A stretch of DNA of 64,000 bases, from NCBI GenBank assembly GCA_963758525.1, contig CAVWVQ010000003.1, positions 416,001 through 480,000 on the forward strand, in the 5' to 3' direction. How positions within the stretch are numbered: position 1 is the stretch's first letter; each line of letters starts with the position of its first letter. This stretch comes from an uncultured Phycisphaerales bacterium. Its GTDB lineage: Bacteria; Planctomycetota; Phycisphaerae; Tepidisphaerales; Tepidisphaeraceae. The translations under genes and the position numbers were made by a program. Shown here in pieces: positions 1 through 64,000 of the stretch. The notes under the pieces were generated by a model, which saw nothing but the letters and a program-made list of their open reading frames with translations, was not told the origin of the DNA and ran no database searches.

Positions 1-1652
1 CCTCGCTCTCGCCGGCGGCCAGGGCCCGGCCGCTGGCGGCGAAGGGGAATTTGCCGATTTTGATCTCGCGCTTTTCTTCGCGCAGCTTCTTTTCGCTGTA
101 GCCCATGCTGGCCACCTGCGGATGGGTATAGGTGCACCCGGGAATCTGCCTGTAGTCGATCGGGGTGTGTGCATGGCCGCAGATGCGCTCGACACAATTG
201 ACGGCCTCATGGTGCGCGACGTGGGCCAGATCGGGATGGCGGTAACCGCCCATGCCCATCTGCACCGGCCAATGCAGGCTGACGCAGTCGCCGACGGCCC
301 AGACGTTTTCCAGGTTCGTGCGATATTCATGATCGACCTTCACGCGACCCTTGAAAATCTCCAGTTTTGCGTCGTGATGATGCAGACCATCGACGTTACC
401 CATCACGCCAACTGCGATCAGAACCAGGTCCGCCTCGATCGTGCTCGCATTTTCGCCTGAAAGCGTCAGTTTTACGCCGGCGTCTGTTTTCTCCACTTTT
501 TCCGTCTTGGTTTTTGTGAAGACCTTGATTCCGCGCTTCATGAAGCTGCGTTCCAGCAGGATGGAAACATCGTCATCTTCATTCGGCAGCAAATGCGGCA
601 GCATTTCGATGACAGTGACTTCCGTTCCGATCGCGTGAAAGAAATCGGCGAACTCGCAGCCAATCGCCCCGGCGCCGATGATCGCGAGCCGCTTGGGTTG
701 TTGCGTCAGATTCATCGCCTCGCGCGAGGTGATGATCTTCTTCCCGTCAAACTCCACGCCGGGCAACGGCATCGCCTTGGCGCCGGTGGCGATGATGATG
801 TGCTCGGCGGTGACTTCCTTGGCTCCGTCCTTGTCAGTCACCAGCACGCGATGCGGCCCGAGAAGCTGGCCCGTGCCAATGACATGCTTGACGCCATACT
901 TGCTGAACAGGCTGCCGATCCCCCGCTGCAGCTTCAAGGCAATGCCGCGGCTCCGCCCGACGATCTTCGAAAAATCAACCTGGAGATTCTCAAACGAGAC
1001 GCCCCGGCTGGCGGCTTCGGTTTTCATCTTGCGGACGAATGCGCCGTCTTCGAGCAGCGCCTTGGTGGGGATGCAGCCCCAGTTGAGGCACGTGCCGCCG
1101 AGATTTTCCTTTTCGACGCAGAATACTTTCTTCTTGAGTTGCGCCGCGGATAGCGGCAGCGTAGCCGGCGGGGCCGCCGCCGATGACGAGGATGTCGTAG
1201 GTGTAGCTCCCGGTTTTCGTCGCGGGTGTTGAGGTCGCCGCCTGCGAAGCCGCAACCGGCGCATTCGCCGGTCTGCCAGCTTTAGCGGGCAGCACGGGTG
1301 GCGCTGCCTTGGGCGCTGTCGGCGCGGGAGCCGGCGCAGGCGCGTTCGCTGGAGCGGGCGCCGCTTTCGCACCTCCCCCCGCATACTTCTTCTTCACCTC
1401 TTCCGGCTTTTCGCTCCCCGTCGCGATAACACCCAATACGCCCCCCACCGCCACTTTTTCCCCCTCCTGCACTTTGATCACCGCCAAAGTCCCCGAATCG
1501 AACGCCTCCATCGGCATCGTGGCTTTATCGGTCTCCACGTCGGCGATCTCTTCGCCGGCTTTAATCCTGTCCCCTTCTTTTTTGTGCCATTTGACGACCG
1601 TTCCTTCGGTCATGGTATCGCTCAACTGCGGCATCGTGATCTCAGCAGGCAT
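1..1652 (-). CDS. lpdA: Dihydrolipoyl dehydrogenase with N-terminal lipoyl domain; frameshift near 1140, 3' end outside window
   Basis: Lipoyl motif ETDKAT, Ala/Pro linker and GGGPAG FAD motif in ORF 990..1652. After the shift the other frame reads QLKKKVFCVEKENLGGTCLNWGCIPTKALL (redox CxxxxC) and continues with GAGAIG and AHVAHHEA. Confidence 0.93.
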
Positions 1653-1715
1653 CGTGTCTCCGTTTGAATGTCAGGGCAGTATAGGGAGAAACGAACGGGA
1701 ATGAAGACAAGGCGG

Positions 1716-1858
1716 GTGATTGGAACGTGGAACGTGACAAGAGAGTGAAGACGTGAAACGTGAGAAGGAGCGGAAGCCGCACGCGTGCAAGGTGATTGGA
1801 ACGTGGAACGTGACAGGGAAGGTCTGTCTCGCGCATCGCGTGGCTTGCCCTTCGCGGG
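1716..1858. repeat. ~130 bp dispersed intergenic repeat, copy 1
   Basis: Shares GTGATTGG..AACGTGACA, GTGAAGACGTGAAACGTGAGAAGGAGCGGA and CGTGGCTTGCCCTTCGCGG with 17496-17626 and, inverted, 23021-23153. Confidence 0.85.
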
Positions 1859-1872
1859 CGCGAGGCGTTCGG

Positions 1873-2661
1873 TCATTGCGTTTCGCGTTCCGCGGTTGCC
1901 AGAGTCCCAAAATAGATCTGCGTGTCGTACTCGAGACGAACGCGGCCGTCGACGGCATGGGCATCGAATATCTCACGCAAACCCGCAAGGATGGCGGCGT
2001 GGTTTGGTTGACCCTCCGCTGGCACATAGGACGACGAGAGCAGGCGGCCGCGCAGGCCGGGGAAATCGAACTCCTGGAAGTTGTAAAGCGTCCGGCGTTC
2101 GTAGTGCCCATTGAAAAATTCAGCGACGATGGATTCTTCCTTCACTTCGCAGCGGGTCGTCAAATAATCGGTTCCGAGCTGCGTCAGCAGTCGGTCATAC
2201 GCCCGAAGAAACGGCGTTGCATCGAGCCGGCGGACGTTCCACATCAGGACGATCTTTCCGCCGGGACGAAGGATGCGCCGGAACTCGCTGCGAGCGGCGG
2301 CGCGGTCGAACCAGTGAAAGGCCTGACCCGCCAGGACAAAATCCGCGGAGGCATCGGCCAGAGTTGTCGCCTCCGCGGCGGCATCGACACTCGTGAAGTT
2401 GGGGTACGAGGCGAGCAACTGCTCTCCAGCGAGGCGCATCTCCCGATTCGGCTCGATGCCGAAGACAGTGTTGCCATTGCGCAGAAACAGCTCGGCAGAG
2501 AAGCCGGTGCCGGAACCGATGTCGGCGATGATCGATTGCGGGCGCAGTCCCGCCTCACCAGCGAGGATGTCGATCACGCCAGCCGGGTAGCGCGGGCGGT
2601 ATCGCACGTAGTCATCAACGCGGTTGGAGAATCGTTGCTTGGAATTCAGATGCTCTGTCAT
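1873..2661 (-). CDS. Class I SAM-dependent methyltransferase
   Basis: RFSNRVDDYVRYRPRYP, DIGSGTG motif I, QAFHWF; start taken at MTEHL. Confidence 0.9.
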   Translation of the reverse strand: MTEHLNSKQRFSNRVDDYVRYRPRYPAGVIDILAGEAGLRPQSIIADIGSGTGFSAELFLRNGNTVFGIEPNREMRLAGEQLLASYPNFTSVDAAAEATTLADASADFVLAGQAFHWFDRAAARSEFRRILRPGGKIVLMWNVRRLDATPFLRAYDRLLTQLGTDYLTTRCEVKEESIVAEFFNGHYERRTLYNFQEFDFPGLRGRLLSSSYVPAEGQPNHAAILAGLREIFDAHAVDGRVRLEYDTQIYFGTLATAERETQ

Positions 2662-2680
2662 CAACTGGAATGTACTTGTT

Positions 2681-2878
2681 TCAACAGGTGGCGCGGGATT
2701 CATCGGACCGCGGAGAAAGGTCCGCACGGCGGGCCACATGCATTGCTCGGATTTCGCGAGGGTCATCGCGGCCCGCCGAGCGGACCCTACGGGCTTGAAA
2801 GCTTCGAACCCATATCACGCACGTTGCAATGCCCAAAATCAACGAACACGCGGACAGGATGGTAAAAATCCACCGCAT
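2681..2878 (-). CDS. Small hypothetical membrane protein or fragment
   Basis: Hydrophobic N-terminus MRWIFTILSACSLILGIATCVIWVRS resembles a recurrent Phycisphaerae protein start; the ORF is short. Confidence 0.4.
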   Translation of the reverse strand: MRWIFTILSACSLILGIATCVIWVRSFQARRVRSAGRDDPREIRAMHVARRADLSPRSDESRATC

Positions 2879-3336
2879 CGGGCGTAATCATACCGGATGG
2901 CTGAATCGAATGGTTCGACTAATCCAGCCCGGATAGCTCCCGAAGGTGATTTGCGAACTCGGCTTGCATCGCCGGGGTTGTGGCGGTCGCGTTTGCACGG
3001 CCGGATCGCTGGCGCATTCAAGATTTGTCTTTCCTTCGCTTCTGTCTTCGCGCCTTCGCTGCTTCGCGGCTCTTCTCTTCAAAACTTGACACAAACCGCT
3101 GTTCCCCTAAACTGAATCTTGCTTTTCCGAAATTTTCGGGCTTTGTCGAGAGGTCCGGCGCGTGGCCGGATGGGTAGACATGCCGGGCCGGATCGCGGTT
3201 TGAATCGGCTCGTGCCTATCGGGAGTACCCGCGAACGGTCACACTTCCAGCAAAGCATTGCGCGGCAGGGACTCCAGTCGCTTGATCGCCCTGCCGCCAC
3301 GCTGAAGTCCCCTTCGCAATGATCTCTGCTAATCCT

Positions 3337-3407
3337 TACCCGGTAGTGTAACGGTAGCACAAGAGATTTTGGCTCTCTTTGTCCTGGTTCGAATCCAGGC
3401 CGGGTAG
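3337..3407 (+). tRNA. tRNA-Gln (anticodon TTG)
   Basis: Acceptor stem TACCCGG/CCGGGTA, anticodon arm AGAGA-TTTTGGC-TCTCT, T arm CCTGG-TTCGAAT-CCAGG; CCA not encoded. Confidence 0.97.
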
Positions 3408-3422
3408 TGCTTTCCGCGCAAA

Positions 3423-3484
3423 TTGTGGTGCGGGCTTCCAGCCTGCTCTGCTCTGAAACGGCAGGCTGCAAGCCTGACCCGCAA
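3423..3484. repeat. REP-like inverted doublet
   Basis: GTGGTGCGGGCTTCCAGCCTGC ... GCAGGCTGCAAGCCTG, two short palindromes in inverted orientation. Confidence 0.5.
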
Positions 3485-3515
3485 TGGAACTGAACTGACG
3501 CTTTCAACTTCGCCC

Positions 3516-4502
3516 ATGTCACTCACCGCCATCATTCTCGCCGCCGGCAAAAGCACGCGGATGAAGTCGAAACGGCCCAAGGTGCTGCACGAGGTGTGCG
3601 GCAAGCCGATGCTCGAGTTCGTCCTCGAAGCCTGTTACAGCGCCGGATGCGAGCGGGTATTGGTGGTCATCGGACATGCGAGGGAAGAGGTGATGGCGAC
3701 GTTTTCGCACGATCGCCGCATCACCTGGGTGGAGCAGACCGAGCAGCACGGGACCGGACACGCCGCGCGCATGTGCGAGAAACATCTCAAGGATCACCAT
3801 GGCGACGTGTTTATTCTCGCCGGAGACGGGCCGTTGATTCGCGGGGAAGTGCTTCGCACGCTGCTGCGGGCGCATCGCGACGAGCGGGCCGCCGCGAGCA
3901 TGGCCACGGCGATTCTCGACGATCCGACGGGCTATGGGCGGATCATCCGCGACTCGGCGGGGCAATTCGTCGAGATCATCGAGCAGATCGACGCGACGCC
4001 CGAGCAACGCGAGATTCGCGAGGTCTTTCCCAGCTACTACTGCGTCAAGGCGTCAGAACTCCTCTTTGCCCTCTCGCAATTGAAAAACAACAACAAGAAG
4101 GGCGAGTATTATCTGACCGACATTTACGCCATCCTGCGGATGGCGGGTCATAAAGTGGTTGCCGTGCAGGCGGTCACCGCGGAAGACACGCTGGCGGTCA
4201 ACACGCGCGAGCAGCAGGCGCAGGTCGACGCGGTGATGCAGGACCGTATTCAACGGCATCTGCGCGATTCGGGCGTGAGCGTCGTCAGCGGCATCAGTAC
4301 CTATATCGAGGCGGGCGTGAAGATCGGGCCGGACAGCGTGATTCATCCGTTCACGTTCATCGGGCGCGACGCCCAGATCGGATCCGATTGCGTGATCGGA
4401 CCATTTGCATCGGTGCAGAGGAAGGGAATTGTTCCGGAGGGAAGCGTGCTGGCGGGGAATATCTCCGCCGGGACCACGACACTGGACCTTTCCAGAGGCT
4501 GA
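3516..4502 (+). CDS. glmU: GlmU-like N-acetylglucosamine-1-phosphate uridyltransferase, short form (328 aa)
   Basis: ILAAGKSTRMKS, PKVLH, QHGTGHA, GDGP, GYGRI, EYYLTD, then only a few hexapeptide repeats; sits in the tRNA-Gln-glmU-prs context. Confidence 0.88.
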   Translation: MSLTAIILAAGKSTRMKSKRPKVLHEVCGKPMLEFVLEACYSAGCERVLVVIGHAREEVMATFSHDRRITWVEQTEQHGTGHAARMCEKHLKDHHGDVFILAGDGPLIRGEVLRTLLRAHRDERAAASMATAILDDPTGYGRIIRDSAGQFVEIIEQIDATPEQREIREVFPSYYCVKASELLFALSQLKNNNKKGEYYLTDIYAILRMAGHKVVAVQAVTAEDTLAVNTREQQAQVDAVMQDRIQRHLRDSGVSVVSGISTYIEAGVKIGPDSVIHPFTFIGRDAQIGSDCVIGPFASVQRKGIVPEGSVLAGNISAGTTTLDLSRG

Positions 4503-4504
4503 GC

Positions 4505-5493
4505 ATGGACAAAATAGACCCACAACGCCTCAAGCTCTTCACCGGCCGCGCCAATCCGCAGCTTGCGCAGAAAATCTGCGATTCGCTGAAGATCCCCCTC
4601 GGCCGGGGGCGCACAGACCTGTTTCCGGACGGCGAGCTGATCGTCAAGGTGGAGGAGGACGTGCGCGGCCGCGATTGCTACGTCGTGCAGCCGACATGTC
4701 AGCCGGTCAATGCGCATCTGATGGAGCTGATGATCTGGATTGACTGCCTGAAGCGCGCAGCGCCAAGGCGGTGACAGCGGTGATCCCCTACTTCGGCTAC
4801 GCCCGCCAGGATCGCAAAGACGAGGGTCGCACGCCGATCACTGCCAAGCTGGTCGCGAATCTGCTGGAGCGCGCCGGGGCCGATCGCGTGGTCTCGGTCG
4901 ATCTGCACGCGGCGCAGGTGCAGGGCTTCTTCGACATCCCCGTCGATCACCTTCATGCCGATCCGGTCATCATCAAGTGGATCAAGTCGCTGAAAATGGC
5001 CAATCGCGTTTTTGCCTCACCGGACGTGGGCAACGTGAAGCGGGCGCAGGTTTACGCCAACCGACTGGGCGGCGACATCTGCATCATCGACAAGCGGCGC
5101 AAGAGCGGCTCGGAAACCAGGGCGGCCCACATCATCGGCGACGTGAAGGACAAGAACATTCTGATGGTCGACGACATGATCACCACGGCCGGCACGGTGA
5201 CCGAAGCCTGCCGGATTCTCCGCGATCATGGAGCGAAGGACATTTACATCGTCGCGTCGCATGCGGTTTTCGCGCCGCCAGCCATGGAACGCCTGGCTAA
5301 GTGCGATTTCACCAAGCTCGCCGTGACCGACACGATTCCCATCGGCAACCGGGCCGACGCGATCAAGGACAAACTCGTGGTGCTGAGCGTCGCCGATCTT
5401 CTCGGCGAAGCCATCACGCGAATTCATCACAATCAGTCAGTCAGTGCCCTGTTCAACGACAGCGGCAAGGAGAAGGAAGAGGAACAGAAATAG
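4505..5493 (+). CDS. prs: Ribose-phosphate pyrophosphokinase; frameshift near 4762
   Basis: FPDGE and VRGRD in the first frame; PYFGYARQDRK, DLHAAQVQGFF and VDDMITTAGT in the second. Confidence 0.95.
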
Positions 5494-5571
5494 ACCCGCG
5501 CTCATTCATTGAGACGAAACCCGCGGCGTGTTCGCTGTAGCGAGCGGCCGCAATTTGGATCGAGGTACATC

Positions 5572-6240
5572 ATGGCAGTTCAATCAGCACAAGTGGCAGC
5601 AAAGGCCCGCACGGAACTCGGCTCGCGAGCGAACAAGCGTCTGCGCGACGCGGGATTCGTGCCCGGCGTTATCTACGGGCACAAGGAGGCGGTGATTCCC
5701 GTCACGCTTCCAAAAAAGGAGCTGACGGGCCACCTGGGCCGCGGCGCGCATCTTTTCGACCTGGCGCTGGACGACGGCAAAAGCCAGAAGGTGCTGGTCA
5801 AGGAAGTGCAGTTCGATCATCTTGGGATGGAAGTCATTCACGTTGACTTCGCCCGCGTGAGCCTTGACGAAAAAGTGGAACTCACGATTCCCCTGGAGCT
5901 CAAGGGCACGCCCAAAGGTGAAGAGGAAGGCGGCGTGCTGCAGCAAGTGGTGATGGAACTCGAAATCGAGTGCCTCGTAACTGACATTCCCGAAGCGATC
6001 CGGCACAACGTTTCCGACATGGGCATGGATTCGGTTCTGCACATCAAGGATTTGAAGCTGCCGGCGGGCGTCAAGGTGCTGCAGGACGAAGACCTGATCG
6101 TGGCAAGCGTTCGCGAGATCGCCGAGGAAGAGGCCACGGAAGCCACCGAAGGCGAATCCGCCGAGCCGGAACTGATCGGCCGCAAGCCGACTGACGAGGA
6201 AGCGGCGGCCGCGGGAGAGGAAGGCGCCGAGAAGAAGTAA
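5572..6240 (+). CDS. rplY: 50S ribosomal protein L25 (Ctc, long form)
   Basis: RLRDAGFVPGVIYG, VKEVQFD, HVDF, acidic tail; prs-rplY-pth order. Confidence 0.95.
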   Translation: MAVQSAQVAAKARTELGSRANKRLRDAGFVPGVIYGHKEAVIPVTLPKKELTGHLGRGAHLFDLALDDGKSQKVLVKEVQFDHLGMEVIHVDFARVSLDEKVELTIPLELKGTPKGEEEGGVLQQVVMELEIECLVTDIPEAIRHNVSDMGMDSVLHIKDLKLPAGVKVLQDEDLIVASVREIAEEEATEATEGESAEPELIGRKPTDEEAAAAGEEGAEKK

Positions 6241-6255
6241 GGCCGTTGGCGCGGA

Positions 6256-6447
6256 AACTCGAATGACGAAATCAGAAACCAGAATTCAGCAATCAAACCG
6301 AAACCAGAATGACGAATGACGAAGCGAAATACGGCCGTTTGAGCGCACTGTGGCCGTTACGGATGTCCGCATCGTCTTCATCTCTGCATTTGGGCATTCG
6401 TCATTCGGGCTTGATTCGGAATTCGGGTTTCGGAATTCGGAATTTCG
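6256..6447. repeat. Degenerate 7-nt-period tandem arrays in inverted orientation
   Basis: GAATGAC/GAAACCA-type units on the left, GTCATTC/GGAATTC/GGGTTTC-type units on the right; the same family occurs at 7635-7716. Confidence 0.75.
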
Positions 6448-6454
6448 TGACCAC

Positions 6455-7078
6455 ATGAAGCTGGTCGTTGGATTGGGAAACCCGGGCCGCGAATATGCCG
6501 GGACTCGTCACAACATCGGCTTCGAGGTGATCGACCGGCTCGCGGAGCGATTCGGATGGACCGGCCCCGGCGAGTTTGATCGCGTGGCCCGCGGCAAGTT
6601 TGAGAGCCTGGCTTGCGACGGCATGGTGAATCTGCCGGGCGGTTCGCAAAGAGCATTGCTGCTCAAGCCCATGACGTTTATGAACGTCAGTGGCCAGGCG
6701 GTGCAGGCTGCGGCCGCGTTTTACCAGCTCGCGACGGCTGACATCATGATCGTGCTGGATGATCTGGCCCTGGCGTGCGGACGAATCCGCCTGCGGGCCG
6801 ACGGAAGCAGTGGAGGCCATAACGGCCTCAAGGACATCGAGCGGGCGCTGGGCACGAGCGGCTATCCGCGATTGCGGGTCGGGATCGACCCGCCGCCCCA
6901 GCGTGTGCCGGGACGCGATTATGTCCTGAGCCGATTTTCCGATCAGCAGCGACCGCTGATCGATCGAGCCGTCGAACGCGCGGCCGCGGCAGTGGAAGCC
7001 TGGATGGATCAGGGAATCGCGCCGGCGATGAACCAGTTCAACGCCGACGCAAAGTCAGACGAGAAAACGAAAGATTGA
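6455..7078 (+). CDS. pth: Peptidyl-tRNA hydrolase
   Basis: GLGNPG, TRHNIGF, KPMTFMN, GGHNGLK, RLRVGI. Confidence 0.97.
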   Translation: MKLVVGLGNPGREYAGTRHNIGFEVIDRLAERFGWTGPGEFDRVARGKFESLACDGMVNLPGGSQRALLLKPMTFMNVSGQAVQAAAAFYQLATADIMIVLDDLALACGRIRLRADGSSGGHNGLKDIERALGTSGYPRLRVGIDPPPQRVPGRDYVLSRFSDQQRPLIDRAVERAAAAVEAWMDQGIAPAMNQFNADAKSDEKTKD

Positions 7079-7096
7079 CCTTTTGGAGATCGACCG

Positions 7097-7624
7097 ATGG
7101 CAGACGTGAAGAACACTTATGAAGCGATGTTTCTCTATGGACCCTCGGCGCTGGCCGACCTCGATGGCGCAATCAAAGCCGTCACCGCGATGGTTGAGAA
7201 GCACGGGGGCGAAGTGCTGGTGATCAAGAAGTGGGACGAGCGGAAGCTCGCCTACGAGATCAAGAAGCAGAAGCGCGGGACCTACATCATCTGTTACTAC
7301 AAGGGCCCGGGTCCTTCGGTCACCGCGATCGAACGCGACGTCAACCTCAGTGACGACGTCCTGCGCGTGCTCATCACGCGCGCCGATCATCTCAACAAGG
7401 AAGAGATGGCGGCTGTCGAGCCGCAGCCGATTCAACCGCGCGAAGAGCGTAATCCCTGGGACCGCCCTGGGTTTAACGACGGAGAGAGGCCGCGGCGCGA
7501 CGACCGCCCGCGCGATGACCGGCCCCGTGATGACCGGCCTCGGGACGATCGCCCGCGCGATGATCGCGCTCCGCGCACGCCGCGCCGCGAGGACGCCCCT
7601 GCCGCTGCGCCCGCCGCCGAGTAG
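7097..7624 (+). CDS. rpsF: 30S ribosomal protein S6 with RPRDD-repeat tail
   Basis: YEAMF, WDERKLAYEIKK, VLRVLI; followed by ssb and rplI. Confidence 0.95.
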   Translation: MADVKNTYEAMFLYGPSALADLDGAIKAVTAMVEKHGGEVLVIKKWDERKLAYEIKKQKRGTYIICYYKGPGPSVTAIERDVNLSDDVLRVLITRADHLNKEEMAAVEPQPIQPREERNPWDRPGFNDGERPRRDDRPRDDRPRDDRPRDDRPRDDRAPRTPRREDAPAAAPAAE

Positions 7625-7634
7625 TGGGTCGCGG

Positions 7635-7716
7635 AAATCCGAATGACGAAACCAGAATCCCGAATCAAAGAATCAAATTTGATTCGTCATTCGGGTTTCG
7701 GAATTCGGGTTTCGGG
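7635..7716. repeat. 7-nt-period inverted array, same family as 6256-6447
   Basis: CCGAATGACGAAACCAGAATCCCGAATC ... GATTCGTCATTCGGGTTTCGGAATTCGGG. Confidence 0.75.
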
Positions 7717-7786
7717 CTCTGCCCAGTGTATACTTGCGAGAATTCTCTAGGCATCGAACCACCGCTTTCCCAAGGGAGCCTTGACA

Positions 7787-8371
7787 ATGGCTAGCTTCAA
7801 CAAAGTGCTGTTAATGGGCAATCTGACCCGCGACCCGCAGTTGAAGTATCTGCCGAGCCAGACGGCGGTGGCGGAGTTCGGCGTCGCGTGCAATCGCAAA
7901 TTCAAAAGCGCGACGGGCGAAGACCGTGAGGAAGTCACGTTTGTCGACTGCGCGGCCTTTGGAAAGACCGGCGAGGTGATCAATCAATACTTCACCAAGG
8001 GGAAGCCGATCTTCATCGAAGGCCGGCTGAAATATGATCAGTGGGAAGACAAGCAAGGCGGCGGGAAGCGCAGCAAGATGAGCGTCGTCGTCGAAAATTT
8101 TCAATTCGTCGGCGGCCGCGATGGCGGAGGCGGTGGCGGCGGTGGCGGTGGCGCGTACGAAGGCGGTCAGGAAGGTGGCGAATCGCGCTCCCCTTCGCGA
8201 TACCCGCCGCGCTCGCAGGGTGGAACTTCGGGTTCCCAGCCCGGGGCAGGTGCACCGCAGGGAGCCCGTCCTCCCGCGGCAGGCGGCGGTGATGCCGCGC
8301 AGCCGTCCCCGGCCCCGCAACCGCCGTACGGCGAGGAAAGTCAGCTCAACGAGGAAGATATTCCGTTTTAG
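7787..8371 (+). CDS. ssb: Single-stranded DNA-binding protein
   Basis: NKVLLMGNLTRDP, IEGRL, Gly-rich linker, C-terminal EDIPF. Confidence 0.98.
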   Translation: MASFNKVLLMGNLTRDPQLKYLPSQTAVAEFGVACNRKFKSATGEDREEVTFVDCAAFGKTGEVINQYFTKGKPIFIEGRLKYDQWEDKQGGGKRSKMSVVVENFQFVGGRDGGGGGGGGGGAYEGGQEGGESRSPSRYPPRSQGGTSGSQPGAGAPQGARPPAAGGGDAAQPSPAPQPPYGEESQLNEEDIPF

Positions 8372-8491
8372 CTCAAGACCAACGCGCGCGACTCCGCGCC
8401 CGTTCAAGTGAGCCGCTGCCCTGAGGCGGCGGCTAAATGTGTGTTGGAAGCGCATCATCGCGCAAAGTCGATAGCGAATTTCGAGGCAACC

Positions 8492-9016
8492 ATGGCAAAC
8501 GTCAAATTGTTACTGAAGGAAAGCATCAAGCACGTCGGCAAAGTCGGCGACATCGTGGAGGTGTCGAACGGCTACGCCCGCAATTACCTGCTGCCGCAGG
8601 ACCTGGCCCTGCATCCCACGCCGGGCAACATCAAGAAGGTCGAGGAGCGGCGCAAGGAAATCGAGCGCGTGGAGCGCGAGCGCCGCGACCAGCAGGCGGC
8701 GCTGATCAAGCAACTTGAAACCGTCGAAGTCACTCTCGAGCGTCGAGCCAACGAACAGGGGCACCTGTTCGGCTCGGTGACGGCGACTGACATCGCCAAG
8801 GCTCTGCAGGCGCAGGGCTTCAACGTGATCCCGACCGATATCAATCTGCCCGGCCGGCTCGATCAAATCGAGAAGTACAGCGTGCAGATCAAGTTCGCCG
8901 AAGATCTCGCGACGGACATCAAGGTCTGGGTGGCGCCCGATGCCGACAGCAAGGCCGCCATCGACGCCGCGCACAAGGCCAGTGCCGCAGCCGAGCCCGC
9001 CGCGGAACCGGCGTAA
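8492..9016 (+). CDS. rplI: 50S ribosomal protein L9
   Basis: GKVGDIVEVSNGYARNYLLP and GHLFGSVT. Confidence 0.97.
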   Translation: MANVKLLLKESIKHVGKVGDIVEVSNGYARNYLLPQDLALHPTPGNIKKVEERRKEIERVERERRDQQAALIKQLETVEVTLERRANEQGHLFGSVTATDIAKALQAQGFNVIPTDINLPGRLDQIEKYSVQIKFAEDLATDIKVWVAPDADSKAAIDAAHKASAAAEPAAEPA

Positions 9017-9072
9017 ATTCGATAGCGATTCGCTCGTCCACCGCCACGTTGTGGACGAGCAGTACATAACAT

Positions 9073-9111
9073 GACCGGCGCGACGGCAACTCGTCGCGCC
9101 GGTCTTTTTTT
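9073..9111 (+). terminator. Intrinsic terminator after rplI
   Basis: Perfect 13 bp stem GACCGGCGCGACG/CGTCGCGCCGGTC followed by T7; a second 10 bp hairpin lies at 9032-9060. Confidence 0.9.
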
Positions 9112-9153
9112 CGCTTAACATTCACGGATGAAGAGCCGCTATCGAGTTGGCAT

Positions 9154-9175
9154 GTAGGGCGGGATTCATCCCGCC
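9154..9175 (+). repeat. GTAG-type REP, family A
   Basis: GTAG-GGCGGGA-TTCA-TCCCGCC; further copies at 15667, 15711, 23212, 23258, 25433, 31539, 31583, 36777, 36903. Confidence 0.9.
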
Positions 9176-9200
9176 GATGTCGCGGAGAGCAACCCCGTGG

Positions 9201-9309
9201 CGTGGCATGGCGTCCCGCCCATCCTGGAGGCGCTGAGCTTCAGAAGGACCCTGATATCAGAGGATCCTTTCTCCCCCGTCGCCAACACGGGCGGGACGCC
9301 CGTGCCACG
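9201..9309. repeat. REP family B inverted doublet
   Basis: CGTGGCATGGCGTCCCGCCCAT ... CACGGGCGGGACGCCCGTGCCACG; second doublet at 15833-15955. Confidence 0.85.
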
Positions 9310-9372
9310 ATGTGCCAGGGGGTTGCGTTGGAGGCGCCGGAAAGTTAATTGTCTCTCTCAGCAAGGAAGCGC

Positions 9373-10731
9373 ATGAGCCAGCTCATCGACTCATCTCTCG
9401 CCGCTCAGTTCGACAAACTCCCGCCCCACTCGATTGAGGCTGAGATGTGTCTGCTGGCATCGATGATGCTCGACAAGGAAATGGTCGGGCAGGTGGTGCA
9501 GATCGTCGACCGCGAGAGCTTCTATCAGGCCGACCATCAGATCATCTACGACATCGTCCTTCGGCTCTACGAGCAGAACCGCCCGATCGATGCCCTGATC
9601 GTCCGCGAAGAGTTGATCAAGCGGCAGCTCTACGAGGAAGTTGGCGGGCGCGAATATCTCGCCGCCATCCTCAATGCGGTCCCCTCGGCCGCGCACGGGG
9701 CGCATTATGCGACCATCGTTCGGGAAAAATCGCTGCTGCGGCAACTGATCGGCGCGAGCAATGAGATTTTGCGCGATGCCTATGCGCCGCACGAGCAGGC
9801 GGATCTCGTTCTGGACAAGGCCGAGAAGAAGATCTTTGAAATCGCCCAGAAAAAAGTCGGCAACGCGATGGTGCCGATGGAGGTCGTCCTCCACGAGGTT
9901 TTCGAAAACATCGAAAATCGCGGCCAGCGCGGCGTCGAGACCGGGTTCTACGAACTCGACGACATGCTCAACGGGCTGCAGAAGGGAGAGATGATCATCG
10001 TCGCCGCCCGCCCCAGCATGGGCAAGACGGCGCTGGCGATGAATATCATCGAGCACATCGCCGCCGACAACCGGCTTCCCTGCGCCGTCTTTTCGCTGGA
10101 AATGAGCAAGCAGCAGCTCGCCCAGCGCATGCTCTGCAGCCGCGGGAAGATCGATGCCCACAAGCTGCGCAAGGGTCTCCTGCAGCCGCACGAGTATACC
10201 GAATTGGCCAATGTTGTCGGCGAGCTCGCCAAGGCGCCGATCTGGGTGGACGATTCGCCCGGCCTGACGATTCTCGATCTGCGCGCCAAGGCCCGCCGCC
10301 TGAAGCTGCAGCACGACATCAAGTGCGTGATGATCGACTACATGCAGCTCATGGACAACCCCGGCGTCGAAAGCCGCCAGCAGCAGATCAGCGAAATCTC
10401 CCGCGGAATCAAAGCGGTTGCCCGCGAGCTGGATGTCCCGGTGATCGCGTTGTCACAGTTGAATCGCCAATCGGAAGGCCGCGACGGCCATCGCCCGCGC
10501 ATGAGCGATCTCCGCGAGTCAGGCTCGATCGAACAGGATGCCGACGTCGTCGCCCTGCTGCATCGCGAAGACTATTACAAGATGAGCGAGCCGGATTTCC
10601 AACCGGACAACATCGCGGAAATCATCATCGCCAAGCAGCGCAACGGGCCGACGGGAACAGTGAAGCTGACGTTTCTCAACAAGACGACAAGGTTTGAGAA
10701 TCTGTCGACTCAGCACGATCCGTTTGCGTGA
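9373..10731 (+). CDS. dnaB: Replicative DNA helicase
   Basis: PPHSIEAE, AARPSMGKT, IDYMQL, LSQLNR, DLRESGSIEQDAD, KQRNGPTG; no intein. Confidence 0.98.
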   Translation: MSQLIDSSLAAQFDKLPPHSIEAEMCLLASMMLDKEMVGQVVQIVDRESFYQADHQIIYDIVLRLYEQNRPIDALIVREELIKRQLYEEVGGREYLAAILNAVPSAAHGAHYATIVREKSLLRQLIGASNEILRDAYAPHEQADLVLDKAEKKIFEIAQKKVGNAMVPMEVVLHEVFENIENRGQRGVETGFYELDDMLNGLQKGEMIIVAARPSMGKTALAMNIIEHIAADNRLPCAVFSLEMSKQQLAQRMLCSRGKIDAHKLRKGLLQPHEYTELANVVGELAKAPIWVDDSPGLTILDLRAKARRLKLQHDIKCVMIDYMQLMDNPGVESRQQQISEISRGIKAVARELDVPVIALSQLNRQSEGRDGHRPRMSDLRESGSIEQDADVVALLHREDYYKMSEPDFQPDNIAEIIIAKQRNGPTGTVKLTFLNKTTRFENLSTQHDPFA

Positions 10732-10793
10732 GGCGCCTTAATGAAACACGCTTAGCTATCTTCTGCCTAATCGTCGGCAATTGATCGGACACC

Positions 10794-11090
10794 TCAGTCC
10801 TTGTCCAATTGCGACCGATGTTCGCGCGCTGCGTGGAGAATACGCAGTACGACGACCGTTTGATTCTCGATTCTGAAAAAAACCTTGTAGGGAAATCTTT
10901 CGGTCAGTGCTCTCCGAAGCTCCCGGTAGTACAATGCAAATTGTTCGGGATCTTCTTCCAGGCGTGTGAACAAATCCGCGATTGAAGCCAGAAACTCGTC
11001 ACCCAATCCAAGGCGACGGCCCTCGTACCAGGTGCGTGCCTCAGCAAGATCAGCCTTGGCGACAGGGCGAATGTAAACGGGCCATTTCAC
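10794..11090 (-). CDS. RelE/ParE family toxin
   Basis: IRPVAKADLAEARTWYE..LGDEF, RRALTERFPYKVFF, RILHAAR; GTGA overlap with the upstream antitoxin. Confidence 0.88.
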   Translation of the reverse strand: MKWPVYIRPVAKADLAEARTWYEGRRLGLGDEFLASIADLFTRLEEDPEQFALYYRELRRALTERFPYKVFFRIENQTVVVLRILHAAREHRSQLDKD

Positions 11091-11320
11091 GCCGCACTCG
11101 AGCCGCGCACCCCGCGCAACACGTCGCGCCACGGCGTCCCGGGGTTTCCATCCCGCTCGAACTCAGCGAGTGCCTCGTCGAGCAGTTTTTTCTCTTCTGA
11201 AGAAGGGCCAACGCCCTCCAGCAGATCCTTTTCCTGCAGCTCGCACAGCCGCTGGAACACCTGCTCCCGCTCGTCAGGCTCAAGGGTGGACAGCCCAGCT
11301 AGAATCTCAGCTTTGCTCAT
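11087..11320 (-). CDS. Addiction-module antitoxin
   Basis: 77 aa acidic protein ending LDEALAEF..PGTPWRDV, coupled to the ParE toxin; similar to 63829-64000. Confidence 0.8.
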   Translation of the reverse strand: MSKAEILAGLSTLEPDEREQVFQRLCELQEKDLLEGVGPSSEEKKLLDEALAEFERDGNPGTPWRDVLRGVRGSSAA

Positions 11321-11469
11321 GTCATTATTCTACCTGTCGGAAGGCCACAAGGAAAAGCCTTCTTGGACACTGTTGCCCCTGCAAAAGCCCACAGATTCTT
11401 TGAGCGCATTGACGGAAATAGCTCCTTCTGCCATGCTGCGCCCGATCTTCGGAGGAGCGTTCGCGCGCA

Positions 11470-12319
11470 ATGAAAATTCGCAAAGCCGTCATTACCGCAG
11501 CGGGTCGATCGCAACGGGGATTGCCGCTGCAGACGCTCGTGGATCGGGACGGAGTGCAGAAATCGGCCCTGCGAATTATTCTGCAGGAAGCGATCAGCAG
11601 CGGGGTTGAGCAGGTTTGTGCCGTCATCACCCCCGGCGATCAGAAGCTGTATGCGGAAGCGGCCGGAGAACTGGCGGGGAGATTGCAGTTTGTCGAGCAG
11701 AAGGATGCCCTGGGCTACGGCCATGCCCTCCACTGCGCCAAAGGCTTCGTTGCCAATGATCCGTTCCTGCACCTGGTCAGCGATCACTTGTATTTGAGCC
11801 GGTCGGGCAACCGCTGTGCACAGCAGTTGGTGGCGATGGCCGAGCTGCACAATTGCTCGGTGTCGGCCGTGCAGGCAACGCGGGAAAACATGCTGACGTA
11901 TTATGGAACGATCGGCGGACGGCGTGTTGCGGGGCAAAACAATCTCTACGAAGTGGAGCAGGTTGCCGAAAAACCGACGCCGACGGAAGCCGAGCAGACA
12001 CTTCTGGTTCCCGGGCTGCGCCGGACATTACCTCTGCTTCTTCGGCATGCACGTACTGACGCCAGCGGTGATGGATCTGCTTGGCGGCTTGCTCGGCAAG
12101 CTCAAATCCGGCGAGCGGCTCGCGCTCTCCCCGGCCCTCGCGGAACTGGCCCGCAAAGAACGCTATCTCGCCCTGGAAGTGCAGGGCCTGCGATACAACA
12201 TCGGCGTGCGCTACGGCCTGCTGACCGGCCAACTGGCGCTGGCGCTGGACGGGAACGACCGCGAGGAAATTCTCGCCCAACTTGTCGAACTGCTGGCAAC
12301 GCGGGAGAAGTCTGCCTGA
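11470..12319 (+). CDS. GalU-like sugar-phosphate nucleotidyltransferase with a degenerate signature; frameshift near 12018
   Basis: [35 protein letters not shown]; continues in frame 11903..12319 as [19 protein letters not shown]. Confidence 0.8.
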
Positions 12320-12327
12320 CCAACGCC

Positions 12328-15300
12328 ATGACCTCCGAGCTGATCCGGATCATCACGTCTGACGACCCGCAGGTGCGCGACCAGTCGCTCGACGCGATTT
12401 GCCGGGACGAGTCTGTCGAGCAACTCCTGGCCGAGTGCGAGCAGCTCGATGCGTTTCGCCGCGATCACGACAATCTCTACCAGCGCGTTCGCGCCCTCTT
12501 TTTCCTCTACGCCATTCACCGGTTCCACCTGCCGACGCGATCGAGTCTGTCGGTCCACGGTCATGTGCCGTTCAATGGGTACGAACATCTTCTCTCCCGT
12601 CGTTTTGAAGAAGCGATCGATTCGTTCCTCGATGTGCAGAAGAACAAGGGACCCAGTGACCCAATCTCCAGCGCCCTGGCGGCCGCGTACCGCGACCTGG
12701 CATTTCAGACCCTTGCCAACCAGGTGCGGCGGAGCGTCCGCTCGGTGAAAGGCAATCAATGGATGTTCCGCATCGGCCATCCCGCGGACCAGCCCTTGCG
12801 AATCCGGCCCGAGCTGCTCGAGCGTTCGCCGACGGATGGCTCGTTTCCGATTCTCGCGGAGAAGACTCCGGTGCGAATGGATCTCACGCATAGCGCGTGG
12901 AGCGACATCTTTTTTCTGGGAATGGATTTTCCCGAAGGCGCGCGGGTGCTGAACGTGTCGATCGACCTGGCCGTTCATGGGCGCGATCCAGCGCCCAAGC
13001 CGCCGGTCGAGGCATATCTGCGGGTGATCGACGAGCCGGTGTTGCGTGTCGTCAGCGTCGATCTGGCGACGCGCGCAGATATTACCAGCCTGCCGGAAGT
13101 CTTTGACTTTGCGAAGGATTATCTGGGGCTGCTCAAGGCGGCGGTGATCGCGTCGGGAATTATTCCGCCGGGGATCGAAGGCTCCGGCCGAACGCTTGCC
13201 GAGCTGCTGGAGCGAGTCGTCGGTCCGGGACTTGGGCTGGAGATCGTCAGCAACGTCAACAATATTCCAAAAGGTTCGCGGCTCGCAGTCTCCACCAATT
13301 TGCTGGGCGCGCTGATCTCCGTCTGCATGCGCGCGACCAGCCAGGCGACTTCGCTCACCGGAGAGCTGCACGAAAACGAGCGACGCCTGGTTGCGGCGCG
13401 CGCCATTCTCGGTGAGTGGATCGGTGGTTCGGGCGGCGGGTGGCAGGATTCGGGCGGCGTCTGGCCCGGAATGAAACTCATCACCGGCACGCCCGCGCGC
13501 GAGGGCGATCCGGAGTTTGGCATCAGCCGCGGCCGCCTGCTTCCCACGCACAAGATTCTCGGGTCCGCGGAGGCGCCGCCCTCCGTTCGTGAACATCTGC
13601 AACAGAGCCTCGTGCTCGTTCATGGCGGCATGGCGCAGAACGTCGGCCCGATTCTTGAGATGGTCACGGAAAAATATCTTCTCCGCTCCGAAGCCGAGTG
13701 GAGCGCCCGCTGGCAGGCGATGGGCATTCTCGACGAAATCCTCGACGCGCTGCGCCGCGATGATGTTGCCGGCGTCGGCGCCGCGACAACCCGCAATTTC
13801 TTCGGCCCGCTGCAGGCCATTATTCCCTGGGCCAGCACGCACTACACGGAAACGATCATCGCCCGCGTCAAAGAGCGATTCGGCTCCGACTTCTGGGGCT
13901 TCTGGATGCTCGGCGGAATGTCCGGCGGGGGAATGGGATTCATCTTTGCGCCAAAACAGAAAGCCGCCGCACAGGAGTTTCTCCAGCAGACAATGTCGAG
14001 CATCAAGAAGGAACTGGAGAACGCCCTGCCGTTCGCGATGGAACCGGTCGTCTACGATTTTGCGATCAATCCGCACGGCACCTATGCGCAGCTTCTGGCC
14101 AGCGACAAGGCGCTGCTGCCGCCCGGTTATTACGCGTTCATGGCGCCGCAATGGCTGCGGACTGACCCGCGCCAATTGTCGCCGCTGCGCCGCGCGGAAC
14201 TGGATCGCTTTGGCTCCGCCTGCCGAACCGATCCATCGCTTCGGGGGATGGTTGAAACGCTGTTCGACAGGCTCCTGCCGCGCGGAAAATCCGAAGGCGG
14301 CCCGGCCCGTTCGGTTTGGGAACTGCTCGATCAGTATGGATTTGATCGTCAGCTTCACGAGCAGATTCGCGCCGATCTGACCGCGGGCCGAACCGGCCTG
14401 GCGCAGAATCGCCTGCCGCGGACCACGACCATCGAAGACGTCAAACCGGACGATGTTGCGGATCTGACCGGGACGGCGTCAGGCGATTCGCGCGCAATGG
14501 ATCGAGCTTGGCCGCAAGGCATTACGAAACGGGGAAGTCGGAGTCATGTCGCTCGCCGCCGGTGCAGGCAGCCGATGGACGCAGGGCGCCGGGGTCGTCA
14601 AGGCGCTGCATCCGTTCTGCAAGCTCGCGGGGAAGCATCGCACGTTTATTGAAACGCATCTGGCCAAGAGCCGGCGCGTCGGACGAGAGCACGGCGCGAT
14701 GTTGCCGCACGTCATCGCGACCAGTTACCTGACGCACGAGCCGATCGCGTCGTTTCTGGCCGCGCGGGACAACTACGGCTACGCCGGTCCGCTGTATCTT
14801 TCGCCGGGGCGTTCGGTGGGCCTGCGCATGGTGCCGACGGTGCGCGATCTGCGATTCGCGTGGGAAGAGATGCCGCAGAAGCTTCTCGATCAGCAGGCCC
14901 AGAAGATGCGCGAAAGCCTTCATGCTGCGCTGATTGGCTGGGCAGAGCGCGCCGGACAGGCGAGCGATTACACCGACAATGTCCCCTCCCAGTGCCTTCA
15001 TCCCGTCGGCCATTGGTTTGAAACGCCCAATCTCCTGCGCAACGGCGTCCTCCTGCGCATGTTGCAGAACCGCCCGCAGCTTCGCTATCTGATGCTGCAC
15101 AATATCGACACCGTGGGAGCGGATGTTGATCCCGCCGTTCTCGGCCTGCATATCGCGCGCGGGTCGTGCCTCACCTTCGAAGTGATCACGCGCCGCATCG
15201 ACGATCGCGGCGGCGGACTGGCGCGCGTGAACGATCGCGTTCGGCTCGTCGAGGGATTGGCGATGCCGCGCGAGGAAGACGAGTTTCATCTTTCCTACTA

Positions 15301-15663
15301 CAACACGCTGACGACCTGGATCGAGATCGATCGGCTGCTGCAGGTCTTCGGCCTGTCGTGCGCCGAACTGGCGGATGCCGAAAAAGTCGCCGCCGCCGTC
15401 CGCGCGGTCGCGCGCGAATGCCGACTTACATCACCCTCAAAGACGTCAAGAAGCGCTGGGGCCATGGCCAGGAAGACATCTTTCCGGTCGCGCAGTTTGA
15501 GAAGCTCTGGGGCGACATGAGCGCGCTCGCTGAAGTCGCATGCGGGTATGCCGTGGTACCCCGCGCCCGCGGCCAGCAACTGAAAGATCAGGCCCAACTC
15601 GACGGCTGGCTCCGCGACGGGTCGGCCGCGTACGTCGAATCAATCTGCGAATTCGGCTCTTGA
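12328..15663 (+). CDS. Fusion of a GHMP-family sugar kinase and a UDPGP-family pyrophosphorylase (~1110 aa); frameshifts near 14485 and 15415
   Basis: Kinase-like motifs [33 protein letters not shown]; pyrophosphorylase-like motifs [31 protein letters not shown]. Confidence 0.8.
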
Positions 15664-15666
15664 GCT

Positions 15667-15732
15667 GTCGGGCGGGACTTCTCCCGCCGTCGGCTCCGCG
15701 CGAGGCAATCGGCGGGATAAATCCCGCCCTAC
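15667..15732. repeat. REP family A inverted doublet
   Basis: GTCGGGCGGGACTTCTCCCGCC ... GGCGGGATAAATCCCGCCCTAC. Confidence 0.85.
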
Positions 15733-15832
15733 CGCGAGCGTTGAAGACTTTCCCGGTAGCACGCATGGCACGGGGAGAGCGATGATCCCCGCAATCGGAT
15801 ATCGATCTGTCGGACCGGGTTGAACGCATCCT

Positions 15833-15955
15833 CGTGGCATGGGCGTCCCGCGCGTCCCGCCCATGCTGGCGACGGAAGAGTTACCCGAAGATCTTCGCTA
15901 TCCAAATGTTCCTCGATTCCCGCGCAGCCAACATGGGCGGGACGCCCATGCCACG
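15833..15955. repeat. REP family B inverted doublet
   Basis: CGTGGCATGGGCGTCCCG ... CATGGGCGGGACGCCCATGCCACG. Confidence 0.85.
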
Positions 15956-16023
15956 GGGAATCTCCTCCAGCGAAAAACTCTCCCGTCTCGCGTGTCGGGA
16001 TAGATCGGCTTATCATTCCTCGT

Positions 16024-16254
16024 ATGACCACCCCGACTTCTTCGCCTCAAGTTGACCCGGAACTGCTGGAGATTCTTCGATGCCCGCTGACGCGCAGCAA
16101 GCTGCGGCTCGAAGGGGATTTTCTGATCGCGGAAGTCGGCGGGTTGAGCTATCCCATCCGCGACGGCTTCCCTGTGATGCTCATCGAAGAGGCGAAGCTG
16201 CCCCAGGGCGTGCAATCGCTGGACGAGTTGAAGGCGAAGCTGAATATTGCGTGA
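16024..16254 (+). CDS. Trm112/UPF0434 family protein
   Basis: ELLEILRCP..L and YPIRDGFPVMLIEEA. Confidence 0.88.
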   Translation: MTTPTSSPQVDPELLEILRCPLTRSKLRLEGDFLIAEVGGLSYPIRDGFPVMLIEEAKLPQGVQSLDELKAKLNIA

Positions 16255-16255
16255 A

Positions 16256-17449
16256 TCACGCCTCGCGCAGGTGATAACTGCGAATCGTGTTCTGCTGAAA
16301 ATCGGGGTACGAGCCGATGTCGTGCTCGGCCAGATCGAGCCCGTCAAATTCATCGGCGTCGCGGGCGCGAATGCTGGCGACCCGCTTCAATCCGAAAAAC
16401 AACGCGGCTGAGGAGAGAATCGACAGCGCGGCAATGGCGAGCAATCCCAGGGCCGCGATCGCAAGCTGCCGGAGGCGCTCGCCCGGTGTTCCGCCGGCGA
16501 AGACCGCGGCGGCGAGCGTGCCCCAGATCCCCCCGGCAAGCTGCGGCGCGATCAGGCCGATCGGATCGTCGATGCGCAAATACAGATCCATCGCGACCGC
16601 CGACCACGGGACCAGCACCCCGGCGCCGGCGCCGATCAGCACCGCGGCCCGCACGCCGACCGATCCGGCGCCGGCGCTGGATGCAACCAGCCCGCCGAGC
16701 ATGCCGATCAACGTGAGCAGAAGGTCGATCTTCCCAAAGCGGAAATGGCAATAGATCATTGCCGTCCCCCCTGCCGCGACGGCGGCGAAGAAGACATCCG
16801 CAGCGGCGCTCTCCATTGGTTCCTGGCGCATCAGCGCCGATCCGACGACGTACGCGGTCCAACCGACCAGTGTCAGCAGCGCCCCCACCGCGGCCATTGG
16901 CAGCGTGTGTCCGGGGATGACGGCGGTGGACCCGTCACGATGATATTTTCCCGAACGCGGTCCAACGATTCTGGCGCCGACGGCGGCGCAGAGTGCCGCC
17001 GGAACCTGCAGCGCCGCAGCGCCCGCGACATCCACAAATCCCGCCCGCCTGAGCCATCCGTACCAGACCCAGTTTCCCGCGATGGGGAGGACCACCGTGC
17101 AGAGCAGCGCGGACGCTGCCAGCACCGGCATCAGCCGCGCCCGCTCCGCCAGCGCTCCGGCAACCACCGACGTCGCGGTAAGGACAGCCGCGGTTTGAAA
17201 CAACAGTGCCGTCGGATCAGGCGATCCGCCGAGCAGGAATTGCCAGCGAATTCCGATGAATGGCGTTTGCGTTTGCCAGAGCAACGCCGAGCCGATGGCA
17301 AGGAATGCCAGCGAGCCAACGTACAGATCGCAGAAAGACCGGACGATTGCGCTTGCAGAATTCTTCGAACGGCTCAAGCCGGTCAAAAAAAGTGCATGAC
17401 CAACGCGTACCAGCAGCGCCGCCACGGCTAATGCGGTCAGGGAGTCCAT
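16256..17449 (-). CDS. Ammonium transporter (Amt) family protein with non-canonical pore residues
   Basis: Many TM segments, RSKN, GALAER, WVWYGWL, DVAG, GPR, GW, DDP and the C-terminal ExxGLDxxEH motif. Confidence 0.88.
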   Translation of the reverse strand: MDSLTALAVAALLVRVGHALFLTGLSRSKNSASAIVRSFCDLYVGSLAFLAIGSALLWQTQTPFIGIRWQFLLGGSPDPTALLFQTAAVLTATSVVAGALAERARLMPVLAASALLCTVVLPIAGNWVWYGWLRRAGFVDVAGAAALQVPAALCAAVGARIVGPRSGKYHRDGSTAVIPGHTLPMAAVGALLTLVGWTAYVVGSALMRQEPMESAAADVFFAAVAAGGTAMIYCHFRFGKIDLLLTLIGMLGGLVASSAGAGSVGVRAAVLIGAGAGVLVPWSAVAMDLYLRIDDPIGLIAPQLAGGIWGTLAAAVFAGGTPGERLRQLAIAALGLLAIAALSILSSAALFFGLKRVASIRARDADEFDGLDLAEHDIGSYPDFQQNTIRSYHLREA

Positions 17450-17495
17450 CAGGCGGTACAGGGTAGCGACACAGGCGCGGGAAGGCACGGGGGCA

Positions 17496-17626
17496 GGTGA
17501 TTGGTGATTGGAACGTGACAAAGCGAGCGAATCGTGAAGACGTGAAACGTGAGAAGGAGCGGAGGCCTCGGAATCGTGACCGCATCGAGCTTGCCAGCGG
17601 TGCCGTCGTGGCTTGCCCCTTCGCGG
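17496..17626. repeat. ~130 bp dispersed repeat, copy 2
   Basis: Colinear with the reverse complement of 23021-23153 over its full length. Confidence 0.85.
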
Positions 17627-17704
17627 AGCGAACCGCCCACGAAAACTTTCCCCTTCGGCGACGCGTGACGCACCCGATCTTTCGGGAGCTGTCACAACGG
17701 TGCT

Positions 17705-17756
17705 GCAACTCTTTCCCCCTCCCCTGGTACGCCGGGGAAGGGCTGGGGTGGGGGCT
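17705..17756. repeat. C-rich/G-rich palindromic repeat, family E
   Basis: CCCCCTCCCCTGGTACGCCGGGGAAGGGCTGGGGTGGGGG; related copies at 25483-25522 and, inverted, 58579-58627. Confidence 0.75.
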
Positions 17757-17843
17757 CGCTTGCGATCGCGCGGACCGGTACTGAAGCGGGTAATTCCGCA
17801 AGCTCCTTCCCGCCTTGCCTCCAACTTCCAATAATGGACCGCA

Positions 17844-18677
17844 ATGATCCGGCACCGCTCAGGCGACGATTTCCTCCTCATCACGCAGAAAGAGCACGCA
17901 CTCTTCGCCGGAACGTTGGCGACGCACGTGGGCAACGACCGCTTCGCTCCCCCGGCGCCGTTCGAGCCCACCGTGCGGGGGATCGCGCTCCATGACAGCG
18001 GCTGGCCGCTGCACGACGATGCGCCGGCGCTGGACCGGCATGGCTGGCCGATGCATGTGCTGCAGACGCCGCTTGAGATTGCAACGCGGGTTTGGAACGC
18101 GTCGGTCGATCTGGCGGTCGCGGAGCATCCGTGGAGCGGATTGCTGGTCAGTCAGCATGTGCTGCGGCTCTCATCGCTGCCGCACGAGGGAAGCGGACGG
18201 GATGGAAGACCGGCCGATCCTCGAACGATCTTCGAGATCAATAAATTTCAGCACCGGCAGATTGAGATTCAGGAATCGCTGCGCAAATCGCTGAGCCTGC
18301 GGACGGATATCGCGCTGCGGCTCGGGCTGGCGCAGCCGGGGACAAATGATGACGAAGATCTCCTGCTCGTCGCGGCCGGATGGATGCGCGTGCTGGACAG
18401 CCTGAGCCTTGACATCTGCTGCGATCGGCCGTTGTTTGACGCGATTGACTACATCTTTCCAAAGCCGGGCGTTCAACCGGTGCGCATGACGATCGGGCAT
18501 CCCGCGCCGTTTCAGTTGGCGCTGGATCCGTGGCCATTTGACGTGGCGGAGATCGCCGCGGAGATTCCCCTGCGCCGCGTCCCGGCGCGGGCTTATTCGT
18601 CGCTGGGAGAATTTCGCGATATGTACGCGGCAGCGCGGAACGAACAGATGGTGCTCAAGCTTTCGCCGTCGCGATAG
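17844..18677 (+). CDS. DUF3891-like protein
   Basis: LITQKEHA, ALHDSGW, LLVSQH, DSLSLDICC, LDPWPF pattern. Confidence 0.75.
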   Translation: MIRHRSGDDFLLITQKEHALFAGTLATHVGNDRFAPPAPFEPTVRGIALHDSGWPLHDDAPALDRHGWPMHVLQTPLEIATRVWNASVDLAVAEHPWSGLLVSQHVLRLSSLPHEGSGRDGRPADPRTIFEINKFQHRQIEIQESLRKSLSLRTDIALRLGLAQPGTNDDEDLLLVAAGWMRVLDSLSLDICCDRPLFDAIDYIFPKPGVQPVRMTIGHPAPFQLALDPWPFDVAEIAAEIPLRRVPARAYSSLGEFRDMYAAARNEQMVLKLSPSR

Positions 18678-18693
18678 CGGAAAGGATTTCTCG

Positions 18694-19194
18694 ATGCCTT
18701 TGATGACGCTGCAATATCCCCTCGGCTACTTTGTTGCTCACAACGCGACCATCGTCGGCGACGTCAGAATCGGACCGCTGGCCAGTTTTTGGTTTAACGC
18801 CGTCGTGCGCGGTGACGTCGCTTCGGTGAGCATCGGGCAGAGGGTCAACGTGCAGGACGGCGCGGTCATTCACTGCGACTCGGGCGTCCCGAATACGATC
18901 GAAGATGACGTGTCGATCGGCCATGGCGCGATCGTTCATGGCACATTCGTCGGCCGGGGTTCGCTGATCGGAATGGGCGCGGTGGTGTTGGGCCGGACGC
19001 GGATCGGCAGCGAGTGTTTGATCGCGGCCGGGGCGGTCGTCCCCCCGGGGCTGGAGGTGCCGGACCGCATGGTGGTGATGGGAGTTCCCGGCAAGATCGT
19101 CAGACCGATCAAGGCCGAGGAGTTGCAATACCTCGCGTGGCTCAGCGGGCACTATGTGGAGTTGGCGCAGAAGTATGAGAGCGGAGCGTTCTGA
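18694..19194 (+). CDS. Gamma carbonic anhydrase family protein
   Basis: Hexapeptide repeats, VRGD, NVQDG, IH..IGH..VH metal ligands. Confidence 0.92.
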   Translation: MPLMTLQYPLGYFVAHNATIVGDVRIGPLASFWFNAVVRGDVASVSIGQRVNVQDGAVIHCDSGVPNTIEDDVSIGHGAIVHGTFVGRGSLIGMGAVVLGRTRIGSECLIAAGAVVPPGLEVPDRMVVMGVPGKIVRPIKAEELQYLAWLSGHYVELAQKYESGAF

Positions 19195-19296
19195 CAAGAT
19201 TCGCAAAGTTGACGCAGCGTGACGCCCAGAAAGCTTGCTGTTGGGGGGATCTGGCGGGGGCCAGTTCCGCAGGCTTTCAGATCCAATGATCCCGTT

Positions 19297-19719
19297 CTAA
19301 TTACTCGCGCCGGCGTCGTTCAGGCAGGCGCGCAGTTGGGTGAGCAACTGCGACACGTTCACAGGCTTGCTGAAAAAGTAAGTAGCTCCTGATTGGGCGA
19401 CCGCCTTGAGCATGTCGATGGAGTTTTCACCGCTGAGAACGATCACCGGAGCTTTCGGGCCCAGCCGTTCGCGGAGCTTTTGGATAAGGATCAGCCCGTG
19501 GAGATCGGGAAGGTTCAAGTCGACGACAGCTGCCTGAAATCGAAACTCGTCGATCGCGGATAACGCATGAGCGGCCCGGTAGGCCACCGCTGTCTGATAA
19601 CGTTCGGCCTCAAGCAGCCGAGCGAGCGCATCAGCCGTCGGCTGATGGTCGTCGACCACCAGAACGTTGGGCCAGGCCAGCGGGGCCACCTCTTCGAAAT
19701 TGAACTGAAGCGATTCCAC
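19297..19719 (-). CDS. Single-domain response regulator
   Basis: VLVVDD, VVDLNLPD, LSG, KPV. Confidence 0.9.
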   Translation of the reverse strand: MESLQFNFEEVAPLAWPNVLVVDDHQPTADALARLLEAERYQTAVAYRAAHALSAIDEFRFQAAVVDLNLPDLHGLILIQKLRERLGPKAPVIVLSGENSIDMLKAVAQSGATYFFSKPVNVSQLLTQLRACLNDAGASN

Positions 19720-19814
19720 CGGACACCATCGCCAATCCTCATGCCCGAGTGTAGAGAATTTTGCGACTTTCCGTCTTCGCCGACACTGCTTCGCGAAGGC
19801 CAGAGAAGATTTGT

Positions 19815-19844
19815 TTGCATTTTCGAGCTTGACGACAGTATATT
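19815..19844 (+). promoter_or_regulatory. Possible sigma70-type promoter for the cold-shock gene
   Basis: TTGCAT-N18-TATATT in an AT-rich patch about 120 nt upstream of the start; pattern match only. Confidence 0.3.
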
Positions 19845-19967
19845 GAATTTACTTGCGGGAACGCATCGCCGGTGGCATCGTGGGTGGGGAGTCATGTCGT
19901 AAGGGATGTCGCTTCGCGTCTGGCGAGATCGCTCTGCTCCCGCCGAGCAGCAATTCTGGGAGAGCGC

Positions 19968-20198
19968 ATGTCGACTGGCCCGGTTAAATGGTTTGATTCC
20001 AAAAAAGGGTTTGGCTTTATCGTCGGCCCGGAGGGCCAGGACGTATTCGTTCATTTCAGCAGCATCGAAGGCGATGGCTTTCGCTCGCTGCGTGACGGAG
20101 AGATGGTCGAGTACGAGCTGCTCCAGGGTGAAAAGGGGTTTTCTGCGCAGCACGTGAAAAGAGTCGTCGCGGCGGAAAATGAGTCGAAGGTGGGTTGA
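19968..20198 (+). CDS. Cold-shock domain protein
   Basis: [13 protein letters not shown] (RNP1) and DVFVHFS (RNP2). Confidence 0.96.
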
Positions 20199-20254
20199 GA
20201 GCGGGATTTCGCGCGCTTTTTTACTTTTCCGTCACCCCCCTTTAGCCTGTTTCG

Positions 20255-21043
20255 ATGGAAAGCTTCGATTCGGGGTTGCTGGCCGGCTGGCTCAGCGCGC
20301 TGCTGCTGGGCGGTGTCGGCGCGGCGGTCGCGTATCGACGATTTGTCCGGCTGCAGCACCGGGCGCGGCAAGCCGAGCGTCTGGCCGAACTTGGCACGCT
20401 CACCAGCGGGCTCGCTCACGAAATCAAAAATCCATTATCTACCGTTCAATTGAATCTGCAGCTCCTCGGCGAGGATCTGCAGGCCGAGCATCCGGGCGCA
20501 TCGCGGCTGCACAGCCGGCTGCATACCGTCCAGAAAGAGACGCTGCGACTGCGGGAAATTCTCGATGATTTCATGCGCTACGCGGGCAAGCTGGAGATCG
20601 ACCCCAAGCCCGTGGAGGTGAATGGGATGCTCGAAGACCTGGTCGATTTTTTTACGCCGCAAGCGCAAGCGCAGCGCGTGCAGCTTCGGTTGCGGCGCGG
20701 GGACGCGGCGTTGGTGGTGCGACTTGACGAGAAGCTGATCAAACAGGCGATTTTGAACCTGATGATCAACGCCACGCAGGCGATGCCGCCGGAGGGAGGC
20801 GAGATCATTCTCTCCGCGCGGCGCGAGGACGAGTGGGCGGTGCTGGAAGTGTTGGACACCGGGCGAGGCATCGCGCCCGAGGCGGTGGCGAAGATCTTCG
20901 ACGCCTACTATTCGACCAAGAGCGGAGGGACGGGACTGGGGCTTGCGATCACCCGGCGCGTGGTGCAGGAACATCGCGGGAAGATTTCCGTCAGCAGCGA
21001 GCCGGGGAAGGGAACTGTGTTCTCCATCGCACTGCCGGTTTGA
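20255..21043 (+). CDS. Membrane-anchored sensor histidine kinase
   Basis: One TM segment, LAHEIKNPL, NLMINA, DTGRGI, GTGLGL. Confidence 0.93.
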   Translation: MESFDSGLLAGWLSALLLGGVGAAVAYRRFVRLQHRARQAERLAELGTLTSGLAHEIKNPLSTVQLNLQLLGEDLQAEHPGASRLHSRLHTVQKETLRLREILDDFMRYAGKLEIDPKPVEVNGMLEDLVDFFTPQAQAQRVQLRLRRGDAALVVRLDEKLIKQAILNLMINATQAMPPEGGEIILSARREDEWAVLEVLDTGRGIAPEAVAKIFDAYYSTKSGGTGLGLAITRRVVQEHRGKISVSSEPGKGTVFSIALPV

Positions 21044-21071
21044 ACGCCTTTCCGCTACGATCTGATTCGCG

Positions 21072-22442
21072 ATGGCAGAAAACGACATCAAAAAGGCCTC
21101 GGTGCTGGTGGTCGATGACGAGCGCGAACACGCGCAGGTTATGTGCGAGGCGCTGGAGCGCCAGGGGCACCGGTGCGATGTCACCTATAACCTGGCCGAG
21201 GCGCGCTCGAAGCTGGAGCGCAAGCCATACGACGTGGTGGTGACCGACCTGGTGATGGAGGGGAAGCGCGATGGATTGGAGCTATTGCGGCTGACCAAGC
21301 AGCGCGATCCGGCGCCGCCTGTTATTCTCGTCACCGCGCATGGAGACGTTCCGACCGCCGTGAGCGCGATGAACGAAGGCGCTTACAGCTTCATTGAAAA
21401 GCCGCTGGATCTGGAGCACTTTCGGCTGCAGGTGAACCGCGCGGCCGAGCGGAGTGCTCTGCTCAAACAAAACCAGATCCTCCAGGAGCAGATCGGCGAT
21501 CACGCGGGCTTCGAGGGAATCATCGGCACCAGCAGCGGAATGCAGAAAGTGGTGCAAACCGCCCGGCAGGTGGCGCCCAGTGACATTCCCGTGCTCATCA
21601 TGGGCGAAAGCGGCACCGGAAAAGAACTGGTGGCCAAGGCCATTCACAACAACAGCCGGCGGCGAAAGCATCGGCTGGTCGCGCTGAATTGCGCCGGGCT
21701 GAGCGAGAGCATCCTGGAGGACGAACTGTTTGGGCACGTGCGCGGGGCCTATACCGATGCGCGCGGCGAGCGCGAGGGGCGATTCGAGCATGCCGATCGC
21801 GGAACGCTTTTCATGGATGAGATCGGCGACATGCCCGGCGCCATGCAGGCGAAGCTGCTGCGCGTGCTGGAAAACGGGGAAGTGGTCCGCCTTGGATCCA
21901 ACGATCCGATCAAGGTGGACGTGCGCCTGATCAGCGCCACCAATCAACGGCTTGAGGAAATGGTTGCCGAGAAGCACTTCCGCGAAGACCTCTATTTCCG
22001 CATCAAGGGCATTGCCATCACCATCCCCCCGCTGCGCGAGCGGCGGCAGGATATCCCGCTGCTGCTGCATTACTTCCTGAAGCAATCGTGCGAACGCCAC
22101 GGCAAGGTCATCTCGGAACTCGATCCCGAGGCGCAGCAGGTGCTGATGAGCTACTCCTGGCCGGGCAATGTGCGCGAGCTGCGGAACGCGATCGAGCGGA
22201 TGGTGGTGCTCAGCTCGGGAACGACGATCCGGATGGACGCGCTGCCGCCGGAAATTCGCCCCGTCTCCGGCGAGGCGCTGGGCGGGATGAACAACCTCGT
22301 CGGCATCAGCATCGAGCAGGCGGAGAAGGAACTGATCCGCAACACGCTGAAGCTGGTCAACGGCAATCGCGAACAGGCGGCCAAAATCCTCGGGATCGGC
22401 GAGAGGACGCTTTATCGCAAGATCAAGGAATATGATTTGTAG
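21072..22442 (+). CDS. Sigma54-dependent response regulator (NtrC family)
   Basis: REC domain, GESGTGKE, ELFGH..GAYTDA, DEIG, WPGNVREL, Fis-type HTH. Confidence 0.96.
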   Translation: MAENDIKKASVLVVDDEREHAQVMCEALERQGHRCDVTYNLAEARSKLERKPYDVVVTDLVMEGKRDGLELLRLTKQRDPAPPVILVTAHGDVPTAVSAMNEGAYSFIEKPLDLEHFRLQVNRAAERSALLKQNQILQEQIGDHAGFEGIIGTSSGMQKVVQTARQVAPSDIPVLIMGESGTGKELVAKAIHNNSRRRKHRLVALNCAGLSESILEDELFGHVRGAYTDARGEREGRFEHADRGTLFMDEIGDMPGAMQAKLLRVLENGEVVRLGSNDPIKVDVRLISATNQRLEEMVAEKHFREDLYFRIKGIAITIPPLRERRQDIPLLLHYFLKQSCERHGKVISELDPEAQQVLMSYSWPGNVRELRNAIERMVVLSSGTTIRMDALPPEIRPVSGEALGGMNNLVGISIEQAEKELIRNTLKLVNGNREQAAKILGIGERTLYRKIKEYDL

Positions 22443-22453
22443 CCAGGTGCAGC

Positions 22454-22960
22454 ATGCTCCCCTCATTTCGAATCGGTCACGGTTATGACATTCACCGCCT
22501 GCAGGACGGCGGCAAGCTCGTGCTCGGAGGCGTGGTTGTGGCCGAGGGAATCAGCCCCGTGGCGCACAGCGATGGCGACGTCGTCGCGCACGCGGTCGTC
22601 GACGCCCTGTTGGGCGCGATGGGTCTTGGCGATATCGGGGAGCACTATCCAAACAGCGATCCGCAGTGGAAAGGCGTGTCGAGCCGGGTATTTCTCGCCC
22701 GCACCGTGGAGCAGATGACGGCGGCAGGGTTTCGCCCGCATCATCTGGACATCACGATCTTGGCCGAACGACCCAAGCTCAAGCCGTTCAAAAAGCAGAT
22801 GGCAAGCTGGCTTGCCGACGTGCTGGAAATGCCCGCCTCGCGCGTGAATGTCAAAGCCGGTACCAACGAAGGATGCGACGCCATCGGCCGGGGAGAAGCG
22901 ATCGCGGCACACGCCGTGGTGCTGGTCGAGCCGATGGAGAGCGTGCATCCGGCGATGTGA
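22454..22960 (+). CDS. ispF: 2-C-methyl-D-erythritol 2,4-cyclodiphosphate synthase
   Basis: GHGYDIH, HSDGDV, DALLGA..GDIG, VKAGTNE. Confidence 0.96.
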   Translation: MLPSFRIGHGYDIHRLQDGGKLVLGGVVVAEGISPVAHSDGDVVAHAVVDALLGAMGLGDIGEHYPNSDPQWKGVSSRVFLARTVEQMTAAGFRPHHLDITILAERPKLKPFKKQMASWLADVLEMPASRVNVKAGTNEGCDAIGRGEAIAAHAVVLVEPMESVHPAM

Positions 22961-23020
22961 GTGGAAAAAGAAGCGAGTCAGAAGAAAACTGGAGGACGTT
23001 TGTCCTGTGTTTCCGGTCGC

Positions 23021-23153
23021 TTCCGCGAAGGGCAAGCCACGGCGGCGCCGCTGGCAAGCTCGATACGGTCACGACTCCGCGGCTTCCGCTCCTTCTCACG
23101 TTTCACGTCTTCACGTTTCACCCGCTTTTGTCACCTTCCAATCGCCAATCACC
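23021..23153. repeat. ~130 bp dispersed repeat, copy 3 (inverted)
   Basis: TTCCGCGAAGGGCAAGCCACGG...TCCTTCTCACGTTTCACGTCTTCAC...CCAATCACC; end fragments also near 25021, 27750 and 31468. Confidence 0.85.
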
Positions 23154-23211
23154 CGAAGAGAAGAATCGTTGGGTGTAACTTTTATTTGTGGCGATTGCAG
23201 ATTTTGCGATC

Positions 23212-23279
23212 GTAGGGCGGGATTCATCCCGCCGTTTTCTCAGCCGGCCAACAAATCGGCGGGATGAATCCCGCCCTAC
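23212..23279. repeat. REP family A inverted doublet (REPIN-like)
   Basis: GTAGGGCGGGATTCATCCCGCC and its exact reverse complement 24 nt downstream. Confidence 0.92.
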
Positions 23280-23378
23280 TCGGAGCCGATCGCCACTTTC
23301 GAGCGCCACACCCGAATCGTTCTCTGCGCACGACCACCGATTCCCAACCAGCCCCGGCAGTCCTAAGATACCCTCCCT

Positions 23379-24881
23379 ATGGCCCTGCGAGTCTACAACA
23401 CGCTGACGAAACAGAAGGAACTGTTCGAACCCCTCGAGCCTGGCAAGGTGCGCATGTATTTGTGCGGGCCGACCGTCTACAAGTCGCCGCATATCGGGCA
23501 TATGGTCGGGCCGGTCATCTTTGACGCGATCAAGCGATATTTGCGGTTCAAGGGATTTGCCGTCCGATGGGTGATCAACATCACCGACGTCGACGACAAG
23601 CTGATCGCTCGCGCGATGGAGATGAAAACGACGATGCCAGCGCTGGCGGAGAAGTACACCCGGGAATATTTTGACTCGCTGCGGGCGTTTGGAATCGACA
23701 CGGTCGATCACTTCCCGCGCGCTTCGGAGCATATGCCGGAAATCATCGAAATGTGCTCGACCCTGATCGAAAAGGAGACTGCCTACGCCGCCGGCGGAAG
23801 CGTGTGGTTCGACGTGGCGAAGGATTCGGACTACGGGAAGCTTTCGCACCGGAGCATCGAGGAGCAGGAGGCGGGCACGCGTGATCTGGAAGGGTCGGGC
23901 AAACGGAGCCGCGCGGATTTTGCACTCTGGAAAGCCGCCAAACGGGGCGAGCCAAGTTGGGATTCGCCCTGGGGGCCGGGCCGGCCCGGCTGGCATATTG
24001 AGTGTTCGGCCATGAGCCGCAAGCATCTGGGCGTCACGCTCGACATCCACGGCGGCGGCATGGATCTGCTTTTTCCGCATCACGAAAATGAACTTGCCCA
24101 ATCGGAAAGCGCCAGCGGCCAGACGTTTGTCAAATACTGGCTGCACAACGGGCTCACCCGCGTCAACACCAAAAAAATCAGCGGGAGCGACGCGGCCACC
24201 GCCGAGGGCGCGGCCCTGCTGGCGACACTTGCCGTCCGGCACTTGCTGGAGCAGCACGGCCCCGATTTGCTGCGCTATCTCCTGCTCAGCACGCACTATC
24301 GACGACCGATTGAGTTCAGCGAGGAAGTGATCGCTGCCTGCAAGAAAGCGATCGGGGTATTCGAGCGCCTCAATGAGCGCATCGATCGCATTCCGTCCTC
24401 CCACGCCGCCGCGACCGACATCGACGGCGTCGCGGCGCTGCAGCTCACCGCGGCGCAAGGGGAGTTCGTCAAGGCGATGCAGAGTTTGAAGAACAAGTTT
24501 CTGGAGATGATGGACGACGACTTCAATACCGCCGGCGCGATCGCCGTATTGCATGAGTTGGCCGGCGAGATCAACGGATTCATCGAACGCCAGCAACTGG
24601 AGCGCACCCCCGAGCCGCAGTCGGTAACCATCACCGCCGCCGGCGCACAAACGCTTCGCCACCTCGGGCAACTGCTGGGGCTGTTCCGCGCGGATGCAAC
24701 CGCTTCCGCAAAAGACGCCGATCATCTGCCCGATCAGTTGATGCAGTTGATCATCCGCCTTCGCCAGGAAGCCCGCGCCGGCAAGAACTTCGCATTGGCC
24801 GACTCGATCCGAAAGGGCCTCACAGACATCGGCATCACGCTCGAAGACCGCGCCGGCGGCACGGACTGGCGCCGAGCGTAA
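23379..24881 (+). CDS. cysS: Cysteine--tRNA ligase
   Basis: CGPTVY, HIGH, NITDVDDK, DFALWK, GRPGWHIECSAM, FPHHENE, MDDDFNT. Confidence 0.97.
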   Translation: MALRVYNTLTKQKELFEPLEPGKVRMYLCGPTVYKSPHIGHMVGPVIFDAIKRYLRFKGFAVRWVINITDVDDKLIARAMEMKTTMPALAEKYTREYFDSLRAFGIDTVDHFPRASEHMPEIIEMCSTLIEKETAYAAGGSVWFDVAKDSDYGKLSHRSIEEQEAGTRDLEGSGKRSRADFALWKAAKRGEPSWDSPWGPGRPGWHIECSAMSRKHLGVTLDIHGGGMDLLFPHHENELAQSESASGQTFVKYWLHNGLTRVNTKKISGSDAATAEGAALLATLAVRHLLEQHGPDLLRYLLLSTHYRRPIEFSEEVIAACKKAIGVFERLNERIDRIPSSHAAATDIDGVAALQLTAAQGEFVKAMQSLKNKFLEMMDDDFNTAGAIAVLHELAGEINGFIERQQLERTPEPQSVTITAAGAQTLRHLGQLLGLFRADATASAKDADHLPDQLMQLIIRLRQEARAGKNFALADSIRKGLTDIGITLEDRAGGTDWRRA

Positions 24882-25045
24882 TCCGCGCCCAGCTGTCAGT
24901 AACGCGTATCCGGCTCTTCATGAACGATGCGTGTCAGCATTGTTCAAGGCCCGGCCGTGCTGAAGACCCCTTCTGCCACGCCCCAACTTCGCGCCGAGCC
25001 GGCAAGCCGAATCGCGCTCGCCATGGCTTGCCCTTCGCGGAAACA

Positions 25046-25336
25046 CTATTCATCCAGATGAACAAGTCCCGGCCCCACCCGCCACTGAACCCCTTCGTCG
25101 GTCACAACTGTGACAGATTTCCGATTGTGCCGGGTAATGACGCCGCGAACATGCTGGCCCGCGGCGGTGGTGAATCGAACCCGCTGACCCAGCCGAAATT
25201 TCATCATCTGCCCGTGACTTCGAATCTGCTGCATGAGCCGCAGCCGTTGAACGATGATATGGTTGAGCTGAACGAGTTCTTCCTCCGTCAGCATGTCCAG
25301 CACGGACAGAACTCTCGGCAGATTCGCTTCACTCAT
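25046..25336 (-). CDS. Small hypothetical protein (helix plus SH3/KOW-like beta barrel)
   Basis: 96 aa; FRLGQRVRF..GVITRHNRKSVTV..WRV pattern; GGAA-rich upstream sequence. Confidence 0.7.
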   Translation of the reverse strand: MSEANLPRVLSVLDMLTEEELVQLNHIIVQRLRLMQQIRSHGQMMKFRLGQRVRFTTAAGQHVRGVITRHNRKSVTVVTDEGVQWRVGPGLVHLDE

Positions 25337-25587
25337 TGCTCCAATATTCCTTCCCGATAGCGCACTGTCGAGAGGTGCATCTTGCGTACATGACTTCCGC
25401 GGAAGCGGATGCAACGCCGCCGCCGCGGAATCGGCGGGATAAATCCCGCCCGACCTCGGTGCACGACCGTCGCTGCGTCCTACCCCCTCTCCCGGTATCT
25501 CGGGAGAGGGTCGGGGTGAGGGTGATTTTGAACGCAGAAGATCTCTCGTTTGCAGGTAACGTACCGGCACGATGTAGAATGCCGCCC

Positions 25588-26730
25588 ATGTCGGAACGTT
25601 CGCAAGGCGAGCATTCAGAGCCGGCCGGATACGCGGGGGAGGTCGTGTACCTCTATGCGTTTGACCTGGCGTACGAGATGAATCGCAAGCCGGTGGAGCG
25701 GCTGCTGGGGCAGCCGACTGCGGAATATGTGATCGGGTCGTCGAAGCGGACGCCGAAGCAGCTTTTTTTTCATCGGCCGCTGAGCGTGCGACTGCCGTCG
25801 CTGGAGCGGCCGAGCCCGCAGGGAATTTTGCGGGTCGAGCGTGGGATCAAGGTGCTGCCGATCGGCGCGATCAGCATCACCGTGCGGATCCCGTTCCAGG
25901 TGGACCGTCTGACGGAACTCGTGCCGTTTCACGATCTGCAATTCGGCGGCGGCGTCTATTTGTATGACGAAGTGCGGGCACTGGCCGAGGAAGTTCGCCG
26001 GGAGCTGCGGCCGAATCTCGTTCGGCCGATCGATCAGCTTGGGGACGAGGAGGCTTACACGGTTTTCTGCCTGAACACGTCACCGCGCATTGGACACAGC
26101 TCCGCCGAAGAATGGTTCTTGAATCATCGCCGCGAGGTGGCGGCGCTGCTGACCGAAGAGCCCGACCCGCGGCGATTGGCCGAGCAGGAGGCGATTGAAT
26201 CGACGAGCCGATATCTCAGCTATTACGCGCAGGACCTGGTTGTCGTGGATTGGGATGCCGCCCTGCTGATCGACGAGCCGAAGTTCTTTGATGAAACGCT
26301 GTACGTCATGGAGCTGGCGAACCTCCAACTGGCGGAGCTGGAGGCGTATGACCGGATTCTCGACGACACCGTCGAGCGCTCGTACCGCGATATCTCCAAT
26401 CGGCGGCCCTTCGGCCGACGGACGGCGCGCGTGCAGCGGGGGCTCCGCGAAATCCGCATCGATCTCTCACGACTGAGTGACGAGCTTTCGAACATCACCA
26501 AATTTTTCGGCGACTGGCACCTCGCCCGCCTCTATCAGGCGCTATCGGCGCGATTCCATCTGAGCGACTGGCATAGGACGATCGACGAGAAACTGAAAAC
26601 AGTGGACGATCTCTACGAGCTGCTGCGCGGCGAGCAGAACAATCGGTGGATGCTGATTCTGGAAGGGTCGATGGCATTGCTGTTCATCATCGACGTCGTC
26701 ATTCTGATCATGGGGCTTCGGCATCCTTGA
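25588..26730 (+). CDS. Hypothetical protein, RMD1/DUF155-like with a C-terminal TM helix
   Basis: Long ORF with clear codon bias; LAELEAYD, LYQALSARFHL..W..IDEKL and LILE followed by a hydrophobic tail. Confidence 0.65.
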   Translation: MSERSQGEHSEPAGYAGEVVYLYAFDLAYEMNRKPVERLLGQPTAEYVIGSSKRTPKQLFFHRPLSVRLPSLERPSPQGILRVERGIKVLPIGAISITVRIPFQVDRLTELVPFHDLQFGGGVYLYDEVRALAEEVRRELRPNLVRPIDQLGDEEAYTVFCLNTSPRIGHSSAEEWFLNHRREVAALLTEEPDPRRLAEQEAIESTSRYLSYYAQDLVVVDWDAALLIDEPKFFDETLYVMELANLQLAELEAYDRILDDTVERSYRDISNRRPFGRRTARVQRGLREIRIDLSRLSDELSNITKFFGDWHLARLYQALSARFHLSDWHRTIDEKLKTVDDLYELLRGEQNNRWMLILEGSMALLFIIDVVILIMGLRHP

Positions 26731-26741
26731 GCGAAATATCC

Positions 26742-27236
26742 ATGCGCATTATCGGCATCGATCCTGGTTTGCGTATCACCGGATACGGCGTCATCGACTG
26801 GAAGCCGATGCATCCCGCGCTGATTGACGGCGGCGTCATTCGATTGACGCCGAAAACACCGCTGGCCGACCGACTCGTGGAACTGCATGGGGAGTTGGAT
26901 CAGCTTTTTGAGGAGCACAAGCCTGACGTGTGTGCCGTCGAGCAGTTGTACGCTCACTACTCACACCCCCGAACGGCGATTCTGATGGGACATGCGCGCG
27001 GGGTGATCCTGCTGGCGGCCAGGAGTCGCGGGATTCGCGTGGAGCACTTTCCCGCAAATCGCATCAAGCAGTCGGTCACGGGCCACGGCCACGCGAGCAA
27101 GCCGCAGATGCAGCGGGCGATTCAGACGCAATGGCGGCTGGCAACGCCGCCCGAGCCGCCGGACGTGGCGGATGCGCTGGCGGTCGCCCTCTGCTGCGGG
27201 ATGCATTTGCAGACCAGCGCTGGTAACGGCAAATAG
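26742..27236 (+). CDS. ruvC: Holliday junction resolvase
   Basis: IIGIDPG, AVEQLY, GHARGV, IKQSVTGHGHASK, DVADALAVA. Confidence 0.97.
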   Translation: MRIIGIDPGLRITGYGVIDWKPMHPALIDGGVIRLTPKTPLADRLVELHGELDQLFEEHKPDVCAVEQLYAHYSHPRTAILMGHARGVILLAARSRGIRVEHFPANRIKQSVTGHGHASKPQMQRAIQTQWRLATPPEPPDVADALAVALCCGMHLQTSAGNGK

Positions 27237-27930
27237 TCGATGGGAGCGACTGCACCTGGCGAGCGTGCATGGCTCGCAACGTATAGCGCAAAAAAAATCT
27301 AGCGCACCCATGTCGCTAGACCCGCCCCGCAAAAATTCAAATTTAAGAATCGTCTTCTAAAAAACCCCCGGGCGAACGTGTCGTCCGGCCGACCGCCGGC
27401 CGGACGACACTGCCCGTGGGAACCAACCGCGCTCCATGTCGCCGTCACCGTGACGGCGTTCGTTAAACCTTAGAACAAATGGGGTGCCAGAGGCGCCGCA
27501 GAGATCATTTCCGGGAAAGATCGCGTTTGCCGCTGAAAATTCGCGGTGTTCCCGCAAAATACTTGACGAGCCGCGGAAGATCGGGAAGAGCACTAGCGCA
27601 CTGATTCACCAATCGCCTCCGGTGCGCGCAGAGAGTGCGCAGCGCCGGCGCGAGACAGGAGATTGGAGGTGGTAGATGGGAGCTGAAATGGGCGGATACG
27701 AAAAGGAGACGAGATTGTCGCTGATGTGTCCAGTGGTTGTTTCTCGCTGCCGCGAAGGGCAAGCCACGGCGGCGCCGTTGGCGGATCGGCGCCAACGCCG
27801 TACGGGGCTTTCTTAGGATGTGTCCCGCTTCGAATCCGCCCCTCTGTCCCTGCGCGGCTCAGTTCATCGCGATTCGCAATCGCTGCCTTCGTTCTTCCCT
27901 TCGTGCCTCCGCGCCTTCGTGCCTTCCCCC

Positions 27931-28000
27931 CCCGTGCCTTCTCACCTGTGCCTTCTCACCCGTGCCTTCTCACCCGTGCCTTCCCGCCCGTGCCTTTTCC
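27931..28000. repeat. Five tandem 14-mers (CCCGTGCCTTCTCA)
   Basis: Units start at 27931, 27945, 27959, 27973 and 27987; the array overlaps the stop of the PTPS gene. Confidence 0.9.
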
Positions 28001-28791
28001 TCGCTGTACTCGCAAAACGTCTTGGGTGTTTCCCAGAGGGTCACGGAAGCCAGGGAGGCGCCGACGCTGGAGAGGGGAGCGTCGAGAAGGCGGTAGATGA
28101 CGCGGGCAATGTTCTCGACCGTCGGATTGTGCTCCTTGAACTCGGGAAGCTCGACGTTCAGATTGCGATGGTCGAACCGATCGATCACGGTCGACTGCAC
28201 CAGGCGCTCCAGCCGGGGAAGCTCGATCAGCTCGCCGCCGGCGTTGGGCTCGCCGACAAGCGTGACCTGCAGCTCGTAATTGTGCCCGTGGCCATGGGGA
28301 TTGTTGCACTTGCCGAAAAGACGAGTGTTTTCGCCGGCGCTGAGAGCGGCGTTATGAAGCCGATGGGTTGCGGAGAATTCGAACTTCTGACTCAGGCGGA
28401 TCATGGGAAACTCCCGAGCTAAAATGGAAAGAGACAGGAAAGGACTCAGCGCAAGCCGCAGCGAGGTAAGCGTTGTTCCGGGCCAGTCGTCGCGCAGCAG
28501 TGAGAAGAGATCGCGAAGCAGGCGGCCTCCCGCGTCGGTGGCGTCAGAGCGAATGCGCGATTCGACCAGCGGAATTGCCCGCTGGCGAATGGCGCAGTCG
28601 ATTTCCTTGATGTTTCTGAGGTATTGACTGTCCGGCTGCAACTCGCCTTGAAGAGTCACCTGCAGCGCAAAGTAATTCCCCAATCCGGTCAGCGATGGAT
28701 AACCCCCGAAACTGTTGGTCGGCTTGTGCTGAAGTTGGTCGTCGGGATGACGATTGACGGCAAACCGCACCTCCCGCGTCAGGCAAAACAT
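27970..28791 (-). CDS. 6-pyruvoyl-tetrahydropterin synthase/QueD family protein with two tandem T-fold domains
   Basis: C-terminal FSATHRL, GKCNNPHGHGHNY, DHRNLN, PTVENIA, WET; N-terminal half is a degenerate copy. Confidence 0.88.
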   Translation of the reverse strand: MFCLTREVRFAVNRHPDDQLQHKPTNSFGGYPSLTGLGNYFALQVTLQGELQPDSQYLRNIKEIDCAIRQRAIPLVESRIRSDATDAGGRLLRDLFSLLRDDWPGTTLTSLRLALSPFLSLSILAREFPMIRLSQKFEFSATHRLHNAALSAGENTRLFGKCNNPHGHGHNYELQVTLVGEPNAGGELIELPRLERLVQSTVIDRFDHRNLNVELPEFKEHNPTVENIARVIYRLLDAPLSSVGASLASVTLWETPKTFCEYSEEKARAGRHG

Positions 28792-28889
28792 GGATGCGAT
28801 TATAGGGCCGCCAGCATGGCAATGACGGCCGATTTACGAGATAATACAGGGTCTGCACATTCGGCGTGTTTTTCGCCCCTCGACCGTGA

Positions 28890-31463
<2,574 letters not shown>

Positions 31464-31538
31464 GGCTGGTGATTGGAACCCGCCACGGCGGGCAGGCTGT
31501 GGAACGTGACGGGATTGGGGTATCGAACTCTCTTTGGT

Positions 31539-31604
31539 GTAGGGCGGGATTTATCCCGCCGAGCGACTGCCGGCAAAGAAACGGCGGGATGAATCCCGCC
31601 CTAC
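31539..31604. repeat. REP family A inverted doublet
   Basis: GTAGGGCGGGATTTATCCCGCC ... GGCGGGATGAATCCCGCCCTAC, between convergent genes. Confidence 0.92.
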
Positions 31605-31709
31605 GCGATGAAAGGTACCCCGACTACGCTGATTCCTTCGCTCAGCGCTCTGCACGAGATCAATCTTCCTTTTCTAACGGCGCGAGCCGCGGCGCGGAAG
31701 CCTCGACTC

Positions 31710-33975
31710 TCAACTCCGCGCGCATTCGCTTCGCCAGGCATTGCGGAAGAGTGCTTCCAGGTCGGCGGTGAAACGCGCTGCATCCATCAGCGGGGACTGT
31801 TCCATACGCCGCCGTAACGACTGGCGCAAGGTCCGCAATCTCGGGAGATCGGCGGCCAGATTCAATCCGATCTGCACGAAATGCTGGGGGGAACCGGCAA
31901 TCAGATCCGTCAGATTGAGGTTTGACAGTTGGCTTACCCCCGCACGCGAGACGGGAGACGTGCCGGCGATCGTCAGCAATGGCACGCCCATCCACAAAGC
32001 ATCGAGACTCGTCGTGTGCCCGTTGTAGGGGAAGGTGTCGAGGGCGATGTCGACGTGGCGGTACAGACTGAGGTAGTCGATGCGCGGCAACATCTGGTGA
32101 AACTCGACGCGTTGTGAATCGACGCCGTTCTTCCCAAGCGACTCAGTCACCCACCGACGAGCCGATCCTTCGGGAGCGACGAGCCGGAGTCGTGACGATG
32201 GCATTGCACGCAGCAGATCGCCCCAGAGCGAGAGCGTCCCAGCATTCAATTTGCAGAAGTTGTTGAGACAGCCGAACGCGATATAGCCGTTCCGGTCGGC
32301 GGGAAGATCGTTGACGGGAAGATCGATCCCCATCGGATCGTAACACCAGAAGGTGTGCGGCAGCCGGATCGACTTCTCCGAAGAGAACTCGTCGGCGCAT
32401 GCGTCAGGCGGATCGAGATACGGATCGCTGATGCGATAGTCGATCGTCTCCAGGCCAGTCGTTCCCGGATATCCAGCCCAGGTCATCTGTACCGGAGCGG
32501 GCTTGCGCAAAGATCAGCAGGCGGTTGTGCGTGAGATGCAGCGCGAGGTCGACGAGGATGTCGATGCCGTCGCTGCGAACCATTGCCGCGGCCTCTGCGT
32601 CCGACACATGAGTGATGTCCCGCCAGCGGGAGGCGCTTTCTACAAAGCGTTCGGTGAACGAGTCGGGTCGCTGCACGTTGGAATAACAGAAGATCTCAAA
32701 CCCGCTCGTGTCATGGTGCGTCAGCACGGGAAGCAGGTTTCGGCCCACGACATGATCGCGAAAGTCCGGTGAAACATAAGCGATGCGAAGCGGACGGTCC
32801 GGAGATCGATCGTTGAGGTGCGGCCGAATCTCGCCTGCCAAAGGCTGGGCATGACGCCGGTTCCATCGCCGCAACTCGGCGAGCGAATGCCGGCAGTCGA
32901 TCGACGGATCAAAGAGTTGCGCATAGACGAGATTGTCGTGCGCTTCGCGGTAATCCGGCTGAATCGCAAGCGCCTGTGCGTACGCCTGCATCGCATCATC
33001 GAGCCGGCCAATGTCTTTGAGCGCGGAGCCGAGATTGTTGGCGGCGGCGGCGAACTTGGGTTCAATCTCCAGCGCCTCGCGAAATCGAGTGATGGCGTCG
33101 TCGGGTTGCGAAGCGGAGTGCAGCGCGCAGCCAAGATCAAATCGCGCAACCGGCGAATTCGGATTGATGGCGATGGCGCGCACGTAGTGCTTGCTCGCGT
33201 CTAGCGGGGCTCCAGCTTTCATCTGCGCGTTGCCCAGGCGGAGCAACGCGTCGAAGTCGTCGGGATGCATCGAAACGAACCGGAGGTGAATATCAATTGC
33301 CTCGGGAAGTTGCCCGATCTCTTCCAACGCGTCGGCAAGCCGCGCCAGCACCTCCGAATGCGCGGGCTCAGTCCTGAGCGCCTGGCGGTAGAACTGGATT
33401 GCCTCCGCGATTGCTCCGGATTCGCAGAGGCAATTGCCGAGGTTATTGAGCGCTTCGACGTGATCAGGCCGCAGAGAGAGCACGCGACGATACGATGCGA
33501 TCGCGTCCTCGCGACGAGATCGGGCGTGATACGCGTTGCCAAGGTTGTTGTGCGCGCCAGCGAGATTCGGATCGAGACCAATCGCGGTTTGCAGGGCCTC
33601 GATGGCTTCGTCGAGTCTTCCATCCGCTCGGAGAGCCGCGCCCAGGCGATTGTGAAACTCCGCGCGGGTTGGCGCCAGGGCCAGCGCCTGGCGATAACAT
33701 TTGATCGCGTGATCGAGTTCGCCGCGCGCCTGCAGGACCAGCCCGAGATTGGCATATGCCTCGGGCGCATCTGGCTGCAGCGCGATCGACCGGGCGAGCA
33801 ATTCGCGGGCCGCTTCATTCTTGCCGGTCTGATGGGCGAGCACGCCGAGCATGTGCAGCGCGTCGGCGTGATGCGGATTTGCCGTAAGAATCTGGCGGTA
33901 GAGCATCTCGGCCTGCGGAAGCCGGCCTTGATTGTGGTTGCGGAGAGCGGCTTGGAGCGTCTCGGTGGGGTTCAC
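31710..33975 (-). CDS. TPR-containing SPINDLY/OGT-type glycosyltransferase (GT41); frameshift near 32505
   Basis: About 10 TPRs, RIAYVSPDFRDHVV, DILVDL, KPAPVQ..GYPGTTG, NNFCK, LDTFPYNGHTTSLDALWMGVP. Confidence 0.92.
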
Positions 33976-34715
33976 GTGGAACGTCCGCTTTCTCTGCGCA
34001 GTTGCCGGGCCACATCCGCAAGGTGCTGATGCGCGAGTTCGCAGCCATAATCAACCGCGATGGTTTCGCGAAACAGCCGCATCTTTTCCAACGGATCGGT
34101 TTCGTTCTCCGCGCGGGCGAGAAATGGCGCGTGAAGCCGTTCCCAGAGAGCCATGGTCTGGGCGTAGGTTTCCACCGACCCCGCCCTTCTCCCAGCCGGA
34201 AGTTCCTCCGGCCGGAGTATCAGGGAGTTCTCCGGGAGCCTGCCTCGGAGATCTTCAAGCGTACGCGGGAGCGGCGCTGGGATCGGGTCATGTTCCCTCG
34301 GGACGATCACAACGATCCGCGCGTCTTCGACAGGATAGACAGCCGCCAGAAATGATTCGAGGTATAGCTTCTCATTGATTGCCCGGGCGCACACCCGCAG
34401 TGCCGGCACGGTCGTGCCCCAACCCGCGACCAGAAGCTGGCCCTGGGAAATTTCATCCGCGGCCCGCAAGTAAAAAGCGTCAGAATCAGATCGCGCCACA
34501 AGATCCAGGCATACTGTCCCCTCGCCACATCGCTGGCGGCGCTGACGGCGCGTTTCCTGCAAGGGCAGATACAGCCGCGAAAGAACATCCCACGCCCGCC
34601 CTTCCCAGGCCGCCGCCTCGGCGCCGGCCAACACCCGCTCCGCTTCCAGGTATTGCATCTCCATCAGGAGACGCTGGCCAAGCTCGCACTGCTCCTCGAT
34701 TTCCGCGAAGGACAT
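33972..34715 (-). CDS. Hypothetical helical protein coupled to the GT41 gene
   Basis: 247 aa ORF whose stop overlaps the GT41 GTG start (GTGA). Confidence 0.75.
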   Translation of the reverse strand: MSFAEIEEQCELGQRLLMEMQYLEAERVLAGAEAAAWEGRAWDVLSRLYLPLQETRRQRRQRCGEGTVCLDLVARSDSDAFYLRAADEISQGQLLVAGWGTTVPALRVCARAINEKLYLESFLAAVYPVEDARIVVIVPREHDPIPAPLPRTLEDLRGRLPENSLILRPEELPAGRRAGSVETYAQTMALWERLHAPFLARAENETDPLEKMRLFRETIAVDYGCELAHQHLADVARQLRRESGRST

Positions 34716-34734
34716 GCGATCAGGTTACGCACAA

Positions 34735-35015
34735 GGATTGGGATTGGAAATGGGTTCAGGGTTCAGGGTTCAGGGTTCAGGGTTCAGGAAGAATCGTATT
34801 TCGCTGAACCCGGAACAGGAACACTCTTTACACTGCGCTCGTCGAACGGTTGAAGGTTTCAGGGAGGATCGTATTTCGCTGAACCCTGACACCCTGAACC
34901 CTCCCATGCTGACGCCCTGAACCCGAACACCCTTACGCTGCGCTCGTCGACCGATTCAAGCGTTCGGCGAGAATCGCATTTCGCCGAACCCTGAACCCTG
35001 ACACCCTGAACCCTG
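34735..35015. repeat. Composite repeat: (GGGTTCA)5, CCCTGAA units and three copies of one hairpin
   Basis: Heptamers at 34752-34786; GAATCGTATTTCGCTGAACCC-like cores at 34791, 34866 and 34971; duplicated CTGCGCTCGTCGA linker. Confidence 0.88.
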
Positions 35016-35023
35016 CCGCCCTC

Positions 35024-35623
35024 TCATGCTGCGATCGTCGACCGGACGGCATCGAGCGCGGCGATCCAGCGCAAGGTGGAACGGCTCATCTCGTAGGTGA
35101 GCGTGTCGCTGAGCGTGACGAAGTCACGCATTTCTAGCGAAGATCGAATTTCGCGAAGCTGACCGGCAAATTCGGCGACGAAATCGTGGAGGGAGCATTC
35201 TTCGACGCGGACCTTTGCCAGATCGACACGAAGCAATTGGGCGGTTTTCCGCACGGATTCCTGAGCATGTTGCCAGGTGCTGAAGCAGCCGCTGAGGCGC
35301 TGCATCGCCCCCATCGGATTGTTGCGGCCCAGAAGCTCGACGGCTTCGGTCTTGAGCCGCTCGGCTTCGAGGAGTTGCTGTTCGACTTCATACAGCACGT
35401 CGAGGGCCATTTGCCTGGGCTCGACGGTTTCGATGTAGACGGTGTGACCGAGCAGCAGGGATTTGCGAACGCCGTCCACCTTGCTGAGGTCGGGTTCCAG
35501 GCCGTCGATGAGGAGATTCACGACCAGCCGGTTTTCCCGCTGGACATGGGTGAGCACCTCGCCCACCGTGTGCAGGCCAAGTTGTTCAGCGGCCAACTGT
35601 TCACGATCGACGGTAACAGACAT
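35024..35623 (-). CDS. Hypothetical protein
   Basis: 199 aa with GGAGG upstream; helical C-terminus RDFVTLSDTLTYE. Confidence 0.75.
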   Translation of the reverse strand: MSVTVDREQLAAEQLGLHTVGEVLTHVQRENRLVVNLLIDGLEPDLSKVDGVRKSLLLGHTVYIETVEPRQMALDVLYEVEQQLLEAERLKTEAVELLGRNNPMGAMQRLSGCFSTWQHAQESVRKTAQLLRVDLAKVRVEECSLHDFVAEFAGQLREIRSSLEMRDFVTLSDTLTYEMSRSTLRWIAALDAVRSTIAA

Positions 35624-35694
35624 AGCGGAACCTCCCGGTGGTCTGAATAGTTATCGGTCGTTGGCGCCCGGAAGCTTGAGAAGGTCCGATAAGG

Positions 35695-35826
35695 GATTTG
35701 AAATCTGAGATATCTCTGAGATCCGAGATGTGATCTGAAATTTGAGATCTGAGATTTCAGATCTGAAATTTGAGCAAGGTGCGAGGCAGAGACCTTCTGA
35801 TCTCAAATTTCAAATCTGAAATTTGC
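35695..35826. repeat. AT-rich 7-nt-period inverted array
   Basis: ATCTGAG/ATCTGAA/ATTTGAG units, followed by the inverted ATCTCAAATTTCAAATC. Confidence 0.8.
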
Positions 35827-35834
35827 AAACCCGG

Positions 35835-36651
35835 CTACGTCCGCCCATTTGCTGGCAGGAAAATCGAAAACGTAGTCCCCTTGCCGATCTCCGACTCTAC
35901 TTCGATCCGTCCGCGATGCCCCTCGACGATCTCTTTGCAGATCGCCAGGCCCAACCCCGTCCCCTTCGCTTCTCCGCGCCGGGCGGTGCTCTTGGTGGTG
36001 AAAAACGGCTCGAAAATCCGCGACACCAGCTTCGGCGGAATGCCCGGGCCGGTGTCACTGACCTGCAGGCAGATTTCGCCGGCTCCCGTCGTGTTAGCCC
36101 GAATAATGATCGCCCCCCCGCGGCCGAGCATCGCCTGGCGGGCATTAATCAGCAGGTTCAGCAACACCTGCTCGAGTTGGATCGCATCGCCATATACCGC
36201 CAGGTCGGGCTGAACCTGCACGCGCAGCGCAATGCCGTCTTTCTGCGGGTCCCGCGCGAGCACGGCCAGGGTCTCCTCGACCAACTGCTGCACGCTCACT
36301 TGCGCCGGCGACGACTCGCCCCGCGCAAGACCCAGCATCGAGGAACAAATCCGGCCGGCCTTGGTGGCGCTGCTAAATGCCTTGCCCAGTGCCTTGCAGA
36401 TCAATTCCATGTCCGGGTTCTGACTCTGCGCTGGTGAGGGCAAATTGCGAATAGCTGACGATCGGCGTCAATAGATTGTTGAATTCGTGAGCGATGACGG
36501 CACTGATCGTGCCGATCGTGGCCAGACGCTGTGATTCGGTCAGTTGCTCGTGCAGGGAATCCAACTGGATTTGCATCTGCCCGATCTGATCGATAACCAC
36601 GTTGCTGGACGAGTCTGTGGAGGGACTGGGATCGCTCACCGTAACGAACAT
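35835..36651 (-). CDS. Histidine kinase without an evident sensor domain; frameshift near 36425
   Basis: IAHEFNNLL H-box in 36373..36807; NLLINA, DTGPGI, FEPFFTTK, GTGLGL in 35835..36443. Confidence 0.88.
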
Positions 36652-36776
36652 ATCGGCGAGCGGGATGAACCGGCTTGACGATGCTTCGGCCAGGGCGGTG
36701 GCGGGGACTATCGGACCTGCATCAATTCGCGGCCGCTCAAGATTGCACGCGGCATCGTGTTCCCCTTCAAAGACAC

Positions 36777-36922
36777 GGCGGGATAAATCCCGCCCTACAA
36801 AATGCAACGCGTTTGTACGGTGTCGGGCGGGATCCGTGCTGCCCAGCCTGCATTCCGCACTGGCGCTCGATACGTTCGAATCATTCCGTTTCCAGCATAT
36901 CCGGCGGATTCATCCCGCCGAC
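36777..36922. repeat. REP family A copies, one intact and two degenerate
   Basis: GGCGGGATAAATCCCGCCCTAC at 36777; partial copies near 36822 and 36903. Confidence 0.75.
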
Positions 36923-38021
36923 TGCTCCGCTGCCTTGAGCAACTCGCCGGCGGCATATCGGATTTGCTCTTCGGTCAGTTCCGGATAGATCGGCATCGCG
37001 ATCACCTCCCGGCAGGCCCGCTCGGTTTCCGGCAGATCGCCTTCGCGGCAGCCCAGGTAGGCGAAGCATTCCTGCTGGTGCAAGGGGAGAGGATAGTAGA
37101 TGGCGCTGCCGACGTTCCGCTCCGTCAGACGCGCGCGAATGGTGTCGCGATTCTTCACGCGGACGACATACTGGTTGTAGATGCTGTAATTTCCCGGCTC
37201 GATCAGGGGCGCGACGACGGCGCTGCCGGCCAGGAGGCTGTCGTACAGCGCGGCATTCCTGCGGCGGGCTTCGTGCCAGCGGTTGAGATACTTGAGCTTG
37301 ACATCGAGCACGGCGGCCTGAATCGCGGCGAGACGGAACATGCCGCCGATCATCTTGTGGTGATACTGATGTCCGGAGCCGTGCACGCGCAGCAGCCGGC
37401 AGTTTTCGGCAAGTTCATCATCGCTGGTGCAGATGGCGCCGGCGTCGCCGAATGCGCCTAGATTCTTCGTCGGGTAGAAGCTGAGACATCCCGCCAGGCT
37501 CATTGAGCAGGCGGGTTTGCCGTTGCGCTGGCGCCGATAGCCTGGGCCGCGTCTTCGATCACCTTGACCCCATGCCGCTCGGCGATCGCATTGATCGCCT
37601 CCATGTTGGCGGTTTGGCCGAACAGGTGGACGGGGATGATGGCGCGCGTCTTCGGCGTAATTTTCGCTTCGAGGAGGCTCGAATCCAGATTGAATGTGCG
37701 CGGATCGATCTCCGCGAAAACGGGGATCGCGCCCAGCCGCGCGATGCAGCCGGCGGTGGCAAAAAACGTGAACGACGGACAGATCACCTCATCGCCGGGC
37801 TTGATGCCAATTGCCATCATCGCGCAAAGCAGCGCGTCGGTTCCGCTGCTGACGCCGATGGCGTGCTTCGTCTGGCAGTAAGCCGCCAGATTTCGTTCGA
37901 ACCGCTCAACGTGCGGCCCGAGCACCAGCGACTGGGCATCGCACACTTCATCAATGGCCCGGCGAATCTCGTTGCGGAGAGGGAGATATTGCCCCTGAAG
38001 ATCGAGCAGCTTGACTTGCAT
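36910..38021 (-). CDS. DegT/DnrJ/EryC1/StrS family aminotransferase; frameshift near 37525
   Basis: SGTDAL, TFFATA, VHLFGQ, EDAAQAIG, SFYPTKNLGAFGDAG, YYPLPLH. Confidence 0.93.
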
Positions 38022-38200
38022 GATGATTAGGCGATCCGTTAGAGATGAACGATGGTCTGCATTTATTTCCTCGCCGCCGGCAGATGAGGCAACAAGCATC
38101 CATCTACCCGCCTGTGGGATGCAGGTCAATGATGACACGATGCCCGCTGACACGATGCCCGCAGTTGCCTCGAGCTCGACCGACGATACGATTCGCGGCG

Positions 38201-39088
38201 ATGGCTCACACGCGAACCGGAAGATTCCCGATCGGCTTTCGTCCCCGCGGCGCGGCCTGGGCGAGCGATCTCGATGGCGTCATTCGCTTTGCGCTTGCAA
38301 ACGGATTTGAGGGCATCGACGCCACGAATCCGGATGAGGGAGATCTGAGGCGAATTCGCGACGCGGGACTTCGCATCGGATCGGCAGACCTGAAGCAGCC
38401 GTGGCCCGATCTGGCGTCCCCTTCGCGGGAGCTTCGGGAGGCTGCCGCGAAAATGAATGCCGATTGGATTTCGCAAGCGGTTGCCGTCGGGGTGACGAAC
38501 TTCTTCGCCGTGATGATCCCGGCAGAGCACGATGGCGCGCGGAGCGAGAACTTTGCATTTGCCGTCGACGGCTACGCTCGCCTGGCCCGCGCGATCGAAC
38601 CTTTGGGGGCCAAGGTGGTTCTGGAGGGCTGGCCGGGCCGGGCCCCGCAATACAGCTCGCTAGCATGCACGCCCGCGGAATTACGGACTCTGTTCAAGGC
38701 CATCGATTCAAACGCCATCGGAATCAATTTCGATCCGTCGCATCTGGTGCGCATGGGGATCGATCCAATGCGATTCCTCGATGAGTTCGCTTCCCGCGTA
38801 TTTCACGTACATGCAAAGGACACTCTGTTCCTCGAAGAGGAGTTGTACGAGCTCGGAAATCTTCAGCCGGCGACCTTCACCAAGCCGCATGTGTTTGGCG
38901 GCCATCACTGGCGGTACACGATTCCCGGACGAGGGGTGGTGCCGTGGACGCGGCTTTTCTCGCGACTGGAACGGGCAGGATATCGCGGGCTGGTCAGCGT
39001 GGAATTGGAAGATGAGGACTTCCACGGATCCGAGTCGGCCGAACAAAGCGGACTGATCGCATCCCGCGATTTTCTGGTTGGCGTTTGA
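38201..39088 (+). CDS. Sugar phosphate isomerase/epimerase (AP endonuclease 2 TIM barrel)
   Basis: LEGWPG, FDPSH, HVHAKD, PGRG, SVELE. Confidence 0.87.
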   Translation: MAHTRTGRFPIGFRPRGAAWASDLDGVIRFALANGFEGIDATNPDEGDLRRIRDAGLRIGSADLKQPWPDLASPSRELREAAAKMNADWISQAVAVGVTNFFAVMIPAEHDGARSENFAFAVDGYARLARAIEPLGAKVVLEGWPGRAPQYSSLACTPAELRTLFKAIDSNAIGINFDPSHLVRMGIDPMRFLDEFASRVFHVHAKDTLFLEEELYELGNLQPATFTKPHVFGGHHWRYTIPGRGVVPWTRLFSRLERAGYRGLVSVELEDEDFHGSESAEQSGLIASRDFLVGV

Positions 39089-39158
39089 TATACCTCGCAC
39101 CCAACGGATACTCGCTTGATCCGGCCATCTAAGGCATAATGTCTGCCCGAGGTCTGCA

Positions 39159-40364
39159 ATGGATCGACACACCATTCTTGTCGTTGACGATGAGCCGGAT
39201 GTCGTCAAGAGCGTCAAGGATCTGCTGCGCCTGGATTACAAGGTGCTGGGCGCAACGCGCGCTTCGGAGGCAGTGGAAATTCTTCGCAAGCAGGAAGTGC
39301 ATCTGGTCATGACCGACCAGCGCATGCCGGAAATGACCGGCGTGCAATTTCTCAGCAAGGTGCGCGGCGATTATCCGGAAGCGATCCGGCTGCTCTTCAC
39401 CGGCTACGCGGACATCCGCGCGGTGATCGACGCGATCAATCAGGGGAATGTATACCGTTACATCACCAAGCCGTGGGACCCCGATGAGCTGCAGAGCGTC
39501 ATTCGCGAGGCATGCGAACGATACGATCTGCTTGTGGAGCGCAAGCGCCTGTTCGCATTGCTGCAGACCAAAAACCAGGAGCTGGAGACGGCCAACAATC
39601 AGCTTCGCACCGCCAATGAACTGAAGACCAACTTCATTCAGGTCGCCAGCCATGAGTTGCGCACGCCGTTGACCATCCTGCTGGGCCTCGCCGGGGTGGC
39701 TCAGCGTCCGACCACTCCGCCGCCGGAGCAGAAGCTGTGGCTGAAGAAGATCGAGCAGGCGGGGACGCGGCTGCAGCGGATCGTCGATCAACTGGTCTCC
39801 ATGCTGACCGCCAATCAGTTTGACCGGACACTGGAGCGCAAGCCGACCGATATTTCCTGCGTGCTGCGCGACGCGAGCGAAGACATCCGGCCGTTCATCG
39901 AATTGCGAAAGCAAACGCTCTCGCTGGACATTCCGGATCTGGGCGAGGTGTCGGTCGATGCCGGAAAGGTGCGGGACTGCGTCAACCATCTTTTGCTCAA
40001 CGCGATCAAGTTTACTCCCGATGGCGGGCGCATCACCCTGAGCGCCCGCGGCTCCGCCCGCGAAGGCGTCGAAGGTTTTGAAATCAACGTCAGCGACACC
40101 GGCGCCGGGATCGATCCGCAGGCACAGCCGCGGCTCTTCGAGCCCTTCTTCACCGGGTTTGACGTCTCACATCATTCGTCGGGCTATTTCGAGCATGGGA
40201 AAAAGGGGATCGGTTTGGGACTGTCGATCGTCCGGGCATTCGTTGACTTGCACGGAGGGACGATCCAGGTCAAAAGCGAGGTTGGGCACGGCAGCACGTT
40301 CACGCTCTGGCTTCCATCAGCGGCGCCGGTTGGCGCGCCGGCCTCGTCGGCTACGGGGAAGTGA
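39159..40364 (+). CDS. Hybrid receiver-histidine kinase
   Basis: REC (VVDD, TDQRMP, KPW), then ASHELRTPL, NAIKFT, DTGAGI, GLGL. Confidence 0.94.
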   Translation: MDRHTILVVDDEPDVVKSVKDLLRLDYKVLGATRASEAVEILRKQEVHLVMTDQRMPEMTGVQFLSKVRGDYPEAIRLLFTGYADIRAVIDAINQGNVYRYITKPWDPDELQSVIREACERYDLLVERKRLFALLQTKNQELETANNQLRTANELKTNFIQVASHELRTPLTILLGLAGVAQRPTTPPPEQKLWLKKIEQAGTRLQRIVDQLVSMLTANQFDRTLERKPTDISCVLRDASEDIRPFIELRKQTLSLDIPDLGEVSVDAGKVRDCVNHLLLNAIKFTPDGGRITLSARGSAREGVEGFEINVSDTGAGIDPQAQPRLFEPFFTGFDVSHHSSGYFEHGKKGIGLGLSIVRAFVDLHGGTIQVKSEVGHGSTFTLWLPSAAPVGAPASSATGK

Positions 40365-40367
40365 TTC

Positions 40368-42929
<2,562 letters not shown>

Positions 42930-42933
<4 letters not shown>

Positions 42934-43331
42934 GCGGGCGATCGCCCGGCTTCAATCCGATTTTGATATTTGCCGAGCGTGGCGATCAGCCGATCCGGGT
43001 CGAAGGGCTTGGTCAGATATTCGTCGGCTCCGCAGGAAAGTCCCTTTTGCCGGGAGGCATCGTCCGCGAGCGCCGTCAGCATGATCACGATAACCTTCTT
43101 GCCGCTCTGTTCGGCGCAAACGCGCCGGCAGATTTCGAATCCGTCCAGATCGGGGAGCATCACGTCGAGAATGACAACGTCAGGCTTGTGCGAACGGTAT
43201 TCGCGCAGGGCGGAATTTCCGTCCAGGGCGGAGCGATAATGGCAGCCGGATATTTCCACGTACGCGCCGACGAGGCGGTTGATCTCTGCGTCATCCTCAA
43301 CGACCAGCACATCCGCTTGCAACATATTCAT
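42930..43331 (-). CDS. Single-domain response regulator
   Basis: VVEDD, LDVMLP, MLTA, KPF. Confidence 0.92.
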
Positions 43332-43402
43332 GCTCCCAAACGTCTGCGGAAGTTATAATCGAATTCCGCAGGCAGGTCACCGTTCCGAATGAAGGAGAAC
43401 CG

Positions 43403-43876
43403 ATGCCACCGTGGAACCGGCCCGCACAGGCGCAGCTGTGGAGCGCAATCGAGATCTATCTTTCGCACGCCTACGGGGAGCCCCCGCCGCCCGCTGTCCG
43501 CGCGCGGCTCCAGACGCTGCGCGCCACCGTCGGCGAAGATCTGTTTGTCTCTCCCCTGTTCGAGCGCACTCACGACGGCGGCGCGATCATCCGCTACAGC
43601 CTGCGCCTGGGAAATCGCTTCTATCCGCACATGAAGCTGGCAATTGAGCGTGCGCCGGCGGGATCGCGTCATCTGTTCCGCGTTGATACCCACGACCGGC
43701 ACGTGAGACCCCCGGCCGGCTCGTCCGAGGAACAGGCCTTCGCGAATCTGCTGGCCAACAATCAAAGCAGCGCCGAAGCAATTGAGGCGGCCTGGGAACA
43801 CGCGGGGATACCCACGTTCAAGGCCTATCTCCGTGAGGATTTGGCCCGCCGCGGCGATACGCAGCAACACCATTGA
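43403..43876 (+). CDS. Hypothetical protein
   Basis: 157 aa with a strong AAGGAG RBS, upstream of aroA; no family recognised. Confidence 0.75.
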   Translation: MPPWNRPAQAQLWSAIEIYLSHAYGEPPPPAVRARLQTLRATVGEDLFVSPLFERTHDGGAIIRYSLRLGNRFYPHMKLAIERAPAGSRHLFRVDTHDRHVRPPAGSSEEQAFANLLANNQSSAEAIEAAWEHAGIPTFKAYLREDLARRGDTQQHH

Positions 43877-43924
43877 TCGTGCCGCATTTCACGCCCGCGC
43901 GTTTCGCCGTATTCTTCTCATCCG

Positions 43925-45226
43925 ATGAGCGATATTGCTGTCGAACCGATCGAAGGCGCGTTTGCGGTTTCGATCACGCCGCCGGGCTCCAAGAGTCTGA
44001 CCAACCGCGCGCTGGTTCTGGCCGCGCTTGCCGATGGTGAGTGCGAGCTGTCGAACGTGCTGTTTGCTGATGACACGCTGGTGATGCTCGAATGTCTCCA
44101 GATCCTCGGCTTCGCTCCCGCCATCGACCGTGAAGCTCGCCGGGTAAAGATCGTCGGGCGTCGCGGCGAGATTCCCGAATCATCCGCGCAACTGTTTTGT
44201 GGAAACAGCGGAACGACCATTCGCTTCCTTGCCGCGCTCTGCTCATTGGGGCGCGGCAGTTTCACGCTCGACGGAATCCCCCGCATGCGCGAACGCCCCA
44301 TCGGTGAACTCGTCGATCTGCTCCGCAGTCTTGGGACGCGCATCAACTACGCCGGGGCGACCGGATTCCCTCCGATCGCAGTCGCCGCTGACTCGCTGCC
44401 GGGCGGACTGGCGCGCTTTCACACCGCGCGGTCGTCGCAATATCTCTCCGCCGTCCTGCAAGTCGCCCCCTACGCACGGCATGAGGTGCGCATCGATCTC
44501 CTGGGCCCGCAGACGAGCTGGCCGTACGTCGCGATGACCATGCGGCTCATGGATGAATTCGGCCATACTCCCGAACTGGTCCGCGACCGCGACACCGGCG
44601 ATCCCAGGCAAATCATCATTCCCCGCGGCAACTACGCGGCAACGAGCTACGCCATCGAGCCTGACGCGAGCAACGCCACCTACTTTCTGGGCATCGCGGC
44701 CGTCCATCCCGGCGCAAAGGTGACGATTCCCGGTCTCGGCAAACACAGCCTCCAGGGAGATGTCGGATTCGCCAACGTGCTCGGGAAAATGGGAGCGGAG
44801 GTGCGGATCACCAGCGATTCCATTGAGCTGACCGGCCCCGCCCAACTGAAAGGAATCGACATCGATCTGGCCGCGATGCCCGACACCGCCCAGACGCTCG
44901 CGGTCGTTGCGCTGTTCGCGGAGGGAACGACGACCCTCCGCGGGCTTCATACACTGCGCGTCAAGGAAACCGATCGCATCGCGGCACTCGCAGCCGAACT
45001 TACAAAGCTCGGAGCGATGGTGCGCATTGAGGACGATGATCTGATCATCACCCCTCCGCGAGTCGTCACGCCCGCATCGATCGGAACGTACGACGATCAC
45101 CGCATGGCCATGGCCTTCGCCATAGCCGGCACCCGCATCCCGGGAATCACAATTCAAAACGCCGAATGCGTGAATAAAACCTACCCGGAATACTTCCTGG
45201 ATTTGGCACGTTGCTGCAGCCAATAG
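43925..45226 (+). CDS. aroA: 3-phosphoshikimate 1-carboxyvinyltransferase
   Basis: PGSKSLTNR, GNSGTTIRF, SSQYLS, RVKETDR, DHRMAM, KTYPEY. Confidence 0.97.
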   Translation: MSDIAVEPIEGAFAVSITPPGSKSLTNRALVLAALADGECELSNVLFADDTLVMLECLQILGFAPAIDREARRVKIVGRRGEIPESSAQLFCGNSGTTIRFLAALCSLGRGSFTLDGIPRMRERPIGELVDLLRSLGTRINYAGATGFPPIAVAADSLPGGLARFHTARSSQYLSAVLQVAPYARHEVRIDLLGPQTSWPYVAMTMRLMDEFGHTPELVRDRDTGDPRQIIIPRGNYAATSYAIEPDASNATYFLGIAAVHPGAKVTIPGLGKHSLQGDVGFANVLGKMGAEVRITSDSIELTGPAQLKGIDIDLAAMPDTAQTLAVVALFAEGTTTLRGLHTLRVKETDRIAALAAELTKLGAMVRIEDDDLIITPPRVVTPASIGTYDDHRMAMAFAIAGTRIPGITIQNAECVNKTYPEYFLDLARCCSQ

Positions 45227-45236
45227 CCGCCGCGGT

Positions 45237-45446
45237 GTGATTCTGATTCTGGCGCTGGTTCTCGACCGCGCCATCCTGGAACTGGTCAACATCGATCCTG
45301 CCAATCCAGTGGAGATTTCCACCGATGACGGCCGGCGGCTCATCGTCACGCCAGTAAGGGATGCCAAAAGACGGGACACGGTCCGTGCGACCCTCGCGGC
45401 AGTGAACAAAAAACACGGCGGCGCGCTGAAACGGCTCGCGGAGTGA
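45237..45446 (+). pseudogene. AbrB/MazE-type antitoxin remnant, 5' truncated, no toxin
   Basis: LALVLDRAILEL..VEISTD..LIVTPV..LKRLAE matches the family body; the N-terminal GNS strand is absent. Confidence 0.6.
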
Positions 45447-45456
45447 CGCGTCATTT

Positions 45457-46815
45457 CTACTCGAGTTCGGATTCGCCGCCGACCAGGTAGATCGAGTTCT
45501 TGCCGGCTTGCTTGGCGCCGAACATGAGGACGCCATCGGCCGCTTTAATCAGCGTGCCGGCGTCCGATGCGTCATACGGATAGACGGCCATTCCGGCGCT
45601 GATGCCCAGGGTTCCGCGGCCGGCAGCGCCCAGGTTGACGAAGTCAACTCCGTTGATGAGCCGGCGAAACCGCTTGAAAATCTCGATCGGAGTCTGCGGA
45701 GCGCGCGACGGGCCGTTGAGCTTCGGCTCGCGCGGCTGGCGGGGACCTTCTTTGTCCCAGAAGACCACGGCAAACTCGTCGCCGCCGATGCGGGCCACCA
45801 GGTCGTGATCGCGGCAGCAACGCTTCATCAGGCCGGCGGTCTGCTTGAGAATCTCATCCCCGACGCCATGACCAAATTGATCGTTGTACTTCTTGAAATC
45901 ATCGATATCGAACAGCAGCAGCGTCACGGGGAAGCGCATAACCCTTCCGCGCTCGATGATCCGCGAGAGAAAATGCCGGAAATAGCGGGCATTGTAGAGG
46001 CCAGTGAGCTCGTCGGTAATGGCGAGCCGCTGCAACAGATTGTGACGCTCCTGCAGGCTCGTGAGCTTCATCAGCAGATGCGCAAGTTGGGCCAATGCAT
46101 GACGGGCGGCGGATTCGTCCTGATCCGCGGGAATCAGCAGATGCAAAGCGCCAGCCTCCTCGTGCTGATGACGCAAGCCGTGAGAGAGCAGAACGCGGCC
46201 CTCGTCGATCTGAGGATGCGCTTCGCCGGGACGGGCAAAGAAGAGGCGGGCCAGTCGCTCCGGCAGCCTGGCGTTCATCGCGGAGACGGCGGCGGCGGGC
46301 GAATCGTGCGGATGCTGGATGATCGCGTCGAGCAGGAGATCGGCGTTGTTGAGCCGCTCGAGCGCGTCAGCGGCCGCAGTCGACGACGCGAGCGCATCGA
46401 CTTCCTCCGCTGCCAGCTCCTGCGGGTGATGATCGCCGGCGGCAATCCTCAAGGGAGCAGAGCCGAAAACCTGCTGCAACTCGACGGCGCCAACCGGCGT
46501 GACCACGTAGTCGTCCGCCCCGAAGCTCAGCATTTTTCGCGAGAGCAGTTCGAGCGTCGGATGCCCGAACAGAATCAGGCGGCTGTCGCCGGCGAGTTCG
46601 CGGAGCGTGCGGACCGCCGCTTCAGGCCGACGCTCGATCGGCTCCGCCGCGGCGACCACTGCCGTGTACGCGCCGCCGGCCAACTCCGCAATACCTTCGA
46701 ACACGCTGCCGACGCTGGTGACCTGCGCCGCCGGAAGCGCCTGGGCCAAAGCGCCGTAGACTTCCCGCCGGGGGTCGCCGATCAGAAGGACACGATGTTG
46801 AAGCGGTCGGACCAT
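45457..46815 (-). CDS. GGDEF diguanylate cyclase with a receiver-like N-terminus
   Basis: TDELTGLYN, DIDDFK, GHGVGD, RxxD I-site (RDHD), RIGGDEF. Confidence 0.92.
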   Translation of the reverse strand: MVRPLQHRVLLIGDPRREVYGALAQALPAAQVTSVGSVFEGIAELAGGAYTAVVAAAEPIERRPEAAVRTLRELAGDSRLILFGHPTLELLSRKMLSFGADDYVVTPVGAVELQQVFGSAPLRIAAGDHHPQELAAEEVDALASSTAAADALERLNNADLLLDAIIQHPHDSPAAAVSAMNARLPERLARLFFARPGEAHPQIDEGRVLLSHGLRHQHEEAGALHLLIPADQDESAARHALAQLAHLLMKLTSLQERHNLLQRLAITDELTGLYNARYFRHFLSRIIERGRVMRFPVTLLLFDIDDFKKYNDQFGHGVGDEILKQTAGLMKRCCRDHDLVARIGGDEFAVVFWDKEGPRQPREPKLNGPSRAPQTPIEIFKRFRRLINGVDFVNLGAAGRGTLGISAGMAVYPYDASDAGTLIKAADGVLMFGAKQAGKNSIYLVGGESELE

Positions 46816-46822
46816 CGTCGGC

Positions 46823-47398
46823 TTATCCTTCTTCGCCCGGCGGACTGAAGGTTTGCTCCTGCAAGAGCGCCCGTAATTCGTCGGCGGTCAACACCGGCTC
46901 GGTGAGCGAGCGTTCGAATTCCAACGATGCCGCGGTAGACTCGGCCATCGCTTCCGCATGCGCCGCTTCCCCGGCCACGAGCGGCTCATCTCCTCGGGCC
47001 GACGCAGCGCTCTCGGTCGAGGCGGCGCCTGGAACCGCAATCCGATGCAGCCCGTCCTCCCCCAGCAACCCATCGGCCCCGAGCCGCATGCCGTCTGCCA
47101 GCGCGGCGGCGCGCCCGTCGGTCTGGGTGAGCCAAATATCGATATGGGGAAACCGCCGTTTCACGACCGCGATCAATGGGAGTTCTTCACGGTACAAGCT
47201 CCCAAGACTCAGGATCAGCGCCCGGTAAATCAGCGGATGGCGGCACAATTCCATCATCGCGGCATACGGATCATCTGCCTCGGTGCTGGCAAAGCCGAGC
47301 CGTTCCAGCATCCCCCCCGCCTCGACGCGCGAAGCCGGGCTTCCAACGAGCAATGCCCGCCCTGCTGGCCGCGTTACTGGAAAACTCACGCCGGACAT
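46823..47398 (-). CDS. Hypothetical protein, degenerate receiver-like
   Basis: Beta/alpha pattern with RLGADG; lies 7 nt upstream of the GGDEF gene. Confidence 0.65.
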   Translation of the reverse strand: MSGVSFPVTRPAGRALLVGSPASRVEAGGMLERLGFASTEADDPYAAMMELCRHPLIYRALILSLGSLYREELPLIAVVKRRFPHIDIWLTQTDGRAAALADGMRLGADGLLGEDGLHRIAVPGAASTESAASARGDEPLVAGEAAHAEAMAESTAASLEFERSLTEPVLTADELRALLQEQTFSPPGEEG

Positions 47399-47571
47399 AG
47401 CACGTTATTATAGCGATTATCTTGTTCGCCGTTAAGCGTGGGCTGCCGTGGTGATGCGAGGATGCGAGGAAAAGATGAGGGGCTGATGGACCGCAATGAA
47501 GAGAATTTTGGCGAACCGCTTTGAACGATACCCCATCGCCGAGGCGCGACTTCTTGGGCTAAACTCAGTTG

Positions 47572-47844
47572 ATGCCGCAATCTGCAACGACAATCAGCGT
47601 GGACCTCCAAGCTGCGGAAATCCTGCGTCGGGTCTCGCAGCGTGCATTGGCGAATGGCGAGACTCTTGGCGCATACCTGTCGCACACACTTCCGGCCGAG
47701 TCATTCGAGGCGCCGAAATCGACCTCTCAACGCGACGCGTGGGAGGCCTTCGTGGCGGGAATGGTGTCTTGGTCAACGGCGCACTTGCCGCCCGGCTACG
47801 TCGCCGACGACAGTCGTGATGCGAGTTACGACGACCGATCCTGA
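47572..47844 (+). CDS. Antitoxin-like small protein
   Basis: Ribbon-helix-helix-like N-terminus and C-terminal DDSRDASY; TGATG-coupled to an MRTLLDT start. Confidence 0.6.
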   Translation: MPQSATTISVDLQAAEILRRVSQRALANGETLGAYLSHTLPAESFEAPKSTSQRDAWEAFVAGMVSWSTAHLPPGYVADDSRDASYDDRS

Positions 47845-47870
47845 TGCGGACCCTCCTTGATACGAAATGT
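47844..47870 (+). pseudogene. Stub of a PIN/VapC toxin
   Basis: MRTLLDT matches the PIN first strand (hhhDTN); similarity ends immediately after. Confidence 0.45.
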
Positions 47871-47966
47871 TTCCGAGGCGTTCGGCCGTGGGTTTCCGAG
47901 CGTCGTCAATCCGAGCGCGAGTTCTTTGCTGCACCCGTCAGATCTGCAACTTTTGCAGCAGGTTGG

Positions 47967-48587
47967 TTAAAAAAAAAGTGCCGCCACTTGCGCGATCAGC
48001 GTCCCCGCAAAATCGGCTTTCGATCTTGATTCCAATGCCTCCTCCTTGCCAGACCGCCATAGCAGAACCGACTCAATCGTGGTGCTGTTTAGCGTCTCGA
48101 TGGGGTTGTAGACGATCAGATCGAGATTCTTGCGGAGAAGCTTGTCCCTCGATCGGGCGAGGTTGCCGGGCGATTCGAGGCTGAAGCCGACGGTACGTTG
48201 ATGGGGCGCTTTGATCCGGCCGACGGCTTCGAGAATGTCCGGCGTGGCCTCGCACTCGATCGTGAGCCTTCCCTCGCGGGCAAGCTTGTCGCCGGTAAGT
48301 TTCGCCGGTCGGAAGTCCGCCACGGCGGCGGCCATGATGAGAAGATCGTGGCGGGGAAATTCCAGAAGGACGGCAGCCTGCATCTGTTCGGCGGTTTCGA
48401 CATCAACTCGCCGGATTGCCGATGGCATCGCGATCTGAATCGGCCCGAGAATCGCCGTAACCTCATGACCCGCCGAAAGGGCGGCGCGACAAAGCGCGTC
48501 ACCCATCTTCCCGCTGCTGCGGTTCCCGATGTAGCGAACGGGATCGATCGGCTCGCGCGTCGGTCCTGCCGTGATGAGAATCTTCAC
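47967..48587 (-). CDS. coaB: Phosphopantothenate--cysteine ligase, stand-alone CoaB domain
   Basis: ITAGPTREPIDPVRYIGNRSSGKMG, AAAVADF, VGFSLE; no CoaC flavoprotein domain. Confidence 0.92.
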   Translation of the reverse strand: MKILITAGPTREPIDPVRYIGNRSSGKMGDALCRAALSAGHEVTAILGPIQIAMPSAIRRVDVETAEQMQAAVLLEFPRHDLLIMAAAVADFRPAKLTGDKLAREGRLTIECEATPDILEAVGRIKAPHQRTVGFSLESPGNLARSRDKLLRKNLDLIVYNPIETLNSTTIESVLLWRSGKEEALESRSKADFAGTLIAQVAALFF

Positions 48588-48618
48588 GTCAATCGCCTGA
48601 AACTACATGACCGCTTGC

Positions 48619-49185
48619 TTACTTCGCGGGCTCTGTGGGCGGCGTTGTCGCCGGAGCGGGCGCGGCGTCAGTCGTGGGCGAAGCGGCCGGTGCGGTTGCC
48701 GGCTCGGTCGTCGGTCCGGTCGATGGTTCCGTGGACGGCTCTGCCATGGCCTCGGCGCCGCTGAGTTCGATTCCGGCGCCATGATCGACCACGACGAAAT
48801 CGTTCTTCCCCGGCTTGAGCGTGACGTCGATACGATCCGGTGAGCCGGGGCCGATTTTCAAGGCTTCGCCCAGGTTTAAATCGCCGCTGTAGATGCGCAG
48901 ATACGCATTGGCGGATTTGTCGAAGTCGCCGGTGACTTTCGGGTTCGACGCGGTCTTTCCGGCCGGAACGACGCCGAAACCCCATTGACCGTCGCTGGCC
49001 GTCCCAGCCTGAATCACATCCTCGGGCGTCGCCCAGAGGGGATCCTTCGAGGTTCCGTCCCTCGCCAGAACAAGCGTCAGCGGCTTGGTCGAGTTGTTGT
49101 GAACGGCGATGTCATAGGTACGAGACTGGCTGGCGCAGCCCACGACAAGCCCAAGCAACGAAAGAAGCGCAGTTCGGGTTAGCAT
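48619..49185 (-). CDS. Putative lipoprotein
   Basis: Signal peptide with lipobox VVGC; Pro/Thr-rich tail. Confidence 0.75.
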   Translation of the reverse strand: MLTRTALLSLLGLVVGCASQSRTYDIAVHNNSTKPLTLVLARDGTSKDPLWATPEDVIQAGTASDGQWGFGVVPAGKTASNPKVTGDFDKSANAYLRIYSGDLNLGEALKIGPGSPDRIDVTLKPGKNDFVVVDHGAGIELSGAEAMAEPSTEPSTGPTTEPATAPAASPTTDAAPAPATTPPTEPAK

Positions 49186-49343
49186 TCGGGCATCCTAACC
49201 AAGATTTCCCGCGGAAGGTAGCACCGTCGAAACGCGCGACAAGCGCAGTTATTTCCGACACGGTTATCAGACCCGCGGTTCGACCACCGGTCATTCTGGT
49301 CCACCACCGCGGATCTTCGATTTGATCAGGCAGCGTGTGCCGT

Positions 49344-51577
49344 TCACGGCACTGTCGTCGGATCGCTCTTGGAAAATCCGTGCAGGCGGGCCATGTTCAT
49401 CAGCGTCTGCTGAGTTCCGATGTCACCTGGCTCGGGCTTGCGCTGCTCGTAGGATCCGTCGCTGCGCATCTCCCACGCCTGACGGCGGTCGCGCAGCATG
49501 ATGTTCAGAATCTCCCACAATCTCTCGCGCAGGTGACGCTTCTCGATGGGGGCGGCGGCCTCCACGCGGGCCAGCAGATTGCGGTACATCCAGTCGGCCG
49601 AGCCGATGATGAACTCTCCATCCAACTCGTCGGCCGCGCCGTTGCGGAAGTAAAAGATCCGAGAGTGCTCGAGGAATCGGCCGATAATTGAAATCACCGA
49701 AATATTTTCACTCAGCCCGTTGACGCCAGGCCGCAGGACGCAGAATCCGCGGACGATCAAGTCGATCTTCACGCCGGCCTGCGAAGCGTGGTAGAGCACC
49801 GGCAAACCTTGCGGTCTTCCAGGGCGTTCATCTTCGCGACGATCCGCGCGGGTTTGCCGGCTTTCGCATTGGCCGCCTCGCGATCGATCAGCTCCAGAAA
49901 CCTTGCCTGCATGTTGACCGGCGCGACAAGCAGCTTGCGATAGTCGCGCTTGAGCGATCTGCCCGTGAGGTAATGAAACAATTCGATCACATCGTGCGTG
50001 ATGCCCGGATCGCAGGTGAACAAACCGAGATCGGTGTAGAGCTTGGCGGTGCCGGAGTGATAGTTGCCGGTGCCGATGTGCACGTAGGAGCGGATCCCGT
50101 CCAAATCCTGACGCACCACGAGCGTGGTCTTCGTGTGTGTCTTGAGCCCGACGATGCCATAAACAACATGCACCCCCGCCTTTTCCAGGGCGCTGGCCAG
50201 GTGGATGTTGCGCTCCTCGTCAAAGCGGGCCTTGAGCTCGACGAGGCAGACCACCTGCTTGCCCGCCTCGGCAGCGCCGATGAGCGTCTGAATGAACGAG
50301 CTTCTGTCGCCCGTTCGATAGAGCGTCATCTTGATCGCCAGCACGTTGGGATCGGCGGCGGCGGCGCGGACGAATCGCTCGACGCTGCCCGTGAAGCTCT
50401 CATACGGAAGATGCACCAGCACGTCGCCATTGTGGATGACGTTGAAGATATCCGCGTCCTCATCGGCGAAAGGCGCCGGGACCATCGCGCTCCAAGGCTC
50501 AAACCGCAGGCGCGGAATGTTCAGGTCGGCGATGCTTCGCAGATCGTCGTAATCCAGCTCGCCGGACATCTCGTACAAATCCTCGGGCACCAATTGCAGC
50601 TCGCGCATCAGAAATTCCAGCACCCATTGGTTGGTGTTGGGCCCGTATTCCAGCCGAACCATCCGCGCGAAGCGACGCTGGCGGATCTCCTCTTCCATCA
50701 GCTCCAGCAGATCTTCCGCCTCTTCCTCGTCACGCTCGAGATCGGCATTGCGCGTGACCCGAAACGGCATCACGTCCACCACCGCCATGTCCGGAAACAG
50801 GTCCTGCAGATTTTGGCGGATCAGCGTGTTCAAACTGACGAACCGCATCGGCCCGCTGCCGGCGACATTGTGCAGGCCGACCCATTTCGGCAGCACTTCC
50901 GGCACTTTCACGCGCGCGAACAGGTTCTCGTGTTTGTCGGGATGGTGCAGGACGACCGCCAATGAAGTTGAAAGGTTGGAGATGAACGGAAATGGAATGC
51001 CCGGATCGACCGCCAATGGCGTGAGCACCGGAAAAACCGTTGCGCGGAAATAGCGTGTGGCGCTTTCGCGATCGGTCTCGCTCAGGTCGGACCATTCGAG
51101 CAGATGAATCCCATTTTCCGCCAACGCCGGCCGCAGGACATTCTTGTAGCACGCGGCCTGCTGCGCGAGCATCGGCACCACCGCCGCGCGAATCGACGCC
51201 AGTGTGTGGGCCGGGGTCATCCCGTCCAGCGACTGCGCCACGACGCCCGCGGCAATCTGCCGCTTGAGACCGCCGACGCGCTTCATGAAATATTCGTCGA
51301 GATTCGAGGTGAAGATCCCCAGAAACCGCACGCGCTCCAGCAAGGGCGTGCGATCGTCCAACGCCTCGTGCAGCACCCGGCGATTGAATTCCAGCCAGGT
51401 CAGATCTCGGCTGAGAAACTCGGAGGGCCCTGCCGCCGCTGCACCTGCTCCAGTGACAGACACGCTTGCGGCGACCGCGCCGTTCCCGCTGGCGACGATC
51501 TCGCTGAGCGAAGCGGTGGAGCGCTCCACCACGTCCGCTTCCTGCCGGCCCCCGAAGTTGCGTCTCGATTTAGCCAT
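49344..51577 (-). CDS. ppk1: Polyphosphate kinase 1; frameshift near 49800
   Basis: RDLTWLEFNRRVL, IKMTLYR, ELKARFDEE, KTHTK, GTGNY, GRFLEHSRI, SADWMYRNL. Confidence 0.96.
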
Positions 51578-51592
51578 CCCGTCGCTCTTCTT

Positions 51593-52534
51593 TTAGTTTG
51601 TCGAATGCAGCAGTTCGTCGCGCTGAACGATTTCCATGACCGGCTTTCCATCAATCGCGGGATCGACCGCAATTCCCATCAGGTAGCAGACCGTCGCGAA
51701 CGTGTCCTCGGTATTCACCACCAGATGCGGATCGATCGTCAGATCCAGGTCGTGAAAAATGCCTGGCCCCATCGCGATCCACGGGATATGCCGCGACCGC
51801 GGATCATCCGGCCCATGCGCCCGCCCTGCGCCGCCATGATCGGCCGACAGAATCACAAGCGTCGAGCCGGTGAGACCTTCCTTGTCGATTGCGGCGAGCA
51901 CACGCCCGACCGCGGCATCCGCCAGTGCAACAGCCGCGCGCTGCTGGCGCGTGCCCCAGCCGACGGCATGACCCACGTTATCGACGTTGGGCAGATGGAC
52001 GAACAGAAAGTCCGGATGATGCTCGTGAATGATCTGCTCGGCGTGCTCTGCCACTACATCATCGGTTATTGTCGTCGCTTCCGGGATAAACATCCAGTCG
52101 ATCGATCCCGGCTTTGCCAGCGCGCGGAACTTCGACTTCCCGGCGGCCATCCCCGTCGTGAAGCCCCCCTGCTTCATCAGTTCGAAGATTGTCGGCACAT
52201 TCGGATATTTCTGCGGCACTCCCGCCGGAAGCGGGTCATTCCACGTGACGCCGTGCCGCTGCGCGGTCACTCCAGTGAGCATGCTCGTGTGCGACGGGAG
52301 CGTAATCGACTCGGGGATCGTCCGGGCCCAAAAGGTATAGCTCCCCTCATCCATCATGCGATGGATCACCGGCGTATTGGATCGCAGCAGAACATCCGGG
52401 CGCAAACCGTCAATACTGATGACAACCGCGTGTGTGATTGCCGCAACGGGTCGCGTCGTCGGCTCCGCAGCCACGCCGCACCGGGTTAGAAATGTACAGC
52501 TCAGAAAAAGCAGCCCGATAGTGGTTCGTCGCAT
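51593..52534 (-). CDS. Secreted alkaline phosphatase superfamily (NPP-type) protein
   Basis: SIDGLRPD, TLPSHTSMLTG, DNVGH, SADHGG; signal peptide. Confidence 0.88.
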   Translation of the reverse strand: MRRTTIGLLFLSCTFLTRCGVAAEPTTRPVAAITHAVVISIDGLRPDVLLRSNTPVIHRMMDEGSYTFWARTIPESITLPSHTSMLTGVTAQRHGVTWNDPLPAGVPQKYPNVPTIFELMKQGGFTTGMAAGKSKFRALAKPGSIDWMFIPEATTITDDVVAEHAEQIIHEHHPDFLFVHLPNVDNVGHAVGWGTRQQRAAVALADAAVGRVLAAIDKEGLTGSTLVILSADHGGAGRAHGPDDPRSRHIPWIAMGPGIFHDLDLTIDPHLVVNTEDTFATVCYLMGIAVDPAIDGKPVMEIVQRDELLHSTN

Positions 52535-52570
52535 GAGACCTCCGCCTCGATCTGATCTTCCCCGGGCTTT

Positions 52571-52635
52571 GTGTAGCCGCCGAGCTTGCTCGCCGTTTCA
52601 TGTCCAAGAGAAAACCGCGAGCTCGGCGGCTACAC
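52571..52635. repeat. GTAG-type REP family C inverted doublet
   Basis: Perfect 16 bp inverted repeat GTGTAGCCGCCGAGCT/AGCTCGGCGGCTACAC. Confidence 0.75.
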
Positions 52636-52672
52636 GAAACAACCGGTTGTCCGCGTTCGCTGACTCGCTCCT

Positions 52673-53179
52673 CTACTTTCCAACCACTCGCAAATGTGAC
52701 GCCTTGAGCGACCAGAGCAGTCGCCCGTGTCCGGGCTTCACCTCATCGGCCAGTTCCACCAGCGCTGCTCCCCCTTTTTTGATGTCGATAAACGATTCCT
52801 GTAATCCCGTCATCAGCCACGCTGCAAATGTGCTTAAATGCGGCTCATGCCCGATGAGGGCGATAACGCTGTCCGGCTTCTGGCTCTGCAGCCATGTCAG
52901 CAGTCCCGCCAGTGGCTTGCGCGGCAGGAGCTGCGGGAGCTGCACCGGCTCGATCGAAGCATAATCGCGCGCGACGATTCGCCCGCTCTGCACTGCTCGT
53001 CGAAGCGGGCTCGTTGCCAGCACCGTGATCTGCGGCTCCAGCACGCGCAAGCCTTTGCTCGCCTGTCGCATCTTTTTCCTTCCCGATTTCGTCAACGGCC
53101 GCAGATTGTCATCCTTCCCCGTTGCCGCAAATTCGTCCCGGTCCTCCGCGATGCCGTGTCGAATCAATAAAATCCGCAT
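52673..53179 (-). CDS. sixA: SixA-type phosphohistidine phosphatase
   Basis: LIRHG, RPLT, TSPLRRA, IGHEP. Confidence 0.85.
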   Translation of the reverse strand: MRILLIRHGIAEDRDEFAATGKDDNLRPLTKSGRKKMRQASKGLRVLEPQITVLATSPLRRAVQSGRIVARDYASIEPVQLPQLLPRKPLAGLLTWLQSQKPDSVIALIGHEPHLSTFAAWLMTGLQESFIDIKKGGAALVELADEVKPGHGRLLWSLKASHLRVVGK

Positions 53180-53770
53180 GTGCCATTGGATAGTTCATGC
53201 CACGGGGAACGGCAACGCGCGGCGGGCGAGGTTCATCGAATCTGAATCTTGGTAGAGTCACTGCCCCGTTTTTCGTAATGGTAATCTTCCGCCAGATCAC
53301 CACCGATGTTTTCCATGGCCTTGGCCCGGATGACCTGCCGCTGGTCCTGGTCCAGATAGAACCGGCTCGGGATCAAATGAGAGAAAGTCTCGACAACGAA
53401 GAGCCCGGCCCGAGGAACCCAAGCAATGCCGCGCGACTTTGAACCACGGGGCTGCTACGGGGCAAACAGCCGCTTTACAATCCGGGACAACGCGAATGAC
53501 CGCCGGGCGGTCAACCCTTGTTTGCCGCTCGGAATCAGCGGTTCGCTTGACACAACTTTACAGAATTTTACGTATTCGAGTGGTGCGTAAATACCGAAAA
53601 CTCGCTTGCGTTACGACAACAGATGAGCGTTGCCGCTGATTCGGTGCTCGAATCCATCCGACAGTTGCCGCGATTGAGCAGATGAAAGACCGGACCGCCG
53701 ACCGAGGACCGCAGCCTTCGAGCCATGGGAACGCAGCGAAAACCGTAAAACTTGGAGCTTCAATTGAGAC

Positions 53771-54196
53771 TTACGTTCTCCTCAACGCAGGCGTATGGGT
53801 TATCCCGACAAGTAGCCCTTCGGGTCCCAATAGCCGCGTGACGATTTGCCCCCAAGGCTCGGTTCGCGTCGCAACCAGCACCTTGTAGCCTTGCGACTTA
53901 AGTTCCGCGGTGGCCTTTTCCACATCAGCAACGTCAAATTCAACCCATGCCTGGGGGACGGGAAAATTGCCGGGCCAATCCTTCGAGCCAAAGCAGGAGT
54001 CCGCTGCTTGCGCCAATGGCCACAATGCAAAATGCTTCACACCATCGAGCTCGCCCGTATGCAGGTAACCGGTGGCATCTTCTTTAAAGCGCAGGCCCAG
54101 TGTTTGCGAATAGAACTTTCGGCTTGCTACCGGGTCGCGAATAATGGGCCCAAAACCGGCGACAAATAGAACTTCAATGTTTCTTGGCGTCTTCAT
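53771..54196 (-). CDS. VOC/glyoxalase family protein
   Basis: FYSQTLGL, EFDVADV, EPWGQ..GPEGLLVG. Confidence 0.85.
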   Translation of the reverse strand: MKTPRNIEVLFVAGFGPIIRDPVASRKFYSQTLGLRFKEDATGYLHTGELDGVKHFALWPLAQAADSCFGSKDWPGNFPVPQAWVEFDVADVEKATAELKSQGYKVLVATRTEPWGQIVTRLLGPEGLLVGITHTPALRRT

Positions 54197-54205
54197 GTCC
54201 GGTTC

Positions 54206-54943
54206 CTATGGTTGAGACCCTTTGCTGCGTCCCTTGGGCGCGCGGTCGAGCCAGGGATACTTGCCCCAGATGGCGTCTACTCCTCGCGCATAGGTGGAAT
54301 ATGTGTGGTAGACGACGCCGTCCTCAAGCGCGAAAGCGCTCATGCCCTCCCGCTCGCGCGAATAAGTACCCACATCCGTTCCGGTTGTGGCTGCGTTATT
54401 GGCAGGAGCGGAGCGCGTCGCTTCGGACCTCGCAATATTCATCACGGGGTCGTCGCGGCGGAAGTTGTAGTTGGCGCCATCGCGCACTTGCTCAGCCGTG
54501 AAGGAGACGTGGAAATCGAAATTAAAGTCGCTGCCGAACGACGACGCCCAGGGAAAGGTCCAACTTTTTTCGCGCTTGTAGTCTTGCAGCTTTGCCAAAG
54601 GGCCCCGTGACACGGCCCAGAGCGTGACGTCATGATTTGCCAGGTGGGCGGTAATGCCGTTGAAGCCGTCCGCGATGGATGAGCACGACGGGCAACCCTT
54701 CGAGTATTCCGGTCCGAACATGAAGTGGTAGACGAGCAGTTGAGAGCGCCCTCTGAAGAGATCAGCCAGCGATGCTTTTCCTTCCTCCGTGTCGAATCTG
54801 TATTCCTTCTCTATCGGAACCCACGGCAACTCTTGCCGCCGCTGCGCTACTTCGTCTCCACGCCGCGTCAGCTCCTTCTCCGCCTTGAGCAAATCAAGCC
54901 GAGCTGACAGCCACTCTTCGCGCGTTCCAGTCTTATGATTCGG
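54206..54943 (-). pseudogene. DUF899 thioredoxin-like protein lacking its start codon
   Basis: NHKTGTREEWLSARL, LPWV, YHFMFG, CPSCS, TYSTYARG, LDRAPKGR; the frame runs into the repeat array with no ATG. Confidence 0.8.
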
Positions 54944-55881
54944 GGAAGTGAAACGGGGACGGAAGTGAAACGGGGACGCAGCTAGTTAATTAGCGGGAAG
55001 TGAAACGGGGACGCAGCTAGTTAATTAGCGGTAGCGATCACATTTTCGCGCCTTTCTGAACCTTCTCCGGGCGGCCTTCGCGGCGGACGGTATGGCCCAG
55101 ACCCAGCTCATGGGCCATCTTGGCCGTCCAACCGGCGTTCCCCAGCGGCCGGCCACGCCGCTCGCTGGTTGCGACCGCCTCCCGCTCGGCGTCGGTCGGG
55201 GGCCGGTTTACCAGTTCAATCCAGTCCCGTCCACGGCTCGACCGGCCAGGGAGACAGAATCGATTTCTGCTGCTTGGTCCCGTGTTGCCGGACCCACAGG
55301 CTCGACCATCGCCACTGCTCCGCCCGCTCCACCAGATTGGCCGCCAGGGCGTTGCGTTCCACATATCGGCAGACGCTCAGCAGATGCCCGTCCCGTGCCA
55401 CCGGAAAGCTCTTGAACCGGCCCTGGTAGAGATGCCCGTAGCCGACGGTGTGATGGGACACACGCCAGCGCATCGCATGGGTATGGGTCAGCCAGCGGAA
55501 GACGCCGTCACTTCCCCGTCCCGCTCCGGCCAGACGACAAAATGCCAATGGTTGGACATCAGGCAATAGGAGAGGATACGGATCGGATGCCGTTCATGAG
55601 CTTCCTGCACGATCCGCTCGAACGCCTCGAAGTCGCTCTCCCGGCGGAGCATCACCATCCGTCCCACCGCGCGATTGAGCGACGAGGCCGCTGGGAGCGA
55701 CGCGAGGAGGACGGGGCATGCAAACGAAGGTAACTTTAAAACGCCGCTCGTCAACAACTAGTTGCGTCCCCGTTTCACTTCCCTAGTTGCGTCCCCGTTT
55801 CACTTCCTCCAGTCCCGCTCGTCAACAACTAGTTGCGTCCCCGTTTCACTTCCTCCCTAGTTGCGTCCCCGTTTCACTTCC
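54944..55881. mobile_element. Y1/HUH transposase element bounded by iterated inverted terminal repeats
   Basis: Three left copies of GGAAGTGAAACGGGGAC(GCAGCTAG) and four right copies of CTAGTTGCGTCCCCGTTTCACTTCC enclose the transposase. Confidence 0.85.
55038..55719 (-). pseudogene. REP-associated tyrosine transposase-like gene (IS200/Y1 family) with three frame breaks
   Basis: MPRPPRVAPSGLV / LNRAVGR..YCLMSNHWH (HUH) / GHLYQGRFKS..CRYVERN..WRWSS / RGRPLG..GRP. Confidence 0.88.
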
Positions 55882-55996
55882 TCCTCGGTCAGAGAGATGA
55901 CGCGTTCCCGAACCAGCAGTTGCTCCCCGGGAGCAAGCTTGTCGAAATCGTTCAATAATCTGGCGGCTACGAGTGGGCAAGCGATTCGGAAGGCTC

Positions 55997-56806
55997 CTAT
56001 TTGCCGTCCCCCGGAGAGACGGTCTTGAAGAACTCGACCACGCGCTGGCCGATGTCTTTCGGCGGAGCATGCCCGCCATCGGTGATGATTGTGGCCAGCG
56101 GCGTTGCGGCATCGGACGGGTACCATGTGCCGTCGCGACCCCAAGGTTTGCCTTCGGCGGCCACGTGGTTCAGCGATTTGAGCTTCTCGATCATCTGGCT
56201 CTGCCAGTCGAACTTCACGAGCGGATCGTTGCGGCCGCTGGACATCAGCGCGGGCTTTGGCTTCAGCAGCGGCCAGGTTTTCGGCACCGCCAGGCTGCTG
56301 GATGCCGCGACGGCCGCGAGCGTATCGCCGCGATACGCCCAGAGCGTGAACGAGAAGCCGCCGCCATTGGAATGCCCGGTGCTGAAGACCCGCCTGGCGT
56401 CGATGTGCTGGTGATCGGTCAGATCCTTCAGGACCACATCATAGAACGCAATGTCCCTGTTCCTCCCCGGCTCATCCGTTGAATCCCAGCCGGCAAGACG
56501 GCCCTGCGGGTCGGTCAACTGCCCGACCGTCGGCAAGCCCTGCAGGTAGACCACCACCGCATCCGGCCACAGCGTATCAATCTGAAATTGCCGTCGGATG
56601 TTTTGGGCACTCCCGCCGTGGCCGTGAAAGACAAAGACCAACGGCCAACCCGCGGCGGGTTGCTGAGCGCTCGCATCGGGAATGCAAACAATGCCGGTTC
56701 GCTTCGCGCCGGCAACATCCCACTCGCGATGATTGTCCGCAGCGTGAAGGGACGCGGCGCAGCCGAGCCATGTCAGCAGAGCTAGAAGATAGATCTTGGA
56801 TTTCAT
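55997..56806 (-). CDS. Secreted alpha/beta hydrolase (PHB depolymerase/esterase-like)
   Basis: Signal peptide, FHGHGG, GHSNGG nucleophile elbow, D and GGH. Confidence 0.87.
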   Translation of the reverse strand: MKSKIYLLALLTWLGCAASLHAADNHREWDVAGAKRTGIVCIPDASAQQPAAGWPLVFVFHGHGGSAQNIRRQFQIDTLWPDAVVVYLQGLPTVGQLTDPQGRLAGWDSTDEPGRNRDIAFYDVVLKDLTDHQHIDARRVFSTGHSNGGGFSFTLWAYRGDTLAAVAASSSLAVPKTWPLLKPKPALMSSGRNDPLVKFDWQSQMIEKLKSLNHVAAEGKPWGRDGTWYPSDAATPLATIITDGGHAPPKDIGQRVVEFFKTVSPGDGK

Positions 56807-57123
56807 CGATCTATAAACGACGTGGGCGAGCATATTATTTCGGGGTTTGGTATTGAGGATTCGCGTTATTCAGCCCTCCCGTGTCCGTGGGTTGAGCGAT
56901 TTTTCGGTCCGCGACGACGCGAAGCGGATCCCGCCACCCTTGGCGGATCACCGCGCTTCGACCTTGGAGGCGCGGAGGTGTGTGAATGGCGCAAATCTGG
57001 CGGGCGTCTAAAACAGTCGAGTTCGCGGAAAGCGGCGAACAAATGATCTCGTAATCGACCAAGTCAATCGGCATCTGACTCTCCTTCCCGCGTAACGATC
57101 CTCAATGTGTCCCGCGGGTTTAT

Positions 57124-58353
57124 TCACTGCCGCGCCTGTCCCGCCGACGTCGGCGCCGGCCCCGAAACAACACAACGGAACCCGGTGTGCGACAGGCTCG
57201 TATCGGGACTGGTCCCCCGACGGGCGCTGACGCGGTAGCTGGCGCAGTACTGATGCGCTGCAGAGAAAGGACCCGCCGCGCGTGACTCGTTTGGGGGTAT
57301 ATGGTTCGCCCGGATCGAAGCTCTTGTCTGGGCCCTGGGGATCGATCACCGCCTTTGCGCCGGACGCTTTTTCCCCCGTGCGGTAGGCCGAGACGTCATA
57401 CCAATCCGCGCACCACTGCCAAACGTTGCCGGCCATGTCGTATAACCCGAAGCCGTTTGGCGGGAAGGATTTTACGGGGGAGGGGCCGGGATCTCCGCCG
57501 GTTTTGTCGCTCCGATACGGGAAGATTCCGTGCCAGATGTTGCATCGCGGGCGCGGGGTCATCGGATCATCATCGCCCCAGAAATATCGCTTGCCTTCCA
57601 GGCCGCCGCGCGCGGCGAATTCCCATTGGGCTTCGGTCGGGAGCCTGCGCCGGCCCATCTCGCGTAGTGGCTCGCGTCATCCCAACTAACTTGCACGACG
57701 GGGTAATCATCCTTGGCTTGGATTGAGCTTCCCGGGCCTTGTGGATGACGCCAATCCGCGCCAGGCGTCCAGCGCCACCATGCCGATACGTCATCCAGCG
57801 GAACGGGATGATCCGGCGCGACGAACACGAGTGATGCCGCCACCAACTGATCGTCAGGCGGCTTTGCCGTTCCCGGTGGAAGCTGCTTTTTCATCTCCTG
57901 CCAGTCCGGGGAACGCTCGGCCGAGGTGATGTAGCCGGTCGCTTCCACAAACCTGCGGAATTGGGCGTTGGTCACGTCGGTGCGATCCATCCAGAATCCG
58001 CTGACGCGAACCCGATGCGCCGGCCTTTCCTGCGGCTCGGCATCTTCGGCATCGCTGCCCATGGTGAACTCGCCGCCGGGAATCCAGACCCGATCTGCCT
58101 GCATTCGATTTGGCGATGGTGCATCGGATACGGAGCTGACGCTGGGAAGCGTCGACGGTGGAAATCGGCTCGGCAGCCTGCAGCACAGCGGAGTGGATGA
58201 AACTGCCGCGTTGGTGCCGGCGCTGGGCGACGCTGCTCTGGAGCCGGCGCGATTGTGGCCCCCTACTGCAAACAGCGCGGCCCCTAATCCTGCGATCAGG
58301 GTTACGCCGACGACGGCGGCGTGACGTGCTTTCAACGGAGGAATGTGCCGCAT
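57124..58353 (-). CDS. Formylglycine-generating enzyme family protein; frameshifts near 57655 and 57250
   Basis: GGEFTMGS, VTNAQF, PVVQVSW, RLPTEAQWE, GLYDMAGNVWQW, RGGSFLC..YCASYR..GFRC. Confidence 0.9.
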
Positions 58354-58786
58354 TGAAGTCTCCGGAGAATTCGGGGAAGCTCTGGGCATCCGCGGGCCGC
58401 GACGACGCTGGCGCGGAGGCGACGGTGCTCTCCGGACGCCACTCAGAAGGTTCCGTGCAATTCCTCATCAAAACCGTACGGTTGCTCGAAACGGGCGCGT
58501 TCAGCCGAGAAGTTTATCCGCGCGAGTCGACGAGCGAATTGGGGATCGCTTCGGCGACCGGTCCGGGCGATCCCGAGCAGCCCCCACCCCAGCCCTCCGC
58601 CGGAGTACCAGGGGGGGAAGGAGTTGCGACAAAGCTGGTTACACGCTCGCTGGAAATCGGGCACGCCCGATCATGTATTCCATGATGCGAGTCGCGAGTG
58701 AACATCTTTTATTTCACAATAATCCCGGCATTGCTGCGTTTGTTAGGCTCTGTCTCAACTGCGTGGGGATGGTCAATATGCCGTTC

Positions 58787-59320
58787 ATGACATCAACTCA
58801 GCGACGACGGGTGGTTCGGTGCGGGTGCTTGGCGGCGGTTGCGATATTGCTCCTTGCGGGCAGCAGCATGGCCGAGAACACGCCGCGGCGACAGAACCTC
58901 GCCTTGAACAGGCCGGCGTCGGCATCGTCAATTGAAAACGATGATCAGAGCGCCGCCAAGGCAAACGACGGCGATGACGACTCGCGCTGGTGCGCCGATG
59001 ACGAACCGGAGAATGGCGCGGAGTGGTGGCAAGTGGACTTCGGAAAGCCCACGGACCTGACTGGCTGCCAAATCACCTGGCCCTACGATGGCAAGCGATA
59101 CCTATATAAAGTGGAAGGGTCGTCTGATCGCAAGGCCTGGACTATGCTGAGCGATCAGACGCAAACCGCCGCGAGGACGCGCGTGCAGGAGTTGAAGTTC
59201 GAGAAGGCGAGGGGGATCAGGTTTGTGAGGATCACAGTAACGGGGTTTGAACAGGGATGCTGGGCAAGCATCTCTGAGGTACAAGTCTTTGGGCAAGAGA
59301 ATAACGCCGGAGGGCGATGA
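58787..59320 (+). CDS. Secreted discoidin (F5/8 type C, CBM32-like) domain protein
   Basis: NLALNRPASASS, ANDGD..SRW, WWQVDFG, RFVRI, ISEVQVFG. Confidence 0.88.
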   Translation: MTSTQRRRVVRCGCLAAVAILLLAGSSMAENTPRRQNLALNRPASASSIENDDQSAAKANDGDDDSRWCADDEPENGAEWWQVDFGKPTDLTGCQITWPYDGKRYLYKVEGSSDRKAWTMLSDQTQTAARTRVQELKFEKARGIRFVRITVTGFEQGCWASISEVQVFGQENNAGGR

Positions 59321-61094
59321 TGAAGATCGCGATTGCATTGGTGGTGACGTTGATGGGCGCGATGTGCGGCACTGTCCGCGCAGCGGAGGTGGCTAAGCCA
59401 AACATTATTTTTGTCCTCGCGGACGATCTGGGCATCGACGGCGTCAGTTGCTACGGGGCCGACAAGCACCAGACTCCGCATATCGATGCGCTGGCGGCTT
59501 CGGGCACGCGGTTCCAGACCTGTTACGCTGCGCCGCTTTGCGGACCGTCGCGCTGCCTGTTGATGACGGGCCGGTATGCGTTTCACACCGGCGGCTTAAC
59601 CAATCAGTCGTGGCGCGGCGGAGGGCCAGGCGCCAAATCCGCCAACGAATACCCGATGGCAAAGCTGATGAAGGATGCCGGCTATGCCACGGGGCAGGCC
59701 GGTAAATGGAGGCAGATCGGCGAACTGCCGGGGAATTGGGGGTTCGACGAATTTCTCACCGACAACACTGCCAGCGGTTGGTACTGGGAAACCCACTACA
59801 ACAAAAACGGACAGGAACTGGATCTGCCGAGAGGCGCTTATGGTCCCGATGTCATTCAGGAGTTCACGTTTGACTTCATCCGCCGGCATAAAGACAAGCC
59901 GTTCTTTTTTTATTACGCGATGCACCTGGTGCACAAGCCGACGGTGCGCACGCCTGATTCGTCGCCCGGCACGACCAACGTCAGCGAACTGTACGACGAA
60001 AATATCAAATACATGGACAAGCAGGTGGGAGCATTGATTGACGAGCTGGAGAAGGATGGAATTCGGAACAACACGCTGATCCTTTTTGCCGGAGACAACG
60101 GGACCGCCACGGGGTACCCCAGTTCCGTCCACGGTCGAATGATCAATGGATGGAAGGGGAGCATGCTTGAAGGCGGCGCTCGCGTCCCGTTCATCGCGAG
60201 CTGGCCGGGCGTGACGCCGGCCGGCAAGGTCCTCGATGACATCGTGAGCTTTGCCGATCCGTATGTCACTTTCTCCGAGCTCACCGGCGCCAAGCTTTCC
60301 GATACGGTGAAGCCCGACGGCCAGAGCCTCGCTCCGCAGCTTCGCGGCGAGCCGGGCACGCCCCGCAAATGGGCATACGTGCAACTCGGCGAGAAATGGT
60401 ACCTGCGCGAGCCGGGATACAAGATGAACCAGTCGGGCGAGCTGTTTGACATGAGTGACGCTCCCTTCGTCGAAAAGCCCCTCGCGCCCCAAGCCGACAC
60501 CGACCAAAGCAAAGCCGCTCGTCAGCGCCTCACGACGGCTCTGGCGGAGCTGAATCCCGCCGCCGGCAAGACCGACAAGGAAGGACGAAAGGTCGGCCGC
60601 GGAATGAACGCCACCGCCAAGGCTTCGGAAGGGAAGCGTCCAGCCGGACCGTGGAAGACGGGTGATACCCTGTTGAACACCGAGGCTCCCCTGATCGCTG
60701 AGAAGGCGCTGGAGATATCGGCCGAGATTGACGCGAACGGAGCCGACGGTGTCATCGTTGCGCAAGGAGCGCCGCGGAGGGTTATGCCGTGTATGTGACG
60801 GGCGGGAAGCTGGCCTTCGCCGTCCGGGAGAAGAAAAAGCTGACGACGATCATTGCAAAGGAACCATTGGGTGGCGGCCATTTCACCGTGCGGGCAACTC
60901 TCCATAAAGATGGGGCGATGGCTCTTTTGGTCGACGAAGAACCAGTGGCCGAGGGCAACGCCGGCGGCCCGATTCCCCAGCAGCCCAAAGGCAGGTTTTC
61001 GGTGGGCACAGCTAACGAAACCGCCATCGGCGACTACGATCCGGCTAATGTGTTCAAAGGAAAGATCACGAACGTGACGGTCGCGGCGGAATGA
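59317..61094 (+). CDS. Cys-type sulfatase with a C-terminal LamG-like domain; frameshift near 60775
   Basis: PNIIFVLADDLG, CGPSR..LMTG, GKW, HKP, DNG, KG..EGG; frame 60789..61094 supplies the beta-sandwich end (FKGKI). Confidence 0.9.
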
Positions 61095-61207
61095 CGCGGC
61101 AACGGACATCGCACTCGTCCGGTCCGTTAGACGAGCCAGCGTCTGAACCGGTCGTCCGTTGATCTCATAACCGGGCGTTCTGCGGTGAAACCGAAGTGAC
61201 TATCCAT

Positions 61208-62428
61208 TCACACCATCAAAATGCTCAGCACCGATTCCGCAAAGGCGGCCCGCAGCTCCATTACATCAGCCGGTGAGAGATCGCGCATGGCGGACGGAAG
61301 CTTTTTCTCTCGCTGAATGCCGTAGCGGAATGCCGAGAGAAACAGCTTCGGCTGGTCCTCAAACTCCACTTCGACTGTTTCTGGAAACACCGCGTCGAGG
61401 ATCGTCACGCCTTGGTCGGACACTTCCATCAGCTCCTCCACCCAGCGCAGGACCACGTCGAGCGGCGCCTTGCGCGGAAACCGCTGCGCCACCAGCGCCA
61501 TCAGATCGCGGCGCGTCGGAGCGTTCATGAGCAGCGCGAGGAAGAGCCGATGCTCCGGCTCGGTGATCGTGCTCCGCAGGCTTTTGATGACGTTGCGCCG
61601 GACCTCTTCGGCGAGAGTCGCCGCGACACCCTCAGCCAGGACGCGGTGCTTCTTTTCAAAAGCCTTGATCGCCGGCTTCCAGGCATCCAGCCGCTGCAGA
61701 TACTCCATGCAATGCTGCAGCACGGCGAACCCGCGCTCGAAATCCAGGTCGGCGATCATCTCCATCACCAGATCCGCGTAGCCCGAGTCTTCGACTTGCT
61801 CGAGCACATCGAGCAACTGCTTGCGACGCATCGTCAGCAAGTCGCTGTGGAGCGGATCAATCGCCATGTGCGGCGGCAGATAGTTCAACTGCGCCCCCGT
61901 TCCCGGATCGTGCTGCGTGCGGACCACGACGGTGACCGAAGGCGAATCCAGATGGAACAGCGAATGAATGGTCTGCTGTCCCGAATCAATCGGCACTGTG
62001 CTTCCCGCCTCGAGGATCGTGATTTTCTTCATTCGAAGATTGCCGACCTGCACCGCGGGGGTGACCGGCCGGGCATTTTCAAACGTGTAGTGCGCGTGAA
62101 TGCTCGACCCATGCATGACATGGAACGCGCCGGAGAATGCGTGCTGATGGATGGCGGTCGTCCCGTCCAGCCAGAAAAGGAGTTGGATGTAGAAGCGAGG
62201 ATGGCTGTACACCACCAGCTCGGGCTCGCCGAAGGGGGAATCGGTCTGAAAGGGATGCTCCTCGCGGAGCAAAAAATCGCGCATCAGCGCCGCAAGCTCC
62301 ACCCGCTTTGAGGGCGGCCGCTCCGCCAGCGCCGCACGGGCGATCCGCGGGAACTTCGCGAGAGAAAAATTCTCCCGCTTCCATCGCTCCAGGACGGTGT
62401 CCCCGAGCTTCTTGAAAAAAGCGTCCAT
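61208..62428 (-). CDS. Hypothetical protein with a cupin (HxH...H) domain
   Basis: LLFWLDGTTAIHQHAFSGAFHV and TIHSLFH, followed by a helical C-terminal half. Confidence 0.75.
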   Translation of the reverse strand: MDAFFKKLGDTVLERWKRENFSLAKFPRIARAALAERPPSKRVELAALMRDFLLREEHPFQTDSPFGEPELVVYSHPRFYIQLLFWLDGTTAIHQHAFSGAFHVMHGSSIHAHYTFENARPVTPAVQVGNLRMKKITILEAGSTVPIDSGQQTIHSLFHLDSPSVTVVVRTQHDPGTGAQLNYLPPHMAIDPLHSDLLTMRRKQLLDVLEQVEDSGYADLVMEMIADLDFERGFAVLQHCMEYLQRLDAWKPAIKAFEKKHRVLAEGVAATLAEEVRRNVIKSLRSTITEPEHRLFLALLMNAPTRRDLMALVAQRFPRKAPLDVVLRWVEELMEVSDQGVTILDAVFPETVEVEFEDQPKLFLSAFRYGIQREKKLPSAMRDLSPADVMELRAAFAESVLSILMV

Positions 62429-62675
62429 CGGGGCACTCTACCATGAGCGAAGTGCCAGGTCGGAGAACTCAATTCGATGCCAAGCGGGACTGACGATTGA
62501 ATCGCCGCTCCCCGTCCGCGATCCGCGACGGCGCGAAGCGGGACCCGGCAACCCTCGGCGGACAGCGCGCCCGGACTTCCAGAATGAGAAGCGATGGAGC
62601 GCGCTTTCGCCGGGGACCGCGCGATTCGCTTCGCGTCGTCGCGGAGCGATCGCATCGCCGCCACCCAGGCGTCAC

Positions 62676-63287
62676 TCACAGCCCGGGTTTTTCCCAACTG
62701 CTGAACACAAACTCACTCAGCGGCTTGCGCGAGCGAGGCTGGCCTTCCATCTTCTGAAAATGCTCCGGCAAAGTCTGCGGATCTCCCAGGTAGCCGACTG
62801 CCCAGCACGCCACCGGCTCGAAGTCGTCGGGAACTGCGAGCGCGGCATGGAGCGCGGGCTTGTCAAAGCCCGCCATTCCGTGCGCGTGCAGTCCCAGAGC
62901 CGTCGCCTGCAACGCGAGGTTCGCACACGCCGCCCCGACATCGTGCTGGGCCACGCTGTTGGGGCTCTTGTTATGGCTGAACGTTTTTTTGGCGAAGGTC
63001 GCGAACAGCACCGGCGCGCTCTTCGCCCACATTTGATTCATCTGCATCAGCGCGTTGAAAATCTTCGTCCACGTCTCATCCCCTTGGCGGCCCACCACAA
63101 ATCGCCAGGGCTGCTCGTTAAACGACGACGCCGCCCATCCGGCGGCGGTAAACATCGTCTTCAGATCCGATTCGCTGATCTGCTTGTCGGCAAATGCCCG
63201 CGGACTCCACCGCCGGAGAATGAGGTCTTCGACTGGGGTGTCGGTTACGCCGTGTTTGAGTTGATCGAGCGGGGTCAGTTCTGCCAT
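62676..63287 (-). CDS. Nitroreductase family protein
   Basis: RRWSPRAF, AASSFNEQPWRF, HDVGAA, HGMAGFD, RSRKPL. Confidence 0.92.
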   Translation of the reverse strand: MAELTPLDQLKHGVTDTPVEDLILRRWSPRAFADKQISESDLKTMFTAAGWAASSFNEQPWRFVVGRQGDETWTKIFNALMQMNQMWAKSAPVLFATFAKKTFSHNKSPNSVAQHDVGAACANLALQATALGLHAHGMAGFDKPALHAALAVPDDFEPVACWAVGYLGDPQTLPEHFQKMEGQPRSRKPLSEFVFSSWEKPGL

Positions 63288-63529
63288 GAGATTTTGCACC
63301 GTAAAAGAGGGTGGGTTTCCGTTCTTGAAGACGCAGGTGATGATAGGCCGGTGCTTTTGTGGTCGGAAACAAACGCCAATTTCAGCCGCGGAGGACACTG
63401 GTTGGACATGTCTTTCTGGCCAACCGTTTTCTCGCCAAGCCTCGGATTTTCTTCGGAACTATGCACGAGCCTCAACGCTCGGGTACCCACCATTCGCCGT
63501 GCGGTGAACGGTGTGGATCCTTCAATCCT

Positions 63530-63832
63530 CAGGAGCGCGGTCTTCCATTGGCGATCGTGCCTTGCGGTATGAAGAACGCGGAACACAACAATGGCGTCTG
63601 GTCTGAGAACAAAAAATATGCGGTAGGGGAAGTGTTTTGTGAGTACGCGCCTCACCTCCGGTCGGCGGCGGAGCCGTCGATGCTGACGCGGATTGGCTGC
63701 CGCGGCTTGAATCGCAGCCTGGATCTCAGCCAGGAATCTGTGTCCCAACCCTGTTTGCCGCGCGTTGTACCAGATTGCAGCGTCAGTGATATCCGCTTCG
63801 GCCTGTGCGCGAATGATGAGCCGGTAGCTCAT
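63530..63832 (-). CDS. RelE/ParE family toxin; 3' end uncertain because the ORF reads on to 63275
   Basis: IRAQAEADITDAAIWY..LGHRF, RRVLTKHFPYRIFF, RVLHTAR; ATGA overlap with the antitoxin. Confidence 0.85.
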
Positions 63833-64000
63833 GGACGGAGTTTGTCCTGAATGCGGGCTTTGACCTGCTCCCACGGACTTCCGGCGTCAGGGTTCTGTTG
63901 ATAATCGGTCAGAGCAGCGTCCAGGGCAGCGGTATCGGCGTCGCTCAACTCGCCGTTGTCAATCCAGGCTTCACCAAAGAGTTCGTCCAGCTTTGCTTGT
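63829..64000 (-). CDS. Addiction-module antitoxin; 5' end outside window
   Basis: Manual translation ..LSDADTAALDAALTDYQQNPDAGSPWEQVKARIQDKLRP*. Confidence 0.8.
   Translation of the reverse strand, partial: QAKLDELFGEAWIDNGELSDADTAALDAALTDYQQNPDAGSPWEQVKARIQDKLRP

What the first reader, a model, noticed from the sequence alone, without database searches (positions are those of the whole stretch)
12328..15663. GHMP sugar kinase fused to a UDPGP-type pyrophosphorylase: candidate one-protein sugar salvage pathway
Seen: after bridging two frame breaks, one ~1110 aa protein carries [29 protein letters not shown] and LGGMSGGG, then [24 protein letters not shown] and YNT. Known: the first set parallels fucokinase-type GHMP motifs (PxRxD..GGWxD, PxGSGLGxS, GGGWQDQ, GAGGGG). 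The second parallels eukaryote-type UDP-glucose/UDP-sugar/UDP-GlcNAc pyrophosphorylases. The bifunctional enzyme FKP has the opposite domain order and makes GDP-fucose. Inference: this enzyme takes a free monosaccharide to sugar-1-P and on to a UDP-sugar. The altered sugar-binding and P-loop residues suggest a different substrate, and a plain 'UTP-glucose-1-P uridylyltransferase' label would miss the kinase half.
Basis: partly seen in the sequence, partly recalled or inferred. Interest (0 to 1): 0.72.

Follow-up and report, generated by a model that had tools for sequence, protein, structure and literature searches.

The report
Sugar kinase fused to nucleotide-sugar pyrophosphorylase
This gene encodes a large enzyme, conserved across many bacterial phyla, that joins a fucokinase-like sugar kinase to a eukaryote-type nucleotide-sugar-forming domain; it likely activates a still-unidentified free sugar in one chain, and it usually sits behind a dedicated, probably non-catalytic GalU-like partner gene.

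Summary
Observation confirmed. 12328-15663 is one gene with two small frame breaks, probably assembly errors: relatives up to 93% identical are single 1,112-aa proteins, and the essential prs gene nearby is broken likewise. The N-half has a GHMP fold closest to FKP fucokinase and HddA, with FKP's catalytic residues kept. The C-half is a PF01704 pyrophosphorylase with its active-site residues kept. The family spans at least eight bacterial phyla and one protist; ten literature searches found no description. Sugar-site residues point to an alpha-D-gluco-type, non-acetamido sugar rather than L-fucose. The uracil-contacting glutamine appears to be missing, so 'UDP' is not established. Substrate, activity and partner binding are untested. 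Verdict: new variant of a known kind (FKP-like salvage logic, different parts and order). This scan reported the same two-gene family before, in at least seven other genomes.

The parts
11470..12319 (+). Upstream partner gene: GalU-fold protein of about 283 aa with a degenerate nucleotide-binding loop; one frame break near 12017-12024; its stop lies 8 nt before the fusion's ATG
   Evidence: (TIGR01099 E 5e-21)
12328..12840 (+). N-terminal all-helical domain (aa 1-~171); aligns structurally with the linker region of FKP
   Evidence: model; 9iit_A row (model 1-590 to FKP 485-949, 449 aligned, against 353 for the kinase part alone); this domain was not folded alone
12841..14103 (+). GHMP sugar-kinase domain (aa ~172-592) with R183, W191, D193, P-loop [11 protein letters not shown]363, Q373, D374
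14104..14292 (+). Three-helix connector (aa ~593-655), missing in many distant members
14293..15663 (+). PF01704 (UGP/UAP-type) pyrophosphorylase domain (aa ~656-1112) with R750, K759, H896, N926, D928, E976, Y992, N993, K1087; no C-terminal beta-helix; holds both frame breaks
14489..14497 (+). Frame break 1 (frame 1 to 2) in a GC dinucleotide run; likely assembly error
15408..15417 (+). Frame break 2 (frame 2 to 1) in a GC-rich run; likely assembly error

Best explanation
The gene encodes a 1,112-residue two-domain enzyme that likely phosphorylates a free monosaccharide at C1 with ATP and then likely joins the sugar-1-phosphate to a nucleoside triphosphate (probably, but not surely, UTP) to give a nucleotide sugar, with the upstream GalU-like protein predicted to be a non-catalytic accessory subunit. 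Step 1 (inferred from FKP): D374 is the general base, R183 and the P-loop with S322 hold Mg-ATP, and W191/D193/Q373/D374 hold the sugar. Step 2 (inferred from UGP/UAP): R750/K759/K1087 bind phosphates, and H896, N926/D928, E976 and Y992/N993 hold the sugar-1-phosphate. The sugar is most likely alpha-D-gluco-configured and not N-acetylated (glucose, xylose, glucuronate, quinovose or a C6-modified relative). The grounds: H896 and Y992 match the UGPase His192 and Phe292 that are proposed to exclude GlcNAc and galactose, and a Gly replaces the Phe that sits by C6. The partner keeps the residues that bind nucleotide-sugar or sugar-1-phosphate (Q77, D105, E167-K168) but has lost the triphosphate loop, so it would sense or hold product, as GalF and GMPPA are proposed to do. 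Shown: the fusion, both folds (predicted model), residue conservation, partner linkage. Inferred: both activities, their coupling, the sugar, the nucleotide, the partner's role.
For: Folds: AF2 model pLDDT 84, pTM 0.85. VIA-align: FKP kinase 9iip Z 31.5, rmsd 2.6, 353 aligned; yeast UGP 2i5k Z 30.2, rmsd 3.6, 347 aligned. Kinase residues: FKP R592, W599, D601, S719, E751, Q761, D762 (passages of PMC11982464) align to R183, W191, D193, S322, E363, Q373, D374. All seven are invariant in 44 of 44 rows of A1; R183, D193, S322, Q373 and D374 also in 19 of 19 rows reaching down to 28% identity. Pyrophosphorylase residues R750, K759, H896, N926, D928, E976, Y992, N993, K1087: 114 of 114 full-length close homologues. 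The distant full-length homologues examined keep both domains in this order. H896 and Y992 align to Arabidopsis UGPase His192 and Phe292 (roles in PMC5609113 sections 16 and 20). Plant USPase does not use beta-L-Fuc-1-P (PMC5609113 abstract passage). Partner: directly upstream in 62 of 65 loci with room; present in exactly the 9 of 41 relatives that have the fusion; in 11 of 301 phylum genomes, all among the 16 with the fusion. Its GxG(T/S)R reads GxxQR, with an 8-residue and a 24-residue deletion against an intact paralogue of the same genome; changing two residues of this motif in GalU cut activity about 500-fold (PMC4643126 passages).
Against: No activity data exist for any member. The P-loop is atypical (FKP G715 and G717 read R318 and A320), and its pLDDT is under 50 at 316-319. 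The kinase keeps FKP's fucose-binding residues, which fits an L-fucose-type sugar better than my gluco reading. HddA-type WcbL ties with FKP structurally (Z 30.6 against 31.5). The uracil-contacting Gln (Arabidopsis Gln162) has no counterpart at its candidate positions in most members: 833 is Leu in 112 of 114 and Gln in 2, 828 is Gly in 114 of 114; the placement comes from a profile alignment and is unsure. W191 and R318 are not kept in the deepest branch. Neighbours beyond the partner are not conserved and give no substrate clue. The window's genome already has GalK-like, glucuronokinase-like and HddA-like kinases, an intact GalU-like protein and a UAP-like protein (labels from recalled motifs), so a further route is not obviously needed. 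Five of 16 phylum genomes with the fusion have no partner match. One divergent member (L115) is split by an in-frame stop between the domains. The partner keeps the motif's Arg in 23 of 30 rows, so residual activity is possible.
Confidence: 0.58

Rival explanations
1. The kinase acts like HddA on a sugar that is already phosphorylated or otherwise anionic (a sugar-6/7-phosphate, heptose phosphate or sulfosugar), so the enzyme serves a biosynthetic route and is not a free-sugar salvage enzyme.
For: WcbL/HddA Z 30.6 and 3k85 Z 28.2, close to FKP's 31.5. Extra invariant basic residues near the kinase site (H188, K315, R318; 114 of 114). Gly1083 stands four residues before K1087, where UAP-like proteins have Phe, leaving room at C6.
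Against: By sequence, only FKP is hit in the PDB. The family HMM scores FKP-like proteins at E 6e-17 to 9e-35 and the genome's HddA-like kinase at 1e-5. No phosphatase, isomerase or polysaccharide locus is conserved nearby. R318 is Gly in the deepest branch.
Confidence: 0.13
2. The kinase is a true L-fucose/D-arabinose-type kinase. Its beta-L product is activated by a remodelled C-terminal domain or by the GalU-like partner, possibly with a nucleotide other than UTP.
For: FKP sugar contacts W599, D601, Q761 and D762 are all kept. The N-terminal helices align to FKP's linker, and the partner gene sits where FKP's transferase domain does. The uracil Gln seems lost. G000 has no FKP match.
Against: Plant USPase rejects beta-L-Fuc-1-P, and the C-half keeps UGPase-type sugar residues. 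The kinases form their own long branch outside the FKPs (SH-aLRT 100, quick tree of 38 rows). FKP-like genes and the fusion co-occur in G012 and G290. The partner's catalytic loop is degenerate.
Confidence: 0.14
3. Only the C-terminal domain is catalytic (a UDP-glucose-type pyrophosphorylase, as annotated). The kinase-like half with its odd P-loop is a ligand-binding regulatory module.
For: P-loop glycines replaced (R318, A320), database annotation, and low model confidence at the loop.
Against: Every catalytic residue of FKP kinase is invariant, and more distant members show an intermediate loop PxxSGLAVST, which looks like remodelling under selection. Most genomes of the family hold an intact GalU-like paralogue.
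Confidence: 0.12
4. The window's gene is really broken (pseudogene), or the halves are two genes.
For: Two frame breaks in the window; no reads could be laid to polish them.
Against: 92-95% identity to intact relatives across the pieces. The partner and the essential prs gene in the window show the same kind of break. 67 of 69 full-length loci are one frame.
Confidence: 0.03

Closest known systems
FKP, bifunctional L-fucokinase/GDP-fucose pyrophosphorylase (Bacteroides fragilis; PDB 5yys, 9iip, 9iit; NCBIfam NF009948)
   Same: Kinase plus pyrophosphorylase in one chain; GHMP kinase with the same catalytic residues; helical linker region aligns.
   Different: Opposite domain order; transferase is PF01704, not the PF07959 GFPP domain; 65.7 bits against a cut-off of 721; altered P-loop; kinase on a separate long branch.
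Zebrafish glucuronokinase/putative UDP-GlcA pyrophosphorylase DrGKUP (PMC3938481; abstract and section 21 read)
   Same: GHMP kinase fused to a nucleotidyltransferase for free sugar to UDP-sugar salvage.
   Different: There a 260-aa bacterial-type transferase is N-terminal and the protein is 619 aa; here the kinase is N-terminal and the transferase is of the eukaryote type.
Eukaryote-type UGPase / UAP / USPase (PF01704)
   Same: Fold (Z 26-30) and active-site His, Asn-x-Asp, Gly-Gly, Glu, Asn, Lys.
   Different: Stand-alone enzymes; this one is fused to a kinase, lacks the C-terminal beta-helix of UGPase, and seems to lack the uracil Gln and the Phe near C6; 14-22% identity in the structural alignments.
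HddA/WcbL heptose-7-phosphate 1-kinases with HddC transferases
   Same: Kinase fold ties with FKP (Z 30.6); kinase beside a transferase gene.
   Different: No sequence hit in the PDB searches; not in a heptose or capsule locus; G000 has a separate HddA-like/transferase pair.
GalF (E. coli, Klebsiella) and GMPPA: non-catalytic pyrophosphorylase paralogues
   Same: GalU fold with a disrupted GxG(T/S)R loop, proposed regulatory role (PMC4643126 and PMC11796359 passages; GMPPA from the search listing only).
   Different: The partner has deletions, not point changes, and is tied to an unrelated-type pyrophosphorylase/kinase fusion instead of to its own catalytic paralogue; binding untested.

Membership tests
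GHMP kinase superfamily (sugar-1-kinases) | GHMP two-domain fold | tested here: met
   Model of P0004: Z 31.5 to 9iip, 30.6 to 4usm, 26 to mevalonate kinases
GHMP kinase superfamily (sugar-1-kinases) | Catalytic Arg and Asp base, Mg-binding Ser | tested here: met
   R183, D374, S322 align to FKP R592, D762, S719; invariant in 44 of 44 and 19 of 19 rows
GHMP kinase superfamily (sugar-1-kinases) | Canonical PxxxGLGSS P-loop | tested here: inconclusive
   Reads PKGSRLAVS in 114 of 114 close homologues and PxxSGLA[VI]ST in the deepest branch; the window piece has no Pfam GHMP hit, two distant members do
GHMP kinase superfamily (sugar-1-kinases) | ATP-dependent phosphorylation of a sugar | not testable with these tools
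   needs an assay
FKP (NF009948) | N-terminal GFPP (PF07959) domain before a C-terminal fucokinase | tested here: not met
   No PF07959 hit; kinase first, PF01704 last
FKP (NF009948) | Score over the family cut-off | tested here: not met
   65.7 bits against 721 for the N-half
FKP (NF009948) | Fucose-binding W/D/T/Q/D residues | tested here: inconclusive
   Four of five kept (T602 reads I194); W191 lost in the deepest branch
PF01704 pyrophosphorylases (UGP/UAP/USP) | Profile over the gathering cut-off, and fold | tested here: met
   37.8 bits against 22; Z 30.2 to 2i5k
PF01704 pyrophosphorylases (UGP/UAP/USP) | Phosphate- and sugar-binding residues (Arg/Lys loop, His, NxD, GG, Glu, Asn, final Lys) | tested here: met
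   114 of 114 close homologues; alignments; roles of the Lys and Arg residues recalled
PF01704 pyrophosphorylases (UGP/UAP/USP) | Uridine-contacting Gln (Arabidopsis Gln162) | tested here: inconclusive
   Profile alignment puts it at 833: Leu in 112, Gln in 2 of 114; Gln or His in 10 of 19 rows of the distant set; placement unsure
PF01704 pyrophosphorylases (UGP/UAP/USP) | UTP plus sugar-1-phosphate gives UDP-sugar | not testable with these tools
   needs an assay
GalU (TIGR01099), for the partner | GalU fold | tested here: met
   Model pLDDT 92; Foldseek YngB E 5e-25, TM 0.76
GalU (TIGR01099), for the partner | GxG(T/S)R loop followed by the PKE-type lysine segment | tested here: not met
   GxxQR with Gln or Glu in place of Thr/Ser in 30 of 30 rows; 8-residue deletion removing the QKEM lysine of the intact paralogue; motif role from PMC4643126, role of that lysine recalled
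GalU (TIGR01099), for the partner | Sugar-1-phosphate-binding EK, metal Asp, uracil Gln | tested here: met
   E167, K168, D105, Q77 in 30 of 30 rows; K202 role in PMC4643126, the other roles recalled
HddA/WcbL | Acts on heptose-7-phosphate within a GDP-heptose or capsule locus | tested here: inconclusive
   Fold ties with FKP; no such neighbours among 89 scanned of 271 picked; substrate untested

The most novel reading that the evidence does not exclude
A third, independently built kind of one-chain sugar-activating enzyme. Its kinase is a sugar-1-kinase for a sugar that has none known in nature (for example glucose or xylose; 'none known' is recalled, not searched), its eukaryote-type domain uses a relaxed or non-uridine nucleotide, and a dedicated pseudo-GalU subunit binds the product and controls it. 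Thousands of such proteins from soil, sediment and sludge bacteria are mislabelled as UDP-glucose pyrophosphorylase.
Probability: 0.25. Interest if true: 0.75.

Novelty: new variant of a known kind. Interest (0 to 1): 0.5.

Why it matters
Only two architectures of kinase-pyrophosphorylase fusion turned up in the literature searched (FKP and the zebrafish-type glucuronokinase fusion), both with the transferase first. This is a third, built from different parts, 59-80% identical to P0004 across phyla, with at least 660 matching stretches in species-representative genomes, and labelled by its C-terminal half only. It points to an unrecognised sugar-activation route in polysaccharide-degrading PVC, Chloroflexota and Acidobacteriota bacteria. 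It could be a useful one-protein catalyst for making nucleotide sugars, as FKP is for GDP-fucose. The partner offers a clean test of pseudo-enzyme control of a pyrophosphorylase in bacteria.

Tried and rejected
Reads to polish the breaks: 3 runs listed, best share 0.12, no RNA holder listed; none laid. Substrate from gene neighbours: clustering of 3,379 ORFs from 95 loci found no recurrent real gene beyond the partner in more than about six loci; Pfam on 89 of 271 picked neighbours gave unrelated families; diol-dehydratase small subunits and IlvD-type dehydratases (2 each among those scanned) come from related Chloroflexota and were taken as synteny. Mutual exclusion with FKP: overlap in 1 of 301 genomes (16 with fusion, 8 FKP-like) and 1 of 41 (9 and 6); no signal. 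Idea that the three-helix connector docks the partner: rejected, L122 has the partner without it and L121 has it without the partner. Idea that the partner supplies the missing uracil Gln: no support, all 4 Gln833 loci have the partner, and loci without a partner match (many cut at a contig end) have Leu in 19 of 20. Apparent partner-fusion single proteins P0172 and P0219 are frame-shifted read-throughs, not evidence. The careful kinase tree did not finish; only the quick tree is cited, and it holds long branches. ESM Atlas for aa 1-600 gave only the family's own clusters. No sigma-70 promoter found; terminator count at chance level. One search translated a wrong frame of L174 and is not used. 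The N-terminal domain was not folded alone. Literature: ten searches, of which some aimed at the fusion, found no paper on this family. Subscription journals are mostly outside the library, and no supplements were opened; those of PMC12732313 (UniRef50 COG2605 lists) might include members.
Full report
Observation. The window lies in genome G000, whose close homologues are labelled Tepidisphaeraceae. From 12328 a frame-1 ORF carries [29 protein letters not shown] and LGGMSGGG. Frame 2 carries [24 protein letters not shown] and YNT, and frame 1 resumes for the last 81 residues to the stop at 15663. Intact 1,112-aa relatives map onto these three pieces at 92-95% identity. Both breaks sit in GC dinucleotide runs and together leave the gene 3 nt short. 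The upstream gene and the essential prs gene show the same kind of break, so assembly error is likely; this was not confirmed with reads.

The fusion is real and widespread. All 8,000 scored candidates were homologues; of the 120 listed, 113 are 1,104-1,145 aa with PF01704. The 80 kept come from Verrucomicrobiota, Planctomycetota, Chloroflexota, Acidobacteriota, Armatimonadota, Bacteroidota and others at 59-80% identity (phylum names are my reading of the record titles). Of these, 69 span the whole protein and 67 are one open frame. It is patchy: 9 of 41 relatives and 16 of 301 phylum genomes. The distant full-length members examined, at 28-56% identity and including Omnitrophota, Sumerlaeota and the protist Blattamonas, keep both domains in the same order. 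One divergent member is split by a stop. Source names, where given, are almost all 'UTP--glucose-1-phosphate uridylyltransferase' or 'hypothetical protein'; one of the 120 listed is named a predicted kinase.

Anatomy. The model of P0004 (pLDDT 84, pTM 0.85) has a helical N-terminal domain, a GHMP kinase (about 172-592), three connecting helices and a pyrophosphorylase (about 656-1112). The kinase aligns to FKP kinase (Z 31.5, rmsd 2.6, 353 residues), tied with the HddA-type WcbL (Z 30.6). Full-length FKP aligns over model 1-590 with FKP 485-949, so the N-terminal helices correspond to FKP's linker. The C-half aligns to yeast and plant UGP (Z 30.2, 29.5) and to UAP (Z 29.1). By sequence the only PDB hits are FKP for the N-half and UGP, then UAP, for the C-half.

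Kinase site. Passages of PMC11982464 name FKP R592, W599, D601, T602, the 712-720 loop with S719, E751, Q761 and D762. These align to R183, W191, D193, I194, [10 protein letters not shown] with S322, E363, Q373 and D374. All but I194 match FKP and are invariant in 44 of 44 rows; R183, D193, S322, Q373 and D374 hold in 19 of 19 rows that include the distant members. The odd P-loop is fixed (114 of 114) and reads PxxSGLA[VI]ST in the deepest branch, which suggests remodelling and not decay. In a quick tree of 38 kinase domains the 19 fusion kinases are one side of a long branch (SH-aLRT 100), outside the 14 FKP-like rows, so FKP's substrate cannot simply be transferred.

Pyrophosphorylase site. 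R750, K759, H896, N926, D928, E976, Y992, N993 and K1087 are kept in 114 of 114 close homologues. H896 and Y992 align to Arabidopsis UGPase His192 and Phe292, which PMC5609113 (sections 16 and 20 read) links to excluding GlcNAc and galactose. The same paper reports that USPase does not use beta-L-Fuc-1-P. Gly1083 replaces the Phe found four residues before the final Lys in UAP-like proteins; equating it with Phe356 near C6 is my inference. So an alpha-D-gluco-type, non-acetamido sugar fits this domain best, in tension with the FKP-like kinase pocket. A new caveat: the uridine-contacting Gln common to all three plant enzymes falls, by profile alignment with 28 UAP-like proteins, on position 833, which is Leu in 112 of 114 close homologues; the alternative position 828 is Gly. 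The placement is unsure, but UDP is not a safe assumption.

The partner. A GalU-like gene at 11470-12319 ends 8 nt before the fusion. Its homologue is directly upstream in 62 of 65 loci with at least 1.2 kb of room. It is present in exactly the 9 of 41 relatives that have the fusion, one of them cut at a contig end; the 32 without include G004, an unpublished genome. It is present in 11 of 301 phylum genomes, all among the 16 with the fusion (at most 8 candidates were scored per genome, and kin are not independent). Five of those 16 have no partner match; four of them were checked at a loose threshold. The genomes are 90-92% complete, so the partner looks dedicated but not obligatory. It has a GalU fold (pLDDT 92; YngB E 5e-25) and keeps Q77, D105, E167 and K168 in 30 of 30 rows. 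Its GxG(T/S)R reads GxxQR, and it lacks 8 residues including the QKEM lysine, and a further 24 residues, against an intact paralogue of the same genome. Disrupting this motif cuts GalU activity about 500-fold and marks the near-inactive GalF, for which a regulatory role is proposed (passages of PMC4643126 and PMC11796359). The Arg survives in 23 of 30 rows, so some activity is not excluded. Binding to the fusion is untested.

Context. No other neighbour is conserved, and the pair also stands alone on a Hymenobacter plasmid. G000 has five Pfam GHMP kinases, seven NTP_transferase matches and a UAP-like protein elsewhere, which argues that the fusion is not the housekeeping route to UDP-glucose or UDP-GlcNAc.

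Mechanism and rivals. Best reading (0.58): free sugar plus ATP gives sugar-1-phosphate, which the second domain converts with NTP (probably UTP) to nucleotide sugar, with the partner as a non-catalytic sensor or subunit. Rivals: an L-fucose-type kinase with an unusual transferase step (0.14), an HddA-like kinase on an anionic sugar (0.13), a non-catalytic kinase module on a UGPase (0.12), and a true pseudogene or two genes (0.03).

Known and new. It works like FKP and the zebrafish glucuronokinase fusion (PMC3938481, abstract and section 21) but fails FKP membership on domain content, order and score. The 2025 FKP phylogeny (PMC12732313; first of eight parts and passages read) has no occurrence of 'UDP' or 'uridylyl' in its main text; its supplements were not seen. 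Ten searches found no description of this family. The scan's own notes report the same pair in at least seven other genomes. I had found the partner before consulting them, and they are not counted as evidence. Verdict: a real, uncharacterised, widespread enzyme; new variant of a known kind; interest 0.5.

Noticed in passing
window 4405-5493: The essential prs gene (ribose-phosphate pyrophosphokinase) is split by a frame break near 4760, like the breaks in the finding; this points to indel errors in the assembly.
   Followed up: partly
window 10794-11331 (-): ParE-like toxin gene (PF05016) with a short upstream ORF that looks like its antitoxin, between dnaB and the partner gene; not part of the conserved unit.
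   Followed up: no
P0154 (GenBank KAK2962578.1): The anaerobic protist Blattamonas nauphoetae has a 1,292-aa member annotated as UTP-glucose-1-phosphate uridylyltransferase. It nests among bacterial members in the quick tree, and several pyrophosphorylase residues look altered. P0211 and P0231 may be further eukaryotic fragments (origin not given).
   Followed up: partly
P0144, P0167, P0153, P0138: Deep-branching members include an Omnitrophota protein (P0153) and 2,318- and 2,939-aa proteins where the whole kinase-pyrophosphorylase unit sits among ROK and inositol-monophosphatase domains.
   Followed up: partly
L141:14026-18318 (NZ_CP095065.1): The two-gene pair lies on a Hymenobacter volaticus plasmid among unrelated genes, the only match in 72,556 plasmid records; the fusion there is in four frame pieces.
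   Followed up: partly
P0097: A homologue with an in-frame RAYT-type transposase domain (PF01797) between its halves; matches earlier finding e1-4690381.
   Followed up: no
L115:2152-6405 (-), G116: Divergent member split by one in-frame stop in a long low-complexity linker, with no partner match in that genome.
   Followed up: partly
L111:6585-7541, L112:6070-7287: G000 holds two longer GalU-like paralogues with an intact loop (GRG[ST]RQYP...QKEM); such a paralogue is found in most genomes of the family and is the likely origin of the partner.
   Followed up: partly
L110:6595-7596: A stand-alone glucuronokinase-like GHMP kinase in G000 (label from recalled motifs) with another unusual P-loop, PRLVGLSTNS.
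   Followed up: no
L092:10219-10314: A second copy of the last 32 codons of the fusion lies about 900 bp downstream of the intact gene.
   Followed up: no

Follow-up and report, generated by a model that had tools for sequence, protein, structure and literature searches.

The question raised by this locus, which lies within a 64,000-nucleotide stretch of DNA from an uncultured Phycisphaerales bacterium (the window), is why an HUH/Y1 transposase gene should be boxed by several stacked copies of its terminal inverted repeats (TIRs), and what these stacks say about the enzyme. At stake is the way in which a single-strand, hairpin-reading enzyme family handles inverted repeats. We find that such arrays are ordinary within the family to which the element belongs, and that across the family they give a specific picture of enzyme action. 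The element and its surroundings are laid out as follows, with positions inside an end numbered relative to its GGGAC core:

54206..54943, minus strand: DUF899 gene (PF05988) lacking its start codon and upstream DNA; the element end adjoins codon 2
54944..54960, plus strand: extra left-end unit 1, a 17-nt prefix of the end; period 17, edge at -12, 1 nt overlap
54961..54995, plus strand: extra left-end unit 2, a 35-nt prefix of the end; period 35, edge at -12, 1 nt overlap
54996..55022, plus strand: inner TIR on the gene's 3' side; the GGGAC core begins 12 nt in
55038..55719, minus strand: disrupted HUH/Y1 (TIRYT) transposase gene, with HWH at 55550-55542 and YVERN at 55365-55351
55720..55755, minus strand: probable promoter stretch directly within the 5' end, containing a TTGACG box
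55756..55782, minus strand: inner TIR on the gene's 5' side
55783..55807, minus strand: extra right-end unit of 25 nt
55808..55853, minus strand: extra right-end unit of 39 nt (55815-55853) plus a 7-nt linker (55808-55814)
55854..55881, minus strand: outermost right-end unit of 25 nt plus a GGA linker (55854-55856)
55882..55975, minus strand: 5' part of a small gene, cut near its middle at the element's right end as judged by comparison with a paralogue

Read from the outside in, both ends consist of stacked prefixes of one end sequence. The left stack runs through 17 and 35 nt to the inner end at 54996, and the right stack through 25, 39 and 25 nt to the inner end at 55782, interrupted by linkers of 3 and 7 nt; the 7-nt linker reads GACTGGA on the minus strand and is unmatched by the end sequence. 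The repeats are beyond chance, with a shared 17-mer occurring 7 times in the window as compared to 0.00 times expected from 100 shuffles. An earlier note on this DNA had placed a 17-nt unit at 54944 and identical 35-mers at 54961 and 54996 on the left, and four 25-mers at 55758, 55783, 55829 and 55857 on the right, two of them preceded by CCGCTCGTCAACAA. All of these coordinates hold, as does the single mismatch that it reported between the reverse-complementary arms, which are 27 nt long and 96% complementary. Its repeats are thus real, but its count included the copies at 54996 and 55756-55782, which are the element's own inner ends, so that the extra units number two on the left and three on the right. 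Similarly, the outer boundary that all units were said to share is near-fixed but not an identical base: it falls in a narrow window of about -11 to -15, and because of the linkers GGA and GACTGGA the starts of two right copies are at least 12 nt, and up to 15 nt or more, outside the core.

The transposase gene of the window element is spread over three frames and gives only a weak Y1_Tnp match. Its closest relative in the host genome is an intact paralogue of 231 aa with ends of the same family (G000:C3:1093985-1094680, 79% nucleotide identity). The host genome also contains 8 further copies of the 25-mer (3 mismatches or fewer). Compared with this paralogue the window gene carries indels of -8 near 55680, where the first strand is taken out, of -1 near 55504 and of +1 near 55236. 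Three neighbouring genes in the window are frameshifted as well (a polyphosphate kinase at 49769-51577, a formylglycine-enzyme-like gene at 57008-58389 and a sulfatase at 59317-61094), which suggests residual indel errors in the assembly. The 1-nt indels in the transposase gene may therefore be assembly errors too, an explanation that is less likely for the 8-nt deletion. Contigs from two runs (0.06 share) do not reach across the arrays, but one of them is near-exact over 55053-55277 and does not have the additional base near 55235, which hints weakly at either a misassembly or a private change as the origin of this indel. Since the window gene is broken, the enzyme for any late activity at its ends would have to be supplied in trans by the intact paralogue, whose ends are the same.

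The presence of an HUH/Y1 transposase between TIRs, as first proposed from the sequence, is borne out by the HWH and YVERN motifs, the 27-nt arms and the match of the intact paralogue to PF01797 (E 6e-11). In an alignment of 116 homologues H60 and H62 are invariant and Y122 nearly so. Both the homologue profile and a confident structural model (pLDDT 92) have E. coli TnpA-REP (4ER8) as their best match, and no solved fold is closer (Z 15.7 with an rmsd of 3.0 across 160 residues, as compared to Z 9.2 for IS608 TnpA). Conserved residues reach about position 220 of the 231-aa protein, past the core matched to 146; three helices are predicted at the C-terminus, the model of that isolated piece, made without an alignment, being poor (pLDDT 61), and no HTH Pfam domain was matched in the 116 members. 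Where TnpA-Y1 class 2 has the motif Y---NP, the branch of the window element reads YVERNA and its sister paralogues in the host genome read YVEANP. This genome holds 33 homologous loci, 9 of them with a full-length open frame, and at least 4 end families. Named relatives fall in the Planctomycetota, the nearest in the Tepidisphaeraceae and Phycisphaerales. As for the gene's expression, a TTGAC box is found at 90/159 5' ends but only 1/132 3' ends of relatives, about 30 nt ahead of the start codon, a position that would fit a leaderless transcript controlled through binding of the transposase. A scan of the window element for the sigma-70 consensus returned 0 promoter sites.

These traits identify the window element as a frameshifted, TIR-flanked HUH/Y1 element of a family that has a name: Di Nocera, De Gregorio and Rocco introduced TIRYTs and TIRtrons in 2013, and noted TIR dimers and clusters (PMC3733652). 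The likeness extends to a RAYT-like HUH/Tyr protein that has a C-terminal extension and measures about 225-230 aa, to a gene boxed by TIRs with a GGGG-AC core, and to the occurrence of TIR copies as singles, dimers and clusters. The motif GGGGWSAS, reported for some but not all TIRs (PMC3733652), is matched at 7/8 positions by GGGGACGC in the window element; it is exact in 57/291 related ends, and GGGGWSRS is found in 176/291. The earlier note stated that TIR-flanked tyrosine transposases had been noticed but, to its knowledge, lacked a characterized mechanism; the family had in fact already been named. Our searches gave no paper on TIRYT cleavage or on end-anchored duplications, with the reservation that more may be contained in theses, in journals behind subscription and in the figures and alignments that accompany the 2013 paper, and the accessible portion of the 2013 account describes no end-anchored prefix duplications, cut position, junction rule, flank rearrangements or biochemistry. 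Likewise, starts at -11 to -14, purine joins, microhomology of about 1 nt, missing target duplication and unclean insertions, all of which are described here, were not found in the literature searched.

Quentin et al. (2018) equate TIRYTs with subclass 2.1 of TnpA-Y1, present in 14.9% of strains (10.1101/279083), and a term search of their supplements (PMC6006769) was without match. According to Bertels et al. (2017), group 1 is the most IS-like group of RAYTs (PMC5581495). TIRYTs largely correspond to subclass 2.1 and RAYT group 1. The intact paralogue, with its length of 231 aa and its conserved C-terminal extension, and the lack of a REP-like hairpin at the ends agree with subclass 2.1, for which a C-terminal resemblance to helix-turn-helix domains is also described. 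TnpA-REP offers the closest solved structure, and tandem site amplification by nick and strand transfer has been proposed as a model for it (PMC3333891); however, REPs are GTAG-tagged hairpins that are cut at C^T at varied distances (PMC3333891, PMC8266576), whereas in the family of the window element single ends form no stable hairpin and joins cluster at one distance. A REPtron (RAYT groups 2/3) was rejected since the ends have no GTAG palindromes, joins of the C^T type number 2/42, and the intact paralogue scores 48.7 against the NCBIfam RAYT model NF047646, below the cut-off of 80. The TnpA of IS200/IS605 elements (IS608, ISDra2) shares the HUH/Y1 core (PF01797) and the absence of a target duplication, but goes with two unlike subterminal hairpins, no TIRs and a shorter protein; membership was rejected on the presence of TIRs, the absence of hairpins and the motif YVERN in place of Y---Q. 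Precise excision and insertion are the rule for IS200/IS605, whereas no clean insertion was found among the elements tested here. In rolling-circle elements of the IS91/ISCR type one end is joined to the target together with variable adjacent DNA, through a different and larger HUH enzyme and two unlike ends; here, in contrast, both ends are equivalent and both stutter.

Loci for a family-wide comparison were drawn from genomes (80) and metagenomes (80), from a phylum-wide search and from three RefSeq plasmid records. The resulting 217 gene hits gave 296 distinct ends with a recognisable core, ends without a core being excluded, and 291 of these had at least 40 nt of flank. Paired TIRs were present at 82/134 related genes, so the repeat is indeed tied to Y1 transposases elsewhere. 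When an outer copy was defined as a 10-nt match reaching -7 or beyond, a further copy of the end was found outside 69/291 related ends as compared to 135/8,160 random control anchors, and an abutting extra copy at 50/291 as compared to 34/8,160. In the host genome 15/66 end copies are stacked, against 4/1,317 sites of equal G-run geometry, and two of those four control duplications turned out to be further ends of a sister family. Genome G420, a few of whose ends share sequence with the first set and which is therefore not fully independent, has 28/60 stacked end copies. Some of the duplicated units extend 75-400 nt into the element, and gene-less TIR dimers occur in the host genome and its relatives. 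The arrays are a common by-product across the family and not an end architecture special to this element. Viral contigs held no relative, and a comparison across E. coli populations gave no match to a related element.

Stacks could in principle be produced by assemblers joining mixed flanks at a repeated end, and the frameshifts in three neighbouring genes do suggest errors in this assembly. However, stacking is family-wide and similar in four assembly classes: abutting copies were found at 8/52 ends from k-mer MAGs, 9/40 from MAGs provisionally classed as long-read by their names, 8/38 from single-contig genomes (97% or more completeness) and 17/88 from JGI contigs. Stacked ends are also present in a RefSeq isolate record (NZ_CP116719.1). 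Assembly artefacts thus fit poorly, and we regard them as a most improbable source of the arrays.

The position at which copies start is narrowly defined. For 54/69 ends with an outer copy, the nearest one begins between -11 and -14, a fraction to be read against the search rule itself, which favours edges at -7 to -14 and placed 45/135 control hits at -11 to -14 as well. Independently of that rule, the base composition of the 291 ends is at background from about -14 outward, shows a G peak at -13 to -11, varies over -10 to -6 and becomes conserved at -5. When both ends of an element are compared, they agree in 71-100% of cases at -5 to +14, in roughly one half between -11 and -6, and no more often than by chance from -12 outward. 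In the G420 stretches examined, 12 ends have an identifiable flank donor; 10 of these join at -11 to -14, and the other two at -9 (with a 4-nt overlap) and at -20. The duplicated stretch reaches 3 nt or more past the contiguous TIR complementarity in 25/29 cases, which argues that the edge is set by distance from the core and not by the foot of a stem. Folding of single ends was no better than that of shuffles (z 0.6 to -1.5), including the inner end of the window element at 54996..55022, whose own hairpin is not stable (z 0.6), and a single-end hairpin was rejected on this comparison.

Junction sequences were analyzed in 42 of the 50 abutting cases, with 3 multi-unit periodic arrays and 5 cases with unexplained bases excluded; because related loci are not independent, p-values for the statistics that follow overstate significance. 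Overlap at the joins was 0-5 nt with a median of 1. A purine-to-purine join fits 40/42 cases, as compared to 63% of simulated duplications, and a purine step at both cut sites fits 31/42 (39% in the null); whether or not a second cut is assumed, the models do better than the null (37 and 31 of 42 cases). In the 11 joins with zero overlap the incoming base is a purine in 11/11, and the next donor base a pyrimidine in 7. In G420 purine-to-purine joins make up 22/25, with pyrimidine ends in 3/12 donor-mapped joins as an exception to the purine rule. A cut on the opposite strand, at pyrimidine steps, could equally fit these patterns. A strict dinucleotide such as C^T was rejected, since C^T on the other strand (A^G) at both sites fits 2/42, and the data lean slightly towards a loosely specified 3'-OH. 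No target duplication was found in 95 elements, repeats of lengths 3-8 being at the level of shuffles.

These junctions also bear on replication slippage between the G-runs of the ends, a process that would leave the transposase without a role. Slippage would be in line with the 24/42 units that end in the first five core positions, around the G-run, and with an overlap slightly above random (zero in 11/42 joins, as compared to 55% in the null). Yet the median overlap is a single nucleotide, equal G-run geometry off the ends is hardly ever duplicated and in half of those few cases belongs to an unrecognised end, and some units run 75-400 nt into the element; slippage therefore fits poorly, and we consider it highly improbable.

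Both genes that flank the window element are truncated. A homologue of the DUF899 gene in genome G002 has its ATG one codon earlier, and the small gene on the right has a full-length paralogue (G000:C3:4057408 onward, 84% identical), but the missing parts of both genes are absent across the element. Among the 14 paired elements of the host genome, 9 have a flank that is repeated elsewhere, and in the 8 that could be tested, where the repeat reaches the junction, there was no clean insertion (0/8), as no flank repeat resumes at the other end. In 3 of the 8, DNA on the far side of the element recurs past an end as a 95-99% copy over 430-740 nt, in the same orientation, and these copies start at or within 7 nt of the boundary; they are the long form of the end stutter. 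A check for an empty site in relatives found no synteny across the locus in 41 genomes.

The main rival that remains is a two-ended unit, in which circles cut from an end by two cuts would re-insert beside that end and build the arrays, with the flank mismatches being later, unrelated deletions. Circle excision and re-integration have been proposed for TnpA-REP (PMC3333891). Such a unit would agree with the excess of purine steps at both cut sites, and complete elements and paired mini-elements are common. It accords less well with the lack of clean insertions, with the pyrimidine that often stands on the donor's 3' side of zero-overlap joins, and with long same-orientation duplications that start at single ends, so that we consider it unlikely as an account of the arrays. 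Two-ended moves probably also occur, since full-length multi-copy elements with both ends exist.

The reading that we favour, and hold to be probable from the junctions and flanks, is that the enzyme nicks every end some 12-13 nt outside the core and joins it, independently of the other, to a new 3'-OH, from which stuttered ends, deletions of adjacent DNA and local duplications would arise. HUH enzymes cleave a single strand, keep its 5' phosphate on the tyrosine and resolve this link with a 3'-OH (PMC8266576), and nick, extension and strand transfer have been proposed for BIME amplification by E. coli TnpA-REP, with strand transfer shown in vitro (PMC3333891). By this favoured mechanism, the enzyme would bind the GGGAC core of an end that forms no hairpin alone, and nick about 12-13 nt outside it, the tyrosine staying linked to the 5' phosphate of the end. 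The end would then be transferred to a new, purine-ending 3'-OH, supplied by extension of a nick or by a second cut. If this 3'-OH lay slightly inside the same end, a short prefix would be duplicated, yielding the arrays; if far along the same strand, a long stretch would be duplicated; and if in the flank, the intervening DNA would be deleted, leaving truncated neighbours. Slightly shifted cuts would renew the variable bases at -13 to -7. The earlier note had supposed that the enzyme nicks and then re-copies or re-inserts its own end; the junction statistics do fit enzyme-made, end-anchored duplications, while re-copying and re-insertion are indistinguishable by sequence.

More tentatively, and at somewhat less than even odds in our judgement, TIRYTs may represent a third mode of HUH/Y1 action: a ruler-type enzyme would recognise a non-hairpin core, cut at a set distance and join ends singly, acting as a local deletion and duplication engine that makes anything from 10-nt stutters to kilobase duplications and swaps the outer bases of its ends with captured target DNA. 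The end stutters would then be a fossil record of cleavage at a purine step that lies some 12-13 nt outside GGGAC, and the predicted products would be one-ended joins without target duplication. TIR-flanked tyrosine transposases form a very large group (7,994/7,999 scored clusters at E <= 1e-20). If correct, this activity would cause local deletions and duplications in the genomes of Planctomycetota that have so far gone unrecognised as its products and, where a genome carries dozens of ends, would serve as an inbuilt diversifier of the genes nearby. Laurenceau et al. suggested that subclass 2.1 has a diversifying role close to lanthipeptide genes, and later softened this view (10.1101/2020.03.09.984088).

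Several further observations were made on the ends. Pairs of facing ends with no gene between them make up mini-elements of about 60 bp in the host genome (G000:C3:819740-819862, C3:2067295-2067341 and C3:2069940-2069982) and at loci L269-L288; these form families, with about 40 end copies in genome G005, and their ends stutter alike. Several different TIRtron families have nested ends at G000:C3:224535-224906 and C3:4613829-4615050, where every end is joined to a truncated fragment of some other element. Several flanks of family-B ends in the host genome (for example C1:316012, C3:305667 and C3:3470685) resemble RHS/YD-repeat coding sequence by eye; a literature search on links to Rhs or polymorphic toxins found nothing relevant. 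On the JGI metagenome contigs (L159-L238), 15/91 ends lie 150 nt or less from where the contig stops, and contigs of only about 1 kb carry many of the homologues, a pattern that flank variation within populations would produce. In the Pseudomonas aeruginosa record (L156, NZ_CP116719.1), three distant TIRYT copies lie among short cassettes whose genes are annotated as toxin-domain, endonuclease or hypothetical; two of them have a downstream gene in common and differ in their upstream joins, and one has stacked ends that apparently start closer to the core. In G420, finally, ends are dense within a few kb of a single chromosome (G420:C1:5110500-5114500 and 5921900-5925700), as local hopping would give.
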